Source: Candidatus Babeliales bacterium | GTDB lineage: Bacteria; Babelota; Babeliae; Babelales; JBFXEV01 | Reading direction: 5' to 3' | NCBI GenBank assembly: GCA_050179755.1 | Contig: JBFXEV010000001.1 | Location: forward strand, 681,994-745,993 | Length of the DNA stretch: 64,000 nt | Shown here: in pieces, positions 1-64,000 of the stretch | Position numbering within the stretch: position 1 is the stretch's first letter | Layout: the number at the start of each line of letters is the position of its first letter | Notes under the pieces: model-generated | The model's database searches: none | The model's input: only the letters and a program-made list of their open reading frames with translations | What the model was told of the DNA's origin: nothing | Position numbers and translations under genes: made by a program

Positions 1-579
1 ATTAAGTAAGGGTTTTGGTTAGTGCGTAAAAGCATTAGTATCAGAACCCTTAATTTTAGATCAAAAAACCTCTACAGCCGGTCTCAGGCTGGTTTCCTCC
101 TTTGTTTATCCGGGCCTTTAGGGTCGGCAAACTACGAGAGGAAAAGTCCTCCTGCTCTCCTATACAATGTTGATTTTACCCTATAATCTCAGAGATTATT
201 TACCTTTTAGCCCTCTGTAGACCCTTGAATTTTAACCTGGCTTTATGTTACAATGAGAATATAGAATAGGCTCCGGTGCTTAATATAGGGTATTCTAAAA
301 AAATTTACTCTGGCTGTATGAGTATTAGTTGCTTAATAAAGCACTCAGCATTCATAAAAAAGTTATGCGTTAATGGTAGTTAATGCAAGCATGCCATTTG
401 GCGCTATTAAAGATATTTCCATGCAAGGTGATTTCTCATTGGTCGCTTATATGATAACGCCGATAGGCTAATGACAGAGAAAGTCTTTTTTGCTCTCAAA
501 AGAAGAAGAAAAGTTTGAAAGAGCGTCAGCAGATTTTGATGTAGCAGTAAGTAAAGAGCACAACTAAAGGAGATTGTTA

Positions 580-2148
580 ATGTTGAGCAAAAAATTAGTT
601 CTGTTTTGTGCTTTTTTCTCTCTGGCCAATCTTATGGGCATGGAGCAAGTGACTATTCAAACGGAAGAAGGTCAAGAATTTATTGTAGACGCAGACCTTG
701 CAAAGCTTTCGGAAACTTTAAAGAATTTAATAGAAGATGCAGGAGGGGATCTACTTGAGAACTCATTGCCATTGCCTAATATTACAGGGGCCACATGGGC
801 GCAGATTCAAAATTTATTACCCGCTGTTCGCGATATTATAGATGGCACTCAAGATGCTCAGCAAAAAAAAGATGGCATTATTGCCGCATTAAAACAACTT
901 GATGGCACTAATCTCATAGCATTTATTATTGCAGTTAATTATTTGGATATTCGTATTCTATTAGAGTTAGCAATTGATGTTGCAAAACAGATTGATGTTA
1001 AAAAGATAACTCCCGCACAAATTGCTGCACTACCCAAAGAAATTCGCAATCCTATTATATTTGCACAGACATTAAATATTTTGGGTCCATTGAGTGACAG
1101 CTCATTGCAGGTTAAGCAAACTGCCGGTAAACGTTCAGTATTTTCAGTGGATGTATCGCCTGACGGCAGCAAGATGGTCTCAGGATCTAATGATAGAACC
1201 GTACGTATATGGGATGTTAATAATTTTAACTTACTTAAAACATTTTATACCGTAAATATGGTGAGAGCGGTTTGTGTAACACCAGATGGCCGTAAGCTTG
1301 TTACTGGTTCAGACGATGGCGTTGTCCGTCTACTTGATATCAATACCGGTGGGCTCCATCGGGTGTTTATGGGGCATATATTTCCTGTGACATCAATCTC
1401 TATAACGCCAGATGGTAATCATATAGTTTCAGGTTCTGCTGATGGTACAATTCGCATATGGGATATTATGACAGGTGAACTTGTTGCCGTGTTGCGAGAT
1501 TCTGTAAGCAAAGCGATCAATGCAGTCTTTGTAACACCTAATGGTAAACATATAATTTCAGGGTCCGATGATTATTCAGTTGGCATATGGGATATTGGAA
1601 CATATAAGCCATTAGTTAAGCTAATAGGGCATACCGGCCCAGTTAAGGGAGTGTGGGCAACGCCAGATGGTGCCTTTATTGTTTCAGGGTCATTGGATGG
1701 GACAGTTCGTATTTGGGATAGCAACACTCACCAACAATTATACGAGCTAAAAGCCGATGGTCCTGTGAATTCTGTTGTTGTAACGCAGGATGGCAGTAAA
1801 ATACTCTCAAGCTCTCAGAATGGCATACAAGTATGGGATAGAAATAATCGTGCGTTACTTGTACATTTTATTGTTTTTCCTCATATGATTCGGGTTACGC
1901 CCGATGGCAAAACTATTGTGGGTTCCAGTGGTAACTTGTTATTCAAATTTGATATGTCAATTTTGGATCGCTTTCCTGCTATAACACTACAGCAGGCTGA
2001 GTTCATTTGGTCGTATTTACAAGGCAGTCATCGTGAAGACTGGAGCCCTATTTTAAACCTTCTGGCACTTAGGCCAACAATGTTACAAGGAGTAGCGGGT
2101 GTGCAGGAAGTGCAGCCGCCCACAAAACGCCGGCGGGGTGCTCAGTAA
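580..2148 (+). CDS. Secreted Skp1/BTB-like domain + WD40 repeat protein (putative effector)
   Basis: Signal peptide; Skp1-like motifs (VTIQTEEGQEF..LSETLKNLIED..LPLPNI; IIAVNYLDI..LL); repeated GH..V..TPDG..IVSGS.DGTVRIWD units; basic C-terminus PTKRRR. ATG at 580 follows AGGAG (ORF track starts at TTG 574). Confidence 0.85.
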   Translation: MLSKKLVLFCAFFSLANLMGMEQVTIQTEEGQEFIVDADLAKLSETLKNLIEDAGGDLLENSLPLPNITGATWAQIQNLLPAVRDIIDGTQDAQQKKDGIIAALKQLDGTNLIAFIIAVNYLDIRILLELAIDVAKQIDVKKITPAQIAALPKEIRNPIIFAQTLNILGPLSDSSLQVKQTAGKRSVFSVDVSPDGSKMVSGSNDRTVRIWDVNNFNLLKTFYTVNMVRAVCVTPDGRKLVTGSDDGVVRLLDINTGGLHRVFMGHIFPVTSISITPDGNHIVSGSADGTIRIWDIMTGELVAVLRDSVSKAINAVFVTPNGKHIISGSDDYSVGIWDIGTYKPLVKLIGHTGPVKGVWATPDGAFIVSGSLDGTVRIWDSNTHQQLYELKADGPVNSVVVTQDGSKILSSSQNGIQVWDRNNRALLVHFIVFPHMIRVTPDGKTIVGSSGNLLFKFDMSILDRFPAITLQQAEFIWSYLQGSHREDWSPILNLLALRPTMLQGVAGVQEVQPPTKRRRGAQ

Positions 2149-2205
2149 TAATTACCTGAGCTACAGGTAAAAATAGCTTATTTTACCCAAATTAATATTT
2201 TCTAT

Positions 2206-2233
2206 TTGACATAATTTATACCTGTGATATACT
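2206..2233 (+). promoter_or_regulatory. Sigma70-like promoter
   Basis: TTGACA-16 nt-TATACT upstream of the 2275 gene. Confidence 0.5.
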
Positions 2234-2274
2234 GAATATACCCTATATTATTCAGGTTTAAATGGAGTATTATT

Positions 2275-3912
2275 ATGTTAAAGAAATTACTATTTTTTTC
2301 ATTATTAACGGTCTCTTGCGCTTATGCCATGGAACCAGTGCCAGGTAAGCGGCAAAAACGTTATGATAATCCTCTAGAAGATGGTTCAAGTGAGGTTGAC
2401 GCTTTGCCCAGATATTTATCAATTGAGCAGCCGGCATTCGTAAAAAGCGATGAGGACGTTGCTATTCAGACAGAGGATGACCAACACTTTATAGTTCCTA
2501 TTCAACTTATTAAGTTATCTGAGACACTAAAAAATTTAATCGAAGATGCTGGAATAGATCATCCAATTCCGCTACCTAATATTACTGCTTATACATGGCA
2601 GTTAACCCAATCATTGCTAGAGCGCGTGAGTGTTCTTTCGGGAAATGATGCAGCCTTAGCGCCTCATGCAAAAAATTCTATTATAGCAACTTTACAAGAT
2701 CTTAGATGCCAGGATCTTGTTGATTTTATTACAGCAGTTAATTACTTGGATATTCCAATTTTACTTAATATTGTGCTTGATGTTGTAAAGCAAGCAGATG
2801 TTTCTGTTATGACCCCGGAGCAGCTTATTCAGCTGCCAAAAGAAATTGCCAATCCCATAGTTCTTGCGCATATTTTGCGGGCGTTAGCACCGTTACAAGG
2901 GCAGCAGCAACAAGTTATTAAGGGGTTTAAACGAGCGATTGCAGGACTTTGTGTTAGTCCCAATGGTAACAAGATATATACCACGCATATCAATGGTATT
3001 GCGCGTATTTGGGATATGGCAACTGGTCAGCAGTTAAGTCAATTCGGGCATGCATCATGGGGGCGCCCAGGCTTGGGCTTATTGCCTGATGAAAGTGCTG
3101 CCCTATTAGGTTTTCATGCAAAGCCAATAATAATGTGGGATCTGGCAGCGAATAAGGTTTGTGAGAATGTTACCTTTGAGCGTCCTGATAATGCATTTTT
3201 AGGCGTACATACATTTCAAGTTACCCCTGATGGCACTAAAATTGTGTGCAAGGTGCACACGGGTTTCATCATTGTATGGGATCGTATCACTGGTAAAATT
3301 ATTCATCGTATTTTAAGTGACGCAAGGCTTGTTTGTGTATCATCTGATAGCAAGTATCTTGTTTTATGTGCGCTAAATGGTGCAATAACTCTACATGACA
3401 TGGAATCAGGAGTACGCGTTGAGTCATTTCCTAAAATTGGAGATGGCAGTTGTGTTGATGGTGTTTTAATAACGCCAGATCAAAGCAAAATAATTCTAAA
3501 TTATGCTGGTCGCGTATTATTTATAAAAGATTTTAAAACCGGTGCCGATCTTAACCGCATAGGCTATGATGAGCAAATTAGCGCAATATGCGTTACGCCA
3601 GATAGTTCTTATATATTGATTGGGCTTGTAAATGGTAACATACATATGCATGAGCTTGCAACGGGTACATTAGTTGCCTGTTTTAAAGGTCATACAAAGG
3701 CAGTTTGTAATCTTAAAGTTGTGTCACAGGGTAGTCGTTTTGTTTCAGCATCTATGCTGGATAAGACCATGCGTATATGGAATCTAGATATATTTGCTCG
3801 CTTACGTGCATTATCTAAAGAGCAAGCAAAGTATATATGGACTTGCTTATATAAAAAAGAGATTGATAAGTGCCGTGTATATGTTCAAAATATTATAGTG
3901 CCACAAGACTAG
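2275..3912 (+). CDS. Secreted Skp1/BTB-like domain + WD40 repeat protein, tandem paralog
   Basis: Signal peptide ending AYA-MEP; LSETLKNLIED..IPLPNI and AVNYLDIPILL; more degenerate WD40 repeats. Confidence 0.8.
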   Translation: MLKKLLFFSLLTVSCAYAMEPVPGKRQKRYDNPLEDGSSEVDALPRYLSIEQPAFVKSDEDVAIQTEDDQHFIVPIQLIKLSETLKNLIEDAGIDHPIPLPNITAYTWQLTQSLLERVSVLSGNDAALAPHAKNSIIATLQDLRCQDLVDFITAVNYLDIPILLNIVLDVVKQADVSVMTPEQLIQLPKEIANPIVLAHILRALAPLQGQQQQVIKGFKRAIAGLCVSPNGNKIYTTHINGIARIWDMATGQQLSQFGHASWGRPGLGLLPDESAALLGFHAKPIIMWDLAANKVCENVTFERPDNAFLGVHTFQVTPDGTKIVCKVHTGFIIVWDRITGKIIHRILSDARLVCVSSDSKYLVLCALNGAITLHDMESGVRVESFPKIGDGSCVDGVLITPDQSKIILNYAGRVLFIKDFKTGADLNRIGYDEQISAICVTPDSSYILIGLVNGNIHMHELATGTLVACFKGHTKAVCNLKVVSQGSRFVSASMLDKTMRIWNLDIFARLRALSKEQAKYIWTCLYKKEIDKCRVYVQNIIVPQD

Positions 3913-3934
3913 GACAAACTAGAAATTAACTTTC

Positions 3935-5308
3935 TTATAATGCTTTTTCAATAATCTTAATCGAATCAGCAAATCCTTTTCTTAATCTTAATAAAAAAGA
4001 CTTGCAATTTGAAAGTTCCGCAATAAGGTCTTGAATGCGCTCGTCTGTTAATCCAATCTTTTGCGCTTGTGCTTTGGTTAACCCATATTGATCGAGTGTG
4101 CCATCTAAAAATGCCTGAGCAATGCAGCGTGAGGGCACGGTTTGCAAGATATAGCTATATTGGCGCAATTGATAATAAAGATCACTTGCTAATGAACCGT
4201 TTTCATAGGCAACTTGTATTGCTCGCCACTGTGCTGCAAACTGTTCATCCGTTACATCGTTTATTTTTAGATTTGTTCTTCCAAAAAAATCTGCCATAGT
4301 ATTTTCTACTGATGCACTATACTGCCCCATTTTTGCATATGTTAATAAAAATTCTTCAGTGAGCGTTAGGTCTTGCGTTAAAATACATTGTCTCAATGTT
4401 GCAAAGCAAATTTGATCTCGTTCAAGTGCTGTAATGTTGGATTCAACTTCTTTATGTAGTGCAACTAATTGTGCGTGTAATTGCACGAGAAGCTCATTAG
4501 TTTTTTCATCTTCTTTAGTAATTCTTTTAAGAAGTTCTTTGCCGTGTGTTAATGCTTTTTCATACTTCCTATGATTCAATTCTTCTGGATTTGATTCTTG
4601 CAGAGGTTCTTGCATTTCAATTTTTTCTACTGCTTCAATCACTGGCACTGATTCTGATGTTTGAGTTTGCTGCGTAGCAGCAATAATACTTTTAAATGGG
4701 GCAAATGAACCCCTTATTTTCTGTGCAAGAAACCGCCAAGCAGTTGATACTGGTGTTGCTGTTTGTTCAAGTGTGGAGTGCTTAGATGATTGCTGCTCGG
4801 CTGCAGGTATTAATGAAACTGCGCTTGCATTATCAAGTGTGGCTATATACGTAATTTCACTTGGCGCTTCTTGCTGTTCTTGAGTTTTTTGCATTGTGTG
4901 AGCATCATAATCATCAACAATAAGGAGCAGTGGTTTTGGGCTATCTGCAAGATCTAACGTTCTTAACAACGCATCTATGGGTGATGCTTCATGTAAGCGC
5001 ACAACAAATTCAGCAGGAGCTGCTCTATTAAATGGTAATTTGCAGTGATTAAAGAGTAATTCAATTTGGCCATGAATAGTGCGCGTGCAGGTGTTTGCTG
5101 CTTTGCATAATTTTTGTAAATCGCTTAGTGCTGGCCGTTCCGCATGCATGGATTTGCCAGCGGTATTAATGATTATCCAGCTTTTTCCCATTAGATTATC
5201 ATCAGCATCTGGTTCCATGCAAAAAGTATTGGTTGTGATAACGCATATGATGATAAATACAATCTTTTTGCTAGTTGGCATTATATGACCAGCGTTATGA
5301 TCTAACAT
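3935..5308 (-). CDS. Hypothetical secreted helical/coiled-coil protein
   Basis: 457-aa ORF with signal-like segment ending TFC-MEP. Confidence 0.6.
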   Translation of the reverse strand: MLDHNAGHIMPTSKKIVFIIICVITTNTFCMEPDADDNLMGKSWIIINTAGKSMHAERPALSDLQKLCKAANTCTRTIHGQIELLFNHCKLPFNRAAPAEFVVRLHEASPIDALLRTLDLADSPKPLLLIVDDYDAHTMQKTQEQQEAPSEITYIATLDNASAVSLIPAAEQQSSKHSTLEQTATPVSTAWRFLAQKIRGSFAPFKSIIAATQQTQTSESVPVIEAVEKIEMQEPLQESNPEELNHRKYEKALTHGKELLKRITKEDEKTNELLVQLHAQLVALHKEVESNITALERDQICFATLRQCILTQDLTLTEEFLLTYAKMGQYSASVENTMADFFGRTNLKINDVTDEQFAAQWRAIQVAYENGSLASDLYYQLRQYSYILQTVPSRCIAQAFLDGTLDQYGLTKAQAQKIGLTDERIQDLIAELSNCKSFLLRLRKGFADSIKIIEKAL

Positions 5309-5356
5309 GGAAATCCTTTGCGTATAAAGTTTAAAACCTTAAGGTTTTAATAGTAG

Positions 5357-6244
5357 TTATACTCTAGCAGAATTTAATTGCGTTGTACTAGACTTGGCAT
5401 TTGGGTTCAAATAACCATGTTTGATCAGAATCTTTTTAAGATCATTGTGAGACATGTTATGGAAATAAATGGTATTAAATCCACAGGCCTGCGCAGACTT
5501 TACATTTTCGAGCGTATCATCAATGAAGATACATTCTTTTGGATTAAGATCATGCGTTTCAATAAGATATTCAAAAATATCAGTGCTTGGTTTTACCAAA
5601 TTGCAGCCACCAGAAATAATAATATGTTCATCTTTAAGGTGAGCGAATACTTTTTGACCTTCTGCAGATTCATGCAGCAGTGCAAAAGAATATGCATCCC
5701 AGTTTGATAGGATAAATTGTTCACATGAAGGATCTTTCGCGCAAGTTGCAACTAATTGTGCCCCTGCAGGGATTGCTTTCATGTATTTTGCAAATGTTTC
5801 TGTATCAAAGATCGTGCGCATGATGCGCAATAGCAATTTTTTTTCACGTTTAGTGGTGATCTTTTTTTCTTGCCAAAGCTTATTCACTAATTCAGTAGAT
5901 TCGCGCAATGCGTCTTGAGGATTAATTTCCCCCAACAGCACGTCAACTAATAATTGAGGTAATTCAAGCCCTTCTGGGCTTTTAAGCCTTAAATGAATTG
6001 GCCCTTTTTGCATGCCTAGCGTATATAACACTTCAAAGGCTCTTTTTTGCAGATTTCCGGGGTTTTTGCCATCTAAAATGGTATGGCCAAATAAGGTACC
6101 AATACCCAGTTCATTTAGAGTAATTTTGAATTTATTTGCAGCAAATAACACCCCGCCAAGATCCCAGATAATGGTTTTGGCTTGTAGGCCAAAGCTTGTT
6201 GCCGCACAAAGTGCCAACATGAGTATATATTTACGGATATTCAT
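5357..6244 (-). CDS. HAD-family hydrolase with signal peptide
   Basis: IIWDLGGVL motif I, LSN motif II, KP...IFIDD motifs III/IV; N-terminus ends GLQA. Confidence 0.85.
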   Translation of the reverse strand: MNIRKYILMLALCAATSFGLQAKTIIWDLGGVLFAANKFKITLNELGIGTLFGHTILDGKNPGNLQKRAFEVLYTLGMQKGPIHLRLKSPEGLELPQLLVDVLLGEINPQDALRESTELVNKLWQEKKITTKREKKLLLRIMRTIFDTETFAKYMKAIPAGAQLVATCAKDPSCEQFILSNWDAYSFALLHESAEGQKVFAHLKDEHIIISGGCNLVKPSTDIFEYLIETHDLNPKECIFIDDTLENVKSAQACGFNTIYFHNMSHNDLKKILIKHGYLNPNAKSSTTQLNSARV

Positions 6245-6413
6245 AAGATTCCTTATAGCCTCTCAGGGGAGCTTGTTTAATTTCTATTAGAAATAATGTG
6301 GCATAGGGCCTGCAAGTTAACCTACTCCCAATTCTATATTTTTTGGTACAATTTGCAAGGAGCTCATTGACAATAAAAACCCCTTTGCTACGCTTGAAAT
6401 AAGAGGTTATATC

Positions 6414-7832
6414 ATGTTCCAGGAGATTTTCATAATGTTAGATTCACGCAATTTTAAAGTAGCAAAGCTACTCATTTCTCTTATTTCAATTAGTTTATTT
6501 TCGGGCCTAGTGGCAGCACCAACAGTGGTTTCTCGGCAACCGCTCCAATGGGATTGGTCTACTATTGATACAAGCGAGGTGCAATTTGAACCAGCATTTG
6601 GTTGGGGTGCAGCAACGTCTGCCTATCAAATTGAGGGTGATCAAACTGCGCATGGCAAAAAAATTAAAAATAGTTGGACAGAATCAGCAATTGCTCCAAA
6701 GGCTGGCATTGCTGCAGGGCATTGGGATAGATTCCGTGAAGACGTGCAGCTTATAAAGCAAGCTGGGCTTACTGAATATCGTTTTTCTATTAAATGGTCG
6801 GCAATAGAGCCAGAGCCTGGCGTGTTTGATGAAGATGCAATGCAACATTATATTGATCTTGTTGATGAACTTAATGCCAATGGAATTACGCCGTTTGTGA
6901 TGCTCTTTCACCATACGTGGCCGGTATGGTTTGGCAATGTAGGTGATTTCCAGAAAAAAGAAAATATTCCACATTTTACTAAATTTGCAGATTACGTGTT
7001 TAATAAACTTAATGGTAAAGTAAAAATGTGGATGACGTTTAATGAACCATCTGGCTATTGCTTGGAGGCTTATTTTAGAGGTAAATATCCACCATATGCA
7101 AAAAGTTTACGTAAAGCGGGTAAAGCACTAAAAAATATGATTGATGCACATGCTGCTATTTATCATCACTTTAAAGAAAAAGATCCTACAAGCAAAATTG
7201 GTTTTGCACAAATGATGGTGCCGCTTGACCCTTACCCTACGGGGAATCCGTTTAAAAAGCTTGTAAGCTGGATTGGTTGTTCATACTTTGGCCCTATGCA
7301 AAATACTGCTGTTCTTGATTATTTCCGCACGGGCAAATTTGATTGGGGTTTTCGTTTGCATGGTAGAGTGAAGGGTAAAAATAAATTTGTAAAAGGCGCT
7401 ATTGATTTTGTGGGTGTGAATTATTATTCGCACGTAATGCTAGAAGGTAGCAAACATAAATCACTGCCTGATCGCCCTACTTCTGATAATGGCAAGGGCG
7501 TGTACCCCGAAGGTTTATTACGTTCTATAGAATTATGTGCGCAGCATTTGCCAGGTGTGCCTATGTGGATTGGTGAAAATGGCATTTGCGATGCAAGTGA
7601 TACTAAGCGTGATGATTACTTTAAAAAGCATTTATGGGTAACATGGTATGCAAAACAACTTGGGTATGATATACGTGGCTATCACGTGTGGACGCTGATG
7701 GATAGCTTTAACTGGAATACTGGATTTGCCAATAAATATGGCATTTATAAAGTTGATTTTAATACATATGAACGTACACTGCGTGATGGTGCAAAGAGCT
7801 TAATTACTCTTGCAAAGAATGGCAGATATTAG
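6414..7832 (+). CDS. Glycoside hydrolase family 1 (beta-glucosidase-like) with signal peptide
   Basis: FGWGAATSAYQIEG, TFNEP acid/base and IGENG nucleophile motifs. Confidence 0.92.
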   Translation: MFQEIFIMLDSRNFKVAKLLISLISISLFSGLVAAPTVVSRQPLQWDWSTIDTSEVQFEPAFGWGAATSAYQIEGDQTAHGKKIKNSWTESAIAPKAGIAAGHWDRFREDVQLIKQAGLTEYRFSIKWSAIEPEPGVFDEDAMQHYIDLVDELNANGITPFVMLFHHTWPVWFGNVGDFQKKENIPHFTKFADYVFNKLNGKVKMWMTFNEPSGYCLEAYFRGKYPPYAKSLRKAGKALKNMIDAHAAIYHHFKEKDPTSKIGFAQMMVPLDPYPTGNPFKKLVSWIGCSYFGPMQNTAVLDYFRTGKFDWGFRLHGRVKGKNKFVKGAIDFVGVNYYSHVMLEGSKHKSLPDRPTSDNGKGVYPEGLLRSIELCAQHLPGVPMWIGENGICDASDTKRDDYFKKHLWVTWYAKQLGYDIRGYHVWTLMDSFNWNTGFANKYGIYKVDFNTYERTLRDGAKSLITLAKNGRY

Positions 7833-7884
7833 AATAAAATAAACACCGTATATCTTGATCGAGTGTAACGAGTTGAGAGATCAT

Positions 7885-7922
7885 ATCCCTCACAGACATT
7901 GGTTTGTGGGGGATTTTTTTTA
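7885..7922 (+). terminator. Intrinsic terminator after the GH1 gene
   Basis: ATCCCTCACAGAC/GTTTGTGGGGGAT stem followed by a T tract. Confidence 0.65.
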
Positions 7923-8102
7923 AAATGGTTTTCCATACTACAGGTTTATGCTGACTTAAAAAGTCAGGTCATTTCATTTTTGATCATTAATCAATCATCT
8001 GAATAGATCATAAGTTTCTTTTTTTAGATCTTTACTTTTGCGTGTAATGATATTACAATCACACCGATTCAATGCTTTAACTAAATTGCAAAAGAGTTTA
8101 TC

Positions 8103-10316
8103 ATGAAAAAAAGAATTATACCGATTTTGTATGTAGCTCTTTTATTCAATATATTTCAAGTTAAAGCTCATCCTCTATTTGCTTGTATACCTTATGTTGC
8201 TCCTACAATAATGAAAGTTGTCGCTTTCATGGGCATGGTAGGAGTCGGTTACTCATGTGATCGGATTATCAATGAGCCAAAACGTGAGCGCAAACGTCAA
8301 AAAAGAATCGCTGATCATCAAGAACATCTTAATCAAGTGAGTAATTGGTCGTATGATCAATTTGAAGCACGCTTCAAATTGATGAGTCAATGTGGTGAAT
8401 ATAATGAAATTCCTCCAGAGTACTTATTTGCGCAGCATGCTTATTATCAATTTGCTGAGTTCCAATCACTTTTGCAAAATCATTCAGCGTATGAAAAGTC
8501 GATTATAAAATTGCGTGATCAGATTAAGCATGGTAAAGAATTTGATTTAATCACAGAGGATGAGCAAAATAAATTTAAAGATGTTGTGTATGCGTTAGTT
8601 CAAGAGATTGACTGCCGTAAGGCGCAACGTGAATATGAGGCTCAACGATATCAGGAATGGTTGCAGCAAGAACGTTTAGAAAAAGAAAGAAAAACTCGCT
8701 ATCAAGAGCATATTAATAAAGTTTTGAGCGTTGAGCATAATGCTCTGAGTGTAGCATGTGAAGATTTTGCAAATGCTATTATACATCTTGAAGATTATGA
8801 CCCCCAAGTGCAAGAGGTGCTGGCCAAAAGACATCATGCGTTAGCGCTTCATTTTGAAGCTCGAGATGAATGGCGTGCGCATACTTTTAACCTAATGCAC
8901 GATACTATACAACTGCTTAAAGAACAAGGCATAAATGTAAATTCATATAGTCAATTCTATGGTAATCAAATGCAGTTTGCGCTGCATCAAGAGATTATTA
9001 CTATTCTAGATCAAACAGCACGGATACATGTTGGCAATAATTTTCAAGACGACGCAAAACCATTCATTCGATCATTAACTCTGTTTGCAGATGCTGGGCA
9101 CCAACATAATCATGCAGGTCATTTACCGCAAGCAATATCCCTTATAGATTTTTGCTATGAGATGTTTGATGTGGCACAAACTTTTTATAAAATGACCGGG
9201 CAAATGTGTTTAGAGGGTATTAAACTTGGCTATAGATGCAACAAGGCGGCGTTAAGAGGAGCTTGGCAAGGCTCCAAAAATTACGGTAATAAATTGCTTG
9301 CTCTTGGTGCATGCTGTAAAGATTTGGTGAATAAGTCTTTGCATCCGATCGAAACTACTAGAATACTTGCTCCTAAAATCAAAAAAGCAGCCAAGCGTTT
9401 TGGCCAGTATTTGGTTGAGTGTTCAGATGCTCGAGAAAAGTGGCGTGCAAAAGCACATAACCCACATTTGTATTATTGGCATATAAGAACTAATCAAGAA
9501 TCTTTAACTATCAAGCAACAAAGAAGAGAGTGGCTCGATGAAACGATTAAAGATGGTCATCAAATGCTCAAGAACACTGCACTCTTTGCCTATGATACAG
9601 GGTTAGAGGGTTGCATAGAAAAAGGATCAGAAGTTGCTACTGAAATGGCCCTCTCTTATGCAACAGGAAAAGCGGTTGGATCTTTAGCGCAAGCAGGTGC
9701 TTTATCATTTGCCAATTTTTTAGATGAATTGAGTGAATTGCAATATGTTCATCAGATGCCAACTACGATGGGCACCATGCAAGGGTATGTGGCGCTTGAG
9801 GGAGCGGAGCTTGCTCGTGCGGCCGCTGCTTTGAGAGTGTTGAGTGATGAATTTGGGGCAGCAGGTGATGCGTTAGGTAAAGTGGGTTCGGCTGGAAACT
9901 TGTTGAGTGAAGCGGGTTCAACTGGCGATAAGGGATCGATTTTTAATTACCCTAATGATCCTATTGAAGTTGCAGATGCGACACAAGCAGTGCAAGTAGA
10001 GCTTGCAAGGATTCAAAGTAAATTTATAATTCCGATTACTGGTACAGAGAGGATTCATGATAGTTTAATTGGCTTAAATCTCAATAGTTGTAGGCATATT
10101 GCGCATTATAAACATAATTGGGGGAGGTTTGTAAAAGATCCTAATGATTATGATTCTATTTTTAGACTTATGACAAAAGTATATAATGAAGGAACATTTG
10201 TACAAGAATCGAAGGATGTATTCTTGTCAACACTCAAGATTTATGGAGAAGTTGTTCAAGTCCGATGGGTAAATAATTCTAAAGGTATTTTTTTAGGTAA
10301 TGGTTGGATAAAATAA
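8103..10316 (+). CDS. Putative polymorphic toxin with C-terminal Ntox35-like predicted RNase domain
   Basis: Signal peptide, helical body, Gly/Ala-rich linker, and a tip RHIAHYKHNW..KVYNEG..GEVVQV..GNGWIK; stop overlaps the next start (TAATG). Confidence 0.6.
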   Translation: MKKRIIPILYVALLFNIFQVKAHPLFACIPYVAPTIMKVVAFMGMVGVGYSCDRIINEPKRERKRQKRIADHQEHLNQVSNWSYDQFEARFKLMSQCGEYNEIPPEYLFAQHAYYQFAEFQSLLQNHSAYEKSIIKLRDQIKHGKEFDLITEDEQNKFKDVVYALVQEIDCRKAQREYEAQRYQEWLQQERLEKERKTRYQEHINKVLSVEHNALSVACEDFANAIIHLEDYDPQVQEVLAKRHHALALHFEARDEWRAHTFNLMHDTIQLLKEQGINVNSYSQFYGNQMQFALHQEIITILDQTARIHVGNNFQDDAKPFIRSLTLFADAGHQHNHAGHLPQAISLIDFCYEMFDVAQTFYKMTGQMCLEGIKLGYRCNKAALRGAWQGSKNYGNKLLALGACCKDLVNKSLHPIETTRILAPKIKKAAKRFGQYLVECSDAREKWRAKAHNPHLYYWHIRTNQESLTIKQQRREWLDETIKDGHQMLKNTALFAYDTGLEGCIEKGSEVATEMALSYATGKAVGSLAQAGALSFANFLDELSELQYVHQMPTTMGTMQGYVALEGAELARAAAALRVLSDEFGAAGDALGKVGSAGNLLSEAGSTGDKGSIFNYPNDPIEVADATQAVQVELARIQSKFIIPITGTERIHDSLIGLNLNSCRHIAHYKHNWGRFVKDPNDYDSIFRLMTKVYNEGTFVQESKDVFLSTLKIYGEVVQVRWVNNSKGIFLGNGWIK

Positions 10317-10756
10317 TGCAAAAATTTGAAGAAAAGATTTTGAGTGGCGAATTTGACGCTGCCAAAGTTGTCACGGAACGCATGAATAAAGATGAGCTAA
10401 TGCAAGAAATATTATACTTAGCATGCAAAACGCGTAACGTTAGTATTTATGGGTTTGTAGTTAATGAATTATTGAATGCAGAAAAAGTTGAATGGCATTA
10501 TATTGCTGCCGAAATGTTATTAGCGCCCTTATCGATTATTGATGGAGCTTATGCTTTGGGGGTGTATCATGCGCGCAAAGCTATACAATTAGAACCCGAA
10601 AACTTAGAACATAAGAAACTTTTATTGGCTTTTTACTCAACCCCTGAACCAGTTATAAGCAGAGAAGAGGCAATTAATTTATCTAAAGAAATTATTGTAT
10701 TTGAACCTAACAATGAAAGTGCGTTGGAGATACTGCAAGATGATAATAGAAAATAA
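10316..10756 (+). CDS. Putative cognate immunity protein (TPR-like helical)
   Basis: Translationally coupled to the toxin; acidic; YGFVVN..H..A..L..GAY....YHARKAI.L.P motif. ORF track starts at 10304. Confidence 0.6.
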   Translation: MQKFEEKILSGEFDAAKVVTERMNKDELMQEILYLACKTRNVSIYGFVVNELLNAEKVEWHYIAAEMLLAPLSIIDGAYALGVYHARKAIQLEPENLEHKKLLLAFYSTPEPVISREEAINLSKEIIVFEPNNESALEILQDDNRK

Positions 10757-10783
10757 ATTCCACCTATTAATACTCTTGAGAGG

Positions 10784-11740
10784 ATGAGTCTTGCGGGTGA
10801 CTATGTGCTAAAAGAAATCGTAGAACAAATATTAAAAGGAAATTTCGAGCAAGCAAATGAGCTAATATTGAATTACAATGAAGATAATTTATATAATTTA
10901 GTATTTTCTATTGCTTACGACTCATCTACGATTGCAGCTTATTCTTTTGTGGTGAATTTGTTGATAAAAAAACAAAGCAGTGAAAATCATGGTTTGGTAG
11001 CTGAACTCTTGGCGCTTCCATTATGCTTTTATCATGGGGCCTATAGTGTTGCTCTATATCATGCCAGAAAAGCAATCATATTAGATTCAACCAATAATAT
11101 TGAAAATACAACGTTCTTAATTTTATTTCATGATATTCCTGAACAATTAGTATCACCACAAGAGGCATATCAAGTTGCTACAAAAATTTTACACGTTGAT
11201 CCAACAGTGACAGTTGCGCAAAGGGTGATAAAAAAGTATGAGAATGGTCGCTTTGATACTGATATTAGTTTTTTGCCTGTATTTAAGATTAGTGCTCTAT
11301 TAACAGATCGCCTTACTAAAGAAATGTATGTTTTGCTCAATTATGCCAAGTTTGAAGAGGTGAGGGAGCTTGTGAAAGATATCTCTCTTGATCAGCTGTT
11401 TACAATGATGACTATTATTAGTCAGCAAGAACAAACTCTTACTCTGTACGGCTATGTAGTGAACTTATTACTTCATCAAGAAATTGGCGTAACTCATCAA
11501 TTGGCATCAAGGGTTTTAGTAGAATTGCTCAACACGATTGAAGGTGTTTATGTTTCTGCGTATTGGCATGCAAAGAGAGCAGTTGAGTTAGCGCCGCAAG
11601 AAATTGAGTATAAGTTATGGTTGCTTAAGTTTAAAACATTGCCAGGTGATTTACTCAGTAATGATGAAGCCGTTAAACTTGCACATAACATTATTGATAT
11701 TGATCCTGATAATGTGGAAGCATTAACAATCCGAGGTTAA
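10784..11740 (+). CDS. Tandem two-domain paralog of the immunity protein
   Basis: Two copies of the same motif (YSFVVNLL..GAYSVALYHARKAI and YGYVVNLL..GVYVSAYWHAKRAV). Confidence 0.65.
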   Translation: MSLAGDYVLKEIVEQILKGNFEQANELILNYNEDNLYNLVFSIAYDSSTIAAYSFVVNLLIKKQSSENHGLVAELLALPLCFYHGAYSVALYHARKAIILDSTNNIENTTFLILFHDIPEQLVSPQEAYQVATKILHVDPTVTVAQRVIKKYENGRFDTDISFLPVFKISALLTDRLTKEMYVLLNYAKFEEVRELVKDISLDQLFTMMTIISQQEQTLTLYGYVVNLLLHQEIGVTHQLASRVLVELLNTIEGVYVSAYWHAKRAVELAPQEIEYKLWLLKFKTLPGDLLSNDEAVKLAHNIIDIDPDNVEALTIRG

Positions 11741-11749
11741 ATTTTAGTT

Positions 11750-12031
11750 ATGTATTTACGTTTAGCTAAAGCAACAGAAGATAATGAATCTGTAAGTTAT
11801 TGGGTTGAAACTACCGCAAAAGATCCTGATGTTACAGAACACGTATTAAAAACAGTTAAAGGATTTTGCATTTTTAATAAAAATACGGAAGTGTTATCTT
11901 TTGATGTAATTAAAACTGATTCTTTTTATTTGTTAAGGCCAATGGAACGAGCGTATATATTGTATCGTTTAAAGCAATATAATAAAGCCTCACAAGGCTT
12001 TCCGACTCTATTTGATATTGCAACGGGATAA
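11750..12031 (+). CDS. Small hypothetical protein, possible orphan immunity protein
   Basis: 93-aa ORF closing the toxin/immunity operon. Confidence 0.45.
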   Translation: MYLRLAKATEDNESVSYWVETTAKDPDVTEHVLKTVKGFCIFNKNTEVLSFDVIKTDSFYLLRPMERAYILYRLKQYNKASQGFPTLFDIATG

Positions 12032-12040
12032 GCTGCTCTG

Positions 12041-12664
12041 CTACTTTAAATCTAGAAAATTAATATCAAGCGGCTTGTGATCTTGCCAATCTTGATAATC
12101 AAAATGCCACCATTCGTGTGGCAATCCCACAAAGCCATGTGCGTGCATAATATTTTCTAAATAACGGCGATTTACTTGGCAGCGGTAAGGGCAATCGGTA
12201 GACGATCGCCATGCGCGTTCCGTAAGATCATCAAAAAGTGTTGGCATTTCAACTTCGTGACCTGTTGCCAAATATACAAGCGTTAGATCAACTGCCGTGC
12301 CGCGTGTGTGCTTTCCACCCATGGCAGGATTGGCGACATATTTTTCTTGCGGTGTGCCTTGTACCACGTTCCACATTATTTTTTGCACCGACAACGGCCG
12401 GTAACCATCCCATATTTTTAAGCCGTAGCCATTTGCATTTAATTCTTTTTGTACGTCAGCAAGAGCAAGTGCCACATGCTGGAGCAAATAGCATTCAGCC
12501 GAAGGATAAAGCACTTTGCCAGTAAAATTATCCGGCGTTGCATATTTAATATCTACCACAATATTGGGAATAATTTGTTTAACTTGAACAAGTGTGTGCT
12601 CTTGTGCTGGTGTAAACCAAGAAAATAAGGTGGCAAGTGTTCCAAATAAACCTAATGCAAACAT
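12041..12664 (-). CDS. ddpX: D-alanyl-D-alanine dipeptidase (VanX/DdpX, peptidase M15D)
   Basis: KYATPDNFTG, IWDGYRP, HTRGTAVDLTL, EWWHFDY motifs. Confidence 0.9.
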   Translation of the reverse strand: MFALGLFGTLATLFSWFTPAQEHTLVQVKQIIPNIVVDIKYATPDNFTGKVLYPSAECYLLQHVALALADVQKELNANGYGLKIWDGYRPLSVQKIMWNVVQGTPQEKYVANPAMGGKHTRGTAVDLTLVYLATGHEVEMPTLFDDLTERAWRSSTDCPYRCQVNRRYLENIMHAHGFVGLPHEWWHFDYQDWQDHKPLDINFLDLK

Positions 12665-12674
12665 AGTATTCCTT

Positions 12675-13373
12675 TTATGGTTTGGTATTTATGCAGCGTA
12701 AGCGTTTTTGTAATTGCCAAAAATAGAGAGCGGTAGAAACGAGTGCAATCCAATAACTTGCAAGATGTGCATAAAAACTAAATTCATTGATATCTTTAAA
12801 TATTTTTTGTGCGCCTTCAAGTAGTTTTAGCCCACTTAATATGATCTTTAAACCAGTTGCTTTTTTAAATACGTTCCACAAAAATTTTAACGGGTTATAG
12901 GTGACAGCTGTTTGTGCGACTGTTTGTTGTAACTCTTGCAACTCGTTCGTGAAATAGAGCCCTGCCAAAACTATAGGAATGGAAAAAAATAATAAAGAAA
13001 CAAATAGTATGCGCAAAGAGATTGGCGTGTTTAAGCATATCCATCGATCAATAAAGCTGCGTAGGTTGCTTGGATAATGTGCTATAACGCACATAAGAAG
13101 ACCAAACGCTAGTATCATGCCCAATGCCCACGGGAACCATTCTGGCGCTTCTTGATATACTTTGATGGTTAAACTCGGGTGCCCCGTGCGTTCTTCTAAT
13201 TGTTCTTTTGCATAGGTGAACACGTAATTATACATCGTTGGCATTGCTTGGAATACCAATAAACCGGTGGCAAATTGTACTACCATAATTAATGCGTAGA
13301 CAAGCTTGCGCACAGTGCCAATTTGGTTATCTTTTAATTTACCGGTGAGTTTGCCAGTTTGCCATATATACAT
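12675..13373 (-). CDS. Hypothetical membrane protein
   Basis: About four hydrophobic segments; the ORF-track start at 13394 lies inside a repeat, so MYIWQ at 13373 is preferred. Confidence 0.55.
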   Translation of the reverse strand: MYIWQTGKLTGKLKDNQIGTVRKLVYALIMVVQFATGLLVFQAMPTMYNYVFTYAKEQLEERTGHPSLTIKVYQEAPEWFPWALGMILAFGLLMCVIAHYPSNLRSFIDRWICLNTPISLRILFVSLLFFSIPIVLAGLYFTNELQELQQTVAQTAVTYNPLKFLWNVFKKATGLKIILSGLKLLEGAQKIFKDINEFSFYAHLASYWIALVSTALYFWQLQKRLRCINTKP

Positions 13374-13385
13374 TTTTAAACTTTC

Positions 13386-13453
13386 ACCGCTCATCCCAAG
13401 TGCCCGAAATTTTTGAAAAAAATGACGGGTGTATCGAGGGGTTTTTGAGCGGT
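13386..13453 (-). repeat. REP-like palindromic repeat, copy 1
   Basis: Reverse complement reads CCCTCGATAC-[inner hairpin]-CACTTGGGATGAGCGGT, as at 27156 and 60531. Confidence 0.75.
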
Positions 13454-13461
13454 TTAAATTA

Positions 13462-14097
13462 TTATGAGTTTTTAATTAAAAATTCAAACGCTATCTGACT
13501 CCATGATTCCATACTAGTAAAATATGGCTTGCACGCTTCAAGAGTCAAGAGTTGCCCACTTTTAAGTTCTGATTTCACGCTAATTTGATTATTGTCACCT
13601 TCAAGCAAAAACACAAATCCAATATGTACTTGCCCTACTGGGTTAGAATCGTCATTCAGTACGCCCACCGGTTTGATTTCAAGATCGCCGTTATATGAAA
13701 CTTCTTCATGAAACTCGCGCTTTGCCCAATCAATAATAGAATCACTTTCCATATCTTCTTCACGTATATGGCCACCAATGCCAAGAGAGAATTTATTTTG
13801 CAAACGTTTTTCGGTTGCGTCACCCTGCCGTTGCATTAAGAAATACGTATCCTCATGCTTAAAAATCAGATAAGGAATAATTTGCTTGTAGCTTGGATCG
13901 GTTTCCATAATACTGCGTGGCAAGAATTCTTTTTTTTCTTGAATGGTTTTTAAATACGTTTCAAAATTAACTTCTTTAAGCCCAGACCATGGTGCGTGGT
14001 GTGCAAATAATTCTTTACGTTTTACTACCAAGATAAGTTCATCTTGTTTATTGGTTATTGGTGATTGTTGTAGTTGCGGTGATTGTTGTTGTGCCAT
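13462..14097 (-). CDS. NUDIX-family phosphoesterase
   Basis: ETDPSYKQIIPY, SLGIGGHI, AKREFHEEV Nudix-like box, VGQVHIG. Confidence 0.85.
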   Translation of the reverse strand: MAQQQSPQLQQSPITNKQDELILVVKRKELFAHHAPWSGLKEVNFETYLKTIQEKKEFLPRSIMETDPSYKQIIPYLIFKHEDTYFLMQRQGDATEKRLQNKFSLGIGGHIREEDMESDSIIDWAKREFHEEVSYNGDLEIKPVGVLNDDSNPVGQVHIGFVFLLEGDNNQISVKSELKSGQLLTLEACKPYFTSMESWSQIAFEFLIKNS

Positions 14098-14296
14098 GGG
14101 GTATGCACCTTTTTTTGTGTAATTTTTACATTTTAATATTATAGTCTATTGTGCTCTTTTTATAAGCGTCGCGCAACCAGTTTTTTAATAAACGATAGCG
14201 TCATCTTTTTTTGCTTACGCCGTATGCCTTATCCTTGTACTTTGGTCATTGCTTGGTCTATCCTAGAGTTGAGATATATGCGGTAAGGAGGACAGT

Positions 14297-15142
14297 ATGA
14301 TTATAAAATACTTTGTATATGTAAACATTATATGCTTTGTAGGTATGAATAATTTGTTGGCAATGAAAATAAGCATTGCAAGTAAATTGCAATGCCCAAA
14401 TCAAGCAACGTATGAGTTAGTAGAAGCACTCAAAAAAGATGAAGTGGATAAGGTGCGGGAAGCGCTTAAAGTAGTTAATGCTCAAACATGCGTGATCGGT
14501 ACTGAGCTGTATGATCAAATCGAACCTAAAGTACGTACTTTTAGACTTTCACTATTGCAAGTGGCGACTTTGTTTATGGCAGAAAAATCCATTAAAGAAT
14601 TGCTGACTCATGATATTGATGTGAACTTTGAAGATGCAACAGTACAAGGTTGCCAAGGCCATGGCCCTGCGCTTTTGGTGCTTTGCAGAACATTGCAGCC
14701 AGAAGATCAACACAAGGGGCATGGGATATTGCAATTGTTACTTGATAGTAAAGCAAATCCCAACATACGTGATATCGTGGGCACACCTCTGACCTATCGC
14801 GTATCTGCGGGTGATTGTGAAAGCGTTAGGCTGTTACTTGGCGCACAAGCTCAACCAAATGTGGTAATGCTGTGCAGACGATTTGATACGCAGCGTATTG
14901 AAAAGCACATTTTATTGAGAGCTGTTGTGCATGATATTGAAGCACGCAGAGGAAAAGATGATGCAGCAATTGCTGCGCGTGTTGTAATTTTACGCGCATT
15001 ACTTGGCGCTGGTGCCGATCCAACTCTTTGTTCTCTAGAAATGCCAAATCAAGGAGTGTTTCAAGAGGAATCAGCATTAAAAGTGGTAAAAGACCAAAAA
15101 CTGAGAACGCTGTTGTTGCAATCTAAAACAAAAAATGAATAG
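14297..15142 (+). CDS. Secreted ankyrin-repeat protein
   Basis: Signal peptide; LLDSKANPN..GTPL, LLLGAQAQPN, LLGAGADP. Confidence 0.75.
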   Translation: MIIKYFVYVNIICFVGMNNLLAMKISIASKLQCPNQATYELVEALKKDEVDKVREALKVVNAQTCVIGTELYDQIEPKVRTFRLSLLQVATLFMAEKSIKELLTHDIDVNFEDATVQGCQGHGPALLVLCRTLQPEDQHKGHGILQLLLDSKANPNIRDIVGTPLTYRVSAGDCESVRLLLGAQAQPNVVMLCRRFDTQRIEKHILLRAVVHDIEARRGKDDAAIAARVVILRALLGAGADPTLCSLEMPNQGVFQEESALKVVKDQKLRTLLLQSKTKNE

Positions 15143-16487
15143 CAAGAGAATTGTGATGGAACATAAAGAAGCAATAGATTTATTAGAAAAGCACATGCAT
15201 GTTTTGCAGAACGCGCCAGATGATTATACTCCTCTTCTTAATTACATTGGCAATGCATCACTAGTATTGCTTGGTGAAGCCACCCACGGCACGCATGAAT
15301 TTTATGAAGCACGCGCGCAAATTACTAAGCGTTTAATCCAAGAAAAAGGATTCACGCAAATTGCGATCGAAGGCGATTGGCCCGATGCATACCGTGTGAA
15401 CCAATATATTCACCAACGTACGGCCACTAGCGCTGTGCATGCACTTTCTGATTTTAAACGATTTCCTGCATGGATGTGGCGCAATGCTGAGATGGTGCAC
15501 TTTATTGAATGGCTGCGCATACATAACACCAATGTGCGTGAGAATCACAAAGTTGGTTTTTACGGCTTAGATCTTTACAGTTTGCATCGATCTATGGAAT
15601 TAGTTGTTACCGAGCTTGAAAAGTTCGATCAAGTAAGCGCGCAAAAAGCACGTGAGCGCTATGCATGCTTTGATGCGTTCCCTGATCCGCAATATTATGG
15701 CCACCATGCAACGCTCTATCCTAATGATTCTTGTAGGCAAGCAGTGCTTGATCAACTTGTTGCATTACAAAAAAAAGAATTAGATTTTTATAGAGAATGT
15801 GCCATGCCCGCGCGAGAGTGCCAATTGTATATTGAGCAGAATGCGTTGGTGGTTGCCAATGCGGAGCATTATTACCGATCTCTTTTTGAAGGTCATCGTG
15901 CAGCGTCATGGAATATACGTGATGCACATATGGCACAAACGGTTGATGCATTACTGAAATTTGGTGTTCGTGGCAACGAATCTCCCAAAATTGTTATTTG
16001 GGCGCATAACAGCCATCTTGGCAATGCCAGTGCCACCCAAATGGCAAGTTTTGGTGAAATTAATGTGGGGCAATTACTCAAAGAACGATATGGTGCAAAA
16101 GTAGTTTCTGTTGGATTTAGCACGTATCATGGCACCGTGAGTGCTGCATCAAATTGGGGGAGTGCCGTTGAGCGCAAAATTGTACGCCCCGCGCTGCAAG
16201 GAAGTTATGAAGCGCTGTTCCATGAACTACCATTTGAAAAGGTTGTGCTTTTTACACATGATGATGAGCGTATTAAGCAGTTACTTGCGCCAGAGCGTTT
16301 GCAGCGAGCGATAGGTGTTATTTATCTGCCAGAGCGTGAGCGAGCCAGCCATTATTTTTATGCAAGTTTGCCCGCGCAGTTTGATGTAATGATTCATTTT
16401 GATACTACGCATGCGCTGGAGCCGCTTGATAAAAGTGCTGAATGGGAACAAGGTGAGTTGCCTGAAACGTATCCATTTGGAACGTAA
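15135..16487 (+). CDS. Erythromycin esterase family protein
   Basis: LLGEATHGTHEFY, IEGDWPDA, FPAWMWRN, WAHNSHLG, RAIGVIY motifs. Confidence 0.9.
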   Translation: MNSKRIVMEHKEAIDLLEKHMHVLQNAPDDYTPLLNYIGNASLVLLGEATHGTHEFYEARAQITKRLIQEKGFTQIAIEGDWPDAYRVNQYIHQRTATSAVHALSDFKRFPAWMWRNAEMVHFIEWLRIHNTNVRENHKVGFYGLDLYSLHRSMELVVTELEKFDQVSAQKARERYACFDAFPDPQYYGHHATLYPNDSCRQAVLDQLVALQKKELDFYRECAMPARECQLYIEQNALVVANAEHYYRSLFEGHRAASWNIRDAHMAQTVDALLKFGVRGNESPKIVIWAHNSHLGNASATQMASFGEINVGQLLKERYGAKVVSVGFSTYHGTVSAASNWGSAVERKIVRPALQGSYEALFHELPFEKVVLFTHDDERIKQLLAPERLQRAIGVIYLPERERASHYFYASLPAQFDVMIHFDTTHALEPLDKSAEWEQGELPETYPFGT

Positions 16488-17483
16488 CTATTTTTCTTGT
16501 GTTACCAATTTTGCAGGCTTATCTCTACGTAATCCTTTATATGTTGGATGGCGTAACTTATTATATTTGGTCCATTCAGTAAAACCAACTTCACACACTA
16601 ACTGTGGTTTTACCCAATGCACGCCTTTAAGTGAATCGTCAAAGTTTACAAATGGATTTTTGTTTGTGGCTAATTTATTAAATTTATTTGTAAGATAGAG
16701 AAGTTCTTCTGTATCAAAGCCGGTGCCAATTTTACCAGCATAGTGTAATTTGCCGCGTTTATAATAGCCCACTAAAATTGCACCAAATCCAACGCGAGAT
16801 CGTTGCGGGTCCGTGTAGCCGCCAATCACTAATTCTTGTTCTTGCACACATTTGAATTTAAGCCAATCGGTAGAACGTTTGCTTTGATAGGTACTATTTT
16901 TATATTTTACTACCAATCCCTCCCATCCTTTTTTGCAGATAGTTCTAAAATAAGAGGCGCTTGCTTTGAGTTTGTGTTGTGTGTAACGTAATGGTTTTTC
17001 AAAAGTCATTACCTTACGCAATATTTGCTTACGCGTGATCAGTGGTAATTGAGTAAGGTCGTAGCCATCAAGATACATGATATCAAAGATATAATAATAC
17101 ACGGGAACGCGTGTTTTGGTGGCGGCTTCTTTGGTGCGGGCGTGCATGCGCTGTTGCAAACGCGAGAAGTCAGAAAGGCCGTTTTTAAAAGCTACAATTT
17201 CTCCATCAAGAATCACGTTTGCTGGTATTTGTGCGATGGCATCTTGCACATCAGGGTAACTAATATTCATTGATAGGTGATTGCGTGATTCAAGAGCAAC
17301 TTTTTTGCCTTTTTTTATGGCAACGCAACGCTCGCCATCAAGTTTGTGTTCGTAAAGCCAATCTGAGTCATAGAAGTAATTGTGGGTTAATGTTGCAAGC
17401 ATTAAATTAAACGTGGAGGGTTGTGCTTTTTTTTTGAGTAATTTTTTTTGTTCTGGTGGTAAGTTTTCTAAAATGGGATTCAT
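16488..17483 (-). CDS. ligD: ATP-dependent DNA ligase (stand-alone LigD ligase domain)
   Basis: EHKLDGER motif I, LDGEIV, FDIM, EGLVVK, WLKFK, LRHP. Confidence 0.9.
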   Translation of the reverse strand: MNPILENLPPEQKKLLKKKAQPSTFNLMLATLTHNYFYDSDWLYEHKLDGERCVAIKKGKKVALESRNHLSMNISYPDVQDAIAQIPANVILDGEIVAFKNGLSDFSRLQQRMHARTKEAATKTRVPVYYYIFDIMYLDGYDLTQLPLITRKQILRKVMTFEKPLRYTQHKLKASASYFRTICKKGWEGLVVKYKNSTYQSKRSTDWLKFKCVQEQELVIGGYTDPQRSRVGFGAILVGYYKRGKLHYAGKIGTGFDTEELLYLTNKFNKLATNKNPFVNFDDSLKGVHWVKPQLVCEVGFTEWTKYNKLRHPTYKGLRRDKPAKLVTQEK

Positions 17484-17639
17484 GTATGCTCCTGTTTTAT
17501 ACTGTGAGATTACAGAAATGTGTGAAGAGTTTACAAGTGTTTTATAGAAATATTGGATTCTATTTTAATGCATTATAGAAGTTTGCTTACTTATTAAAAT
17601 TATTATATAGTTCCAGGGATTTTCTTTAATGTATGAATG

Positions 17640-17876
17640 CTTACGCTTCGCGCCTGTGCGGCGGGCATGAGACCTTTTGCTTCTCCAAAAGATCTCAACT
17701 AAAAGGAGCCAAGCTAAAGCTTGACCGGTCGGTAACGCCTAACCTTCCACGTATACAGCCTGCTAACGCAGCCTGTAACGAGAAAATAGGCTACCTAAAG
17801 TACTTTTACGGTAGGATTTTTAACTGACTATTTTACAATAAGTTTTCCGCCTCAAACGGCCGGCTGGGCCGACTTC
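17640..17876. repeat. GC-rich multi-hairpin intergenic element (left part of a composite repeat)
   Basis: Hairpins GAGACCTTTTG/CAAAAGATCTC, CAAGC/GCTTG, ACAGCCTGC/GCAGCCTGT, and an enclosing GTCGG/CCGAC. Confidence 0.5.
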
Positions 17877-18171
17877 ATAAACTACCCTCCTTTAAATTTA
17901 CGATTATATACCATTGTATAAGCAATGGTTTTTGTGACATTGATAGTTAAAAAATCCTGAAAAAGGGATACGTAAAGGATTCCCTCTTTTAGCTTCACTT
18001 TTTTACAGCGCACCATTGTAGCGCATTGGCACGATGAAACTTGTGGGTTTTTTGAAAATTTTAATAAAGAAGTCTGATGGAGCTGCAGCACTACTGCGCC
18101 TGAATAGGCGTGCAGTCAGGGCAAAGCGCATGGGCGTGACGAAACTCTTTATGCTTTTAGGAAATTAATAA

Positions 18172-18367
18172 AGTAGTTCTTATGCGCGCTGCGTGCATAC
18201 TTCGTCGTGAAACGACGTGAAGTATAGCGCTCAGCGATCGAGCGGAATGGTCCAGCGGAACGCTGGTGCTTTTTTGCGTCCTTTTTTTGCACAAAAAAAG
18301 GCATGCGCTGCCGCGCGTAGCGGTACCAGGGATAATGATTGTAAAATGGTAAAGCGAACTTCTACAT
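18172..18367 (+). repeat. ~195-bp structured non-coding repeat, copy A
   Basis: Closely matches 58964-59159 with compensatory changes in stems. Confidence 0.85.
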
Positions 18368-18531
18368 TACTACTGGAAAGTAAAGAACAATCTCTAGTGG
18401 CAAAACAAGACTCAGCATTGTAAATTAAATGGTCTGCTAGAAGTTATATAAAATCTGGAATTATTTTTTACATTCTTTTTATTTAGGTTATAGTTATATG
18501 AATTTAAATGTTCTTAACGAAAGTATTTGCC

Positions 18532-18843
18532 ATGAAAAAATTAATTTTATTGGTTTGGTTGAGTGCATTTTCAGTAAACCTGATAAAGACGCAAGATCAA
18601 GAACAAGCATGTGATCCTTGCGAAAGAGCTTATTATTATATGTTGCGTACCGTGCAAGCAAAACCAGAACAATTTCAAGAATTATATGATAAAAGTTTAG
18701 AATATAAAGCGGAATGTAAAAAGCAACAAGAACAACAGATTAAACAGTTTGTAAAAACTAAAGATTACCAAAATTATGTTTTATCCTTTGGTTTAGGACT
18801 TGCTGTTGGTGGTGTTCTTGTTAAAGCTTTATTATCAAGCTAA
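18532..18843 (+). CDS. Small exported protein with C-terminal membrane anchor
   Basis: MKKLILL signal, CxxC, C-terminal GLGLAVGG helix. ORF track starts at 18508. Confidence 0.55.
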   Translation: MKKLILLVWLSAFSVNLIKTQDQEQACDPCERAYYYMLRTVQAKPEQFQELYDKSLEYKAECKKQQEQQIKQFVKTKDYQNYVLSFGLGLAVGGVLVKALLSS

Positions 18844-19607
18844 AAAGATTGTTTTTTGTTATTGCGCGCAATAAACAACCAATCTTGTTCGATCGAATCG
18901 ATTATGGATAAAGTCTTAAACGTATTCCAACTCGTGCGAATAATCGGCGTTGGTTTATGCCGATGCTTCCACACATACAACCGCGTTTTAGGATCACCAG
19001 GGCTTCCACTACCAAAATTGCCATAACGCTTTTTAAGACGTTCATATTCTAAATCTGAAGCAGATTTTGCCAGTATTGATGCAGCACCCACGATGGTGTG
19101 ATTTTCATCCGCGCGATGCTCAGGAATAAAATGAACTTTGCGTAAATTTCTACGTTTTAGAGAGACTTTAAGTGCATCAAGTTGCGCTCGTGTTTCTTTG
19201 CTTAATAAATGGTTAAATCGCTCAAAAAATAGCTTTTCAGAGACTTCCCAGTTATCAATAATAACACTACCAAGTTCGGTGCTTGTTTGCTTTTGCAGGT
19301 CTTCCACTATTTTGCATACCACAAGCATTTCCCATGCGTTGAGATTGAGAGCTTTATTGTCGATCATATGGGGTTTTAGCTTGCGCACTGAGAAGGCGAT
19401 TGCCGTTTCTTTAATGAGCTTTGCAAGTTCGTCTCGCTTTTTGCGGGCAATGAGCTTGCTGTCTTTTACACCCTTCTCGTGCCAAAGAGCAACGGTTGCA
19501 GGGTCTGCTACCACGCCTGCGATCATGATTGATCCAATAACGGGGCATTTAGTGGCATCATCGATGCCAGTGATTAAAGTTGAAGGGTTAAGAATGACTT
19601 GTTTCAT
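18840..19607 (-). CDS. rnhB: Divergent archaeal/eukaryotic-type ribonuclease HII
   Basis: GIDDATKCPVIG, GVKDSK, EHRAD..VGAASILAK, FGSGSPGDPKT, IRTSW. ORF track extends to 19679. Confidence 0.8.
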   Translation of the reverse strand: MKQVILNPSTLITGIDDATKCPVIGSIMIAGVVADPATVALWHEKGVKDSKLIARKKRDELAKLIKETAIAFSVRKLKPHMIDNKALNLNAWEMLVVCKIVEDLQKQTSTELGSVIIDNWEVSEKLFFERFNHLLSKETRAQLDALKVSLKRRNLRKVHFIPEHRADENHTIVGAASILAKSASDLEYERLKKRYGNFGSGSPGDPKTRLYVWKHRHKPTPIIRTSWNTFKTLSIIDSIEQDWLFIARNNKKQSF

Positions 19608-19736
19608 AATGAGCTCTAGATCATAGTATCCGAATATGCTTAAGCCGTCAATTACTATTTTGTAATAATTCTTGCACAATGAAAATAGCTTTTTGTATAC
19701 TGTTACTAGGTACTATATTCAAAAAGGAGTATTCTT

Positions 19737-20225
19737 ATGAAAAAATTAATGCATGCGACTAAAAACAGCTTGCCAGAAAACCAACGTGTTGAGCTTTGTG
19801 CCATTCTTAATAAAACACTTGCTTCTACCACTGATCTTTACGTTCAATGTAAACAAGCACATTGGAATATTAAAGGCATGAGCTTTATAGGGCTTCATTT
19901 GCTGCTTGATAAAATAGCAGAAGAAGTTGAAGAACAGGTAGATGTTGTGGCAGAGCGTGTGACCAGCCTTGGCGGCACGGCACTTGGCACCATACAAGAA
20001 ACAGTCAAGAATACTCAGTTGCGTGAATATCCGGTGGATATTTTTGATGAAAAAGATCATATTGCGCATTTAACGCATAATATTGCGATCTTGAGTGAGC
20101 TTGCGCGCACTGATATAGAGAAGTCAGAAGAATATGGTGATATGGCAACTAATGATCTGTATATTGATTTAGTGCGTATGCTTGAAAAGAATTTATGGTT
20201 CTTAGAAGCGCACGTGCAAAAGTAG
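19737..20225 (+). CDS. dps: DNA starvation/stationary-phase protection protein Dps
   Basis: KQAHWNIKG..FIGLHLLLD, DVVAER, LWFLEAH. Confidence 0.95.
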   Translation: MKKLMHATKNSLPENQRVELCAILNKTLASTTDLYVQCKQAHWNIKGMSFIGLHLLLDKIAEEVEEQVDVVAERVTSLGGTALGTIQETVKNTQLREYPVDIFDEKDHIAHLTHNIAILSELARTDIEKSEEYGDMATNDLYIDLVRMLEKNLWFLEAHVQK

Positions 20226-20243
20226 CAGCTTTTAAAAAATAAA

Positions 20244-20288
20244 TCCCGTGAAAGATAGTATAATTTAACATTCACGGGACTTTTTTTT
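20244..20288. terminator. Bidirectional terminator-like hairpin
   Basis: TCCCGTGAA/TTCACGGGA flanked by A and T tracts between convergent genes. Confidence 0.55.
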
Positions 20289-20293
20289 ACTAG

Positions 20294-20503
20294 TTACTTA
20301 GGTAGTCTTGATGCCCACCATAATAAAATGATAACAACAAGCGTAGTAATTACTATTCCAGTTATGAACAGCTGAGAGGTAATCTCAGTTCCAAAAAAAA
20401 TATTCGTTGGTAACGCACCAGAAGCTAAAGCTAACAAACTCCCTAAAATATAAAACGTTGCCGCGCCTGCCAAGAAAATAAGACAATCACGTAATCTAAA
20501 CAT
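20294..20503 (-). CDS. Small two-helix membrane protein
   Basis: 69 aa, two hydrophobic helices, AAGGA upstream. Confidence 0.6.
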   Translation of the reverse strand: MFRLRDCLIFLAGAATFYILGSLLALASGALPTNIFFGTEITSQLFITGIVITTLVVIILLWWASRLPK

Positions 20504-20611
20504 ACGGTCCTTTTTTGGTTTGAACGATTATTCTGTGGTTATATTAAAAACTTTTTATACCTTCATCTTTCTAGTTTGAGTATATTACTAAGGTGATGAT
20601 TTTCTAAAACA

Positions 20612-21118
20612 TCATTTGTTTTGTGCATTTAAGGTCGCAGCGAGATGTGCTTTCAATAGAAAAGATAAAACTTGTTCGTGCCCAGGCAAACAAAAACCAA
20701 CTGATCCATCTTCTTGAGGATATGCTAAATAACCCTTTTTTGCATAGTCTGCAATTAATTTTGGTGTACTGCATGTGGAAAATATAGCTGGTGGTTTTTC
20801 TCCTTTTGGTTGCGGGTTTTCTGTTTCATATTTAGCGCGTGCTTGTTTGAGAGTACTAATCAAATCTTCTCTTGATATTCCTTCTTGTCCACAATCAATA
20901 GTACCATGGCCGTACTCAACCACCTCTACTTTGGGAACTTCTTGATTGCCACTTTCTTTACGTAACGTTTGCTCAAGACGCATTGCCATCATGCGTGCTT
21001 CAAAAGCTTGCTCTCGTTGTTCCTTTTCTTTTGCTGTTAATTCATTAGGTTTTTTCATTGCAAAGCTTGCGCTTTGTACTAAACATGCTGCTATTAAAAA
21101 AAAAAGTGCTTCATGCAT
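20612..21118 (-). CDS. Hypothetical secreted protein
   Basis: Signal peptide ending SFA-MKK; AAGGAG RBS. Confidence 0.6.
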   Translation of the reverse strand: MHEALFFLIAACLVQSASFAMKKPNELTAKEKEQREQAFEARMMAMRLEQTLRKESGNQEVPKVEVVEYGHGTIDCGQEGISREDLISTLKQARAKYETENPQPKGEKPPAIFSTCSTPKLIADYAKKGYLAYPQEDGSVGFCLPGHEQVLSFLLKAHLAATLNAQNK

Positions 21119-21127
21119 ACTCCTTAA

Positions 21128-21502
21128 TTACATTGAATCGCTATCGCTCGCGCATGGGCCTACTTCTACATGTCCCGTAGAGTTGTATCGGTTAGCTCTG
21201 GAAGCGGGTGCTGTTGCTTGCTCCATTCTAAATTGTAAAGCAAACTGTCTTTGTGTTGCATCCAGTGCTTCATAATCTTGAGCGGCAGCTTGTTCAGTTA
21301 ATGTAAGTGCATGAGCGCCAGGTGCTCCACGCAATACTTGTACTTCTGTTTCCAAAGTAGCTATACGATCCTTAAGTGACCCAATAATTCGAACTTCTCT
21401 TTCCAAAACTACCACACGTTGCATTAATTTTCTTACATCATTGTCCATGGTATAGCAATTGCTTATCATTAAAGACGCTGCAAAGAATGTATATTTTTTC
21501 AT
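21128..21502 (-). CDS. Hypothetical secreted coiled-coil protein
   Basis: Signal peptide ending CYT-MDN; heptad pattern. Confidence 0.55.
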   Translation of the reverse strand: MKKYTFFAASLMISNCYTMDNDVRKLMQRVVVLEREVRIIGSLKDRIATLETEVQVLRGAPGAHALTLTEQAAAQDYEALDATQRQFALQFRMEQATAPASRANRYNSTGHVEVGPCASDSDSM

Positions 21503-21606
21503 GATGGCCCTTTAGTAATGAGTGTTTTTGTTGTTAGGAATACTATACCAAAGAGTGCGTAAGGATGGCAAGTTAGTATTGCAGGGCAGCGCGCGTTGTT
21601 TGGGCA

Positions 21607-22623
21607 TTAGTCAAGCCGCGCGGTCTGCTCATGATATTTTGTTGCATGGAATGTGCTTATTTGTGCATCTTTATAAAGTCGCTGCTCCATAAATTCAACA
21701 AGTTGATCATGATAGCGTGGGTCTCTCATGCCATTTGCAATAACTGCTTTCATCCACCCCAAAGGGTTACCAGTATCGTGCCGTTCACCTTGCACAATAT
21801 ACGCAATCACGCGCTCACCACTATTTTTAAGCATGTGAGCAATGGCATCGGTTAATTGGAGTTCGTTTTTGGTAAGCATATTATGTGCTTGCAGATATTT
21901 AAGAGATTCATACACTTTTGGAGAAAGCACGTAACGGCCTACAATGGCTAGATTTGAAGGGGCTTTTTCTCGTGCCGGTTTTTCAACTAAATCATTTATT
22001 TCAAAGGTAAGTGGATCAATTTGTTTACTAAAACTTATTACACCATAATTTTGCACCATGTGCATAGGTACTTCTTGTACGGCAATTACAGAGGCCTGTT
22101 CACGCTCTGCAATGCGCATAAGCTGACCTATAGCAGGATCATCTGCAAGATAAATATCATCAGGCAATATTACGCCAAAGTAATTGTTTCCTATTTCTGG
22201 TTCAGAAAGTAACACTGCGTGGCCAAGGCCTTTTGGTGCATCTTGCTCAACATAAGTAAATGAAAGATTGGCGAGCGCTTGCTCATGCGCTTCTACCATG
22301 TGATATTTGCCTAAAGGTTTTAAAAATTCAGATTTAAAAGGATCAAAATAATTTTTGAGTGCTTGTTTAAAATCGCTGCTTATCACCACAAGATCAGTAA
22401 GGCCTGAACCCTGGGCTTCTTCGGCAATAAAATGCATGGCGGGTTTTTCAGTAAGCGGGATCATTTCTTTGGGTATTGCTTTAGTGAGTGGTAAAAAGCG
22501 AGAACCTATTCCTGCTGCGGGAATGACTACTTTTTTTATGAATTTTGCTTCAATGCGTGGTGCTATAAACATTGCCACCCCAAGTACTATTACTCCATAC
22601 TTTTTCATTTCATTCTCCTCCAT
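21607..22623 (-). CDS. galU: UTP--glucose-1-phosphate uridylyltransferase with a signal-like N-terminal extension
   Basis: KVVIPAAGIGSRFLPLTKAIPKEM, GLGHAV, LPDD, LVEKP, QLTDAI. Confidence 0.9.
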   Translation of the reverse strand: MEENEMKKYGVIVLGVAMFIAPRIEAKFIKKVVIPAAGIGSRFLPLTKAIPKEMIPLTEKPAMHFIAEEAQGSGLTDLVVISSDFKQALKNYFDPFKSEFLKPLGKYHMVEAHEQALANLSFTYVEQDAPKGLGHAVLLSEPEIGNNYFGVILPDDIYLADDPAIGQLMRIAEREQASVIAVQEVPMHMVQNYGVISFSKQIDPLTFEINDLVEKPAREKAPSNLAIVGRYVLSPKVYESLKYLQAHNMLTKNELQLTDAIAHMLKNSGERVIAYIVQGERHDTGNPLGWMKAVIANGMRDPRYHDQLVEFMEQRLYKDAQISTFHATKYHEQTARLD

Positions 22624-22634
22624 TGTTGATGTTA

Positions 22635-25454
22635 TTATCTTAATCTTTGTTCTAAATTTCTCAAATTAATCTGTAATTGTTGTAGGGAATTCACCAGCGT
22701 ATTTTGAGGCTTAACTCCACTGAGAGGTGGGGTTTGAATACGAGGTTTGCTTTCTTTTTCTATAGTTTTTTGCCACGCCTCAAATTCTGTTTTAGTAAGC
22801 GTTGGTGTTGGAGTGGTAGTTTCGCTTGGATGTATAATGCTTATTATTTTGCGTTCATCTGGGGTGAGTGAAGTAAGCCAGGCGGCAATACCTTGCGGAT
22901 TGGTTTCTTGTAGCGTTTTATATTTTTGCAACACTGGTACCGCTTTTTCTTGTAGGAATGTTTGTATCTTCTTGCGCCCTGCAAGTTGTTCAGTACGCTT
23001 TACTGGAGGTTTGCTTGCGGTACTAAACAGTTTTTCAATCGTGTTTATTAATTGACCAGCTTTAGGGTCGTTGGAAGAAAAAAAAGTAAGATTAGGAATG
23101 TTACCAGAGGATATGGTGTCAGTTGCTGGCCAGAGAGCCTGATGTGGTATATTTTGGCTTTTAAACGTATGGATAAAGAGCACAACGTTAACTTTTTTTG
23201 TAGAATCAGAGGTGAATAGTTTTGTATCGTTGTTTATAATAACTACGTTATCAAGTGTAATTTCAAATCCCTTGAGATTTTTAATAAGTCCTTCATACTT
23301 TGGATTTTTATCAACTAAGCACGTGAGCCTTTTAATAAAAAATCGCTTAGTGAATTCTTGTTTTTGTATAGGCATGAATTTTTGCACAACTTCAGACAAT
23401 GGTATCTTGGGTGCAGATATTTCTTCAAAGTAATGATCAGCATTACCACCAATCATGGAAAGCACTGCAGGCATTCTATCTTTCATTATTTTTACTGGAA
23501 CAGGAATATGCTCAGTGTAAAGTAGTAATGCATTTTGGCCTTGAATGGTAAATGGTGTATTACTCGCAAGATGCGTTATCGCTGATTGCTCAGTAATTGT
23601 TGCAGTGAGTGGGCCAAGTTTTGAGCCAAATACTTTTGTTTTTGGCATATCTACTACTCTAAACCATTCAGTATTTGGAAATCGAACCAACGGAATATTC
23701 TGCATTTTATCGAGAGTCCAAGGCGACTTGAACTTGTGGATATTGTTTAAGATATCTGCTAATGATGGTGTTGATTTGCCCGCTTGAAAGGCTTCCAACT
23801 CTGTAAAGTATTTAGTAAAATCTTGATTGAATTGAATTCTTAACTCAAGTGCAATTGCGGTTGGCGTGGCCGGTGACACGCCAATTTCTGGAATCTTGAC
23901 GGTAGTTGGAGCATCAACACTTGCTCCCGAAACAAGAGTATAATTATAGTTGAGGGGCATGTTCTCATATTGGTAGGGTGCTTCTAAGTTTTTACCACTA
24001 CCAAAGCACGTATTATAAAAGAATAACCCAGTTTTTACGAAGCTATTAAAAAAATTGAGCACTTCCTTAAAGTTATCTACAGATAATCCAGCAATTGATG
24101 CACCAGTATCACCAGTAGCTATTTTTTGTTTCAACTTATTAACTTGATCTTGTAGTGCTTTTACAAGTTCTTGATAAGCGCTTACTGCCTTCTGAGAGCT
24201 TAGAATTGTAGCAAATATACTCTCCTTAGATTTAGCATAATATTTTTCTTGCGTGCTGCCAATTTTTGCTTCCCTCCATTTCTTTTCGATCGTTTCTTGT
24301 TCTTTTTGATATGTTGCTAATTGGTTTTGAGTTTCTTTTAATTTTTTTTTTGCTTGCGCAAGCTCTTGCTCATTTTGTGCAATTTTTTCTTGATAATATA
24401 ATGTTCTATCCGGCCAGCCATGGCCAGTGGCATACACATTCCACATCCCCAAATAATTTTCATGTGATTCAGGAGCTTTTATCTTGGAACTTGGTGCAAT
24501 CAAGCCAAGATCTTGTCGCGTGACAAAGAGCTGCCTGAGGTCAATTTTTTCGCTTATGTTAGCTTGCTGGGCGCTGACTGATTCTTTTGGAGGGGTGAGA
24601 GGATCAGTTATTGTTGGCATATGATCTATTTTAAGGCCTAGGATAAGCTCACGATTAGATATGTTTTGGAATGAAGGCAGGTTATTGGTGTTTACCTGTT
24701 TGGTCACTTGTTGTTCATATGAGTTTGGCACTAAAAGATAGGCAAAATTTGGGATGTGGCGTATTGTCCAATCTAAAGGATTGAAGCGAGTTGTATATGC
24801 TATAAAATCAAAATTGATTTCCTTTCTAATGGGGTGATCTTGTTGTAATTCTTTTTCATGAATAGCTATTGTTTTAAAGAAATCATTAAAATCGGTTGAT
24901 GGTGGTTGGTTGCCAAACGTTTTGAGTGCTTGCTCGAAATACCCATAATGGGCTGCATACAGTTGGTTCAGTTTGTTACGGAAGGTTAGAATATCTTTTC
25001 TGTAATCATACTGTGGCCCGATAATAGTGGTAGCATATTTTTTTAATAAATCAGTTAATAAGTTGCCTCCTAATGGGCCGTTGTCTTTTAGTTGCTGATA
25101 GCGGTGACGCCTGGTTACAAAGTTATGCCAAAGTGATTCGGAAACGAGTAGAGGAGCTGCTTGTTGCTCAACCCCAGCAACAAGTTCAGACATAAGAGCA
25201 AAGCTTCCTGTTTGGGAGGTTTCTTGGCCGTGAGGATCAAAGAGGATAAACAATCTGCGAGGTCCAAAAGTTCCTTCCATGGACCAACTGACTGATGCCC
25301 ATGCAAGCTGTGATAGAGTGTAAAAAGCAATAACATATAACTTCATTTCCATACTAGCTCCCTTTAATTCTGATTTTAGAGTACCAAAAACAGCACATAA
25401 CGAGCAACGGTTAAAATAAGTGTACGTTGCATGCATTGTATGCATGGTATGCAA
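22635..25454 (-). CDS. Large secreted protein with coiled coil and possible clan CD (His-Gly/Cys) protease core
   Basis: Probable start at MEMKLYV (~25352) with signal ending SWS-MEG; WNVYATGHG and FFYNTCFGSG motifs. Confidence 0.5.
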   Translation of the reverse strand: MHTMHTMHATYTYFNRCSLCAVFGTLKSELKGASMEMKLYVIAFYTLSQLAWASVSWSMEGTFGPRRLFILFDPHGQETSQTGSFALMSELVAGVEQQAAPLLVSESLWHNFVTRRHRYQQLKDNGPLGGNLLTDLLKKYATTIIGPQYDYRKDILTFRNKLNQLYAAHYGYFEQALKTFGNQPPSTDFNDFFKTIAIHEKELQQDHPIRKEINFDFIAYTTRFNPLDWTIRHIPNFAYLLVPNSYEQQVTKQVNTNNLPSFQNISNRELILGLKIDHMPTITDPLTPPKESVSAQQANISEKIDLRQLFVTRQDLGLIAPSSKIKAPESHENYLGMWNVYATGHGWPDRTLYYQEKIAQNEQELAQAKKKLKETQNQLATYQKEQETIEKKWREAKIGSTQEKYYAKSKESIFATILSSQKAVSAYQELVKALQDQVNKLKQKIATGDTGASIAGLSVDNFKEVLNFFNSFVKTGLFFYNTCFGSGKNLEAPYQYENMPLNYNYTLVSGASVDAPTTVKIPEIGVSPATPTAIALELRIQFNQDFTKYFTELEAFQAGKSTPSLADILNNIHKFKSPWTLDKMQNIPLVRFPNTEWFRVVDMPKTKVFGSKLGPLTATITEQSAITHLASNTPFTIQGQNALLLYTEHIPVPVKIMKDRMPAVLSMIGGNADHYFEEISAPKIPLSEVVQKFMPIQKQEFTKRFFIKRLTCLVDKNPKYEGLIKNLKGFEITLDNVVIINNDTKLFTSDSTKKVNVVLFIHTFKSQNIPHQALWPATDTISSGNIPNLTFFSSNDPKAGQLINTIEKLFSTASKPPVKRTEQLAGRKKIQTFLQEKAVPVLQKYKTLQETNPQGIAAWLTSLTPDERKIISIIHPSETTTPTPTLTKTEFEAWQKTIEKESKPRIQTPPLSGVKPQNTLVNSLQQLQINLRNLEQRLR

Positions 25455-25468
25455 AAAGCTATTCTTTT

Positions 25469-27013
25469 TTATATCTTGTGGTTAAAAAAAATTGCTCCAC
25501 CTTTTAACCGATATATAAACAGTTGATAAAAAAGAGTTAAGGGGTCTTGTTCGTCGGGATTTTCAGCAAGCACCGATGCAAGAGGCTTTATTACTTTGAG
25601 CATGATGTTTAAATTCCGAATGTATAAGTGGGGATCAACGAGTGCTTGCATGTGCGCTGACCGCTCTAAGGCCTGTGCCATTTGGAGTGGTGTTTGCCCT
25701 TGCTCTGTTGCGGTGCAGAGTAATCGAGTAATATTTTGCAAATGTTTTTTTGCATAGTGCCATGCAAGAATTTGTGCAATTTTTTGCTGTTCATCTGGGC
25801 CAAATGATGTAACAAACGTACGCGCAGTTGCAAAGTTCATAAGAGGAGCCAGATCTTCACTTACATCTACAGGTATATTATATACAAGTGGTCCATTCCA
25901 AAGGAGCGTCAGAAGATCTTGGCGTAATAATGTGCTCGCCGTAAGATGTGTTTCTAAGAATTTTTGAATGCATAATGTTCTGAGTGTTGGCACGTTGCTT
26001 TGGTTTAATGCCTCTAGAATAGAATCAAGAATTGCGATAGGGTCTTCATGTACCGTAGCTTCTGCAGGAGGTTGATCGTTATTATTGTTATTAGCCGCTG
26101 CAGGTAATTGATTGTTATTGTTATTGACATCAAAAGGTACTTGATTGTTGTTATTATTAATATTTTCAATAAGCTGGGGCAAGGGCGGCGCCAGGGGCTC
26201 GGGTGGCGCAGGAATTGGAATAATGGGGTCTATGCAATATAAAAGCAATGCAAGCAAAGAATAGAGTTTATTATTATCTATGGCAGTATGCAGCGCGGTG
26301 TGTTTATTAACATCAGGGCCCACCCATGCGCGATGTTCAAGTAAATGACCAATACAAAATGGATGTTCTTGTGTTATACCAAATACTATGGGAGGATAAC
26401 GTTCTTTATTATAAGTATCAATATCAATTCCCGCTTGGTAAAGTAACAGCAAAAGTAACTGGTCAAATCCTCCTTCAGCGGCAACATGTAGTGTTGAATT
26501 TTTTGTTCTTGGGTGCATGGCTTGGGGATTTATTCCTTGCAAGAGCAGACGTTGGACTTTAAGCATATTATTTTGCCGTACTGCCGAAAGCATGGCAAAA
26601 ACTTCTGCTCGTTTTTGCGCTTCTGTTTTTAGGGGCGGTGGCGCTTCATAGTGCACATATTGCCGAGGGCGGGTGGATACCCGGAAAAATTCTTTTTGAT
26701 GACGAGAAAGTGCTGTTTCTTTTTCTGCTGCAGGCTCAGGTTCTTGTTGTACTTCTTTTTTGGTTTTGCCTTGTGCAAAATTGGCAAAGTGCTGTGTAAG
26801 TGGCGAAGGGTTTTCTTGCTCTGGCGATGGTGTTCGCGAAGGAGCGCCTTTGCGCACTTTCCCTTCTTTAAATTTTTTAAAATGAGTAAAAAAATCTTCG
26901 TCAGGCGGCTTGGGAGGCTCCATTGCACGCATTATGTGAAAACTGGTAAATAAGAGAGTAAGAATAGAGGAGCGTACACGGTGTGCCATGATATTCCTTT
27001 CTTTGTATAGCAT
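25469..27013 (-). CDS. Secreted ankyrin-repeat protein with Pro- and Asn-rich linker
   Basis: Signal ending MRA-MEP; STLHVAAEGG, TALHTAI, GQTPLQMA; poly-Asn runs. Confidence 0.75.
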   Translation of the reverse strand: MLYKERNIMAHRVRSSILTLLFTSFHIMRAMEPPKPPDEDFFTHFKKFKEGKVRKGAPSRTPSPEQENPSPLTQHFANFAQGKTKKEVQQEPEPAAEKETALSRHQKEFFRVSTRPRQYVHYEAPPPLKTEAQKRAEVFAMLSAVRQNNMLKVQRLLLQGINPQAMHPRTKNSTLHVAAEGGFDQLLLLLLYQAGIDIDTYNKERYPPIVFGITQEHPFCIGHLLEHRAWVGPDVNKHTALHTAIDNNKLYSLLALLLYCIDPIIPIPAPPEPLAPPLPQLIENINNNNNQVPFDVNNNNNQLPAAANNNNNDQPPAEATVHEDPIAILDSILEALNQSNVPTLRTLCIQKFLETHLTASTLLRQDLLTLLWNGPLVYNIPVDVSEDLAPLMNFATARTFVTSFGPDEQQKIAQILAWHYAKKHLQNITRLLCTATEQGQTPLQMAQALERSAHMQALVDPHLYIRNLNIMLKVIKPLASVLAENPDEQDPLTLFYQLFIYRLKGGAIFFNHKI

Positions 27014-27144
27014 ACTGTTTCTTTAAATATATGCACAAGAGTTACCCCCTAAAGCTCTTTGTGGTACACTAAAACAACGATACTATAGATATTTGGCCCG
27101 CTTTTATATTTTCTAGCCTACGTCGGCCGACAGGCGATAATTTT

Positions 27145-27198
27145 CGCTCACCTTTCCCTCGATACAAATCGCTACGCGATTCACTTGGGATGAGCGGT
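27145..27198 (+). repeat. REP-like palindromic repeat, copy 2
   Basis: CCCTCGATAC-AAATCGCTACGCGATT-CACTTGGGATGAGCGGT. Confidence 0.75.
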
Positions 27199-27263
27199 GT
27201 ATCGACTTTATTCGATGTAGCCTTGGTGAGGATGGAAAAACGAGCGGTCCCTTAGGAAACATT

Positions 27264-29711
27264 ATGAGTTACGACGTAAGCAGTATAGAAAAAAAATGGC
27301 AGCAACGGTGGCAAGAAGATCCTTATTGGTATGCAAAACCAGCAGGATCAGGTAAAAAATACTATTGCTTGGATATGTTTCCGTATCCTTCGGGTTCGGG
27401 GCTGCACGTAGGCCATTGGCGCGGGTATGTACTTTCTGATGTGTATGCTCGTATTAAAATGCTCGAGGGTTACAACGTGCTCCATCCTATGGGGTGGGAT
27501 GCTTTTGGTTTGCCTGCAGAAAATGATGCTATAAAAAAAGGCATACACCCTAAAGAGGGTACCTATAAAAATATAAGCAATTTTAAAAAACAGCTAACGC
27601 AAATTGCTGCTATTTATGATTGGTCAAAAGAATTAAGCACTACTGATCCAGAGTATTATAAATGGACGCAGTGGATTTTTTTGAAAATGTATGAGGCGGG
27701 TCTTGCCTACCAAGACAATATGCCTATTAATTGGTGCACGTCATGTTTGACTGGTCTTGCCAATGAAGAAGTGGTTGATGGCCATTGTGAACGGTGCGGT
27801 TCACACGTGATACAAAAAGAGGTGCGTCAATGGGTGTTACGCATTACTGAATATGCAGAAAAATTACTTACTGGTCTTGATACGTTATCGTGGCCTGAAA
27901 AAGTAAAAACAATGCAGCGCAACTGGATTGGCAAATCTGAAGGTGTTGAAATTCATTTTACTGCAGAAGATGTTCATGGTAACACGTACTTGGTGCCGGT
28001 ATATACTACGTGCCCAGAAACTATTTTTGGAGTTACCTTTTTGACCATGGCACCTGATCACGAGCTTGTTGAAAAGTTAGTTGATCCTGCACATCAAGCA
28101 GCAGTAAATTCATATCAAGAAATTGTTTCTGGCATGTCACCATTTTCGCGTGAAACAGGCAAAGATAAAACGGGTGCGTTTATTGGTGCGTATGCAATCA
28201 ATCCGTTAACGCACGAAAAATTACCTATTTTTATTTCAAGCTATGTTTTAAAAGAATATGGCACTGGTGTGGTGATGGGTGTTCCTGCGCATGACGAACG
28301 TGATTTTGATTTTGCACGAGAATATGATTTGCCAATTACACAAGTGATTTCATCACCATTGGTGCAGTATGATGATGCAGGTGATTTGGCAGCATGTTAT
28401 CCTGGTGATGGTGTGCTTATTAATTCTGGATGGTACTCAGATTTACCTGCAAAAACAGAAGGCCGTGCAAAAATTAGCGCAGATTTAATTGCGCGTAATA
28501 GTGCATTTAAAAGAACGCACTACAAATTACGAGATTGGATTTTTTCCCGTCAACGCTATTGGGGAGAGCCTATACCGCTTCTACATTGTATGCGCTGTGG
28601 CGTGGTGCCGGTTCCTGAATCTGAATTACCGGTCAGGCTTCCAGAGGTTAAAGAATATCACCCTACAGGCACTGGTGAATCGCCACTTGCAGCAATTGAA
28701 CATTGGGTAAACACCAAATGTCCTTCATGCGGTGGGCCTGCCAAACGAGAAACAAATACTATGCCACAATGGGCAGGTTCGTGTTGGTATTATTTGCGTT
28801 ATCCAAATCCAACATTAACTGATAAACCATTTGACACACAAGATATGAACTATTGGTTACCGGTCGATTTATATGTGGGTGGTGTGGAGCATGCTATTTT
28901 ACATTTACTTTATGCGCGTTTTTATACTAAAGTATTGTATGATTTAGGCTATTTGCCATTTAATGAACCGTTTAAACAATTGTTTAATCAAGGAATGGTT
29001 AATAAATTTTCTGAAATTTCTGGTGCTGTTGAAAAAATGTCTAAATCAAAAGGTAACGTAGTTAATCCTGATGACATGGTGGCACAGTATGGTTCTGATG
29101 CATTACGCACGTATATCTTATTTATGGGGCCGCCTGAGCTTGATTGTGAATGGCAAGATACTGGTCTTGAAGGCGTTAAAAGATTTTTGCAGAAAGTTTG
29201 GAATTATTCGGTTGATAAAAGTACGTTACTTTTATCCAATGAAATGGAAGATTTACAAGTTACTAAACGCGTGCATCGATTTTTAAAAGAATATCAAGAA
29301 CGCATTGCGCATTTTAAGCCAAACACGGCAGTTCCTGCTGCAATGGAATTATTTAACGATTTAACTAAACAAAAAGCACGCTTATCGCGCGATAGAATGG
29401 AAAAAATACTTGTCTCGCTTTCAGTGATGGTGCCACATATGGCAAGTGAATTGTTAGAAGTTGTTTTGCAAAAACGCTTACAAGATTGTGTATGGCCAAC
29501 GTATGATCAAAAATTAGCGCAGCAAGATGAAGTAACCATGGCAGTGCAAGTTGATGGCAAAACGCGTGCAACGATTGTGGTAAGCCAAAATGTTACTAAA
29601 GATAGTGCTGTTGACCAAGCGCGTGATGCTGCAAGCAAATGGCTTGAGGGCCAGGTGGTTGATAAAGTGATTTTTGTGCCGGGCCGCATGATTAATTTTG
29701 TGATCAAGTGA
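27264..29711 (+). CDS. leuS: Leucine--tRNA ligase
   Basis: MFPYPSG..LHVGH (HIGH), [17 protein letters not shown] editing motif, SRQRYWG. Confidence 0.98.
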
Positions 29712-30105
29712 TCATGAAAAAGGGTGCAAATAAAGGTTTTTTAGCGCATCATAAATTATTACGTTGTGTGCCAAGTGTGTATTGTTGCAAATGCATGCTT
29801 GGTATGCACTGTGTGTGAACGCATATATTGTTGGTAATGTAGGAATGGGCATATTTGTAATAATCGCATGCTAATGAATATTTGTATGCATTTATTCAAG
29901 GTAAACAATCGCTGACTTTGTTTACATAGTTTGTATGGTAAACAATGTGGGCAATGTAATACATGTAACAGAGCGCATTGCAGGTATTTTTCCGCATTAC
30001 TTATATTTGTATCTGAAAAGGTTTCTATGGAATAAATATATTATAAAAGAGGATCGTGTTTTGAGCAGAGTTCCTAAAAATTAATTTTTACAACAAGGTT
30101 TTTTC

Positions 30106-30828
30106 ATGAACAAATATATTATACATATTCACATTTTTTTATTAACTGTTTTTTGCTCAGCTTCTCCTGCTGTTGACCCAATAAAAGCATTGTTTGCCAA
30201 TAGGCCCTGGGATTTTGTGGAGCAGATTTTTGTCATTGAGCCACATGCTCAACTCAACGCTTTTAGCAGTAGCATGAAGCGCTGGATTCCTGCGCTTGCG
30301 GCTGGAACTGCAGCGGGCTATGGTACCTATAAATTAGCTGAACATGCGATTTTAGAACAGCAAGAAACATTTAAATGGAAAGAATTTACTCAAAAAGTTG
30401 GTTCGCCAATAGTTGGGGTTATTGGTTTATCTGCTGTGTATAGAGTTGCGCGTGCCTATACTGAGCGTAGTATTGATTTACAAGTATTAACGCAATTTAT
30501 TGTAGAATGGGAAGAAAATAAACAATATACTCCTATTGAATTGCATGAATCATGTGACGCATTATATCAATTATTTATGCAAGAAGGCGCAACTGCTCGT
30601 TATAATGAAGTTGCTCATAAAATAGCACCAATATTAAAGCGAACTATTTATCAGCATTTTCCTAACAAATACCGCGAGCAACTACAAAGTTTGGAACGCG
30701 CTTATTTTTCCGACAGTATAATGTTTACGGTATTTCATTTTGAAGTTGATGTGGCGCGAGTTTTAGAAGTAACCGCTCGTATTGTGCGGGCATTTTTTGT
30801 TGATCCTGATCATCGAAAGAACAGATAA
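30106..30828 (+). CDS. Hypothetical exported/membrane protein
   Basis: Signal peptide plus two Gly/Ala-rich hydrophobic helices. Confidence 0.55.
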   Translation: MNKYIIHIHIFLLTVFCSASPAVDPIKALFANRPWDFVEQIFVIEPHAQLNAFSSSMKRWIPALAAGTAAGYGTYKLAEHAILEQQETFKWKEFTQKVGSPIVGVIGLSAVYRVARAYTERSIDLQVLTQFIVEWEENKQYTPIELHESCDALYQLFMQEGATARYNEVAHKIAPILKRTIYQHFPNKYREQLQSLERAYFSDSIMFTVFHFEVDVARVLEVTARIVRAFFVDPDHRKNR

Positions 30829-30889
30829 TATTAATGTTAATTAAGGGCAGGTGATTTTGGGTTGACTGCTTTTTTAAAAAGGAGAGTAT

Positions 30890-31762
30890 ATGGAAAGAAA
30901 GGTAGGAAAGCACATAATCACCACCACCAATGAAGATGTAATTTGGTTTCCAAAATCAAAGATAACCAAGGGTGACGTGCTTAATTATTATGAAAAAATT
31001 GCACCAATTATGGTGCCACACATGTATGGTCATCCGGTAACAATGCTTCGGTATGTCGATGGCATACAAGGTGAAGGGTTTTATCACAAAGATGCGCCAA
31101 CGTATTTTCCAAAATGGATCAAGCGATGTAATGTTGCAAAAAAAGAAGATGGCACAACAAGTTATGTGTTGTGTAATGAACCCGCAACGTTAGTTTATTT
31201 GGCACAACAAGCATGCCTTGTGCCACATCTCTGGCTGAGTAAATGTGATAAGCTTAATTCTCCTGATCTTTTAATTTTTGATTTAGATCCGGCAAAACAA
31301 CCATTTTCATTTATTTGTGATGTTGCGTTACGATTAAAAGAAATCTTAGAAGCGAATAATTTGGTGCCATTTATAAAACTTACTGGCTCCCGCGGTTTAC
31401 ATGTTACCGTACCCATAAAACGTTTGTATACGTTTGATTTTGTTCGTGATTTTGCAAAGGAAGTTGGCCAAATTTTGGTTGAAGATGATCCTAAAAATCT
31501 TACCATGGAAATCAGAAAAGAAAAAAGAAAAGGGCGGTTATTTATTGATATTAATCGTAATGGATTTACCGCAACAGCTGTGGCGCCATATGCCATTCGT
31601 GCATATGAAAAGGCGCCGGTTGCAGCACCATTACTTTGGGATGAAGTGAAGAAAAAAGGTTTGACCGCTCAAAAATATAACATCTCAAATATATTCAAGC
31701 GGTTGTCGCGTATCGGCGATCCATGGCATGATATACAAAAGCATGCTACAAAGTTGCCGTAG
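30890..31762 (+). CDS. Stand-alone LigD primase-polymerase domain protein
   Basis: ITKGDVLNYY, FYHKD, IFDLDP, KLTGSRGLHV, LFIDINRN, VAPYAIRA. Confidence 0.9.
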   Translation: MERKVGKHIITTTNEDVIWFPKSKITKGDVLNYYEKIAPIMVPHMYGHPVTMLRYVDGIQGEGFYHKDAPTYFPKWIKRCNVAKKEDGTTSYVLCNEPATLVYLAQQACLVPHLWLSKCDKLNSPDLLIFDLDPAKQPFSFICDVALRLKEILEANNLVPFIKLTGSRGLHVTVPIKRLYTFDFVRDFAKEVGQILVEDDPKNLTMEIRKEKRKGRLFIDINRNGFTATAVAPYAIRAYEKAPVAAPLLWDEVKKKGLTAQKYNISNIFKRLSRIGDPWHDIQKHATKLP

Positions 31763-31831
31763 AATATCTGTTGTTATTATATAAATATGGTATACTTTAA
31801 AATATATGATTTAGCTGTCCAGGAGGCCCTT

Positions 31832-32044
31832 ATGAAACTACCATTACCAGATTTAGTTCCTCAATATATCGTTGACAAGTCAGGCAAAAAAACTAGTGTT
31901 GTTATTGATATAGCAAGATTTGAGCATTTTTTAGATGAAGTTGAAGATATGTATCTTGCTCTTCTTGCCAAAAAAACTCTTGAAGAAGATGACGAGTATG
32001 TTTCACATGAGGATGTGCGGCGCATGAGCGGAGATAAAGAGTAA
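31832..32044 (+). CDS. Putative antitoxin
   Basis: AGGAGG RBS; QYIVDKSGKKTSVVI; acidic tail; directly upstream of a RelE-like gene. Confidence 0.7.
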   Translation: MKLPLPDLVPQYIVDKSGKKTSVVIDIARFEHFLDEVEDMYLALLAKKTLEEDDEYVSHEDVRRMSGDKE

Positions 32045-32048
32045 TTTC

Positions 32049-32321
32049 ATGCAGCATGCTAAAATGAAAAAAGTTATTTGGCGAGCAAAGGCTTCAAAGC
32101 AATTTTTGAAATTACCTCGTTATGATCGTGATGCAGTTATTGGAAAGATAGATCTCCTTGCTTCAGGCGCACTTAATTTAGACATTAAGAAGCTGAAGGG
32201 TTACGACTTTTATAGGCTACGAGTTGGTACTTACCGAGTTATATATCAACTCATTGATGGGGAGTTTTGCATCGTGATTATAGGCGTTGGGCATCGAAAA
32301 CAAGTATACGATGATTTATAA
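32049..32321 (+). CDS. RelE/ParE-family type II toxin
   Basis: IKKLKG..YRLRVGTYRVIY..VGHRKQVY. Confidence 0.88.
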   Translation: MQHAKMKKVIWRAKASKQFLKLPRYDRDAVIGKIDLLASGALNLDIKKLKGYDFYRLRVGTYRVIYQLIDGEFCIVIIGVGHRKQVYDDL

Positions 32322-32362
32322 TTTTTTATTGATTTTCTTACGTTCAAACTCATAAAATCTAC

Positions 32363-32408
32363 ATCAACCCACTCACATTTTTGTATAACTAGATGTAAGT
32401 GGGTTGAT
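32363..32408. terminator. Hairpin between convergent genes
   Basis: ATCAACCCACT/AGTGGGTTGAT inverted repeat. Confidence 0.55.
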
Positions 32409-32417
32409 AAAAAATCC

Positions 32418-32738
32418 TTAACCTAACGGCCTTCCGCCTTTTAAATTATGATCAGTTCTTTCAGGGTATTTTTCACCACGTTTTTTCTCTAATTTTTCAA
32501 GAGCCTTTTGGAGTGCATCTTCTGCAAAGGCAGTGAGTGTTAACCCCGGCTCCCAATAGACTGCATCTTTTACCTTATTAATGAGGTCGGTTGAAAGATG
32601 AATGGTTACTCGTTGCTTTGGTGAAACATCACTTGTATCATTTTTTGTTTTTTGCGCTGTGCTATTTTTTTTAGGCTCAATTTCTTGAGACAAGTAAGCC
32701 ATTAACGGATTACTGCCAATTGTTTTTTTATTACTCAT
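32418..32738 (-). CDS. Small ribbon-helix-helix-like ParA partner protein
   Basis: Flexible N-terminus, then QRVTIHLSTDLINKVKDAVYW..LTAFAEDAL; downstream of parA. Confidence 0.6.
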   Translation of the reverse strand: MSNKKTIGSNPLMAYLSQEIEPKKNSTAQKTKNDTSDVSPKQRVTIHLSTDLINKVKDAVYWEPGLTLTAFAEDALQKALEKLEKKRGEKYPERTDHNLKGGRPLG

Positions 32739-32819
32739 GTAAACTCCTTGCTTATATAATTCCTTAATAATCCCGCGAATGTGGTATTTTGAAAAAATGA
32801 CAAAGTTATTCGAGAGATT

Positions 32820-33596
32820 TCAAACAATAACTGTTTGTTTCTGTTCCTGCAAAATCACTTCACTTGCCAAACTTCTATAATCGAATGCACCATACGAGCG
32901 TGTATCATATTCAGTAATTGGTTTGGTAAATGAAGGCGCTTCAGAAAGCCGCACGTTCTCACGAATTGCCGTTTTATAAAGCATTCCCTTAAAGTTAGAT
33001 TCAAGCGCAGATACTACTTCTTTTGCATGTTTGGTTCTACCATCAACACGGCAGGGCACAATGCCTGCAATATGCAAATCTTTATTTAACCGTTCTTTAA
33101 TTACATCAATAGTTTGCATTAATTGTACCAAGCCGCTCAATGCCATTACGCGTGCTTCTACCGGAATAATCACTTCTTGCACGGCAGTGAGTGCATTGAT
33201 GGTCAATATTCCTAAATTGGGTGGGCAATCGATAAGCACATAATCATACTTGCCGGAGAGTTTTTTGAATTGCTGTTTTAAAATTGTTTCTGAGCCAACT
33301 TCATGCGCCAAGGCTTTATCAAGGCCAAAGAGCCAATTTGATGCAGGAACGGCATCAAGATATTCAACTTCTGTTCTGGTGATAATGGCATCAATGTGTA
33401 CTTTGTTTACAAATACATCATAGAGGCTTTTACCATCACCGTCTGATACGCCAAGCCACGAGCTTGTAGATCCTTGCGGATCAAGATCAATGAGTAATAC
33501 GTTTCGTTTGTTTTCAGCAAGACCTGCTGCAAGATTTACGGCGGTAGTTGTTTTGCCACTGCCACCTTTTTGATTAATTACCGCAATTGTGCGCAT
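32820..33596 (-). CDS. parA: ParA/Soj-family ATPase
   Basis: NQKGGSGKTT, IDLDPQG, IDCPP, IRENVRLSEAPS. Confidence 0.92.
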   Translation of the reverse strand: MRTIAVINQKGGSGKTTTAVNLAAGLAENKRNVLLIDLDPQGSTSSWLGVSDGDGKSLYDVFVNKVHIDAIITRTEVEYLDAVPASNWLFGLDKALAHEVGSETILKQQFKKLSGKYDYVLIDCPPNLGILTINALTAVQEVIIPVEARVMALSGLVQLMQTIDVIKERLNKDLHIAGIVPCRVDGRTKHAKEVVSALESNFKGMLYKTAIRENVRLSEAPSFTKPITEYDTRSYGAFDYRSLASEVILQEQKQTVIV

Positions 33597-33707
33597 TCAC
33601 TACTCCTAGTATAAAGTTAATCATAACTGATATAACTTTATGATAATAGGAGTGTTGTTGTCAATGATTACTATGCAGACAAGGTGTACGTTGTATTAGC
33701 GAGCAAC

Positions 33708-34634
33708 TTACTGTTCATGTTTTTCAAGTAATTGTGCAATATCAGTATGGCCTGCTTCTTGTGCAAACATGCGCGGTGTTTGGCCTTTGTTATCGTTTGT
33801 GTAAACATCTGAGCCATGCGCCAAAAGTAATTCCACAATCTCTCTGTTTCCTCCATACGATGCATAATGGAGTGGAATTCTACCGAATTTATCTTTTATA
33901 TTTACCTGAGCACCATGAGCTATAAGCAATTGTGGGGTTTCTAAATTATATTGAATATGTAACGCCGTTCGGTTAAGGTCATCTTGAGCATTCACTTTCG
34001 CACCATGAGTCAGTAGTAGTTCAGTGATTTCTACATTTCTTGCACCATGCAATGCTCTCCTGCCATCAACGTCTTTTGCGTTCACGTCAGCGCCATGGAT
34101 CAATAGTAGTTTAACTATATCTTTCCAGAAGAGGTGGGGTGAATGAGTGTGTAAGGCTGTTTTGCCATCCATATCTTTTGCATTTACATCTGCGTTATGT
34201 GCTATCAAGAAAGCAGCCATTGGTGGAGTGAATGCGTAATGGAGTGCTGTTTTGCCACGATTATCTTTGGCATTTATATCTGCACCATGCTCTAGTAATA
34301 ATTTAATGATGTTAGGGTGCCATGCCAGGTGAATTGCTGCATTTCCGTCATCATTTTTTATATTCACATTTGCACCGTGCGCTAATAATACTTTAATGAG
34401 TGATGTTTTCTCACTGCTACCCCATAATAATGAAGGATTCTTTAAAGCTTTTTTTAATAGTTCAGTTGCATCAGCACCAGCAGCTAACTTTTTCTTGATG
34501 ATGAATATTTTTACTTTGTTAATGATAGTAACAATATAGTGCTGAATGCGCGTCCATATATGTCTTGCAAAGATTATACCACCAACCAAAAGAATAAATC
34601 CTATCAAATAAATTAATGCGTTCTTCATATACAC
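33708..34634 (-). CDS. Membrane-anchored ankyrin-repeat protein
   Basis: N-terminal TM helix; about seven GKTALH..LL.HGADVNAKD repeats. Confidence 0.92.
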   Translation of the reverse strand: MYMKNALIYLIGFILLVGGIIFARHIWTRIQHYIVTIINKVKIFIIKKKLAAGADATELLKKALKNPSLLWGSSEKTSLIKVLLAHGANVNIKNDDGNAAIHLAWHPNIIKLLLEHGADINAKDNRGKTALHYAFTPPMAAFLIAHNADVNAKDMDGKTALHTHSPHLFWKDIVKLLLIHGADVNAKDVDGRRALHGARNVEITELLLTHGAKVNAQDDLNRTALHIQYNLETPQLLIAHGAQVNIKDKFGRIPLHYASYGGNREIVELLLAHGSDVYTNDNKGQTPRMFAQEAGHTDIAQLLEKHEQ

Positions 34635-34830
34635 CTTGCATGAGATATTTGGTTTCTTATTTCTGTTCTTATCAAATACTTGGCATGTTATATTGGCAGA
34701 AGATGTATTTTGTTATTTGGTTATTGTTACCCGTATAGCTTGCCCTTTTTTAGTTTTTTTATCGCAAGCCCGTGAGTGAACATCGCTTGCGGTATGAATA
34801 AAGAGTTGTTGTATTCATGAGTTATTACGA

Positions 34831-35223
34831 TTAGCCAACAGGTGGCATATAATTATCAACAAATACGCTAAAACCAAGCGGTGCAGCTGGCTTCAATAAG
34901 ATGTCTATTCTGGTAATATTACAGTCTGGTATCAATATTAATTCATTGCCATTGCCAATACCAGTTAACTTTTTCACCGTTAATTTGGTGGGGCATGGAA
35001 AATTTAGAATACCCGTAGGTTGATGAGGGTGAAATCGTTGCACTAATGTTTGGCCATTTTGTGCTTCAAATTTTATTTCTATTATGCCATCAGTAAAGTT
35101 TCGAAAGTTTCCCGGTTGAATTACAAATGCTTGTATTCCAGAGGTAGCTATTAAGGTTAAAGCTAGTGTTAGTGCATAGATTATTTTATTATTTTTCATG
35201 ATTTTCCTTTTTAAGGTAATCAT
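34831..35223 (-). CDS. Small secreted protein, array family B
   Basis: Signal peptide; NFTDG..NFPCP..KKLTGIG..CN shared with 36050. Confidence 0.65.
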   Translation of the reverse strand: MITLKRKIMKNNKIIYALTLALTLIATSGIQAFVIQPGNFRNFTDGIIEIKFEAQNGQTLVQRFHPHQPTGILNFPCPTKLTVKKLTGIGNGNELILIPDCNITRIDILLKPAAPLGFSVFVDNYMPPVG

Positions 35224-35247
35224 CCACGAGTTTCCTCGTGGATGATT
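35218..35247. terminator. 13-bp perfect hairpin between array genes
   Basis: AATCATCCACGAG-TTTC-CTCGTGGATGATT. Confidence 0.55.
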
Positions 35248-35268
35248 TAATTTACTATTCTCTTTTAC

Positions 35269-35949
35269 TTAATTTGCTGCGTTAAGATCACCTTTAAGAG
35301 TTGTTCCAAAGAAATTAGGTATCTGGTATGTTCCATCATTTTGAACATTGATTTTTAAGTTACCAAAATCTTTTTTGAGCGGTGTGTAAATAGTCAAAGT
35401 TTCAGTCCATTGTTTTGCACGAGGGCCTTTTGCATATACTTTGATAGCTGTATGTCTTTTTGGATCAGCTGCTTTTGCATCTGTGGCTTCTTGTGCTACT
35501 TTTGCAGGCGTTCCTTCGGGGAACGATTCATCAAGACTAAATACGTAAAATAATATTTTATACGGTTCGTTTGGATACGGCCCTTTAGAGAAAGTTATTG
35601 CATACAATTTTTTGCCAACATTGGGAACAGGTAATATAATTTCTTTATTCTCAGTGATGGTGCGAAAATTTGTAATATTCTTTTGTGCTTCGAGAGTATT
35701 ATAATCTTCTCTATCACCAGCAGAACCCATTACTTTTGAGGCTGAGTGTCCTTTTGCTGTTATAACTTGCTTGCAACCAGTTGCGCCTTCGCCGCAAATT
35801 ATCTGAACTGATTCTATATCTTCTTTTTTAATCTCAACTTGGTTACTGTCTTGTTTTGCAAAACTCATCTGTATGAGAGCCAAGCAAGCAAGAGCGGCAA
35901 GGGTTGTTATTTTATTGTTCATGAGAACTCCTTTTTTATTTAGTGGCAT
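35269..35949 (-). CDS. Secreted protein, array family A
   Basis: Signal peptide; IC.....GC, LP..GKK, KILFY.F.L, KVY....QWT. Confidence 0.7.
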   Translation of the reverse strand: MPLNKKGVLMNNKITTLAALACLALIQMSFAKQDSNQVEIKKEDIESVQIICGEGATGCKQVITAKGHSASKVMGSAGDREDYNTLEAQKNITNFRTITENKEIILPVPNVGKKLYAITFSKGPYPNEPYKILFYVFSLDESFPEGTPAKVAQEATDAKAADPKRHTAIKVYAKGPRAKQWTETLTIYTPLKKDFGNLKINVQNDGTYQIPNFFGTTLKGDLNAAN

Positions 35950-36049
35950 ATTGTATCATAGTGATAAAGATTATCTATGTACAGATAAGGCCTAATATCT
36001 ATCTTCTATCCTCATTGTAACAAAATTTGCCTCTGGAAATCAAGGGTTT

Positions 36050-36478
36050 TTAAGGTATTGCTTGGTCAAATATAAGCCCATTGGGGCCGTCCCCTACAAT
36101 AAGATTAATGGCGTTACAATTTTGCCTGGTCCAAAAAGAGCTTATTTTGCCAGCTCCCGTACCGGTAAGCTTTTGTATTTTGATTTTGCGTGGGCAAAAT
36201 GGAAAATTGGTGGTTCCTGATTCACCCTTGCCATAATATAATATGGTAGATGCTTCAAAGCCTTGCTGTATTCTATCATTCGCTTCTTGTTTGATTCTAT
36301 CTAGTATTATGTCTGCAAAGGGATTTAGGCTTGAAATGCCACCAAGTGCTTGCTGTGATAATGCATCAAGTGATAATTGTATTTGGCCGTCTGTATTATT
36401 TTGCACATTAAGCGTGAGTGCTTCTATGCGTGTATACAATGCATTACTGATTGTAAGAATTAGTATTATTTTTTTCAT
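36050..36478 (-). CDS. Small secreted protein, array family B
   Basis: Signal peptide; NNTDG..NFPFCP..QKLTGTG..NCN. Confidence 0.65.
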   Translation of the reverse strand: MKKIILILTISNALYTRIEALTLNVQNNTDGQIQLSLDALSQQALGGISSLNPFADIILDRIKQEANDRIQQGFEASTILYYGKGESGTTNFPFCPRKIKIQKLTGTGAGKISSFWTRQNCNAINLIVGDGPNGLIFDQAIP

Positions 36479-36488
36479 ATCTATCCCC

Positions 36489-37106
36489 CTATGTTATGGT
36501 ATTTAAATCGTAAGTAATTGGCGCAGGTCTTACTAAGTTACCTGTGGTATCAGTATATGGTTGTGGATAATAAAATAATTTTGCTTCAGAATCAACAGTA
36601 ATAAGTGGTTTAAGTGCGGTAATAGGTTTTTCATTAAATGAAGTTAACAGGTATGTCCATTGATTTTGCTCTGGCAATTTATAATAAACTTTTAACACGC
36701 TTTTAATTTCTGGATGTTTTGTTTTTATATCAGCAATTTCTTGTGAGAATTTTGCATCTGATAACTCTGCAGGGATGTTATTAATATTAAATGCATAAAA
36801 TAACAATTTAATTTGTTGATTGGCATACTGTTTTTTGGTTGGGGTGAAAGCTATTATTTTTTGCCCCGAAGCTGGCAATGTTAATTCTGTTTCTTTTGTT
36901 GTTTTAATGGTACTTAAATTTTGTACATCAATGTTGATCTCTTTTGGTGAGAATTTATCGCTTGCACTTCCAATAGTCACATCGCCTGCCACGCAATCTC
37001 CTTGTGCTCCTACGCAAAAGAGTATTTCTTTGCGAACGGCAAAACAAAAAGAGCAATTAAATACGGTGATAATGATAATTGCAAAAGATTGAAAAGTGTG
37101 CTTCAT
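36489..37106 (-). CDS. Secreted protein, array family A
   Basis: FCVG...DCVAGD, LPASGQKIIAFTPT, QQIKLLFYAF, KVY...QWT. Confidence 0.7.
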   Translation of the reverse strand: MKHTFQSFAIIIITVFNCSFCFAVRKEILFCVGAQGDCVAGDVTIGSASDKFSPKEINIDVQNLSTIKTTKETELTLPASGQKIIAFTPTKKQYANQQIKLLFYAFNINNIPAELSDAKFSQEIADIKTKHPEIKSVLKVYYKLPEQNQWTYLLTSFNEKPITALKPLITVDSEAKLFYYPQPYTDTTGNLVRPAPITYDLNTIT

Positions 37107-37123
37107 AATTTTTCCTTATCCTA

Positions 37124-37489
37124 TTACGACATATTAATGCCTTGTGAAGGATCAAATGGTGCTGCTTTTAGTACAGAAGATTCGTTAAATTTAATTGAGA
37201 ACATATCGGCTTCTTTTGTAATAACGATTTCATAATTATCACAATTATTGCCTGCCCACATTTGCTTACCATTGATGGTTATTTGTTTTAAACAGTCTTG
37301 CTCTTGTCCAAAATTATAATCGCGCGTTGTCTGTGGGTCTACGTGAAGTACAGCAAAATTTATTGCTGATTTAATTAAGCCAACTTTAAGCGGTTCTTTG
37401 GTTTGATTGAGAATTTTTATATAGTTTGTTGCATATGCATCATATGCTATGCATAAGAATGCTAAGAATACTACAGCTAATTTCTTCAT
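37124..37489 (-). CDS. Small secreted protein, family B-like
   Basis: MKKLAV signal at 37489 (ORF-track start 37537 overlaps the promoter); LNQT..CLKQI..NC. Confidence 0.6.
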   Translation of the reverse strand: MKKLAVVFLAFLCIAYDAYATNYIKILNQTKEPLKVGLIKSAINFAVLHVDPQTTRDYNFGQEQDCLKQITINGKQMWAGNNCDNYEIVITKEADMFSIKFNESSVLKAAPFDPSQGINMS

Positions 37490-37534
37490 GATCTGGATTC
37501 CTTGTAAAATACCTACAATAGAGGCTCTAATCTC

Positions 37535-37573
37535 CACTTTTAGTATAGCATTTTTAATTTCTATTATGCAATA
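37535..37573 (-). promoter_or_regulatory. Duplicated sigma70-like promoter, copy 1
   Basis: TTGCAT-18 nt-TATACT with an extended-10 TG; 35/39 identical to 45236-45274. Confidence 0.7.
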
Positions 37574-37636
37574 TTTTGCAGGGTTGGTAAGGGTTCTTGC
37601 AGGTTAAACAAAGATAGGCAAGGGGGGAGGGGGGGT

Positions 37637-37669
37637 TAAAGCCGCTCAGTCTAGTGATGAGCGGCTTTA
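37637..37669. terminator. Hairpin after the esterase gene
   Basis: TAAAGCCGCTCA/TGAGCGGCTTTA 12-bp stem. Confidence 0.6.
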
Positions 37670-37683
37670 CTTATCAAACTCTA

Positions 37684-40116
37684 TTAGGCAGAAGGATTAG
37701 GAATTACTTCACATGGTTCAAGATCATATACACTAATTAATTCGCGTGTATCACCAAATGTTTCCACCCAAGCACCAATGGCACCTAAATCTAAAATCTT
37801 TGGTATATCAAGTTGCTGGCCTAATTCAAATGGTATATCGCTTGTGCGCACAATGGTGGTACTGTTTTCAATAATATCTAAATACACAAGACGCAGTTCA
37901 TCTTCTACCGTTGCAATGGCAGCTGATTTGGTACCTTGATCAGCATATACTTGTGCGCCAATAAAGGTACTAAAATCTATTAAGCTGCTGGTGGTAATTT
38001 CATAGATAGGGTCAGTGCCACGATCTTCCAATTGTTTTGCTGATGCCAAAACGTTTCTAAATGATTTATTAAAATAAAATCCTGTAGAAGCCATTTCTTC
38101 TTTATAGAAAAAGTCATCAGTGCTTGTAGCAGTGTCAATAAAATTGACAGGGCTTGTAGTGCGAATGCCGCCTGGTTCAAGAATTCCAGCTTGGTCAATA
38201 TTAACCGGTTGCATGCGCCAATTATCAGGAAGCGTTGCAAGGTTGGCGCCTCCCAGCACGTTGCCAGTTGGAAAGTTAACTCTAAATGTATAATTATCGG
38301 CAGGCCCGAGCGCAAATACAGCAGCAGCATCTTCAAGGCCTGAGGCAATTTGATTATGCTCAAATACACCTTCTTGAATATCAAGTGTTATTTGCGTCAG
38401 ATTACGCAAACCGCTCATTCCTTGATAGTTAGAACTATCAGGTGGCACGATTGGTTGCCCTAGAAGGCCTGCACCAATGCCAAAAAAGCCTTGTCTTCCA
38501 ATTTTAAATAATGCACCCGGCCCATTGATAATAATAGACGCTTGAACACTGTTATCATTAAGCGAAGGATCTGCAAAGGCTCGTGCTTTGCTATATAAAT
38601 TACCAATTTGAAAGCCACCGCCAGCTCTTGTCTCATCACCAATAAGTACTTTACCATTATCAAGTATTTGTAAATTTATATTGGTAGCTTCTACTTCTGG
38701 AGGCAGCGTTTCTATGCCAAGTAATGTTCCTTTTTCAACAAATAATTGCGCATTTTCTTCAATAATAATGGTACCCGTGCCTATTATTTTAGATCGTACC
38801 ACGTTAGGGTCTTCTCCATTTTGAGAAAATACGGCAGATAGCATTTGGAATACTGTTCTGTTGCGTGAACAATTTTCATTAACAATGCAATCTGTGTGTT
38901 TGCCATTATAAAGAAGATATTCATGATCTACTTGTTCGTTTGCAAGTTTTACCGAGAGCATGCGGGCGCCACGCGCATTAATGAGTTCTAAATTACCACC
39001 ATCAAGAAAAAATGCTTGATGTTGTAACGTTTCAATAACATCTGGATCGTTTGATACGAACCAAGGATCTTTTTCTCGCCAACGCTCAATAGCAGTTTGA
39101 CTTAATACTAATGACACGGGAAATGTTATTGGTGTCCCGGGGATTTCTGTGCTGGCACCAATAAAAGGCCCCGGAGTAAATACCGGCGTGCCATCACCAT
39201 TTACCTGGAAAGGAAGATCCACAAAGTAGGTATTTACGAATGGGTTTACAAATTCACCTCGAATAGCAGCTAAGTTTGGGCTAAGTGCACCTGATAATGA
39301 AAAAAGTAAAAAGGTATTAGGGCCATTGGTGGGAGCAATTCTGCCAGTATCTGGGCCCGAAGTTGGTATTTCTGGTTGCACAAGACTGTTTAGTGAAAAT
39401 AGCGCCCCATCAAGAATGCCTGCAGTATTTGTATGTGCAAGATCGGTTGTTGCAATAGCCCAGAGCGGCGTGCCGCTTTCAGAGCCAAATCCAATAAATT
39501 TATCTGGGTGATTCATGGCCAGTAATGTAGAGCCATAGCCGCCCATTGATTGGCCTGCAAGCGCTCGATACGCTCTATCTGCTTTTGTGCGGAAATTTGC
39601 ATCAATAAAATTGACGGTATCTTCCACCAAAAAATCTTCAAAAAGTCCTGGCATTCTATTTACGCCATTTAATTCCGAATTAACATACCATGCTGAGGCA
39701 TAGTTTCTCAAGCCATCTGGAGTTACACCATTAATTAAGCTCGCATCAACCGATACTACAATGATAGGCGTAATTAATTTATTGTTAATTAAATCATCTA
39801 ACACCAATTTATCGCCGCATACAAAAAAAGTATGATCACCTTCAAAGCCGGGCAAATAATAAACGACCGGGTAACGTTCTGTGCTTGTCTCATATCCTCT
39901 TGGTAGATAGACAATTGCCAAACGAACATTATCTCCTTCGGGTGCCAAAGGTGATGGTGGAACTTTGTCTAACGTGGGTATACCAACAAGCACTAGTAAC
40001 CCCCCATTGCCAGGGTTGTTTATATCACCGCAAATGTTGGGGTCTATTGGATATATTATTGCATGAAGATGCGTTGTCATCAGTAGGGCAAGCAAAAAAG
40101 TTATGATGTATTTCAT
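37684..40116 (-). CDS. Secreted alpha/beta-hydrolase (esterase) with large C-terminal beta-rich extension
   Basis: VYLPRGY..RYPVVYYLPG, GQSMGGYG nucleophile elbow, candidate His in NGKH. Confidence 0.8.
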   Translation of the reverse strand: MKYIITFLLALLMTTHLHAIIYPIDPNICGDINNPGNGGLLVLVGIPTLDKVPPSPLAPEGDNVRLAIVYLPRGYETSTERYPVVYYLPGFEGDHTFFVCGDKLVLDDLINNKLITPIIVVSVDASLINGVTPDGLRNYASAWYVNSELNGVNRMPGLFEDFLVEDTVNFIDANFRTKADRAYRALAGQSMGGYGSTLLAMNHPDKFIGFGSESGTPLWAIATTDLAHTNTAGILDGALFSLNSLVQPEIPTSGPDTGRIAPTNGPNTFLLFSLSGALSPNLAAIRGEFVNPFVNTYFVDLPFQVNGDGTPVFTPGPFIGASTEIPGTPITFPVSLVLSQTAIERWREKDPWFVSNDPDVIETLQHQAFFLDGGNLELINARGARMLSVKLANEQVDHEYLLYNGKHTDCIVNENCSRNRTVFQMLSAVFSQNGEDPNVVRSKIIGTGTIIIEENAQLFVEKGTLLGIETLPPEVEATNINLQILDNGKVLIGDETRAGGGFQIGNLYSKARAFADPSLNDNSVQASIIINGPGALFKIGRQGFFGIGAGLLGQPIVPPDSSNYQGMSGLRNLTQITLDIQEGVFEHNQIASGLEDAAAVFALGPADNYTFRVNFPTGNVLGGANLATLPDNWRMQPVNIDQAGILEPGGIRTTSPVNFIDTATSTDDFFYKEEMASTGFYFNKSFRNVLASAKQLEDRGTDPIYEITTSSLIDFSTFIGAQVYADQGTKSAAIATVEDELRLVYLDIIENSTTIVRTSDIPFELGQQLDIPKILDLGAIGAWVETFGDTRELISVYDLEPCEVIPNPSA

Positions 40117-40128
40117 TATGATCTCTTT

Positions 40129-41916
40129 TTATAGGAAAAACTCTAAGCCAATATACCAATCTGTATCTTGTGGTGTATTTTTACCACCAACCACGCCGCC
40201 AACGCTTGCAAAAATGCCAGCAGTAATGCAATCAAATTCATGCCGTAAACATATTTCACCGTAGAGTTTATGCGTGGTAACGTCTGTGTTAATTCTTAGA
40301 TTGTTAGCATTAAGCAAGTTGGTGCCCGTTGGTATGCATGTGCACGCATTTGATTGTAAGCTAATAGAATCTCGTGATTTGATATACAGTTCATAACCAA
40401 AACGCATAAGGGCATAATCCTTGCAGGTGATAGGGCGTGCAATAGAAGCTTCTGCGTGGCCTAAGAAATAGTGCCAATTTACGTTGGCAGGAACGCCTGA
40501 TCCAATGTTTTTGATCGTTGCTCCTTGCAGCGGTAATGCCACATTTTCTGCGCGTTTAAGTACTACAGAAAAGAGGGCATCTGCTTGTAGCAATAACCAA
40601 TCATAATCATGCCAATAGGTTCGCGTGCCAATCATAATTTCTGGGTGTCCGTTATTGCCAAGTGATTGCAATGCGATCAGGCCTGGAGCCACTTGTGCGC
40701 CGGCCGTTGGTAAGCGCAATGCAACATTACCTTCTACAAAAGAACACTGATTCCACCAATATTGGGTGAAAAACTGTGCATCAATATCACCAAGCCCGCC
40801 ATGACTTCGCGAATTAAAATTAATGCCAGCTCTTTCAAAAAATGCATTAATTTGTGTGGCTGGTGATCCGATTAAAAGATCAACGCGTTTTTTGATTATG
40901 CACGCGGGATCAACCAATTTAGTGACCGTGGGCGTTGATATAAAGGTTGGTTCAATCCACAATTGCTCCCGAATTTCTTCTTGTTCAGGAGTATTGGCGC
41001 CAAGTTCACCATAAGGTGTTGTGATGAGAAAGCGTGCGCGCCCGCCGATGGGCACAGGACTACCACTGCCTGGTAAGCCATCAAACGATTGTGCTTGGTC
41101 TATTGGTTGCGCAAAAGGGGGAGTTGGTGCAGTGCCCAAAGGTGGTTTAAAAACAGTAACTGGGTTTTGGCGTATTTGATTGAGCGTATTAAAGTTATTG
41201 GTGACATCAACATTTGCAATAGTTATAGGATATGTCACTGGATTTGCTGGTGGATTGCCTTTGAATCCTGTATCTACATAATCAACTAGCCGCACCATGA
41301 GGCCTGGAGGTGACCAGCTTTCAGGTAATTGATGCAAAAATTGTAAACGATATGCAAATGTTTCCACCGGTGTGCTGTTAGTGCCTAAAAACTCTACTTG
41401 TTCGCGTACGTTAGCATCAAGAATTGCAGGGTCAATTTGGTTATTAACAATCGGGCCTTGCGTTAAGCGCATGTTAAAATTGCGAAAGGGGATAGTTACA
41501 CGGCCACCAACAACCACGTTGCAGCGCACCGCATGAGAACTTACTAATCCAAGCACTACGCCGCGATCGGTATAGGTATAACGGGGTGAGAGTAGAGTTG
41601 AAAAAAGAATATTAATAGGTGACGTGGTTTGCGTTGCAAAAATATCATTTACTGGAAAATCTGCTCTGTTAAATAATAATGCGGATAACGGGCTTTTATG
41701 TGTATCAGTAGTTTCAACATTAAGTGCGGTATCACATTTGCGCTGATAATAACCTGCCCATGCATAAAATTGTGCTTGTTCACATAGAGGATTAAGTGGT
41801 TCAGTGTGCAGCCAATAACGTAATAAAGGAATGGGTGTTCTAAATTCACGCGCAGTAAGTGTTGTGCTTATGCATGTGGCAATTACTAAACTGTATATAA
41901 GATAGTTGTGCTTCAT
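40129..41916 (-). CDS. Secreted protein, possible outer-membrane beta-barrel
   Basis: Signal peptide; amphipathic beta-strands; C-terminal WYIGLEFFL. Confidence 0.5.
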   Translation of the reverse strand: MKHNYLIYSLVIATCISTTLTAREFRTPIPLLRYWLHTEPLNPLCEQAQFYAWAGYYQRKCDTALNVETTDTHKSPLSALLFNRADFPVNDIFATQTTSPINILFSTLLSPRYTYTDRGVVLGLVSSHAVRCNVVVGGRVTIPFRNFNMRLTQGPIVNNQIDPAILDANVREQVEFLGTNSTPVETFAYRLQFLHQLPESWSPPGLMVRLVDYVDTGFKGNPPANPVTYPITIANVDVTNNFNTLNQIRQNPVTVFKPPLGTAPTPPFAQPIDQAQSFDGLPGSGSPVPIGGRARFLITTPYGELGANTPEQEEIREQLWIEPTFISTPTVTKLVDPACIIKKRVDLLIGSPATQINAFFERAGINFNSRSHGGLGDIDAQFFTQYWWNQCSFVEGNVALRLPTAGAQVAPGLIALQSLGNNGHPEIMIGTRTYWHDYDWLLLQADALFSVVLKRAENVALPLQGATIKNIGSGVPANVNWHYFLGHAEASIARPITCKDYALMRFGYELYIKSRDSISLQSNACTCIPTGTNLLNANNLRINTDVTTHKLYGEICLRHEFDCITAGIFASVGGVVGGKNTPQDTDWYIGLEFFL

Positions 41917-41931
41917 AATTTCTCTTTATGT

Positions 41932-42357
41932 TTAAGATTGCACGGGAATAAATAGGCTGTTGCCACTCATACGCAGAATTGGTTGTAAATCAGGAAATTG
42001 TAAAATAGCTCCCGGCAGAACTTGTAGTTGGGCATTACCATTAAATGTGATATTGAGCCCAATTATCCAACGTGCCGATGTGCTAACAATAAAAGCGCCG
42101 CTAGTACTTGATGTCAAAGTAACAACATCGGTTTGCAGATCAAACCCTGGCCCTGCTTCAATGAGCAAGCACCCGATAGTATCGGTAATAACTATATCTT
42201 CATCAAGAATAATGGTACTGGTTTCATTAGGGCGAAATGGATTATCGCACGAATAGAGTTGATTAAATTCGCTTGCAGTTATAATAACACTAAGTGATTG
42301 GGTGCAATAAAGCGATAGTGCAATACATGTTGCACTCAAAAGGTAATTGTTCATCAT
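41932..42357 (-). CDS. Small secreted beta-rich protein
   Basis: Signal peptide; 141-aa ORF heading a three-gene unit. Confidence 0.55.
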   Translation of the reverse strand: MMNNYLLSATCIALSLYCTQSLSVIITASEFNQLYSCDNPFRPNETSTIILDEDIVITDTIGCLLIEAGPGFDLQTDVVTLTSSTSGAFIVSTSARWIIGLNITFNGNAQLQVLPGAILQFPDLQPILRMSGNSLFIPVQS

Positions 42358-42431
42358 ATGCTCTCTTTAAGTTATATATAAAATTTATATACAACTTAAG
42401 TTCAGCAGATGATGAACAACTTGTCAAGCGC
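42345..42431 (-). promoter_or_regulatory. Duplicated regulatory cassette, copy 1 (TTGACA plus sequence complementary to the start-codon region)
   Basis: 42396-42431 matches 47271-47306 at 35/36 nt. Confidence 0.65.
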
Positions 42432-43097
42432 TTAAGAATTTGGGTTTTTCATACCCTCGAGCACAGATTCTTTTGTTGTGGGAGGTGGCGCATTTTTGGC
42501 AGCCTCAGCTTGTTGCTCTGGGGTAAGTTTAGGTTTAACTGGGTCGCCAGCTTGGGTTGTGAATGTACCATCAGGGTTTCTAACCATGCCTACAGCGCCT
42601 TCTGGTAGTGGTTCTGGTGGTTTTGTATAGTTAAACGTTGCAACAGCTGCGCCATCTTCGCGCGTGAGAATAATATTTTGATTAGGGCAACCTTTTTGTG
42701 TATTGTTTTTTGGAATAGCTTTTGCAAATTCTGTTTGATCTTGGAATTTTACCATAACTGATGATACACAGAAGCCCATGCGTGCGCCTTCTTTAAATGT
42801 ATAGGTAGTAGATTCATTGGGTTGTAAGTTACGGTACTGACCTTCAGGATCAAGCCTGCCTGTTTGATCATATGCTAAATTTCCCTGACTTCCTTTACTC
42901 ACATAACTATAGCCAGCAGCGGTAATAAAAACTTGTGCGGGCGTTGAAGTATTATTTGTTATGGTAAAAAGTCTTGGCGTGGGTTCTGCTGCAAACGCAT
43001 GTAATGAAATGGTTAATGCTAGTATGGTAAGCGCAATGTTATGTACTCTATTCATATTAATCCTTGCCAAGTTCAGCAGTAAGCGGTGTAGTACCAA
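42432..43097 (-). CDS. Secreted protein, family B-prime (paralog of 47343)
   Basis: Probable start MNRVH; ITAAGYSYVSKGSQGNLAYD vs ITAEGYDFISKNSKGNLAFD in 47343. Confidence 0.7.
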   Translation of the reverse strand: MVLHRLLLNLARINMNRVHNIALTILALTISLHAFAAEPTPRLFTITNNTSTPAQVFITAAGYSYVSKGSQGNLAYDQTGRLDPEGQYRNLQPNESTTYTFKEGARMGFCVSSVMVKFQDQTEFAKAIPKNNTQKGCPNQNIILTREDGAAVATFNYTKPPEPLPEGAVGMVRNPDGTFTTQAGDPVKPKLTPEQQAEAAKNAPPPTTKESVLEGMKNPNS

Positions 43098-43650
43098 TTT
43101 TTGGTGTTGAACTATCCTTTATTGCTTTTTGGAATGCAGGCAATGTTGCTACTACTTTGCCGTTACCGGTAAGTACAAGCTTTATAGCGCCTGGTTCTTG
43201 TAAATCAGCTGGCGTATCAATAGAAACCATTTGGTCTACTGAAGTCCACATAGTTTCATTTGGCTTTTGCACAAATATGCCCACTATTGTTTTGCCCTGA
43301 TCACCAATATTTGGATCATTTTTAGCTTTTTTAATAGCAGCAAGTAAGTTTGCTGGCGCATCAGTGGGCAATGGTTGAGCGAGATCGAGCATGTAGAATA
43401 AGCCTTTAACTTTTTTGCCCGTGTATCTACCTTGTGTTGGGATTATTTCAATTATTTTTTTACCGCTTGTTGGTAGTGCAATGGTAGCAATCACTTGTTT
43501 ATTAATAATGCCATAATCTTCTGCCTGAATATCGGTAGTATCAATAGTTGCTTTTGCGGATTTAATGGGGCCAAGATCTAAGTTCATTGCAAAACTAAAT
43601 TGAGAGATCAAGCAACTGAACAGTGTGCTTATGAGTAAGTTATTTTTCAT
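43057..43650 (-). CDS. Secreted protein, array family A
   Basis: LPTSGKKII..PTQGRY, DLAQPLPTDAP, KKAKNDP, WT. Confidence 0.7.
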   Translation of the reverse strand: MKNNLLISTLFSCLISQFSFAMNLDLGPIKSAKATIDTTDIQAEDYGIINKQVIATIALPTSGKKIIEIIPTQGRYTGKKVKGLFYMLDLAQPLPTDAPANLLAAIKKAKNDPNIGDQGKTIVGIFVQKPNETMWTSVDQMVSIDTPADLQEPGAIKLVLTGNGKVVATLPAFQKAIKDSSTPKIGTTPLTAELGKD

Positions 43651-43677
43651 GATAGAGTTCCTTTTTTATTCATATTT

Positions 43678-44316
43678 TTAAAATGCTTTAGCCAAATCAG
43701 TAGTCATAACGCTAGCAGGAACAGTGTTTCCTTGCCCATCTTTATGTGCTGGTGAATAAATTTTTGCGCGTCCATCGGGAAATATCTCAGTAGCAATAGG
43801 CTTCATTTTATTAAAGGGGTCATCACTGAAAGAAGCAATGAGTTCAGCCCATTGTTTGCCAGTCGAACGATATACTTTTAACATAGTAACCGCCCAAGGG
43901 TATTCCTTTTTACCGTCAATAGCTTCTTGATAGATGTTTGGATTTGATAATCCTTTAGGCATGTTATCAAGCTCAAATGCATTAAATAAAATTTTAATTT
44001 GTTGTTCTTTAAGTCGACCTTCAGTGGGTGTGAAAGTAACTATTTTTTTGCCACCTGCAGTCATGTCTATATCGACTTGGCGTTTTGCAGTAATGCGACC
44101 TAATGGTTGTACTTTTACACCTGTAGTAGTAAAGGTTAGTAAGTCGCCAGCTTTACCAACTGTAGCCGATTTTACTACAACATCGCCTACTGAACAATTT
44201 TCAATTTCCCCTTGGCAGATGTTGGCAGTTTTACTGTTATCGTCTTGTTTGGGCAAGGTCATGTTTGTAGTAAGTGCCAGCCCTATAACCGTTAATGTTA
44301 TAATATAGTTTTTCAT
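43678..44316 (-). CDS. Secreted protein, array family A
   Basis: ICQG..NCSVGD, GKKIVTFTPT, QQIKILF, KVY...QW. Confidence 0.7.
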   Translation of the reverse strand: MKNYIITLTVIGLALTTNMTLPKQDDNSKTANICQGEIENCSVGDVVVKSATVGKAGDLLTFTTTGVKVQPLGRITAKRQVDIDMTAGGKKIVTFTPTEGRLKEQQIKILFNAFELDNMPKGLSNPNIYQEAIDGKKEYPWAVTMLKVYRSTGKQWAELIASFSDDPFNKMKPIATEIFPDGRAKIYSPAHKDGQGNTVPASVMTTDLAKAF

Positions 44317-44411
44317 GGTACTATCCCTTAATTAATCTAAATTTTTCATTATTCTTTCCACCTTCAGCATAGCATTTTTATTGACTATTAAGCAATAGTT
44401 TAAAAAAACAT

Positions 44412-44443
44412 ACTGCCCCAAGTGATTTCTCTCTTGGGGCAGT
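44412..44443 (-). terminator. Intrinsic terminator
   Basis: ACTGCCCCAAG/CTTGGGGCAGT stem with a T tract on the minus strand. Confidence 0.7.
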
Positions 44444-44468
44444 GTTATAAACTACGTTTTGATTAAGA

Positions 44469-45176
44469 TTACTGTGCTGTTTTAGGGAGTTTTTGAATCT
44501 CATCAAGTGTCATACCAAGTTCAAGTTGAAGTGGTGGAGCACTTACTTTTTTGGTTGTGCCATCTGTTTGTGGCGCAAGGAACGATGGAAGATATGCAAT
44601 TACTTTACCACCTGGTTGAATTACAAGTCTGATACCTTTACCTTGTGCTAAATCTTGAGGCGTATCACTACTTCCGTCAACATAGAATGGCGTCCAAAGG
44701 CCTTGTTCATCAGGTCCTTGGCGGAACGCACCAGTTACTGTCTTTAAATCAGCAAAGTTAATTTTTGGATTTGCTTTAGCTTTTTCTATTGCTTCTTTCA
44801 TAATAGAAGGAGCATCTGCCGGCAACGGCTGGCTTAAATCAATTGTATATAACGCTGCTTTGATTTGTTGGTTGGCATAGCTGCCTGTAGTTGGCGTAAA
44901 TGAAAATATTTTTTTACCGGTTGCAGGAATAGCGATTGTTTTTTGAGTCATTCTGGTAATAACGCCAAATGATTCAACGGGAACGCCTACTGTGTTGAGC
45001 GCTTCAGGTTGGAACGCACCACCCATAGTAATATCACCAGTTATACAACCACCAACTACGTAACCTACGCAGTTAAGAATTGTTTTTACGGTTGTATCAC
45101 GCCCTGAAGCGTAACCTAACTGTGAAAACGTTAAGCAACCTACGATTGCTAACATGATTGAAGTTTTGTTATTCAT
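44469..45176 (-). CDS. Secreted protein, array family A
   Basis: NCVG...GCITGD, IPATGKKIFSFTPT, QQIK, DLSQPLPADAP, WT. Confidence 0.7.
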   Translation of the reverse strand: MNNKTSIMLAIVGCLTFSQLGYASGRDTTVKTILNCVGYVVGGCITGDITMGGAFQPEALNTVGVPVESFGVITRMTQKTIAIPATGKKIFSFTPTTGSYANQQIKAALYTIDLSQPLPADAPSIMKEAIEKAKANPKINFADLKTVTGAFRQGPDEQGLWTPFYVDGSSDTPQDLAQGKGIRLVIQPGGKVIAYLPSFLAPQTDGTTKKVSAPPLQLELGMTLDEIQKLPKTAQ

Positions 45177-45235
45177 GATAACACTCCTTTATTATTAGTT
45201 ATACTTTTTTTTGTTCTACTGTATAAGTATCTTTA

Positions 45236-45274
45236 CACTTTTAGTTTACCATTATTAATTTCTAATATGCAATA
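45236..45274 (-). promoter_or_regulatory. Duplicated sigma70-like promoter, copy 2
   Basis: TTGCAT-18 nt-TAAACT; 35/39 identical to 37535-37573. Confidence 0.7.
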
Positions 45275-45444
45275 GTTTTTCCTTGGGCGGGAAAGGCAGC
45301 GCAGGCTTGTTTAGAGGTATTCAGGTTAAAATCAAGGTAAGGCAGGAGGGTGGTTTTCAAGAATATATATTGACTTTTTTAATACAGATTGAGTATTATT
45401 AAATTAGGTAGATCCTTAAAAAAAGCTAGTACTAAAGGAGTTTT

Positions 45445-45837
45445 ATGATGAAAAAACGTATAATTGCGCTAGCATTGTTAGTGGCGAGTATTTCTGGTTC
45501 ACAAATGATCGCTATACAGATAAAAAATAATCTTAGGTATGGTGTTGCGGTGAGTGACGCTGATGGTGCCCGAATAGCAAATATTTGCACCATGGACACG
45601 GTAAATTGTGAAATTAGAGGTAAAGTTACACGATCTGGCGTTGAGCTTACCCGTGATCAAATGCGCGTGCGTCTCAATGTAAATGGTATTGATATTTATC
45701 CTGGTGAAACCAAAGAAGTGGGTTTTTGGGGTGATGGTTCAAGATTAACTGCATATTATGATACTACCGTGTTGCAATTTACAGCGCCAGTGCAAAATTC
45801 TTTAGAGTTCCCACGCGATTTTAAATTAGCCAGATAA
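45445..45837 (+). CDS. Small secreted protein
   Basis: AAGGAG RBS, signal peptide, IKNN start and a Cys pair. Confidence 0.6.
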   Translation: MMKKRIIALALLVASISGSQMIAIQIKNNLRYGVAVSDADGARIANICTMDTVNCEIRGKVTRSGVELTRDQMRVRLNVNGIDIYPGETKEVGFWGDGSRLTAYYDTTVLQFTAPVQNSLEFPRDFKLAR

Positions 45838-47190
45838 ATTAATTTCATTTCCTGACGTATCAAAATATTTGGCATAGGCATACGAAATATAGAGTATATT
45901 GCGTTGCCACTGCACGGCTTTAAATCGAGCTGAAAGACACATTAATTTGGGGATATTGGAATTTTTGCACCATATATCATTGGTTATTGCAAGTATGGTT
46001 GACCCTTTTTCATACCTATCGTCTGGCTTATCATTAAAAAAAAGTTCCGAACAAATATACGGTATAAATGAAACTCCTTCAAGAATATGGAGCATTGGTC
46101 GCTCATTTGTGGATGGAGTTATGCCCGGATAAGTACTGAAAAATAACTTTTCAAACAATTTAAAATTATAAATTTCTGGCAATGCTTCAGTAAGGAGCAT
46201 TGCATGCCGCTTATCAAAGATTTCTTTTAATTTCCCATTAAAAAACCAATGTAACGTGTTGCGGTAAGAAGGGCCATCCCAGCGAAATGAGCCAAGTACA
46301 ATATGTAGTGGCCGCAGCAAATCTTCTTCTGACCACATTGCGCAAAGATCAGGGTCTTTGCTTAAATGATCACAAAAAATGGATGACTCAGGCATAATAA
46401 TAAGCTTGGCATCAGGTTGTAATACCGCTACATGGAAGAATAATTCTTGCGCCAATTTTGCTTGTTTTGTTAAATCAACTTGGCTTGAAAGTTTGCTTGG
46501 CAGGTAGGCTATTTCTTTGAGCCATGCCGGTTTTATCATCGGTGCGAGCGGAATTACCAAACTAATAAGCCAGGGGGCTGCGAATGCTATCACCCAAAAA
46601 AAAGCATAGAGAGATTTTCTTATATACAAGTAAACGAGTGATCCTGAAAAACTTATAAGTAATAAGATAAGTATTGTTTTGCCAAGATAAGGCAAAAGTG
46701 CAAGTAAGCGCGGTTCCTCTGCAAGAACAAGTACGGGATTAAAGAAAAAATGCCCTTCACAGCGCCCAAAGAGTATAAAGCAATAATGTTCCATAAAAAG
46801 AATAAAAAGTGTGTACGTACTAACCCATAAAAAGAGTCGCTGCCCTACGCTGCGTAATGAAAAAAAGTTAATTATGGTATTATTGAGCAAAAACCAGCAT
46901 GCCGCATAAAAAGCAGCGGTGGAGATGAGTACTAATGCGGGAGCAAGGCGTGCAAGAATTGAGCCTTTTGCAAAGTTATCAATACCTGTAATAACGCCAG
47001 CCAGGTGAAGAGTGAAGGTAATAATTCCCCATAGAAAACCACGTTTAAACGAGAGATTGTTATATACTGCTATATATAAAAGGGGTGCAGCGAAAATAAA
47101 AACCAAGGGCCAAAAATAGCTACTCAAAAGTAATGGCAGCGCATAGCAAATTGCAGAAAGAATAAAGAGTAGCCAATGAGCGAGTATCAT
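45826..47190 (-). CDS. lnt: Apolipoprotein N-acyltransferase-like protein (divergent)
   Basis: Multi-TM N-terminal half and a nitrilase-fold triad: MPESS, DKRH, YICSE, ITND.W. Confidence 0.7.
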   Translation of the reverse strand: MILAHWLLFILSAICYALPLLLSSYFWPLVFIFAAPLLYIAVYNNLSFKRGFLWGIITFTLHLAGVITGIDNFAKGSILARLAPALVLISTAAFYAACWFLLNNTIINFFSLRSVGQRLFLWVSTYTLFILFMEHYCFILFGRCEGHFFFNPVLVLAEEPRLLALLPYLGKTILILLLISFSGSLVYLYIRKSLYAFFWVIAFAAPWLISLVIPLAPMIKPAWLKEIAYLPSKLSSQVDLTKQAKLAQELFFHVAVLQPDAKLIIMPESSIFCDHLSKDPDLCAMWSEEDLLRPLHIVLGSFRWDGPSYRNTLHWFFNGKLKEIFDKRHAMLLTEALPEIYNFKLFEKLFFSTYPGITPSTNERPMLHILEGVSFIPYICSELFFNDKPDDRYEKGSTILAITNDIWCKNSNIPKLMCLSARFKAVQWQRNILYISYAYAKYFDTSGNEINLSG

Positions 47191-47237
47191 TGTATGCCAC
47201 CAAAAAGCAGCATTAAATAGAAGTTGTTCATCATCAT
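47187..47237 (-). CDS. Putative 16-aa upstream peptide MMMNNFYLMLLFGGIQ coupled to lnt
   Basis: AAGGA RBS; its TGA overlaps the lnt ATG (ATGA). Confidence 0.35.
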   Translation of the reverse strand: MMMNNFYLMLLFGGIQ

Positions 47238-47306
47238 GCTTTCCTTACAATATACAAATAAGTATATATTTTAAGTTCAGCAGACGATGAACAACTTGTC
47301 AAGCGC
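47221..47306 (-). promoter_or_regulatory. Duplicated regulatory cassette, copy 2
   Basis: Same 36-mer as 42396-42431; 47221-47235 is complementary to 47283-47297 (14/15). Confidence 0.65.
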
Positions 47307-47342
47307 GGTCATATAGCCGCAGTGGGAATTTTGATCACCCGT

Positions 47343-47849
47343 TTATGAAGACGGTTGCTTTCCTTTAGATGGCATCTTGCCAGCAGTAACACTTTCAACA
47401 GGTTCAGTTTTTGCAGTAAGTGATTCTCCACCTTCAAAGTTAATTGAAGGTTTACCATCTGCTCTTCGCGTTAAATTAATAGTTTGAGTGGTTCCTGCAG
47501 CTACTTTATTTTCTTTAACAGCGCGTACAAAATCTGGTTCGCCTGCAAATTTTACCATAAGATCTTTTAATGGCATACCTTGGCGTGCATCGCCACCTTC
47601 CCAAGAATAATCTGTTGATTTACCGGGTTCAAGAGTACGAGTTTTCCCTTTAGGGTCATCCAAATTGCCTTCCATATCAAACGCAAGGTTTCCTTTACTG
47701 TTTTTACTTATAAAATCATAGCCTTCCGCTGTGATATATATTTCTGCATTTACGGCAGCATTATTTTTAACTGTAAAATCAGCTAATATATGGTTGCAGC
47801 TTAACGTCATAAGAGCTGCGATAGCCATGTTGAGTGATAAACGTTTCAT
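47343..47849 (-). CDS. Secreted protein, family B-prime
   Basis: Signal peptide; paralog of 42432. Confidence 0.7.
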   Translation of the reverse strand: MKRLSLNMAIAALMTLSCNHILADFTVKNNAAVNAEIYITAEGYDFISKNSKGNLAFDMEGNLDDPKGKTRTLEPGKSTDYSWEGGDARQGMPLKDLMVKFAGEPDFVRAVKENKVAAGTTQTINLTRRADGKPSINFEGGESLTAKTEPVESVTAGKMPSKGKQPSS

Positions 47850-47874
47850 AGTAAACTCCTTTAAGTCTTAAGTT

Positions 47875-48540
47875 TTATTTTTGTGTTTCGCCTGAGCGTA
47901 CTTGGCGGTAATATTCAAGCTTTCTGGCAAGTGAATCACCTGGATCTGGTTCTGAAAATCCTTCTTTCATCGTATCGCCAAAATCTCTAAATCCGGCAGA
48001 AACTGTTGTTACGTTTTCTGCTTCATATTTTTGCCAGCCTTCAAGTATTACTGAGGCCTTTTTGCTTGATGCAAAATCAGTAGCTTTTTTACCGCCAACA
48101 ATAGTGAGTGCACCTTTGCCGTGGAGTACTGTAGCTATTTTTAAAAGCTCATTTTGTGCTGCATAGAAAAGCGCAGTCATGCCGGCATTGTTTGGCAAAT
48201 TTAGCAATTCTGTGGCAGCGTCTTCTTTAGGTAGTTTTGTAAGCAATCGGTTGATAATATCGGTGATATATTGCGTCGCTTGTGCTTCTCCATAAAGAGC
48301 TACCGCCTGTGGAAATCCCTTAATGGCTGCAGTAATGAGCGTATTGCCGTTAGCATCACGGGCAACATATAAATCTTCGGTGCTAATCAAAAGAGATTTT
48401 GCTTGATTGAGCAAATTTACATAATCACCTTTCTCTGCAAAGGCAAAAAACTTTGTAGCTTCATCGGGCGAGCCAAATGCGCCAAAAGATGAAAGCAGCA
48501 TCATGCTTGCTCCAAGATAGGTTAAAAATTTAGAATTCAT
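47875..48540 (-). CDS. Secreted ankyrin-like protein
   Basis: GNTLITAA, GMTALFYAAQ, LHGKGA; paralog of 49230. Confidence 0.7.
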   Translation of the reverse strand: MNSKFLTYLGASMMLLSSFGAFGSPDEATKFFAFAEKGDYVNLLNQAKSLLISTEDLYVARDANGNTLITAAIKGFPQAVALYGEAQATQYITDIINRLLTKLPKEDAATELLNLPNNAGMTALFYAAQNELLKIATVLHGKGALTIVGGKKATDFASSKKASVILEGWQKYEAENVTTVSAGFRDFGDTMKEGFSEPDPGDSLARKLEYYRQVRSGETQK

Positions 48541-48693
48541 TGGTTTTCTCCTGTTTTTTTACTATTTTTTACCCTCATAGGGCATGCTTCTATATCACCA
48601 ATAGTATATCAATTTTGTCATTCAAATAGCAATATTATAGTATTTTTTTACTTCAAGTGTGCAGGTTAGGGTTGAGGAGGGCTTTTTTTTGGA

Positions 48694-49233
48694 TTATTTG
48701 TAATTGCTTTCAATCAAGGTAAACCCCTCAGTTTCTTCCTTCTCTTTAAGAAACCGTGCCAATTGTTCAAACTTACGCTTTTCTTTGGGGTTTTGTAAGC
48801 GCGATGCTATATCTTGTGCCCAAGCGCTTGCTGTTTTGCCTAAACTGTCTTTAAGGGTATAGTCTACGTGCGTCTTTGTATCTAAGTAGGTAATAACCGA
48901 TTGTAGGCCAAAAAGTGCTGCCATCATAAGAGCAGTTTGCTGCGCAACATTTTGAGCATTCACATTAATGCCTTTTAGGGGAATCAATTCTTTTATAAGC
49001 GATAGTGCTTGCTCTTCAGTAATAATATCAGTGCCAACCGCTTCAAGTACTGCGTGGAGTGGCGTGTTGCCTTTGCCGTCGCGCAATGTTGCTAAATTTT
49101 TTGATTGACTGATTAGCTTACGAGCCTGTGCAACATCTCCTTTATAAAGTGCTTGAAATAACTCAGTTGACCCACGTAGCATGTTTGGCGCGCAGATAAT
49201 GCTTGTGCATATGATTATTGTTTGTAATTTCAT
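48694..49233 (-). CDS. Secreted ankyrin-repeat protein
   Basis: GNTPLHAV, INVNAQN..QTALMMAA, GKTA. Confidence 0.8.
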   Translation of the reverse strand: MKLQTIIICTSIICAPNMLRGSTELFQALYKGDVAQARKLISQSKNLATLRDGKGNTPLHAVLEAVGTDIITEEQALSLIKELIPLKGINVNAQNVAQQTALMMAALFGLQSVITYLDTKTHVDYTLKDSLGKTASAWAQDIASRLQNPKEKRKFEQLARFLKEKEETEGFTLIESNYK

Positions 49234-49850
49234 TTTTTATCCCCCACTAATACCCAGTCGTCTTCCAGATTCTCCCATTGCGCTAAAATTGTTTTAAGTT
49301 GCGCATTTTTTGCATAGGAAGATGCTTTTTTACCATCTTTTGTAACTGAGAAGGCTCCTTTATCATGCAAAAGAACCGCTACTTTTAAAAGCCCCAATTG
49401 AGTTGCCATAAAAAGAGGCGGCATGCCCGCTTTGGTTGCCTCATTTACCAGTTTAACTGCGTCTGCTTTATCAATCCTTAAAAGGAGCATGGAAAGTACG
49501 TCATAGAGTAATTGTGAGGCTTTTGGCTCGCCATATTTTGCTACCGCTAATTTGTAACCTTGTAAAGCAGCACTAATAAGCGTATTGCCATTATCGCGCG
49601 CGTTCATTATTTCTTGAGCAGTTAATTTGCGATTTTTAGTAAGATCGAGAAGCACTTGGTAAAAGCCTTTTTCAGAGGCTTGAAAGAATTTTTTAACATC
49701 TTCGTTTGAACCTAAAAGGGCAAGGGGTAAGCATAAAAAACTGCTTACGGCGATAGTCTTTAAGATAATGGCTTTCATGAGAGCTCCTGTTTTTTGGCTT
49801 TTAATCTTGTGTAGCCTTGTTAATTTCAGTGTACCAATTTGGCTATTCAA
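49230..49850 (-). CDS. Secreted ankyrin-like protein
   Basis: Probable start MKAII; GNTLISAA, GMPPLFMA, LHDKGA. Confidence 0.7.
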   Translation of the reverse strand: MNSQIGTLKLTRLHKIKSQKTGALMKAIILKTIAVSSFLCLPLALLGSNEDVKKFFQASEKGFYQVLLDLTKNRKLTAQEIMNARDNGNTLISAALQGYKLAVAKYGEPKASQLLYDVLSMLLLRIDKADAVKLVNEATKAGMPPLFMATQLGLLKVAVLLHDKGAFSVTKDGKKASSYAKNAQLKTILAQWENLEDDWVLVGDKK

Positions 49851-49903
49851 ATAGCAATAAAGGCAATGCTTGAATGGTGAATTAAGTCATTCATTGTTTT
49901 GTA

Positions 49904-50380
49904 ATGCGTGAATTTGTTATAATTATGGTAGAAAGATGCCGTAAATTGAGGAATAAGTTTATGAAGCTACAGAGAATAACGTCTTGTTTTTTTTTATTAA
50001 TCTTAGTGCTTTATGCACGCGATCAGTATGCTCAAACCAGTACTGTTAATACCATTATTATTAATAATGAGTCTGGTATGGATATTACCGTGTTACTTAA
50101 TTATGAAGATAATACGTCGGTTACCCAATTTGTGATGAAGGGCGAAAAGAAAACATTTTATGCCCAAGATCAGTGCCTTTATGGCATTTCACTCTATAGT
50201 GAGCGTTGGCGTAATGTTACCGATATAGATTTTGACGATAAGCTTATTATTCCGGTAACATGGAACAGGTGCCAGGGTTGGATCTTTACAATAAAAAAAC
50301 GCAGCGATGGCACCGTGCACATAGCACGTAAGCAAAGTGTTCGCGCGCAAAGAGAACAACAGACTAAGGCCGGCACTTAA
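49904..50380 (+). CDS. Small secreted protein, family B-like
   Basis: Probable start MKLQ; INNES..CLYGI..RC. Confidence 0.55.
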   Translation: MREFVIIMVERCRKLRNKFMKLQRITSCFFLLILVLYARDQYAQTSTVNTIIINNESGMDITVLLNYEDNTSVTQFVMKGEKKTFYAQDQCLYGISLYSERWRNVTDIDFDDKLIIPVTWNRCQGWIFTIKKRSDGTVHIARKQSVRAQREQQTKAGT

Positions 50381-51434
50381 TATACCATCCTTGAGCAATA
50401 ATATCCTGCACTTTTTCAAATTCGTGTTTAAATGCATGATCACATTCAGTCAGTCGTTTGAGCGTAGTGCCTTGCAATACTAACGGATTAATGCCCCTAA
50501 ACTTGCCAATCATGTGAATATCGTAATCGTCTTTGGTGCTTAAACAAATGATATCCATAAAGTTTTTTAACTTATGCATATGCCCCTTTATTTCAGGGTC
50601 ATTGCAGCTGGTGAGCTTCTGCCAGACTACGTCATCAATAGAAAAATGTATGTCATGTTTATTAATGAGATCTATTGCGCATGCGCGATGCAGTGCTTGC
50701 GCTGCCCATTTATAGGTAATAAGGCCAGATGCTGACGCAAATTCATTTTTGGTTAATGATAAAGCGCAATCTGCAAAAAGGCGTGCTGCATGTACGTCAT
50801 CAAAATACCATTGATCATTTTTAGTTTTAAGATGAGATAATAGATAGGTAATATCTTCTTTTGTTATAATATTTTTTAATTGACCACCAAAAAGCACATA
50901 TTCAAGCCGATCAGCACAAATTTCGGGAATATCTTGTTCAAGAAGTTTAAATTCCCCACTTTTATGAATAATATCTGCAATTTCATAGCCATATTTATGG
51001 AGCAGAGCTTTTAGTTCCGTTTGCTCAATAAACCAATGGTGAATGCTATCTTGATATGAATCGTTGTGTGACGCAGTGTATAAAAAGTCACCCACATGCG
51101 AGAACACGGTATGTGAAACATCATGGAGTAGCCCTGCAATTTGTTCTTCAAGGGGAGCGCCATACAATCGAAGTAGTACCATAACTCCCACTGAATGTGT
51201 GTAGCGTGAATATGGTGGTAAATTTTTTATAAATGGCGTAATGCCATATTGATTAATATGCTCAAGGCGCTTCATTGAAGGTGAATGTAATAACTCAATG
51301 AGAACTGGTTCGGTAATGGTTACGGTGCCATAGAGTGTTGTGACTGTACTAGCGTTTGGAAGCTTGTTTTGTAAGCTTTGGGGTTTAATTGTAATCATAT
51401 CCCCTCCTGGTGTTATTGATATCTTCTTTTTCAT
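50364..51434 (-). CDS. HD-domain phosphohydrolase
   Basis: SRYTHSVGV, GLLHDVSHTVFSH, CADRLEY. Confidence 0.88.
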   Translation of the reverse strand: MKKKISITPGGDMITIKPQSLQNKLPNASTVTTLYGTVTITEPVLIELLHSPSMKRLEHINQYGITPFIKNLPPYSRYTHSVGVMVLLRLYGAPLEEQIAGLLHDVSHTVFSHVGDFLYTASHNDSYQDSIHHWFIEQTELKALLHKYGYEIADIIHKSGEFKLLEQDIPEICADRLEYVLFGGQLKNIITKEDITYLLSHLKTKNDQWYFDDVHAARLFADCALSLTKNEFASASGLITYKWAAQALHRACAIDLINKHDIHFSIDDVVWQKLTSCNDPEIKGHMHKLKNFMDIICLSTKDDYDIHMIGKFRGINPLVLQGTTLKRLTECDHAFKHEFEKVQDIIAQGWYIKCRP

Positions 51435-51583
51435 TTTTAGTGTAGTTGATTTGCTATGTTTTAAGGAATAGTTTGCAGCGCATCATTGTTTTGTTAATGC
51501 AATTAGTTTAAATGTTGACTTTATTTTATAATTTTAATTACAATTATAATGAGTAGATGTTTTGTGTTTAAAAAGGAACGATT

Positions 51584-51952
51584 ATGAAGAATATTTTTTT
51601 TGCCATGCTTTCTGTGCTTTTAACTAGTTTTAGTTTAAACCTTATGGCAGCGGCAGTTGATTTTCATTTTGAAAACAATACGGACGAAGCAGTAACATTA
51701 GGAGCGGTTTTTAGTGGTAAACAAGGCCCAAAAAGTCGCACCATAATGCTTGCTGCGCATGAATCAAAAAAAGAAGTTTTTGAAGGCTGTTTGCAAGAAG
51801 TGCGTACCGAGCCTAACGCAGATTTGGCGATCAAGGGCATGGAGCAACAAACGATATGGAAGCCAAGTAAAAAATATGGTTGCAAATCAATGACCACGAG
51901 CGTGCATCAAGCAACTAATGGTGCGCTTGAGCTTGTTTTTGTGTATCAATAA
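51584..51952 (+). CDS. Small secreted protein, family B-like
   Basis: Signal peptide; FENNTD..CLQEV..GC. Confidence 0.6.
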   Translation: MKNIFFAMLSVLLTSFSLNLMAAAVDFHFENNTDEAVTLGAVFSGKQGPKSRTIMLAAHESKKEVFEGCLQEVRTEPNADLAIKGMEQQTIWKPSKKYGCKSMTTSVHQATNGALELVFVYQ

Positions 51953-52038
51953 AAGCATACGATTCTCAATTACTTAAGCGTATTGCATAGACACTTTGTG
52001 TGTATGTGATACGCTTTTTTTATATTCAAGGAGATTTT

Positions 52039-52701
52039 ATGAAATTATTTATTGATACCTCAAACTTACATGACATCAAACGCTGGTATGATATGGGCAT
52101 TCTCGATGGCGTTACAACAAATCCCACTAATTTATCAAAAGAAGGTGGGGACCCCAAAAAGCATATACAAGAAATGTGCGCGCTCATGAAAGATCACGAT
52201 ATAAGCGTTGAGGTAACTGAAGCAGACCCACAACTTGTCTATAAACAAGCTAAAGCCATTGCAGCACTTGCCAAAAATGTGGTAGTAAAAATTCCTTGCC
52301 ATCGCGATTATTATGCGGTAATTAATAAGTTGGTACAAGAAGGCGTTGCTCTTAATATCACCCTTGTTTTTACCGTGCTTCAGGGTATGCTCATGGCCAA
52401 AATGGGCGTGCGTTATATTTCACCTTTTGTTGGCAGATGGGATGATATTGATGTTGACGGTAATGAGCTTATACATGAAATGCGTTCTATGATAGATGAC
52501 TATTGTTATCAAGATACTGCTATTTTGGCAGCTTCGTTGCGTACGGTGCGCGATGTGCATAATGCCGTTATTAATGGGGCTGACGTTGCAACGCTACCTT
52601 CATCGTTACTAGAAAAAATAACTGATCATCCATTAACCAATCGTGGTATAGAATTGTTTACTGAAGATTGGAAAAAATTAGGGATCAAACAGTTTCCTTA
52701 A
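52039..52701 (+). CDS. tal: Transaldolase / fructose-6-phosphate aldolase family
   Basis: LFIDT, GVTTNP, VVKIP, NITLVF, YISPFVGR; AAGGAG RBS before ATG 52039. Confidence 0.9.
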   Translation: MKLFIDTSNLHDIKRWYDMGILDGVTTNPTNLSKEGGDPKKHIQEMCALMKDHDISVEVTEADPQLVYKQAKAIAALAKNVVVKIPCHRDYYAVINKLVQEGVALNITLVFTVLQGMLMAKMGVRYISPFVGRWDDIDVDGNELIHEMRSMIDDYCYQDTAILAASLRTVRDVHNAVINGADVATLPSSLLEKITDHPLTNRGIELFTEDWKKLGIKQFP

Positions 52702-53106
52702 TTAAATTTCTATACCTTCAAGAATATCGCGCATCATCTCATAAAGAGAAGTAAATGTTTCTAGCGTATCATGAGCATCTTCTTCCGATTCTTTTATATT
52801 TTTTTCGGTTATGTTTTCAAGATGTGCAGAAAGATATTTAAATTCTTTACCGGTAATGATTTTTTCTTTTTGAGCTGTATGAAGAATATCGTCAGAGGTA
52901 GGCGACTCTAAAGGAATTGCGCATATATTTTCAATGTAATCGGCTAAGAAGTTCAAAAAAAGATCGCGTGACTCTATATATGATTCTAGGAGCAAATCAA
53001 ATGTTTCAGCTGAAATTTCATCGCTATCAATAGTATCAAGAATGTCTTGCATATCGGATAGCGCATGTAGCGCATCTTGATAAGTTGTGAGCATCTCTTC
53101 CATCAA
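52702..53106 (-). CDS. Acidic helical protein, possibly degenerate HEPN/HI0074-like
   Basis: Pattern FL.FL.DYIE....SP..DIL..A.KEKII; no Rx4H motif. Confidence 0.4.
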   Translation of the reverse strand: MMEEMLTTYQDALHALSDMQDILDTIDSDEISAETFDLLLESYIESRDLFLNFLADYIENICAIPLESPTSDDILHTAQKEKIITGKEFKYLSAHLENITEKNIKESEEDAHDTLETFTSLYEMMRDILEGIEI

Positions 53107-53548
53107 ATATCCTTGCTAAGGTAATTCTGTTTATTCCATTTTTGCAGCATTTGGCCACAAAGAGAACTTACTTATGCAAAAAAAGTATAGACGAAGTTGC
53201 TTTATTTGTCAGTAGTTTTTGATTCGAAATTTGTACCAAAATACTCTATAAGCGCCGCTGCTTGGGAAAGTTAAGTTATCTTCGTGGTTTGCCAGAGATT
53301 GACAGCTACTGACAGTATGCGCTTGTGTTTGAGATGTTTTATTATATTTTTGCCATATAAGATTATTAATCGCGGTAAGTGCATTAAGATATCAATTCGC
53401 TTAGTTTGTTCCAATGTGTAATTTAAAGAAGGAGTAAAAGAAAGAATCACAGTAACGAGTAATCGTATGAGCATAATATTCTTTCTTTTAAGGCTATACT
53501 AATATAAGGTATGAAGATTGTGATATTTGACGAGAGTGTAATGTTAGT

Positions 53549-54718
53549 ATGACGGAAAATAAAAATTTATCAATTGTATTTATTACCAATAATTGGATTC
53601 CTTTTAGTGCGGGAGTTGTAAGTTCCATTACAGCGTTTAGGCAAGAACTTATGCGCCAGGGGCATCACGTGACGGTGGTAACTCTGGATTTTAAACGCTC
53701 TTTGCATGAGCCTGAAGATGGCGTGATTCGTGTGTATTGCCCTATTAAATTTTCATATAAAGGTATACCCCTTGCGGTGCCTTTGCGCGCCGATAAGCAA
53801 GTTCGCGATATTATTAATAAGTTACAACCGGATATTATTCATTCTCATCATCCATTTTTATTAGGAATTTCAGCATTAAAGGCTGCAAAAACGGAGAAAA
53901 TACCTTGTATTTTTACCTATCATAGCTTATATGAAAAATATACGCATTATATTCCCATGCCGCAGCAATTATTAAAAAAGCTTGTGCGTTTTCGCGTAAA
54001 AAAATATTGCAAGCAAGTAGATGGCATTATGTTACCAGGTAAAGAAACCAAACGACTGCTTATTCGCGATGATATTACAACACCGCATATAGTATTGCCA
54101 AGTCCCTTGCAAGAAGTCTATATGCGCAAGCGTGTGCAAAGTGTGCAACGTATACATAGGGCAGCAACACAACCGTTTCGCCTAATGACTTGTAGCAGAT
54201 TTGTAAAAGAGAAAAATATTCCTTTTTTGCTTGAATGTTTTGCGCGCCTTGATCAAACCAAGTTCAGCTTTACGCTTGCGGGCTTTGGCAATGAACTAGA
54301 AGCATTGCAAACCTGTGCATACCAGACATTCAAGCTATCACCAACTACGGTTAAATTTGCCATTAAACTGCCTTTGGAAGATCTGTGTGCTTTGTATGCA
54401 GCACACGATCTTTTTATTTTCTCGTCACTTGCAGAAACACAAGGGTTAGTTTTGGCAGAAGCAATGGTTAATGGGTTACCGGTGGTGGCCCTTAATGGTC
54501 CGGGGCAAGAAGACATTATAATACATGGTGAAAATGGCTTTTTGGTACATAATCAAAAAGAAATGCAACAGGCTATTGAACACCTAGCAGGCGACGGTGA
54601 TCTGCATTATCGTCTGCGGTGTAATGCGCTTGAAACTGCAAAGCGGTATACGCCTGGATTTTTAACGGAGCAATTGGTTGATTTTTATCGGCGTTTTTTG
54701 CCCGCGAGCAGTGAGTAA
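53549..54718 (+). CDS. Glycosyltransferase family 4
   Basis: GVVSSI, DIIHSHHPF, FTYHSLYE, EKNI, ETQGLVLAEAM..GLPVVA. Confidence 0.9.
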   Translation: MTENKNLSIVFITNNWIPFSAGVVSSITAFRQELMRQGHHVTVVTLDFKRSLHEPEDGVIRVYCPIKFSYKGIPLAVPLRADKQVRDIINKLQPDIIHSHHPFLLGISALKAAKTEKIPCIFTYHSLYEKYTHYIPMPQQLLKKLVRFRVKKYCKQVDGIMLPGKETKRLLIRDDITTPHIVLPSPLQEVYMRKRVQSVQRIHRAATQPFRLMTCSRFVKEKNIPFLLECFARLDQTKFSFTLAGFGNELEALQTCAYQTFKLSPTTVKFAIKLPLEDLCALYAAHDLFIFSSLAETQGLVLAEAMVNGLPVVALNGPGQEDIIIHGENGFLVHNQKEMQQAIEHLAGDGDLHYRLRCNALETAKRYTPGFLTEQLVDFYRRFLPASSE

Positions 54719-54783
54719 CCTAACTCGCGGTGCCAGCGCAGGCCTTTGCCAAAACGCCCATTTAATGCTATTATTGGTATGAT

Positions 54784-56763
54784 ATGAAAAAACTATTTAA
54801 GCTTCATGCTCCTTTTGAACCTGCAGGTAGTCAGCCTGAGGCTATTAAGAAGCTGGTGAAGTCTCGCCCTGGGATCTCTACCCTTATTGGGGTAACAGGT
54901 TCTGGCAAGACGTTTACTATGGCTAACGTGATAGCATCGCAGGGTAAGCCCGTTCTCATCTTATCTCCCAACAAAACCCTGGCAGCTCAGTTGTATGAAG
55001 AATTCTCACAATTTTTTCCTGAAAATAAGGTGTGCTATTTTGTCAGCTATTATGACTATTATCAGCCAGAATCTTATTTGCCCGCTCAAGACGTCTATGT
55101 AGCCAAAGAGACTAAGGTTAACAGTGAGATCGAGCGTTTACGCGTAGAAGCTACTGCGTCACTCATTAATAGAGAAGATACTATTGTGATCGCATCGGTT
55201 TCTGCCATCTATTCTTTGGGTAATCCAGGCGATTATCGCGATTTAGGGTTTGCCCTTAAAGTAGGTCAAAAAATTAAGCGCCGCGATCTTGTTGATCAAC
55301 TTATTTATATTCAGTATCAGCGCAATGATGTGCAAAAAGCACCTGGCATGTTTTCAGTGGTAGGAAACACGCTTGAAGTGCGTTTGCCCTATCAAGACGC
55401 AGTGCTTCGTATTGAGCTATTTGGTGATGTTATTGAATCGCTTCAATGGGTTGATAAAATGAATAACATCGTGCAAATGGCCCTTGATAATACTATTATT
55501 TTCCCGGCAAAACACTTTGTTACCACACCCGCAAAAAAAGAAATGGCAATGCGCAGCATTGAGCGTGAACTTGAAGAGCAATTACCGCAGATTCAAAATG
55601 TGGTAGTGCGCGAGCGTTTGAAACAACGCGTGAATCACGATCTTGAAATGCTTGCTGAGGTTGGTTATTGCTCTGGCATTGAAAATTATTCTGCTCATTT
55701 TGAGGGTAGACCATCGGGAGAGCCTCCGTATTGTTTATTTGATTTCTTCCCCAAAGATTTTTTACTTATTATTGATGAATCGCATATGGCATTACCGCAA
55801 TTGCGTGGTATGCATGCAGGTGACAGGTCTCGCAAAACTTCTTTAATTGAACATGGTTTTAGATTACCATCAGCGTATGATAACCGTCCGCTTAAATTTG
55901 AAGAAATTGAACGCTATTTTAAAGACGTTTTGTTTGTTTCTGCAACGCCCGGTGATTATGAGCTTGCGCATTCAGATGCCGTGGTGGAACAATTAATTAG
56001 ACCAACTGGTTTGGTGGATCCTATTGTTGAAGTGCATAAGCGTGAAGGCCAGATTGATCATTTGATTAACCAAATTAAAGAAACGAGAGATAAAGGATTC
56101 CGTTCACTTGTTATGGTTATGACTAAGCAATCTGCCGAGCAAATGGCAAACTATTTAGAAGAACGACAACTAAAAGTATGTTATCTGCACTCTGAACTTA
56201 AAACGCCAAAACGCACCGAGCTTTTGCAAAAATTACGTTTAGGCGTATTTGATGTTTTGGTTGGTGTGAACTTGCTGCGTGAAGGGATTGATTTACCCGA
56301 AGTTGCCTTAGTTGCCATAATGGATGCCGATATTGAAAGTTTCATGCGTGATAAACGTTCACTCATTCAGATTATGGGCCGTGCAGCACGTAACACTGAA
56401 TCAAAAGTTATTTTGTATGCAGATAAAGTAACGCAATCAATGCGCCTTGCAATGCAAGAATCTTCGCGTCGGCGCGAATTGCAACAAGCATATAATGAAG
56501 AACATAATATTACGCCACAATCTGTGCAACGAGAAGTCACTAAAACTATTACTGACTTGCAAGCTGCCATTGAAGCGGCATCGAAATCAAATAAAAGCAA
56601 AAAAGCTCGTGAAGCAAATATGTCTGATACAGACTTGCATAAACGTCTTGTTGAAATTGAAGTTGAAATGCGAACCGCTGCTGAAAATCTTGATTTTGAA
56701 AAAGCAATTGCATTGCGTGAAGAATGGCGCAGACTGCACTCGCTATCGTCTAAAAAAGACTAA
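54784..56763 (+). CDS. uvrB: Excinuclease ABC subunit B
   Basis: GVTGSGKT, FVSYYDYYQPE, DESH, IRPTGLVDP, NLLREGIDLPEV, C-terminal UVR domain. Confidence 0.98.
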   Translation: MKKLFKLHAPFEPAGSQPEAIKKLVKSRPGISTLIGVTGSGKTFTMANVIASQGKPVLILSPNKTLAAQLYEEFSQFFPENKVCYFVSYYDYYQPESYLPAQDVYVAKETKVNSEIERLRVEATASLINREDTIVIASVSAIYSLGNPGDYRDLGFALKVGQKIKRRDLVDQLIYIQYQRNDVQKAPGMFSVVGNTLEVRLPYQDAVLRIELFGDVIESLQWVDKMNNIVQMALDNTIIFPAKHFVTTPAKKEMAMRSIERELEEQLPQIQNVVVRERLKQRVNHDLEMLAEVGYCSGIENYSAHFEGRPSGEPPYCLFDFFPKDFLLIIDESHMALPQLRGMHAGDRSRKTSLIEHGFRLPSAYDNRPLKFEEIERYFKDVLFVSATPGDYELAHSDAVVEQLIRPTGLVDPIVEVHKREGQIDHLINQIKETRDKGFRSLVMVMTKQSAEQMANYLEERQLKVCYLHSELKTPKRTELLQKLRLGVFDVLVGVNLLREGIDLPEVALVAIMDADIESFMRDKRSLIQIMGRAARNTESKVILYADKVTQSMRLAMQESSRRRELQQAYNEEHNITPQSVQREVTKTITDLQAAIEAASKSNKSKKAREANMSDTDLHKRLVEIEVEMRTAAENLDFEKAIALREEWRRLHSLSSKKD

Positions 56764-56774
56764 AGTTTAGTAGC

Positions 56775-56801
56775 CACGCCATAGCTTTTAGCGACGGCGG
56801 G
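56775..56801. repeat. Short REP-like palindrome
   Basis: CGCCATAGCTTTTAGCGACGGCG; related core CTTCGCTAAAGCTTCG lies inside the 60531 repeat. Confidence 0.45.
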
Positions 56802-56812
56802 CAGAAAAAATG

Positions 56813-56840
56813 ATGCCCCTCTTTCAAGGGGCATATTTTT
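56813..56840. terminator. Bidirectional terminator between uvrB and the ABC permease
   Basis: ATGCCCCT/AGGGGCAT stem with flanking A and T tracts. Confidence 0.7.
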
Positions 56841-57626
56841 TTATATATAATCTAATCGTGTTTTAAGTCTCTTTAATCCATGCCATGTACACAGTATGGT
56901 AAACAATGCAATCATTACACAGCAGAACCAAAAGTTAAGTGATCCTTCTTGCCCAAGTACTGATGCACGCATGCCTTCCATAACATAGAGCATAGGATTT
57001 GCCAAGCTTACGTATGCCATAATGGGGCTTACTTGATGCAACACTTCATATGAATATTGGAATCCACCAAGAAACCATATGGGGTATACAAAACGCATCC
57101 AAATACTGCCAATTTGTTCCATGCCTGAAATGCGCGTGGTGATCCACAATGCAAATGCTGCGGAAAAAATGTTTGAAAGCAAAAACACAATACAAAATTT
57201 AAATAAGCTAAATTCAGCAAGGCTAAATTCATTCCATACCAGCAACTTGCTAATAGGTAAAATCAATATGCTAATCACCGTTGTGTTAATGGTCATATAG
57301 ACCAATTTTTCTATCCACACTAACCATGATGGCATGGGTAGCGTTAGATAAAACGATGTTATATTAAGTCCAGTAAAGTCACTTATAAAATTAGTAGCAC
57401 TTGAATAAACTTCAAAAAGTCCTGCACTGCCAATTAAACTCGCGATTAAAAAACCACTATAATCTTGTGACAGTCCAAATGCGGGCATAAGGTACGTGTT
57501 CACCAGCACCATAGTGATAATCCAGATAAAAAGATCTATCAATTTATCTTTGATTGTTTGTTTGAGTAGTAATAAGTCTGTTGCAAGCAAACTTTTGAAA
57601 ATTGGTACATAAGATAATAATTGCAT
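56841..57626 (-). CDS. ABC-2 type exporter permease
   Basis: Six TM helices; P.WFLGG, NPMLYVMEGMR. Confidence 0.85.
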   Translation of the reverse strand: MQLLSYVPIFKSLLATDLLLLKQTIKDKLIDLFIWIITMVLVNTYLMPAFGLSQDYSGFLIASLIGSAGLFEVYSSATNFISDFTGLNITSFYLTLPMPSWLVWIEKLVYMTINTTVISILILPISKLLVWNEFSLAEFSLFKFCIVFLLSNIFSAAFALWITTRISGMEQIGSIWMRFVYPIWFLGGFQYSYEVLHQVSPIMAYVSLANPMLYVMEGMRASVLGQEGSLNFWFCCVMIALFTILCTWHGLKRLKTRLDYI

Positions 57627-57634
57627 TGTGTTCC

Positions 57635-58372
57635 TTATTCTTTTGGTTCTTGTGTAAGTTCCAAGAATACATCTTCAAGACGCCCCATTTGGAACGTTTT
57701 CATTAAATTAGCTGGCGTATCAATCAATTTAATTTCACCACTTGCCAAGAGCACTACTCGATCAGAAAGTTTTTCAGCTTCTTCCAAATAATGTGTAGTG
57801 AGCAATATACACACACCTTGTGATTTGATTTGCTCAATGTAATACCAGAGTTGATTTCTAATTGCAGGATCAAGTGCCACTGTTGGTTCATCAAGTACAA
57901 TCAATTTTGGTGAATGCATTAATGTTCGTGCAATCATATAGCGTTGCTTCCAACCACCAGAAAGTTCATCTGGCTTTGCATGCAAATATTGATTAATACC
58001 CAAATAGTTATTAAGCTCGGCAAGCCGTTGTGCAATTGCCTCATCACTCATGCCATAATATTTACCTGCAAACTCTAAATTTTGTTTGATGGTAAGCATA
58101 GGGTTAAGATTAGGCTTTTGCGGGCAATAGCCAATGAGCTTGCGGTATTCAGGGATATCTTTATATATTGAAACATCATTATAGAGAATATCGCCTTTTG
58201 AGGCAGGGTGGAGCGTTGCAATGATGGTTGATAACGTTGTTTTACCCGCACCATTAACGCCTAAAAGCCCTACTACTTCACCGGGGTATAAATCGAATGA
58301 TACGCCTTTGAGCGCACGTGTTTGACCATACTGTTTTTCAACAGATCGTATGGATAATAATGGTTTAGTCAT
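57635..58372 (-). CDS. ABC exporter ATP-binding protein
   Basis: GVNGAGKT, LSGG, LDEPT, TTHY; probable start MTKPLL at 58372. Confidence 0.92.
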   Translation of the reverse strand: MTKPLLSIRSVEKQYGQTRALKGVSFDLYPGEVVGLLGVNGAGKTTLSTIIATLHPASKGDILYNDVSIYKDIPEYRKLIGYCPQKPNLNPMLTIKQNLEFAGKYYGMSDEAIAQRLAELNNYLGINQYLHAKPDELSGGWKQRYMIARTLMHSPKLIVLDEPTVALDPAIRNQLWYYIEQIKSQGVCILLTTHYLEEAEKLSDRVVLLASGEIKLIDTPANLMKTFQMGRLEDVFLELTQEPKE

Positions 58373-58392
58373 GTGGTTGACCTTGGTTATAA

Positions 58393-58411
58393 TCAACTTT
58401 TAAAAAGTTGA
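58393..58411. promoter_or_regulatory. Perfect palindrome, possible operator
   Basis: TCAACTTTT-A-AAAAGTTGA, about 20 bp upstream of the ABC ATPase start. Confidence 0.45.
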
Positions 58412-58536
58412 CGATCGTGTATAAGCTAATTTGCTACAGCTTTAAGCAAGCGCAGAAAAATAACTTTATTAAACTTTAATAAAGGGAATATCATTGCCTT
58501 AGCGGCAATTTTTAAGACATCTTAAGTTATTGGAAC

Positions 58537-58566
58537 TTAAGAGATTATGCGGGTGGTGGTTTTCAT
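58537..58566 (-). CDS. Putative leader peptide MKTTTRIIS
   Basis: AGGAG 10 nt upstream; stop codon inside a 9-bp hairpin (58520-58542). Confidence 0.4.
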   Translation of the reverse strand: MKTTTRIIS

Positions 58567-58714
58567 TGGCGGCGTACTCCTATAGTATTAGCCATGTTAG
58601 TTTCTATTATTAATATATTTTATTGTTTGAGAACAGTCAAGGGTATTTTGATTGCAAAGTGAAAAGTTCCGGTTTTTATAATGATTCTAGATTGTTTGCA
58701 GAGGCTTTGGTTAC

Positions 58715-58810
58715 GTAGAAGTTCCACTGGAGTTTTACCTGTATTATCACTGGTGCCGCTGCGCGCGGCGGCGTACGCCTTTTTTGTGCAAATAAGGGTA
58801 CAAAAAGCAC
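58715..58810 (-). repeat. Partial inverted copy of the structured repeat
   Basis: Reverse complement matches the 3' half of copies A and B, ending GGAACTTCTAC. Confidence 0.75.
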
Positions 58811-58963
58811 TTAAGGGCATGCTATCCCTTAAGAATCCCCATACCTTATCAAGTAGATTATTAAATCAACTGGGTTAAATCTCGCCGTCCATATTTTTTG
58901 GTTTCTATGCATACTATTGTGTGGGTGGATGGATATTCACTGGCTCATAATGAAAATTTTAGT

Positions 58964-59159
58964 AGTGGTTCCTCTGCGCGCTGCGTGCATACCTCGTCGT
59001 GAAACGACGTGAGGTATAGCGCTCAGCGATTGAGCGGAATGGTCCAGCAGAATGCTGGTGCTTTTTTGCGTCCTTTTTTTGCACAAAAAAAGGCATGCGC
59101 AGCCGCGCGTAGCGGCACCGGCAATAATGCTTACAAGTAATCAGCGGAACTTCTACATT
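58964..59159 (+). repeat. ~195-bp structured non-coding repeat, copy B
   Basis: Closely matches 18172-18367. Confidence 0.85.
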
Positions 59160-59245
59160 TTATTTTAGAAACTTGCGCTATTGTCTTCTTTGGTATAAGG
59201 CAAGTATATTAATAATGATAAGTTGATTTTCAAAGAGGTAGCAAA

Positions 59246-60523
59246 ATGAATACCAACAGAATTGTTCTCTTCTTGTCTCTTGTTTCATCACTCTCTGTCG
59301 TTACGATGGATCAAAGCACATACACCCAAAGCTTAACTTCAGACACCAAATTATTACAGGCAATTTGCCAAGGCCCAAAACCAGAAGATCATATTTTTTG
59401 TGAAGCACGTGTTATAAAAGTAAGCGAAGAAAATTCTTTTGATGCAACCGTTATGCCTCCAAGCGAAGATACTATGAATATGTCTATCATGGAATTTGGA
59501 GGAAAATGTCTAGAACCTGCTTTTGAAGCAACATCAACTGCCATTACATTTAAAACCCATCCCGTGTTGCAAAGTTTAAAACGAGCAGGCACTCTCGCTT
59601 TAATATGCGTACACGGTACCTATTCAAAAGATATGGGATTTGGGGATAAGATTGAAAGAAAATCCACGCATGCGATAATAGACTTGGCTCATACTTTAGG
59701 TATTTCATATAATAAATCTGTAGAAATTATTTCATTTGCATGGTCTGGCATATTAGATATCAAGGCGCGAAAAGAAGCAGGTAAGCAACTTGCTGATTTT
59801 TTAATAGAAAAGAAAAAAGCATACGATCTTGTTTGGACTATTGCACATTCACATGGTTGTAACGTAGTTAATTGGGCAGGGCTTGATATGTTAAAAGACG
59901 GGCATCAAGTGCCCATAGATACTGCAATTCATCTGGCATCACCCACGCCTGATTTTGAAGTTGATAAAGGCGCATTGGCAGAAATTAAGCATCCTGAGTG
60001 TGCATTTAATATGAAAAAAATATTCAATTTTTTTGGATCAAATGATTGTGCGCAAGTTTTTGGTTCATTGCAATCAGCTTGGACGAGTGGTAGAAAAACA
60101 AGGCCAGGAACACAATCAGAATGTATAGCATATAACGTGCGCACACAACTTAATGGTAGTCAGCTTAACCATTCAACTATTAAAACAGTTATTAAACATT
60201 TGCCAGGATTGCTTCATGCTGCTGAGACGCATTACTCTTGTTTTTTTGATCTTGATGCAAATTTAGTTGAACAAGCAGATGGCACTCCCTGCTATCCTAT
60301 GGTTGCGATCCGAAAACAAAGCAATGATCCACATCATCCATTACTTCGTGATAATTATCGGCGTGCGCGTGCATATTCAGAATATCAAAGCAAGCTCTAT
60401 AAAGATGCATATGGTGTAAACATACAAGATAAAGCTTCACTTGCATGGCGTGTTGTTGTGGCTCCTATTCAAGAATGGTGGTGCAGGGCAGGTCACGACA
60501 AACTCGATTCGAAAAATGAATAA
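59246..60523 (+). CDS. Secreted alpha/beta-hydrolase (lipase-like)
   Basis: Signal ending VVT-MDQ; CVHGT, FAWSG, AHSHG nucleophile elbow, LASP. Confidence 0.75.
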   Translation: MNTNRIVLFLSLVSSLSVVTMDQSTYTQSLTSDTKLLQAICQGPKPEDHIFCEARVIKVSEENSFDATVMPPSEDTMNMSIMEFGGKCLEPAFEATSTAITFKTHPVLQSLKRAGTLALICVHGTYSKDMGFGDKIERKSTHAIIDLAHTLGISYNKSVEIISFAWSGILDIKARKEAGKQLADFLIEKKKAYDLVWTIAHSHGCNVVNWAGLDMLKDGHQVPIDTAIHLASPTPDFEVDKGALAEIKHPECAFNMKKIFNFFGSNDCAQVFGSLQSAWTSGRKTRPGTQSECIAYNVRTQLNGSQLNHSTIKTVIKHLPGLLHAAETHYSCFFDLDANLVEQADGTPCYPMVAIRKQSNDPHHPLLRDNYRRARAYSEYQSKLYKDAYGVNIQDKASLAWRVVVAPIQEWWCRAGHDKLDSKNE

Positions 60524-60530
60524 ACCCCGT

Positions 60531-60582
60531 CCCTCGATACATTCTACTTCGCTAAAGCTTCGTTGAACACTCGGGATGAGCG
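60531..60582 (+). repeat. REP-like palindromic repeat, copy 3
   Basis: CCCTCGATAC-[inner hairpin]-CACTCGGGATGAGCG, followed by another hairpin (ATCCCGA..TCGGGAT). Confidence 0.75.
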
Positions 60583-60652
60583 CTTCATATGGAGAGTTCA
60601 TATCCCGAAGAGCCTTTTGAGGGGCCCCTCGGGATGGTGTTTCATTGTTTCA

Positions 60653-61234
60653 TTATTGAGTTATTGGTGCGGATGTGGGTGTTGCTTGTGCGACAGTTGT
60701 TTTGGCATGTTTAGGTTTAAGCGTTTTCAGCTTTTCACCCATTACAATTGATGCCTCTGCAAGTCGCGTTTCGTCAATCACTAAACCACATTGAGTTGGT
60801 TTGCCATCAACTGGTTTTTCACCTTTTTTGAGTACTGGCAATCCACATAAAGCATTTTTGCTTTTAGGTAGACGGCCCACATAATCAAGCGCATTTCCAG
60901 AATATGCTTTGAGTGTTACAGGTAATTCGAGTTTTAACCCTTCACCATGTTCACATACTAAGACGTTGCGTTCTGGATCAAACGTGTAAATTGAATTACT
61001 TATTGCTTTATATGGCTTTACCGTGTGCTGTGCTGTAACTAATTTGTGTGGTGCAAGTTTAGTAGTTTTAGCTTGAGCATTTTCCACAGTAGCGCGCGGT
61101 TTTGCAACTCGTTTAGGTTTTGCTGCTTGATAGTGAGCAGCAGAAGCTTTGCGAGCAACCCAGAACGGCGCCTGAGTGGTTACAAACGCGGCAATAACTG
61201 CCATATAATAGATTACTAGTTTTCTGTTATTCAT
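60653..61234 (-). CDS. Hypothetical basic exported protein
   Basis: N-terminal hydrophobic segment; Lys/Ala-rich. Confidence 0.55.
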   Translation of the reverse strand: MNNRKLVIYYMAVIAAFVTTQAPFWVARKASAAHYQAAKPKRVAKPRATVENAQAKTTKLAPHKLVTAQHTVKPYKAISNSIYTFDPERNVLVCEHGEGLKLELPVTLKAYSGNALDYVGRLPKSKNALCGLPVLKKGEKPVDGKPTQCGLVIDETRLAEASIVMGEKLKTLKPKHAKTTVAQATPTSAPITQ

Positions 61235-61544
61235 ATTAATTCCTTAATTCATATATAAACCCAAGGGTTTATAGTTAATTACTATTCAAATGTAATGGTA
61301 ATTCACCTAGAACTACCCTTACATAACTAATTATACAAGTGGAAATGTTTTAAATGCAATATATTTTTAAATTTTACACACAGAAATAGCTGCCAGAGCG
61401 CATTTTACTCTTTTTTTAGACAAAGAAATGGGATATAAAGCATTTTTAGGGCGTTGCAAGCTGAAGTCCTTGTGTTTAGATACTAGGTTGTGCATACTAA
61501 CTTGCAAGAATATAGAGATTAGATGCACCGTCATAAGGATTATT

Positions 61545-63641
61545 ATGCAGATTAAAAAGTACCTTAAAGTGTTAGTAGTGGCTTCTATTATAGGTTGTGG
61601 TAGGGCAAAGGAAACTATAGAATCAAGTTTAAGACCAGAAGTATTATATGGTTATACTACAAGCCGCGATGCGCTCTATGCTTTTTTTCCTCAAAATGTA
61701 GCACAGCTTAATAATCGTGTGTATAAGATACTCCATGAAGCGCAATCAGGCATTGATGCTATCGTTGCTACTCCTGATAATGAACGCACGTTTGAAAATA
61801 CTGCGCGTGCGCTTGATACGGTGGTTGGTCATTTTCTCTTGCAATCTGCAGGTATTGCAACGCTTATGTATGTGAGCCCCAATGATGTGTTGCGTACTGC
61901 TGCAGAACGAGCTGACGTTAAATTGAGCCATGCAGGGATCGATCTTTTTGGACAAAATAAAAAGTTGTATCAAGCGTTTAAAGCATATTATGAGGGCGCT
62001 TATAAAACTGAGCAGTTAACAGCATCAGAACGTTATCTTGTTGAGGAAACTATGGATGATTTTAAACGTAGTGGTTTAGATTTGCCTGAAGATAAGCGCC
62101 AAGAAGTTATCAAATTAGAAAAAGAGCTGAGTGAACTCACCACCAGGTTTCAAAAAAATATTAACACTGATACAAGTTTTTTTACGGCAACACAAGAAGA
62201 GCTTGATGGTGTTGAGCAAAGTGTTATAGATAATTTACAAAAAACTGATGATGGCAACTATAAAGTTGGTGTAGACTATCCTACCTATTTTGGCGTGATG
62301 CGTTATGCAACCAATCCTGAAACGCGTAAACGAATGTATCAGGCTATATTTAATAAAGCATATCCTGCTAACGTGCATCTTCTTCATGAGATTATTGCAA
62401 AGCGTGATCAACTTGCTCAGTTACTTGGCTATCCAAGCTATGCCCATTTAAATATTGATAGTCAAATGGCAAAAACGCCAGAAGCTGCCCAAAAGTTTGT
62501 CTGTTCAGTTATTACCAAAGCGCAACAAAAAGCAGATCGTGAAATGGCCATTTTAAGGGCTGATCTTGCACCATCGGTTACGTTAAGTCCTGATGGCAAA
62601 ATGTATGCATGGGATGGTGCATTTGCGCGTGCATGGTATAAGAAGAAGCATTATAATCTAGATGAACGCGAAGTGAGTGAATACTTTCCTATGGAGCAAA
62701 CAATTGATCGTTTGCTTAAAATTTATGAGCAGTTTTTTGATATTACTATGCACCAAGAGCCGCTAAAAAGCTTATGGGTTGATGATTTAATTTTGATTAC
62801 CGTGCGTAATAATAAAGATAATCAATTACTTGGGTATTTAATTTTGGATTTACATCCACGCGCTAACAAATATTCTCATGCATGCCATATAGGCATTTGC
62901 CCGGCGTTGCAAAAACCTGATGGCACACGAGTTCCTGCACTTTCTGTAGTTATTGCCAATTTTCCTAAATCCACAAAGGAAAAACCATCATTGCTTACGC
63001 GTAGTGATGTGAGCACGTTTTTCCATGAGTTTGGGCACGGCATGCATGCTATTTTGGGTGCAACGCCGCTTGCAACACAGTCTGGCACCAATGTAAAACG
63101 AGACTTTGTAGAAATGCCATCACAAATGCTTGAAGAATGGTTATTTGATAAAGAGATTCTCAAGCAAGTTTCAAGCCACTATAAAACAGGTCAATCACTC
63201 CCTGATAATGTTATTGATATTATTATTGCAATGAAGAATTTTGATGCAGGTTCGCATTTAATTGGTCAAGCAAATGCAGCACTCTTTGCACTCAAATGCT
63301 TTTGCCCTGGTGGTTGTAAAGATACTGATGCGCTTGAGCGTGAATTGCATGCGTTTACCCACAAGCATACGGTGCATGATCCCGATTCGCATCATCAAGC
63401 GTCTTTTGGGCATTTGACAGGCTATGGTGCGCGTTATTATGGGTATTTATGGTCGCAAGTCTATGCGCTTGATTTATTTAACCATATTAAGAAATTTGGT
63501 TTAACAAATCCTCAAATAGGCACCGTGTATGCTCAGAAAGTGCTTGGCAAAGGGGGATCTGCTGATCCTATGGAATTATTGATAGACTTTTTAGGGCGTG
63601 AGCCAAATGAAAATGCATTTATGCAAAGCATGGGTCTTTAA
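61545..63641 (+). CDS. M3A Zn-dependent oligopeptidase, probable lipoprotein
   Basis: FFHEFGHGMH, DFVEMPSQMLEEW, YYGYLWS; start MQIKK with lipobox-like IIGC (ORF track starts at 61428). Confidence 0.9.
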   Translation: MQIKKYLKVLVVASIIGCGRAKETIESSLRPEVLYGYTTSRDALYAFFPQNVAQLNNRVYKILHEAQSGIDAIVATPDNERTFENTARALDTVVGHFLLQSAGIATLMYVSPNDVLRTAAERADVKLSHAGIDLFGQNKKLYQAFKAYYEGAYKTEQLTASERYLVEETMDDFKRSGLDLPEDKRQEVIKLEKELSELTTRFQKNINTDTSFFTATQEELDGVEQSVIDNLQKTDDGNYKVGVDYPTYFGVMRYATNPETRKRMYQAIFNKAYPANVHLLHEIIAKRDQLAQLLGYPSYAHLNIDSQMAKTPEAAQKFVCSVITKAQQKADREMAILRADLAPSVTLSPDGKMYAWDGAFARAWYKKKHYNLDEREVSEYFPMEQTIDRLLKIYEQFFDITMHQEPLKSLWVDDLILITVRNNKDNQLLGYLILDLHPRANKYSHACHIGICPALQKPDGTRVPALSVVIANFPKSTKEKPSLLTRSDVSTFFHEFGHGMHAILGATPLATQSGTNVKRDFVEMPSQMLEEWLFDKEILKQVSSHYKTGQSLPDNVIDIIIAMKNFDAGSHLIGQANAALFALKCFCPGGCKDTDALERELHAFTHKHTVHDPDSHHQASFGHLTGYGARYYGYLWSQVYALDLFNHIKKFGLTNPQIGTVYAQKVLGKGGSADPMELLIDFLGREPNENAFMQSMGL

Positions 63642-63644
63642 TCT

Positions 63645-64000
63645 ATGAATCGAGAAACATTATACGCTTTTACACAAAACCGCGAGCGCGTGCTGGGTTT
63701 ATTCCCCACAAGTGTTGCTGAAATTTCCGCGCGTTCAACTGCCTTGATACAAACTACTCAAGAGGCGGTGAATGCGCTTATTGCCATTCAAAATACAGAA
63801 CGTACATTTGAAAATACTGCGCTCGCATTAGATACCATTAAGAGTAATTTTTCATGTGGAAAAACTGGCATTGAAGTGCTTGTATATGTAAGTCCGGATA
63901 CCCAGCTGAGAGCTGCTGCGCGTGATGCAGTGGTGGCGCTCCAGGATGCGGCAATTGATCTTATTTTTATGAATAAAAAACTCTTTGATGTGTTTAAGGT
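63645..64000 (+). CDS. Second M3 oligopeptidase paralog, 5' part (runs off the window)
   Basis: Manual translation MNRETLYAF..ERTFENTALALD..YVSP matches the upstream gene; no signal peptide. Confidence 0.8.
   Translation, partial: MNRETLYAFTQNRERVLGLFPTSVAEISARSTALIQTTQEAVNALIAIQNTERTFENTALALDTIKSNFSCGKTGIEVLVYVSPDTQLRAAARDAVVALQDAAIDLIFMNKKLFDVFK

Follow-up and report, generated by a model that had tools for sequence, protein, structure and literature searches.

The window analysed here is a stretch of 64,000 nucleotides from a contig (JBFXEV010000001.1) of a Candidatus Babeliales bacterium. It carries two genes, referred to below as A and B, which were found on the same strand and at the positions reported in the first-pass annotation, according to a list of open reading frames with their translations (Table 1). 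The two gene products share the same domain order and are 33% identical across 480 aa.

The ATG at position 580 is not the only potential start codon of gene A, as an alternative in-frame TTG is found at position 574. The former is preferred because a conserved ribosome-binding site, AGGAG (567–572), is located 7 nt ahead of it. Gene B is preceded by GGAG, positioned 8 nt upstream of its start. With the exception of the ribosome-binding site, the 579-nt region 5' of gene A displays no conservation in a relative, and a search of positions 1–6500 against Rfam gave no match. The inverted repeat and the promoter-like site in the intergenic region are consensus matches alone. The sequencing runs listed were three of DNA, all belonging to one study, and none of RNA.

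Table 1. Coordinates of genes A and B, their predicted parts and the intergenic features (positions are those of the window).
Feature	Position (nt)	Strand	Residues (aa)	Remarks
Gene A	580..2148	+	522 in total	signal-like start, Skp1-like head, linker helix, seven-bladed WD40 propeller, helical C-terminal tail
Gene A, signal-peptide-like segment	580..639	+	1–20	predicted cleavage site before Met21-Glu22; heuristic
Gene A, Skp1-type BTB/POZ head	643..1029	+	22–150	contains PLPN (aa 64–67) and AVNYLDI (aa 118–124)
Gene A, linker	1030..1095	+	151–172	LPKEIRNPI (aa 151–159) at start; one helix, aa 153–168
Gene A, WD40 propeller	1105..1953	+	176–458	28 strands, 7 blades
Gene A, C-terminal helices and disordered tail	1954..2145	+		helices aa 459–502; PTKRRR at nt 2119–2136
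Inverted repeat	2152–2170	+		directly 3' of gene A stop
Promoter-like TTGACA-16-TATACT	2206–2233	+		upstream of gene B; consensus match alone
Gene B	2275..3912	+	545 in total	domain order as in gene A
Gene B, signal-like segment		+	1–18	followed by Met19-Glu20
Gene B, basic patch GKRQKR	2344–2361	+	24–29	
Gene B, head	2452–2832	+	about 60–186	matches to PF03931 and to solved Skp1
Gene B, linker	2833–2898	+		LPKEIANPI
Gene B, WD40 propeller	about 2908–3789	+		degenerate

The N-terminal head and the linker

The head of both proteins is a BTB/POZ fold of the Skp1 type. The Skp1_POZ family (PF03931) scored 29.2 bits against A and 35.4 bits against B, both values exceeding the curated cut-off of 21.9, and the Skp1-like POZ motifs noted in the first-pass annotation are thereby confirmed. 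Searches against solved structures retrieved Skp1 chains with E-values of 1.6e-9 (A) and 9.4e-8 (B), and hhalign comparison to 16 eukaryote-type Skp1 sequences resulted in 99.8% probability and an E-value of 1.5e-28. The head of gene A was also modelled separately (pLDDT 92.6). Foldseek searches seeded with this model returned Skp1/ASK1 chains at every rank from 1 to 50 among the matches listed. In the VIA-align ranking the Z-scores of Skp1 chains (14.9, 14.5 and 14.5) exceeded that of Elongin C (12.7) and those of BTB domains (11.9 or less), the highest score being obtained with 1ldk_D, the Skp1 chain of a Cul1 complex (rmsd 2.3, 109 residues, 28% identity); BTB/3-box chains reached Z-scores of 10–11.7 across 125–132 residues. 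It had been stated at the outset that the proposal of one-piece SCF adaptor mimics would not survive if the N-terminal domain did not fold as Skp1/BTB. Pfam, hhalign, Foldseek and VIA-align all agree that it does, and the proposal therefore stands on this point.

Both heads contain PLPN, equivalent to the PxPN strand of Skp1, and the AVNYLDI sequence, which had been recognised earlier as a Skp1 helix and is indeed found in both translations; helix α5 (NYLDI) is thus retained, together with α6 and part of α7. As stated in the review by Stogios (2005), the PxPN motif belongs to strand B3 and touches Cul1, and two extra helices at the C-terminus of Skp1 bind the F-box. The hhalign alignment to Skp1 ends at about template position 136 of 170, ahead of the C-terminal helices, and PF01466 had no match in A or B at E≤10. 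The heads have thus kept the Cul1-contact strand and lost the F-box-binding C-terminal helices. Asn108 and Tyr109 of Skp1 were also considered as Cul1 contacts and dropped, as one paper assigns Asn108 to the site bound by Rav1, at a position that falls immediately beyond the site for the F-box protein Cdc4.

Helices α5, α6 and the retained part of α7 help in F-box binding, and the head might accordingly be a Skp1 mimic which captures host F-box proteins and either holds them off Cul1 or brings them to the ligand of the propeller. We regard this as extremely improbable: the C-terminal helix which, as described in the literature, inserts beside the F-box is absent, and the chain passes directly into the propeller.

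The head is followed by LPKEIRNPI in A and by LPKEIANPI in B, so that the conserved LPKEI.NPI segment described in the first-pass annotation can be read in both translations. Its interpretation as an F-box-like helix is not supported. Models of the F-box (PF00646 and PF12937) matched neither the N-terminal pieces nor a 40-aa linker piece at E≤10, and gave no match across the whole genome at E≤0.01. According to DSSP analysis of the gene A model, the linker is a single helix of about 16 residues that runs into the first strand of the propeller; as modelled, it would be one helix and not the three-helix box of ~45 residues that defines an F-box.

The LPxEI motif is specific to the clade, being present in 24 of 57 clade proteins versus 0 of 55 eukaryote-type Skp1 sequences, and with the spaced hydrophobic residues that follow, it is similar to the beginning of F-box helix 1 in the Pfam consensus. 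Both observations would fit the model put forward earlier, in which the LPKEI helix is a remnant of an F-box packed on the fused Skp1 and each protein is a covalent assembly of Skp1, F-box and WD40. Such an origin is nevertheless very improbable, considering the lack of any match to F-box models and the presence of only one short helix ahead of the propeller. In addition, the profile alignment shows that the LPKEI segment occupies the place of Skp1 helices α7/α8, and residues 22–169 of the Atlas's own model align along Skp1 models.

The propeller, the signal-like start and the basic patches

The WD40 propeller that had been assigned to both genes was recovered in each of them using PF00400, with E-values of 1.3e-49 in A (6 repeats) and 1.6e-13 in B; in NCBIfam the only match was a sub-threshold one to the propeller of A (42.4 bits vs the cut-off of 287.3). 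The full-length model of gene A has a mean pLDDT of 91.7 and a pTM of 0.83, the latter value suggesting a fixed geometry between head and propeller; the number of blades and the one-chain model refer to gene A alone. A Foldseek search with this model returned propellers only, the best match being 5yzv (E 2.5e-26, TMt 0.91). Among these were beta-TrCP (rank 35) and Fbw7 (rank 42), with an rmsd of about 10, and the two matches are therefore uninformative with respect to the head or the linker. The C-terminal helices of gene A were predicted with pLDDT values of 83–95 and the tail with values below 50. This C-terminal region has no match in Pfam, and its helix motif is conserved in all seven paralogs (7/7) of the genome.

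Comparison of A and B by parts revealed 52% identity in the head and 59% in the linker vs 23% in the propeller, in line with the earlier remark that the adaptor is conserved and the propellers have diverged. Within the array of paralogs, the variation clusters at a few blade positions.

Both proteins start with M-x-K-K followed by a hydrophobic stretch, which ends in G-M-E in A and in A-M-E in B. The segment of gene A consists of a basic n-region and a hydrophobic core, with L at position −3 and G at −1, and its residues 2–19 form a lone helix in the full-length model. Signal peptides of the Sec/SPase I type are predicted for both genes, as had been proposed previously, on the basis of the (−3,−1) pattern and of a heuristic devised by us, from which cleavage is inferred. 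A signal-like start is found in 7/7 paralogs. According to a heuristic, however, ~40% of the ORFs in the genome look exported, and the signal by itself is therefore no effector marker. In published work on Dependentiae genomes, signal peptides are described on most ankyrin proteins.

Met-Asp/Glu directly after the signal peptide is conserved in about 170 proteins of the genome. It may constitute a second signal, acting in a further export step or providing a host-like stable N-terminus in the host cytosol. The possibility that it marks ankyrin proteins was also considered and is unsupported by a crude regular-expression count, in which only 1 of 141 ORFs with the post-signal Met-Asp/Glu contained at least two ankyrin-like motifs.

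Classical monopartite nuclear localisation signals (NLS) conform to the consensus K-K/R-x-K/R. The two basic patches pointed out in the first-pass annotation are present in the translations, PTKRRR in the C-terminal tail of A and GKRQKR near the N-terminus of B, and on the basis of the pattern match only they are regarded as candidate NLS. In A, the KRRR residues fall within the disordered tail of the model, and KRQKR plus NPLED of B are kept in the gene B ortholog and in P0009.

Distribution and evolution of the family

The genome, which belongs to the Babeliales (Dependentiae), encodes seven paralogs with Skp1 heads. In order to get insight into the distribution of such proteins, we searched 261 genomes of the phylum, where Skp1_POZ was detected in 46 genomes and in 29 of 145 genera; none of the 14 control genomes contained it. 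The cullin family PF00888 was absent from all 261 genomes, and BTB (PF00651), included as a control search, matched nowhere in the genome under study. The complete PxPN motif is found in 17 of 57 clade proteins vs 38 of 55 eukaryote-type Skp1 sequences; the five paralogs other than A and B possess PLPT instead of PLPN. The tails identified among the 26 relatives scanned were LRR (8), WD40 (4), ankyrin (3), Lcl_C (3) and RCC1 (1). By their sequences, A and B belong to a family of eukaryote-derived Skp1-head fusions of Babeliales with a predicted signal for export.

The closest named genome, that of a Babeliales MAG, contains an ortholog of gene A with 43% identity; the corresponding values are 38% for the neighbouring unknown gene and 65% for the adjoining HAD hydrolase. 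Compared to the hydrolase, gene A thus seems to evolve fast. A literature search limited to open-access papers and preprints turned up no earlier account of Skp1-domain fusions in bacteria and, given this limit, does not prove their novelty.

The proteins could also act in the bacterium itself, in the periplasm or at the cell surface, where the BTB-fold head would be an assembly module and the propeller would provide a scaffold. Consistent with this, all members carry a predicted Sec-type signal, as do the many other exported-looking ORFs of the genome, and four of the five PLPT paralogs have a hydrophobic C-terminal segment, which together with the Sec signal could anchor them in the bacterium's own inner membrane. 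Furthermore, a search limited to secretins and VirB4-type ATPases identified two secretin genes and no VirB4-type ATPase, and hence no dedicated injection system. We nevertheless consider a role unrelated to the host unlikely. The head is nearest to Skp1 itself, above generic BTB domains, and the hallmark motifs of Skp1 are kept in bacteria devoid of cullin and F-box. Skp1_POZ did not occur in the control genomes, and quick divergence, arrangement in tandem arrays and a birth-and-death turnover are typical of genes involved in interaction with the host.

Putative action on host cullin ligases and related systems

In the first-pass annotation A and B were proposed to be one-piece mimics of the SCF adaptor. 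With the F-box removed from it, the remainder of this proposal is compatible with the Skp1-type head, the fusion to WD40, the predicted export signal, the PxPN strand and the lack of an own cullin. From the sequences, A and B probably plug into a host cullin ligase as one-piece target catchers. The Sec pathway would export the protein, with the signal being cut right before the conserved Met-Glu, and the protein would arrive in the protist host by some route. There, the head would occupy the place of the host Skp1 on the N-terminal domain of host Cul1 and the propeller would grip a host protein, which, once held in this way, is proposed to be ubiquitinated by the Cul1-Rbx1 ligase. Adaptor and receptor would form one chain, as in BTB-Kelch proteins of Cul3, but would be built from Skp1, with the F-box unneeded. 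A and B would be aimed at different host proteins. The sequences and models leave the chances about even that the two are exported proteins which, each in a single chain, act as receptors for the Cul1 ligase of the host or else block it.

Blocking alone would mean that the head takes the position of Skp1 on host Cul1 and thereby shuts down the SCF ligases of the host, or captures another Skp1 partner, and that the propeller serves for localisation or avidity only. The evidence on the head (Pfam, hhalign and VIA-align) is the same for a blocker as for a receptor, and as the F-box-binding helices are lost, Cul1 bound by the head could not recruit host F-box proteins. We hold a pure blocker to be rather unlikely. 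For such a protein a variable tail would be superfluous. The propellers, however, have diverged much more rapidly than the heads, related heads bear many kinds of binding domain, and the variation within the paralog array is focused on few blade positions.

If the receptor reading is extended to the whole phylum, the family might represent exported Skp1 warheads, in which the head docks straight onto host Cul1 without host Skp1 or F-box, and interchangeable WD40, LRR, ankyrin, RCC1 or Lcl_C tails pick the victims. We put forward this extension, drawn from the sequences, tentatively and with more doubt than confidence.

Some further observations were weighed. The absence of cullin, F-box or BTB model matches that could represent a bacterial partner in the genome the combination of a modular head with variable tails and the fast evolution of the genes were counted in favour. 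Counted against were the use of the BTB fold for many kinds of binding, the incomplete retention of PxPN across the clade, with PLPT in the five other paralogs, and the possible membrane anchor of four of these. Skp1 also has partners beyond SCF ligases, as described in the literature.

The routes by which pathogens are known to reach cullin ligases are F-box proteins, BTB proteins and a separate viral Skp1. A bacterial Skp1 fused to a receptor, if true, would be a fourth route, for which host Skp1 is unneeded. To our knowledge, this parasitic phylum is widespread but barely studied, with hardly any of its effectors tested; a route of this kind, if true, would offer a testable handle on how Dependentiae control protist hosts. 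The family would also provide a natural template for a minimal Cul1 receptor made of one chain.

Eukaryotic Skp1, the adaptor of SCF/CRL1 (PF03931 and PF01466; 1LDK chain D), is clearly homologous to the head of A and B, which has the same fold and retains both PxPN and NYLDI. A and B differ in lacking the PF01466 helices, in being fused to a propeller, in the predicted export signal in front of the head and in being encoded by a bacterium. The BTB-Kelch and MATH-BTB adaptors of Cul3 (CRL3), as described in a review, combine adaptor and receptor on a single chain, as do A and B, and in BTB-Kelch proteins the head likewise precedes a propeller. In A and B, however, the head is of the Skp1 type, the propeller is WD40 and not Kelch, and the two are linked by one helix, with no BACK domain. 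The likely cullin partner of A and B would be Cul1. F-box effectors, such as AnkB of Legionella, and F-box/WD40 receptors (beta-TrCP, Fbw7, Cdc4) are related to A and B by the ligase that they hijack or serve, the putative partner of A and B, and by the use of WD40 as the receptor. They possess an F-box and need the host Skp1, whereas A and B correspond to the Skp1 part itself and have no F-box. The AnkB-Skp1 complex 5k35 was among the matches listed for the head, via its Skp1 chain.

The closest parallels to A and B come from bacterial proteins of the BTB-LRR type and from viruses, which encode Skp1 as well as BTB-WD proteins. The bacterial ones are represented by the PEX1 family of Protochlamydia, which, according to Domman et al. 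2014 (PMC4209131), has an N-terminal BTB domain and C-terminal LRR. It resembles the present family in being expanded in a bacterial symbiont of amoebae, in combining a head of cullin-adaptor fold with a variable repeat tail, and in its birth/death evolution. PEX1 has a BTB head and proposed type III secretion, in contrast to the Skp1-type head and predicted Sec-type signal of A and B, which also belong to a different phylum. Giant viruses (chlorovirus PBCV-1 with A039L, pandoravirus, pithovirus and fadolivirus) provide examples of Skp1 encoded by parasites of protists, and among viral proteins their Skp1 comes closest to the head in fold (E 6.8e-6 to 1.5e-4). The viral Skp1, however, stands alone as a protein and binds its partners via an F-box-like motif (the ankyrin proteins A682L/A607R in the case of A039L), whereas in A and B the receptor is fused. 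Finally, judged by their library names, the 'BTB/POZ domain and WD-repeat' proteins of mimivirus (R739) and the BTB-Kelch proteins of poxviruses also join a head of BTB fold to a propeller. Unlike A and B, these are viral, cytoplasmic proteins with BTB-type heads and no export signal. R739 is a weak fold match to the head (probability 0.18), and the BTB-BACK part of vaccinia A55, solved with Cul3, aligns to it with a Z-score of 10.0.

The Skp1-type head and the linker

Genes A and B, two adjacent genes of the window, each encode a signal-like start, an N-terminal Skp1-type domain (the head), a linker with the motif LPKEI and a WD40 propeller. Pfam family Skp1_POZ (PF03931) matched gene A with 29.2 bits and gene B with 35.4 bits (cut-off 21.9), and the best sequence matches of the two heads were solved Skp1 chains (E = 1.6e-9 and 9.4e-8, respectively). 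Comparison of a profile of the seven paralogous heads of this genome with 16 eukaryote-type Skp1 sequences by hhalign gave a probability of 99.8% (E = 1.5e-28). The AlphaFold model of the gene A head alone had a mean pLDDT of 92.6 and a pTM of 0.87, and all its Foldseek matches listed up to rank 50 were Skp1 or ASK1 chains. An independent all-against-all alignment ranked Skp1 of the Cul1-Rbx1-Skp1-Skp2 complex first (Z 14.9, rmsd 2.3, 109 residues), followed by two more Skp1 chains (14.5), Elongin C (12.7) and BTB domains (11.9 at most); the ESM Atlas model of the protein agreed (TM 0.67–0.69 to Skp1 clusters). What the first-pass annotation had observed at this locus is confirmed as a whole, its Skp1-like N-terminal domain being borne out by the Pfam score, hhalign and the fold comparison.

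According to Stogios et al. (2005), a distinctive PxPN motif in strand B3 of Skp1 takes part in contacting Cul1, and the surface that binds the F-box is made up of two additional C-terminal helices; a second paper has the C-terminal helix (residues 147–163) inserting next to the F-box. PLPN and AVNYLDI are present in both gene A and gene B. According to hhalign, the Skp1 homology of the heads extends to roughly position 136 of 170, where helix alpha7 begins, and the N-terminal pieces of the two genes had no match to the Skp1 C-terminal part (PF01466) at E≤10. Since they lack the F-box-binding part, the two proteins do not count as full members of the Skp1 family. In its place the full-length gene A model (pLDDT 91.7, pTM 0.83) has a short helix (aa 145–149) and then a helix starting from LPKEI (aa 153–168), with the first propeller strand beginning at aa 176.

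The LPKEI segment had been taken for an F-box-like helix. F-box profiles matched neither the N-terminal pieces nor the 40-aa linker piece, nor anything across the whole genome, and the segment is a single helix at the site of Skp1's own last helices. The earlier interpretation is thus partly supported: the fusion of a Skp1-type head to WD40 stands, and the F-box reading is not supported; the proteins are neither F-box nor BTB-domain proteins. LPxEI is a real feature of the clade of genes A and B: 24 of its 57 members have it, against none of 55 eukaryote-type Skp1 and 2 of the 29 other fused heads.

The best-supported mechanism is that genes A and B encode putative one-chain Cul1 receptors, in which the head would replace Skp1 on host Cul1 and the propeller would bring a target to the Cul1 ligase. 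Against this reading, no more than 17 of the 57 clade members have the full PxPN, and the five other paralogs of the genome read PLPT at this site. The closest working parallel comes from Cul3, for which BTB proteins combine adaptor and receptor in one chain. Pathogen-encoded copies of that design include the Protochlamydia BTB-LRR family, poxvirus BTB-Kelch proteins and mimivirus BTB/WD-repeat proteins (identified by viral-library name). Giant viruses encode Skp1 too, but there it stands alone. No description of bacterial Skp1-domain fusions was found in the open literature.

Propellers, C-termini and the tandem array

The modelled gene A propeller has 28 strands, equivalent to seven blades, and matched WD40 propellers in Foldseek (E = 2.5e-26, TMt 0.91). 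The WD40 repeats of gene B are degenerate, PF00400 recognising only two. Between the two proteins the heads are 52% identical, the linkers 59% and the propellers 23%, in line with the earlier remark that the adaptor is conserved and the propellers have diverged. Three to four helices follow the last blade; they contain a motif common to all seven paralogs and have no matching Pfam family. The last part of the gene A protein is a disordered tail that contains KRRR. In gene B, KRQKR and then NPLED stand shortly after the signal, an arrangement kept in the gene B ortholog and one more relative. These basic patches match the classical nuclear-import consensus and are putative import signals. Of 41 listed rows, 8 have a similar patch close to the N-terminus and 7 have one close to the C-terminus; four of these rows are duplicates of this genome's paralogs.

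The other five of the seven such genes form a tandem array 270 kb away. Their blades are near-identical 40-residue units, in which variation is focused on about five positions, some directly following GHT and others around the GS-x-D turn (7–9 different residues each, against 1–5 elsewhere, in 30 blades). In WD40 propellers generally, these positions face the ligand-binding top surface. In the array, the scaffold of the propeller is thus kept constant and its face varies. Four of the five paralogs also end in a hydrophobic, Gly/Ala-rich, tail-anchor-like segment, which genes A and B lack; it could hold the four in the bacterial membrane and was counted against the Cul1-receptor reading.

Predicted export signals and genomic setting

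All seven paralogs begin with a basic, then hydrophobic stretch; its last residue is small, and Met-Glu or Met-Asp comes next. Genome-wide, Met-Asp/Glu is eightfold enriched at residues 21–25 (0.0138 vs 0.0017 per position), the pattern occurring in ~172 of 1315 crude ORFs. At the junctions L/A/V occupies −3 and A/G/S/C occupies −1, consistent with a signal peptidase I cut just before Met, so that the mature proteins would begin with Met-Asp/Glu. The dipeptide may serve as a sorting signal particular to the lineage, provide a stable, host-like N-terminus or mark an internal start for a signal-less form; no tracking with ankyrin-like repeats was seen. Secretin is encoded twice in the genome, and a VirB4 ATPase was not found there. 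Published Dependentiae genomes likewise assume secretion of signal-bearing ankyrin proteins and describe parasites of amoebae and other protists (PMC4378268, PMC6561590).

Coordinates of the features discussed (window positions unless a locus is named)
Feature	Position	Strand	Remarks
Gene A	580-2148	+	ORF, 522 aa
Gene B	2275-3912	+	ORF, 545 aa; head to tail with gene A
Promoter-like site	2206-2233		strong; before gene B
457-aa protein	3935-5308	-	signal-like segment, then Cys-Met-Glu-Pro junction as in the Met-Asp/Glu pattern
Met-Asp/Glu junction, example	580-648		
Met-Asp/Glu junction, example	2275-2337		
Met-Asp/Glu junction, example	5308-5210	-	
Five tandem paralogs, L001-L005	G000:C1:403832-412745	-	this genome, outside the window
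Paralogs with C-terminal hydrophobic segment, L002-L005	G000:C1:405635-412745		
Gene B ortholog	L009:2641-4519 (OY970310.1)		related genome; two overlapping ORFs: head 331 aa, propeller 309 aa

The window is part of a single 1.53-Mb contig, 96% complete, and has ~38% GC. The closest relatives found among named genomes are three loci of one 'Candidatus Babeliales bacterium' MAG, with which the locus is syntenic: helicase, A-ortholog (43% identity), extra paralog, split B-ortholog (ORFs 51% and 39%), ortholog of the 457-aa protein and HAD hydrolase (65%). Therefore, the A/B pair is older than the species split and evolves fast, with gene birth and death. The divided B-ortholog may be due to a frameshift or an assembly error, or the gene may be decaying.

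An AGGAG site lies 7 nt 5' of the gene A ATG; this site and its spacing are all that is kept of the upstream 579 nt in the closest named genome. Positions 1–579, a portion of a ~600-nt gap following the helicase-like gene, contain no ORF of at least 60 aa, did not match Rfam and are poorly conserved in the relative. A separate GGAG site serves gene B, and an inverted repeat directly follows the gene A stop codon. The upstream neighbour is DEAD-box-helicase-like (assigned from its N-terminal sequence only). The three downstream neighbours, all with a signal-like start, are the 457-aa protein without assigned function, a HAD hydrolase and a GH1 glycosidase. The 457-aa protein has no Pfam or NCBIfam family, is only 38% identical to its ortholog in the related genome and may be another fast-evolving exported protein.

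Distribution of fused heads

Searching 1.84 billion proteins with a profile gave 1301 hits at E≤0.001. Top-ranked were proteins of 470–820 aa whose N-termini covered the whole profile, and ordinary Skp1 proteins of 150–180 aa ranked below them. After removal of matches under 80 profile positions, 75 of the remaining 141 proteins had signal-like starts. In a quick-search tree of heads, with arbitrary root, the clade of genes A and B comprised 57 rows, 49 with signals (SH-aLRT 95), and eukaryote-type Skp1 formed its own group of 55 (support 96). Within the phylum Dependentiae, Skp1_POZ was found in 46 of 261 genomes (29 of 145 genera), mostly in ORFs of 400–900 aa that are often arrayed, and in none of 14 control genomes; no cullin was found in the 261.

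Pfam scans of 26 relatives assigned tails of LRR (8), WD40 (4), ankyrin (3), Lcl_C (3) and RCC1 (1) type; four had Skp1_POZ only, two were eukaryote-type tandem Skp1 with PF01466 and one had no family. Three of the 26 (P0121, P0036, P0146) had no Skp1_POZ match at E≤1e-4. The fused-Skp1 design may extend beyond Dependentiae. Among P0088, P0089, P0145, P0150, P0059 and P0063, Skp1-like heads fused to Lcl_C have signal peptides and no Met-Asp/Glu junction, and those fused to RCC1 or WD40 have no signal at all.

Follow-up and report, generated by a model that had tools for sequence, protein, structure and literature searches.

The window analysed here, a stretch of 64,000 nucleotides, lies in a contig (G000:C1) of 1,525,295 bp with 39% G+C, from a Babeliales genome (G000) of the Dependentiae (TM6), which are uncultured parasites of protists. 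Two copies of a repeat lie between its genes; a repeat search of the window pairs positions 18172–18340 with 58964–59132 over 169 ungapped nucleotides (92% identical), and pairwise alignment carries the match on to a common end, GAACTTCTAC, at 18356–18365 in copy A and 59147–59156 in copy B. The repeat claimed at 18172 and 58964 in the first-pass annotation is real, and its copies occupy 18172–18365 (copy A, the subject of this study) and 58964–59156 (copy B), both on the plus strand, where the covariance model described below scores 183.7 bits for copy A (over 18179–18330) and 181.2 bits for copy B. Elsewhere in the window, tandem repeats with periods of 126–249 nt and 90–180 nt lie inside genes at 1145–1722 and 33775–34391, which by eye resemble WD40 and ankyrin repeats.

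In copy A the right terminus GAACTTCTAC (18356–18365, plus strand) pairs with AGTTC at 18175–18179, so that the repeat by itself contains a short inverted repeat (AGTTC ... GAACT). The first-pass annotation had described a conserved end after a variable spacer. The terminus is indeed common to the copies, but the trailing ATT of the 'GAACTTCTACATT' that it had read as the end is flank rather than element, because the right flanks differ in other copies. The variable tail itself (18325–18355, plus strand) is homologous between copies and is their least conserved part; a role as guide or spacer was ruled out, the tails being merely less constrained. Coding potential was also ruled out, with stops in nearly all frames and no frame common to the copies.

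Modules and composite elements

The unit of about 195 nt is a genuine repeat, but it is only a piece of a modular element of 435–890 bp with terminal inverted repeats. In G000 this piece, the R module, is present 11 times according to BLAST and a profile search (84–100% identical to copy A). The full element consists of a left module, L1 or L2, followed by an R module, and is bounded by GTAGAAGTT(CC) ... (GG)AACTTCTAC; L1 and L2 are unrelated to each other. Six of the 11 R modules, copy B among them, form the right half of L1+R elements of ~440 bp, in which the start of L1 is an inverted, diverged copy of the R arm, giving inverted arms of ~95 nt with the ends GTAGAAGTTCCACTG and CAGTGGAACTTCTAC (at most two mismatches). 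Four others, including copy A, have an L2-type left module of ~270 bp that begins with GTAGAA(G/A)TT, as L1+R elements do, and is separated from R by 130–370 nt of poorly related sequence. The remaining R module, at 1381 kb, is solitary. With the L1-type arms and L2-type blocks that lie apart from any R module, the family amounts to ~19 loci in G000, and its dispersed copies group into subfamilies.

Composite element A (17575–18365, 791 bp, plus strand) comprises a left terminus, L2, a variable middle and R, the left terminus ATAGAAGTTTGC lying 791 nt upstream of the end of R. Its L2 module (17640–17893, plus strand) is GC-rich, hairpin-rich and unrelated in sequence to R; the block is common to the elements at 1140 kb and 784 kb of the genome, and the identity of 81–89% with two other loci, both of which also hold an R module, spans ~265–277 nt. 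Composite element B (58715–59156, 442 bp, plus strand; nhmmer, profile positions 1–443) is of the L1+R type and is bounded by GTAGAAGTTCCACTG ... CAGCGGAACTTCTAC, its inverted arms of ~95 nt showing 76% complementarity. The L1 arm of B (58715–58835, minus strand) is a diverged inverted copy of the arm made of hairpin, tail and terminus, and the minus strand at 58749–58915, overlapping this arm, matches the covariance model R1 at 28.5 bits.

As a side observation, L2 (…CGACGTAGCTTGCC…GGATAAGCGAAGGCGG…) recurs beside R modules (window 17640–17893; loci L015, L012 and L018) and can also be recognised by eye in G033, a genome of another family (L048, L052). An L2-like block also immediately precedes the small GIY-YIG gene in G000 (L059), which is considered below.

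A five-helix fold kept on one strand by compensatory changes

The RNAalifold consensus of 12 copies, the 11 of G000 and one from its sister genome G001, has a 4-bp closing helix, P1, around three hairpins (hp1, hp3 and hp4), followed by a fifth helix, hp5, outside P1. On the plus strand of copy A, P1 pairs GCGC at 18184–18187 with GCGC at 18305–18308 and encloses hp1, a long hairpin of GCTGCGTGCATACTTCGTCG and CGACGTGAAGTATAGCGCTCAGC (18188–18235); hp3, in which GCGGAATGGTCCAGC-GGA-ACGCTGGTGCTTTTTTGC forms a terminator-like hairpin (18242–18277; terminator-like site at 18252–18266) with a T-run that pairs back to GGAA; and hp4, the T7/A7 hairpin GTCCTTTTTTTGCACAAAAAAAGGC (18278–18302). hp5 is the GC hairpin GCCGC-GCGTA-GCGGT (18310–18324). 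The same helices lie on the plus strand of copy B at 58976–58979/59097–59100 (P1), 58980–59027 (hp1), 59034–59069 (hp3), 59070–59094 (hp4) and 59102–59116 (hp5). Folded as RNA, copy A reaches −74.4 kcal/mol in its minimum-free-energy structure, where shuffled sequences give −60.5 ± 4.0 (z = −3.45; none of 200 as stable), and the plus strand of the element gives the more stable fold in all 12 copies.

Both paired changes that had been read from the two window copies are confirmed by alignment, TAC[T]TCG..CGTGA[A]GTA in copy A becoming TAC[C]TCG..GA[G]GTA in copy B, and CCAGC[G]GAA[C]GCTGG becoming CCAGC[A]GAA[T]GCTGG; a CCTTTTTTTG/CAAAAAAAGG stem proposed with them is found in both copies. The CGCTC/GAGCG stem from the same source is present in both window copies as well, but it is broken in eight of the 14 family copies and compensated in none. 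The actual partner of CGCTC is the 5′ GCTGCGTGC strand, with which it extends hp1 as the 3′ strand; this pairing covaries, and it survives three double changes in the subfamily common to the 1468-kb copy of G000 and to G001.

Among the 12 copies, aligned with MAFFT, 95.8% of cells are paired, and 10 of the 58 pairs are changed on both sides, as are 26 cells, a cell count that overstates independent events since the copies are related and recombine. Neither double-change count is reached by any of 500 column shuffles of this alignment, and slid controls, with partners shifted by 1–3 columns, yield at most four pairs and five cells changed on both sides. The changes include 6 of the 19 pairs of hp1, the apical pair of hp3 (G-C in six copies and A-U in six) and a pair of hp5 that is G-C in five copies, A-U in three and C-G in three.

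The search for further copies used a covariance model built from 14 of them, whose E-values are rough owing to a shortened calibration, and it finds weaker, partly rebuilt units in G000, G001, G033 and G029, in which hp3, hp4, hp5 and P1 are of other sequence and still pair. In other genomes hp4 is replaced by CAAGGTATTTTG/CAAAATACCTTG and by GCCAGCTATTTT/AAAATAGCTGGC, and in G069 by CAGGGGTGG/CCACCCCTG. When 35 units from four genomes are aligned, 45 of 48 pairs are changed on both sides and 94.9% of cells are paired, compared with 76.6% in shuffled and at most 55.8% in slid controls, pair counts that lean towards the structure because this alignment was fitted to the model. P1, which is invariant in the 12 close copies, covaries among the 35 units. 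The case for selection on a single-stranded fold, made in the first-pass annotation, holds and becomes stronger as copies are added: the R module carries a five-helix fold on one strand that is kept via compensatory changes.

Paired changes of this kind could also be produced with no selection on structure, by template switching at quasi-palindromes together with gene conversion between copies. The mixing of hairpin character states among copies, which suggests recombination, is in keeping with such an origin; the 1354-kb copy, for example, has hp5 as in the 1468-kb copy and hp1 as in copy A. So is the equality of minority G.T and A.C cells among close copies (6 and 7), from which recent changes look neutral. 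However, template switching gives perfect Watson–Crick pairs on both strands, whereas the MAFFT alignment holds 79 G.T cells against 7 A.C cells, which makes the fold strand-specific, and the replacement by other pairing sequences of whole hairpins and of P1, with strands ~120 nt apart, goes beyond local repair. We regard this origin as the least probable of the explanations weighed here.

Insertion sites, distribution and genomic context

Comparison of seven G000 loci with the sister genome G001 gives two clean empty sites, two sites occupied in both genomes and three that are without R in G001 but not alignable. A look for empty sites in relatives was among the checks named in the first-pass annotation. 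Between argS and mnmA, 58 bp in G001 correspond to 556 bp with the element in G000, both flanks of which align to one continuous G001 stretch, and upstream of grpE 23 bp correspond to 564 bp. The intergenic region of copy A holds other modules and no R in G001. Full R modules number 11 in G000 and three in G001.

Within G000 the R cores are 76–96% identical (mean 89%), and as no pair of copies exceeds 96% identity, activity is not recent. The 1468-kb copy of G000 (L006) and the 1443-kb copy of G001 (L011/L002) are 92% identical in the core, at non-orthologous loci with unrelated flanks, while orthologous coding DNA of the two genomes is 66–84% identical; this match reflects either strong constraint on a subfamily or transfer between lineages. 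No target-site duplication was found: the longest word common to both flanks averages 4.5 nt in 10 elements, and 4.7 nt when flanks are mismatched. AT stands at the end of the left flank in six of nine elements and at the start of the right flank in five of 10, and a 2-bp duplication is still compatible with the data. The intergenic DNA of G001 is too diverged to fix the element ends to the base.

Short-read contigs from three DNA runs of one study break at L2 and R modules, and summed depth in them reaches ~30 times that of the flank in the R arm (18212–18318) and 9–10 times in L2. The repeats account for the breaks that short-read assemblies of these genomes show at certain intergenic positions. 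At the copy A locus, the contigs of the three runs include none that spans the repeats, and none of the joints leaves out the element. A single joint there that 'goes back 123', seen in one run, was set aside as a repeat artefact.

The copy B site is occupied in both genomes. There, copy B and its positional orthologue in G001 are 75% identical in the core and 83% in the inner part of L1, values to be compared with 73–79% for the flanking genes, 57–58% for the intergenic flanks and 38% for the tail and terminus. This old copy in G001 has lost its termini and kept its fold, which suggests gene conversion or else selection that acted once the copy was in place, and which lends weight to the possibility that the fold works as RNA. 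The R modules would then belong to a family of structured non-coding RNAs, either cis-acting leaders or trans-acting small RNAs, that arose on the mobile repeat or was exapted from it. We consider this the main competitor of the explanation favoured below, but unlikely as the primary one. It would accommodate the persistence of the G001 core at coding-like identity after loss of the termini, the conservation of the P1 junction across four families with hairpin sequences wholly replaced yet still pairing, and the many fixed G.U pairs on one strand only, the strand that is the more stable in every one of the 12 copies.

The surroundings of the modules bear on the same possibility. All 11 R modules are intergenic, and the downstream gene runs in the direction of R in eight of them, a point in favour of RNA, though the excess is not significant. 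From their translations, the neighbours are presumably a ligase-like protein, ABC ATPases, UvrA, ClpB, Nth, ArgS, MnmA, GrpE and small exported proteins, a set with no common function on this reading. In neither window copy was a sigma-70-like promoter found within the fold or immediately before it, and the promoter-like sites that fit the downstream genes of these copies lie beyond the end of the element. The terminator-like hairpin, hp3, has a central position in the fold, and a transcript ending there would be without hp4 and the 3′ strand of P1. These observations argue against a functional transcript, as do the difference in copy number between the sister genomes given above and the distribution of the units described next.

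BLAST detects the family in three of 41 genomes, namely G000, G001 of the same genus, and one with a weak match. The covariance model finds units in four of 61 relatives at E ≤ 0.01 and, at E ≤ 1e-4, in five of the 151 genomes drawn from across the phylum, G000 being counted in each case. The positive genomes (G000, G001, G029, G033, G069, G076 and G100) represent four families of the order, and most of the Babeliales genomes searched are without units, a patchiness that again speaks against an RNA family. No Rfam family matches the repeat, which also weighs against RNA: the window as a whole gives no match at gathering score, and a permissive scan of both loci (E up to 10) gives nothing credible, the best sub-threshold match within the elements scoring 20.8 bits against a cut-off of 44. 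A literature search whose coverage lay outside subscription journals found no paper on repeats or RNAs of Dependentiae or Babeliales. With the covariance model of the repeat, a conserved single-strand fold can be traced in several families of the Babeliales.

Terminator-like sites exceed those of shuffled sequence in both regions, the copy B region having five where shuffles have 1.0 ± 0.9, and the copy A region four where shuffles have 1.1 ± 0.8. Among these sites are hp3 followed by TGCTTTTTT on the plus strand and a hairpin with a T-run in the L1 arm. The repeat might on this evidence have spread terminators or insulators, each arm presenting a GC hairpin and a T-run to incoming transcription. 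The shape of hp3 does match an intrinsic terminator in the G000 copies, but the placement does not. Only three of the 19 family loci lie between convergent genes, with nine between divergent and seven between tandem genes, which is close to the shares of these classes in intergenic length (16% convergent, 33% divergent and 51% tandem), and the upstream gene, reading in the direction of R, enters only four of the 11 R modules. The T-run after hp3 is, moreover, degenerate in the units of G001, G029 and G033. Termination as the function of the family is accordingly highly improbable in our view.

Candidate mobilising enzymes and comparison with known systems

Partners for the repeat were sought in G000 and its relatives among the families Y1_Tnp, DDE_Tnp_1, rve, DDE_3, GIY-YIG, TnpB zinc ribbon, RVT_1 and IS110. 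In G000, the rve, DDE_3, RVT_1 and IS110 families have no matches, no pair of termini brackets a transposase gene, and there are no dispersed, near-identical open reading frames. A stretch at 190–200 kb between terminus-like words was rejected as a parent element, as it holds housekeeping genes only. No R unit lies within ~1.5 kb of the IS5-family remnant described below, the two TnpB-like genes, the Y1-like gene or the six small GIY-YIG genes examined.

The candidates differ in kind. At ~456.5 kb of G000:C1 lies a truncated IS5-family remnant (L035:1483–2033, minus strand), whose DUF4096 part (82 aa) and DDE part (112 aa) are in separate but overlapping frames; its ends, GGCATGTCCTC and GAGGACATGCC, are unrelated to the repeat, and DDE_Tnp_1 has no match in G001. 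The two TnpB-like genes, at ~391.9 kb (L083) and 1,421.0 kb (L084) of G000:C1, are frames of 380 aa with 78 bits to Cas12f1-like_TNB; the two loci show no DNA similarity to each other or to the repeat family, and no such gene was found in G001, G033 or G029. Small GIY-YIG genes are present in all four unit-carrying genomes, with one in G000 and eight in G033. The G000 gene, an 89-aa frame at ~562.3 kb (L059:1150–2150, minus strand), was seen to lie directly downstream of an apparent tRNA or tmRNA 3′ end (…GGTTCGATTCCC…CCACCA).

A Y1_Tnp-like gene (63 bits, 143 aa) is present as a single copy at ~216.9–217.3 kb of G000:C1 (L033:1426–1857, minus strand) and is syntenic in G001 (L034:1465–1893, plus strand), next to genes that we take from their translations to be truA-like and acetyltransferase-like. 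Its protein has LVH where TnpA of ISDra2 has HVH and, judged by eye on the unaligned C-terminus, FLNFM, with Phe, at the position expected for the catalytic Tyr; these residues give it the appearance of a domesticated, inactive transposase. Of the 61 relatives, 16 have Y1 homologues, and these include all four genomes that carry units, a co-occurrence that is a hint and not support, since only about three independent lineages are involved. G033 also has a minimal IS200 of 572 bp in five copies (99.8–100% identical; L077, L078 and L079), with the HVH and YVRNQ motifs intact; three of the copies follow one another directly, head to tail.

Taken together, the anatomy of the elements, their copy dynamics and their patchy spread lead us to think that, on balance, the 195-nt repeat is probably the R module of a new family of non-autonomous, structure-bearing, gene-less mobile repeats akin to MITEs and REPs. 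The mobile element that the first-pass annotation had offered as one of two options, assignable to no described family, fits in these respects; its further description as structure-recognised goes beyond the findings, no enzyme that could read the fold having been found. The copies would have spread by a transposition-like process, driven by a trans-acting enzyme that is either no longer present or not recognised as such. The fold may be what the mobilisation process, or a host factor, reads on the single strand; we favour single-stranded DNA during mobilisation as its carrier, with a transcript almost as likely. Copies that lose the fold would stop propagating, so that the surviving lineages would show paired changes. 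It counts against the mobile reading that a closed multi-helix junction exceeds, to our knowledge, the needs of any known transposase.

A wider interpretation, put forward tentatively and with considerable doubt, is that the units represent an undescribed, order-wide class in the Dependentiae, a multi-helix structure of ~150 nt whose reading is confined to one strand and whose copying is the work of an enzyme outside the recognised transposase families, or else a functional RNA riding on mobile DNA. The question raised is what reads a junction fold of 150 nt on a mobile repeat for which there is no matching transposase. If the fold works as single-stranded DNA, it points to an unrecognised mobilising enzyme; if it works as RNA, it would be among the few structured RNAs known in the phylum.

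Bacterial MITEs that fold into hairpins include the Correia/NEMIS elements of Neisseria, the enterobacterial ERIC, the pneumococcal RUP, the modular BOX elements and the QMITEs of Coxiella. Like MITEs, the Babeliales repeat is small, gene-less, multi-copy and intergenic, has inverted termini and is present or absent between relatives, and like BOX elements it is built from modules. Two features of MITEs were not found for it, a target-site duplication and a parent insertion sequence sharing its ends. Moreover, its conserved part is the internal five-helix fold and not the termini, and from one family to another the sequence of this fold changes but the fold persists. The distinguishing feature of the repeat is this internal, single-strand junction fold that has outlasted divergence at the level of families.

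IS200/IS605 elements have no terminal inverted repeats, need only one small hairpin per end, and show a fixed target word at the left end, a strong lagging-strand bias and no target-site duplication. No such duplication was found for the repeat either, and its strand-specific fold could be read as single-stranded DNA, but it has inverted termini, the left flank ends in AT in six of nine elements, and its fold lies on the lagging-strand template in seven of the 11 R modules by hand count, which is not significant. The clean GC skew of G000:C1 has its cumulative minimum at ~510 kb and its maximum at ~1,250 kb, which were taken as origin and terminus. The hairpins of the active 572-bp IS200 of G033 are unrelated to those of the repeat.

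The REP/RAYT system differs in its enzyme, as G000 and G001 have no intact RAYT and their sole Y1-family gene has LVH for HUH and is not flanked by repeats. In Di Nocera et al. (2013, PMC3733652), REPs are single stem-loops of 20–40 bp with a GTAG tag next to the stem; GTAG-tagged REPs occur singly or as inverted 'HH' dimers with the tags outside, their subfamilies differ by complementary changes in the stem, and their frequent G-T pairs are read as a hint of RNA function. GTAG REPs and REPINs share with the Babeliales repeat an outer tag starting with GTAG, inverted pairs, complementary stem variants and G-T pairs. The R unit, at 150–195 nt, is 5–10 times larger than a REP, has five helices and carries its tag ~35 nt from the nearest hairpin, hp5. 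In either form of the wider interpretation put forward above, the repeat would be a mobile unit defined by structure, of a size well beyond that of a REP, and one selected even once the copy is immobile.
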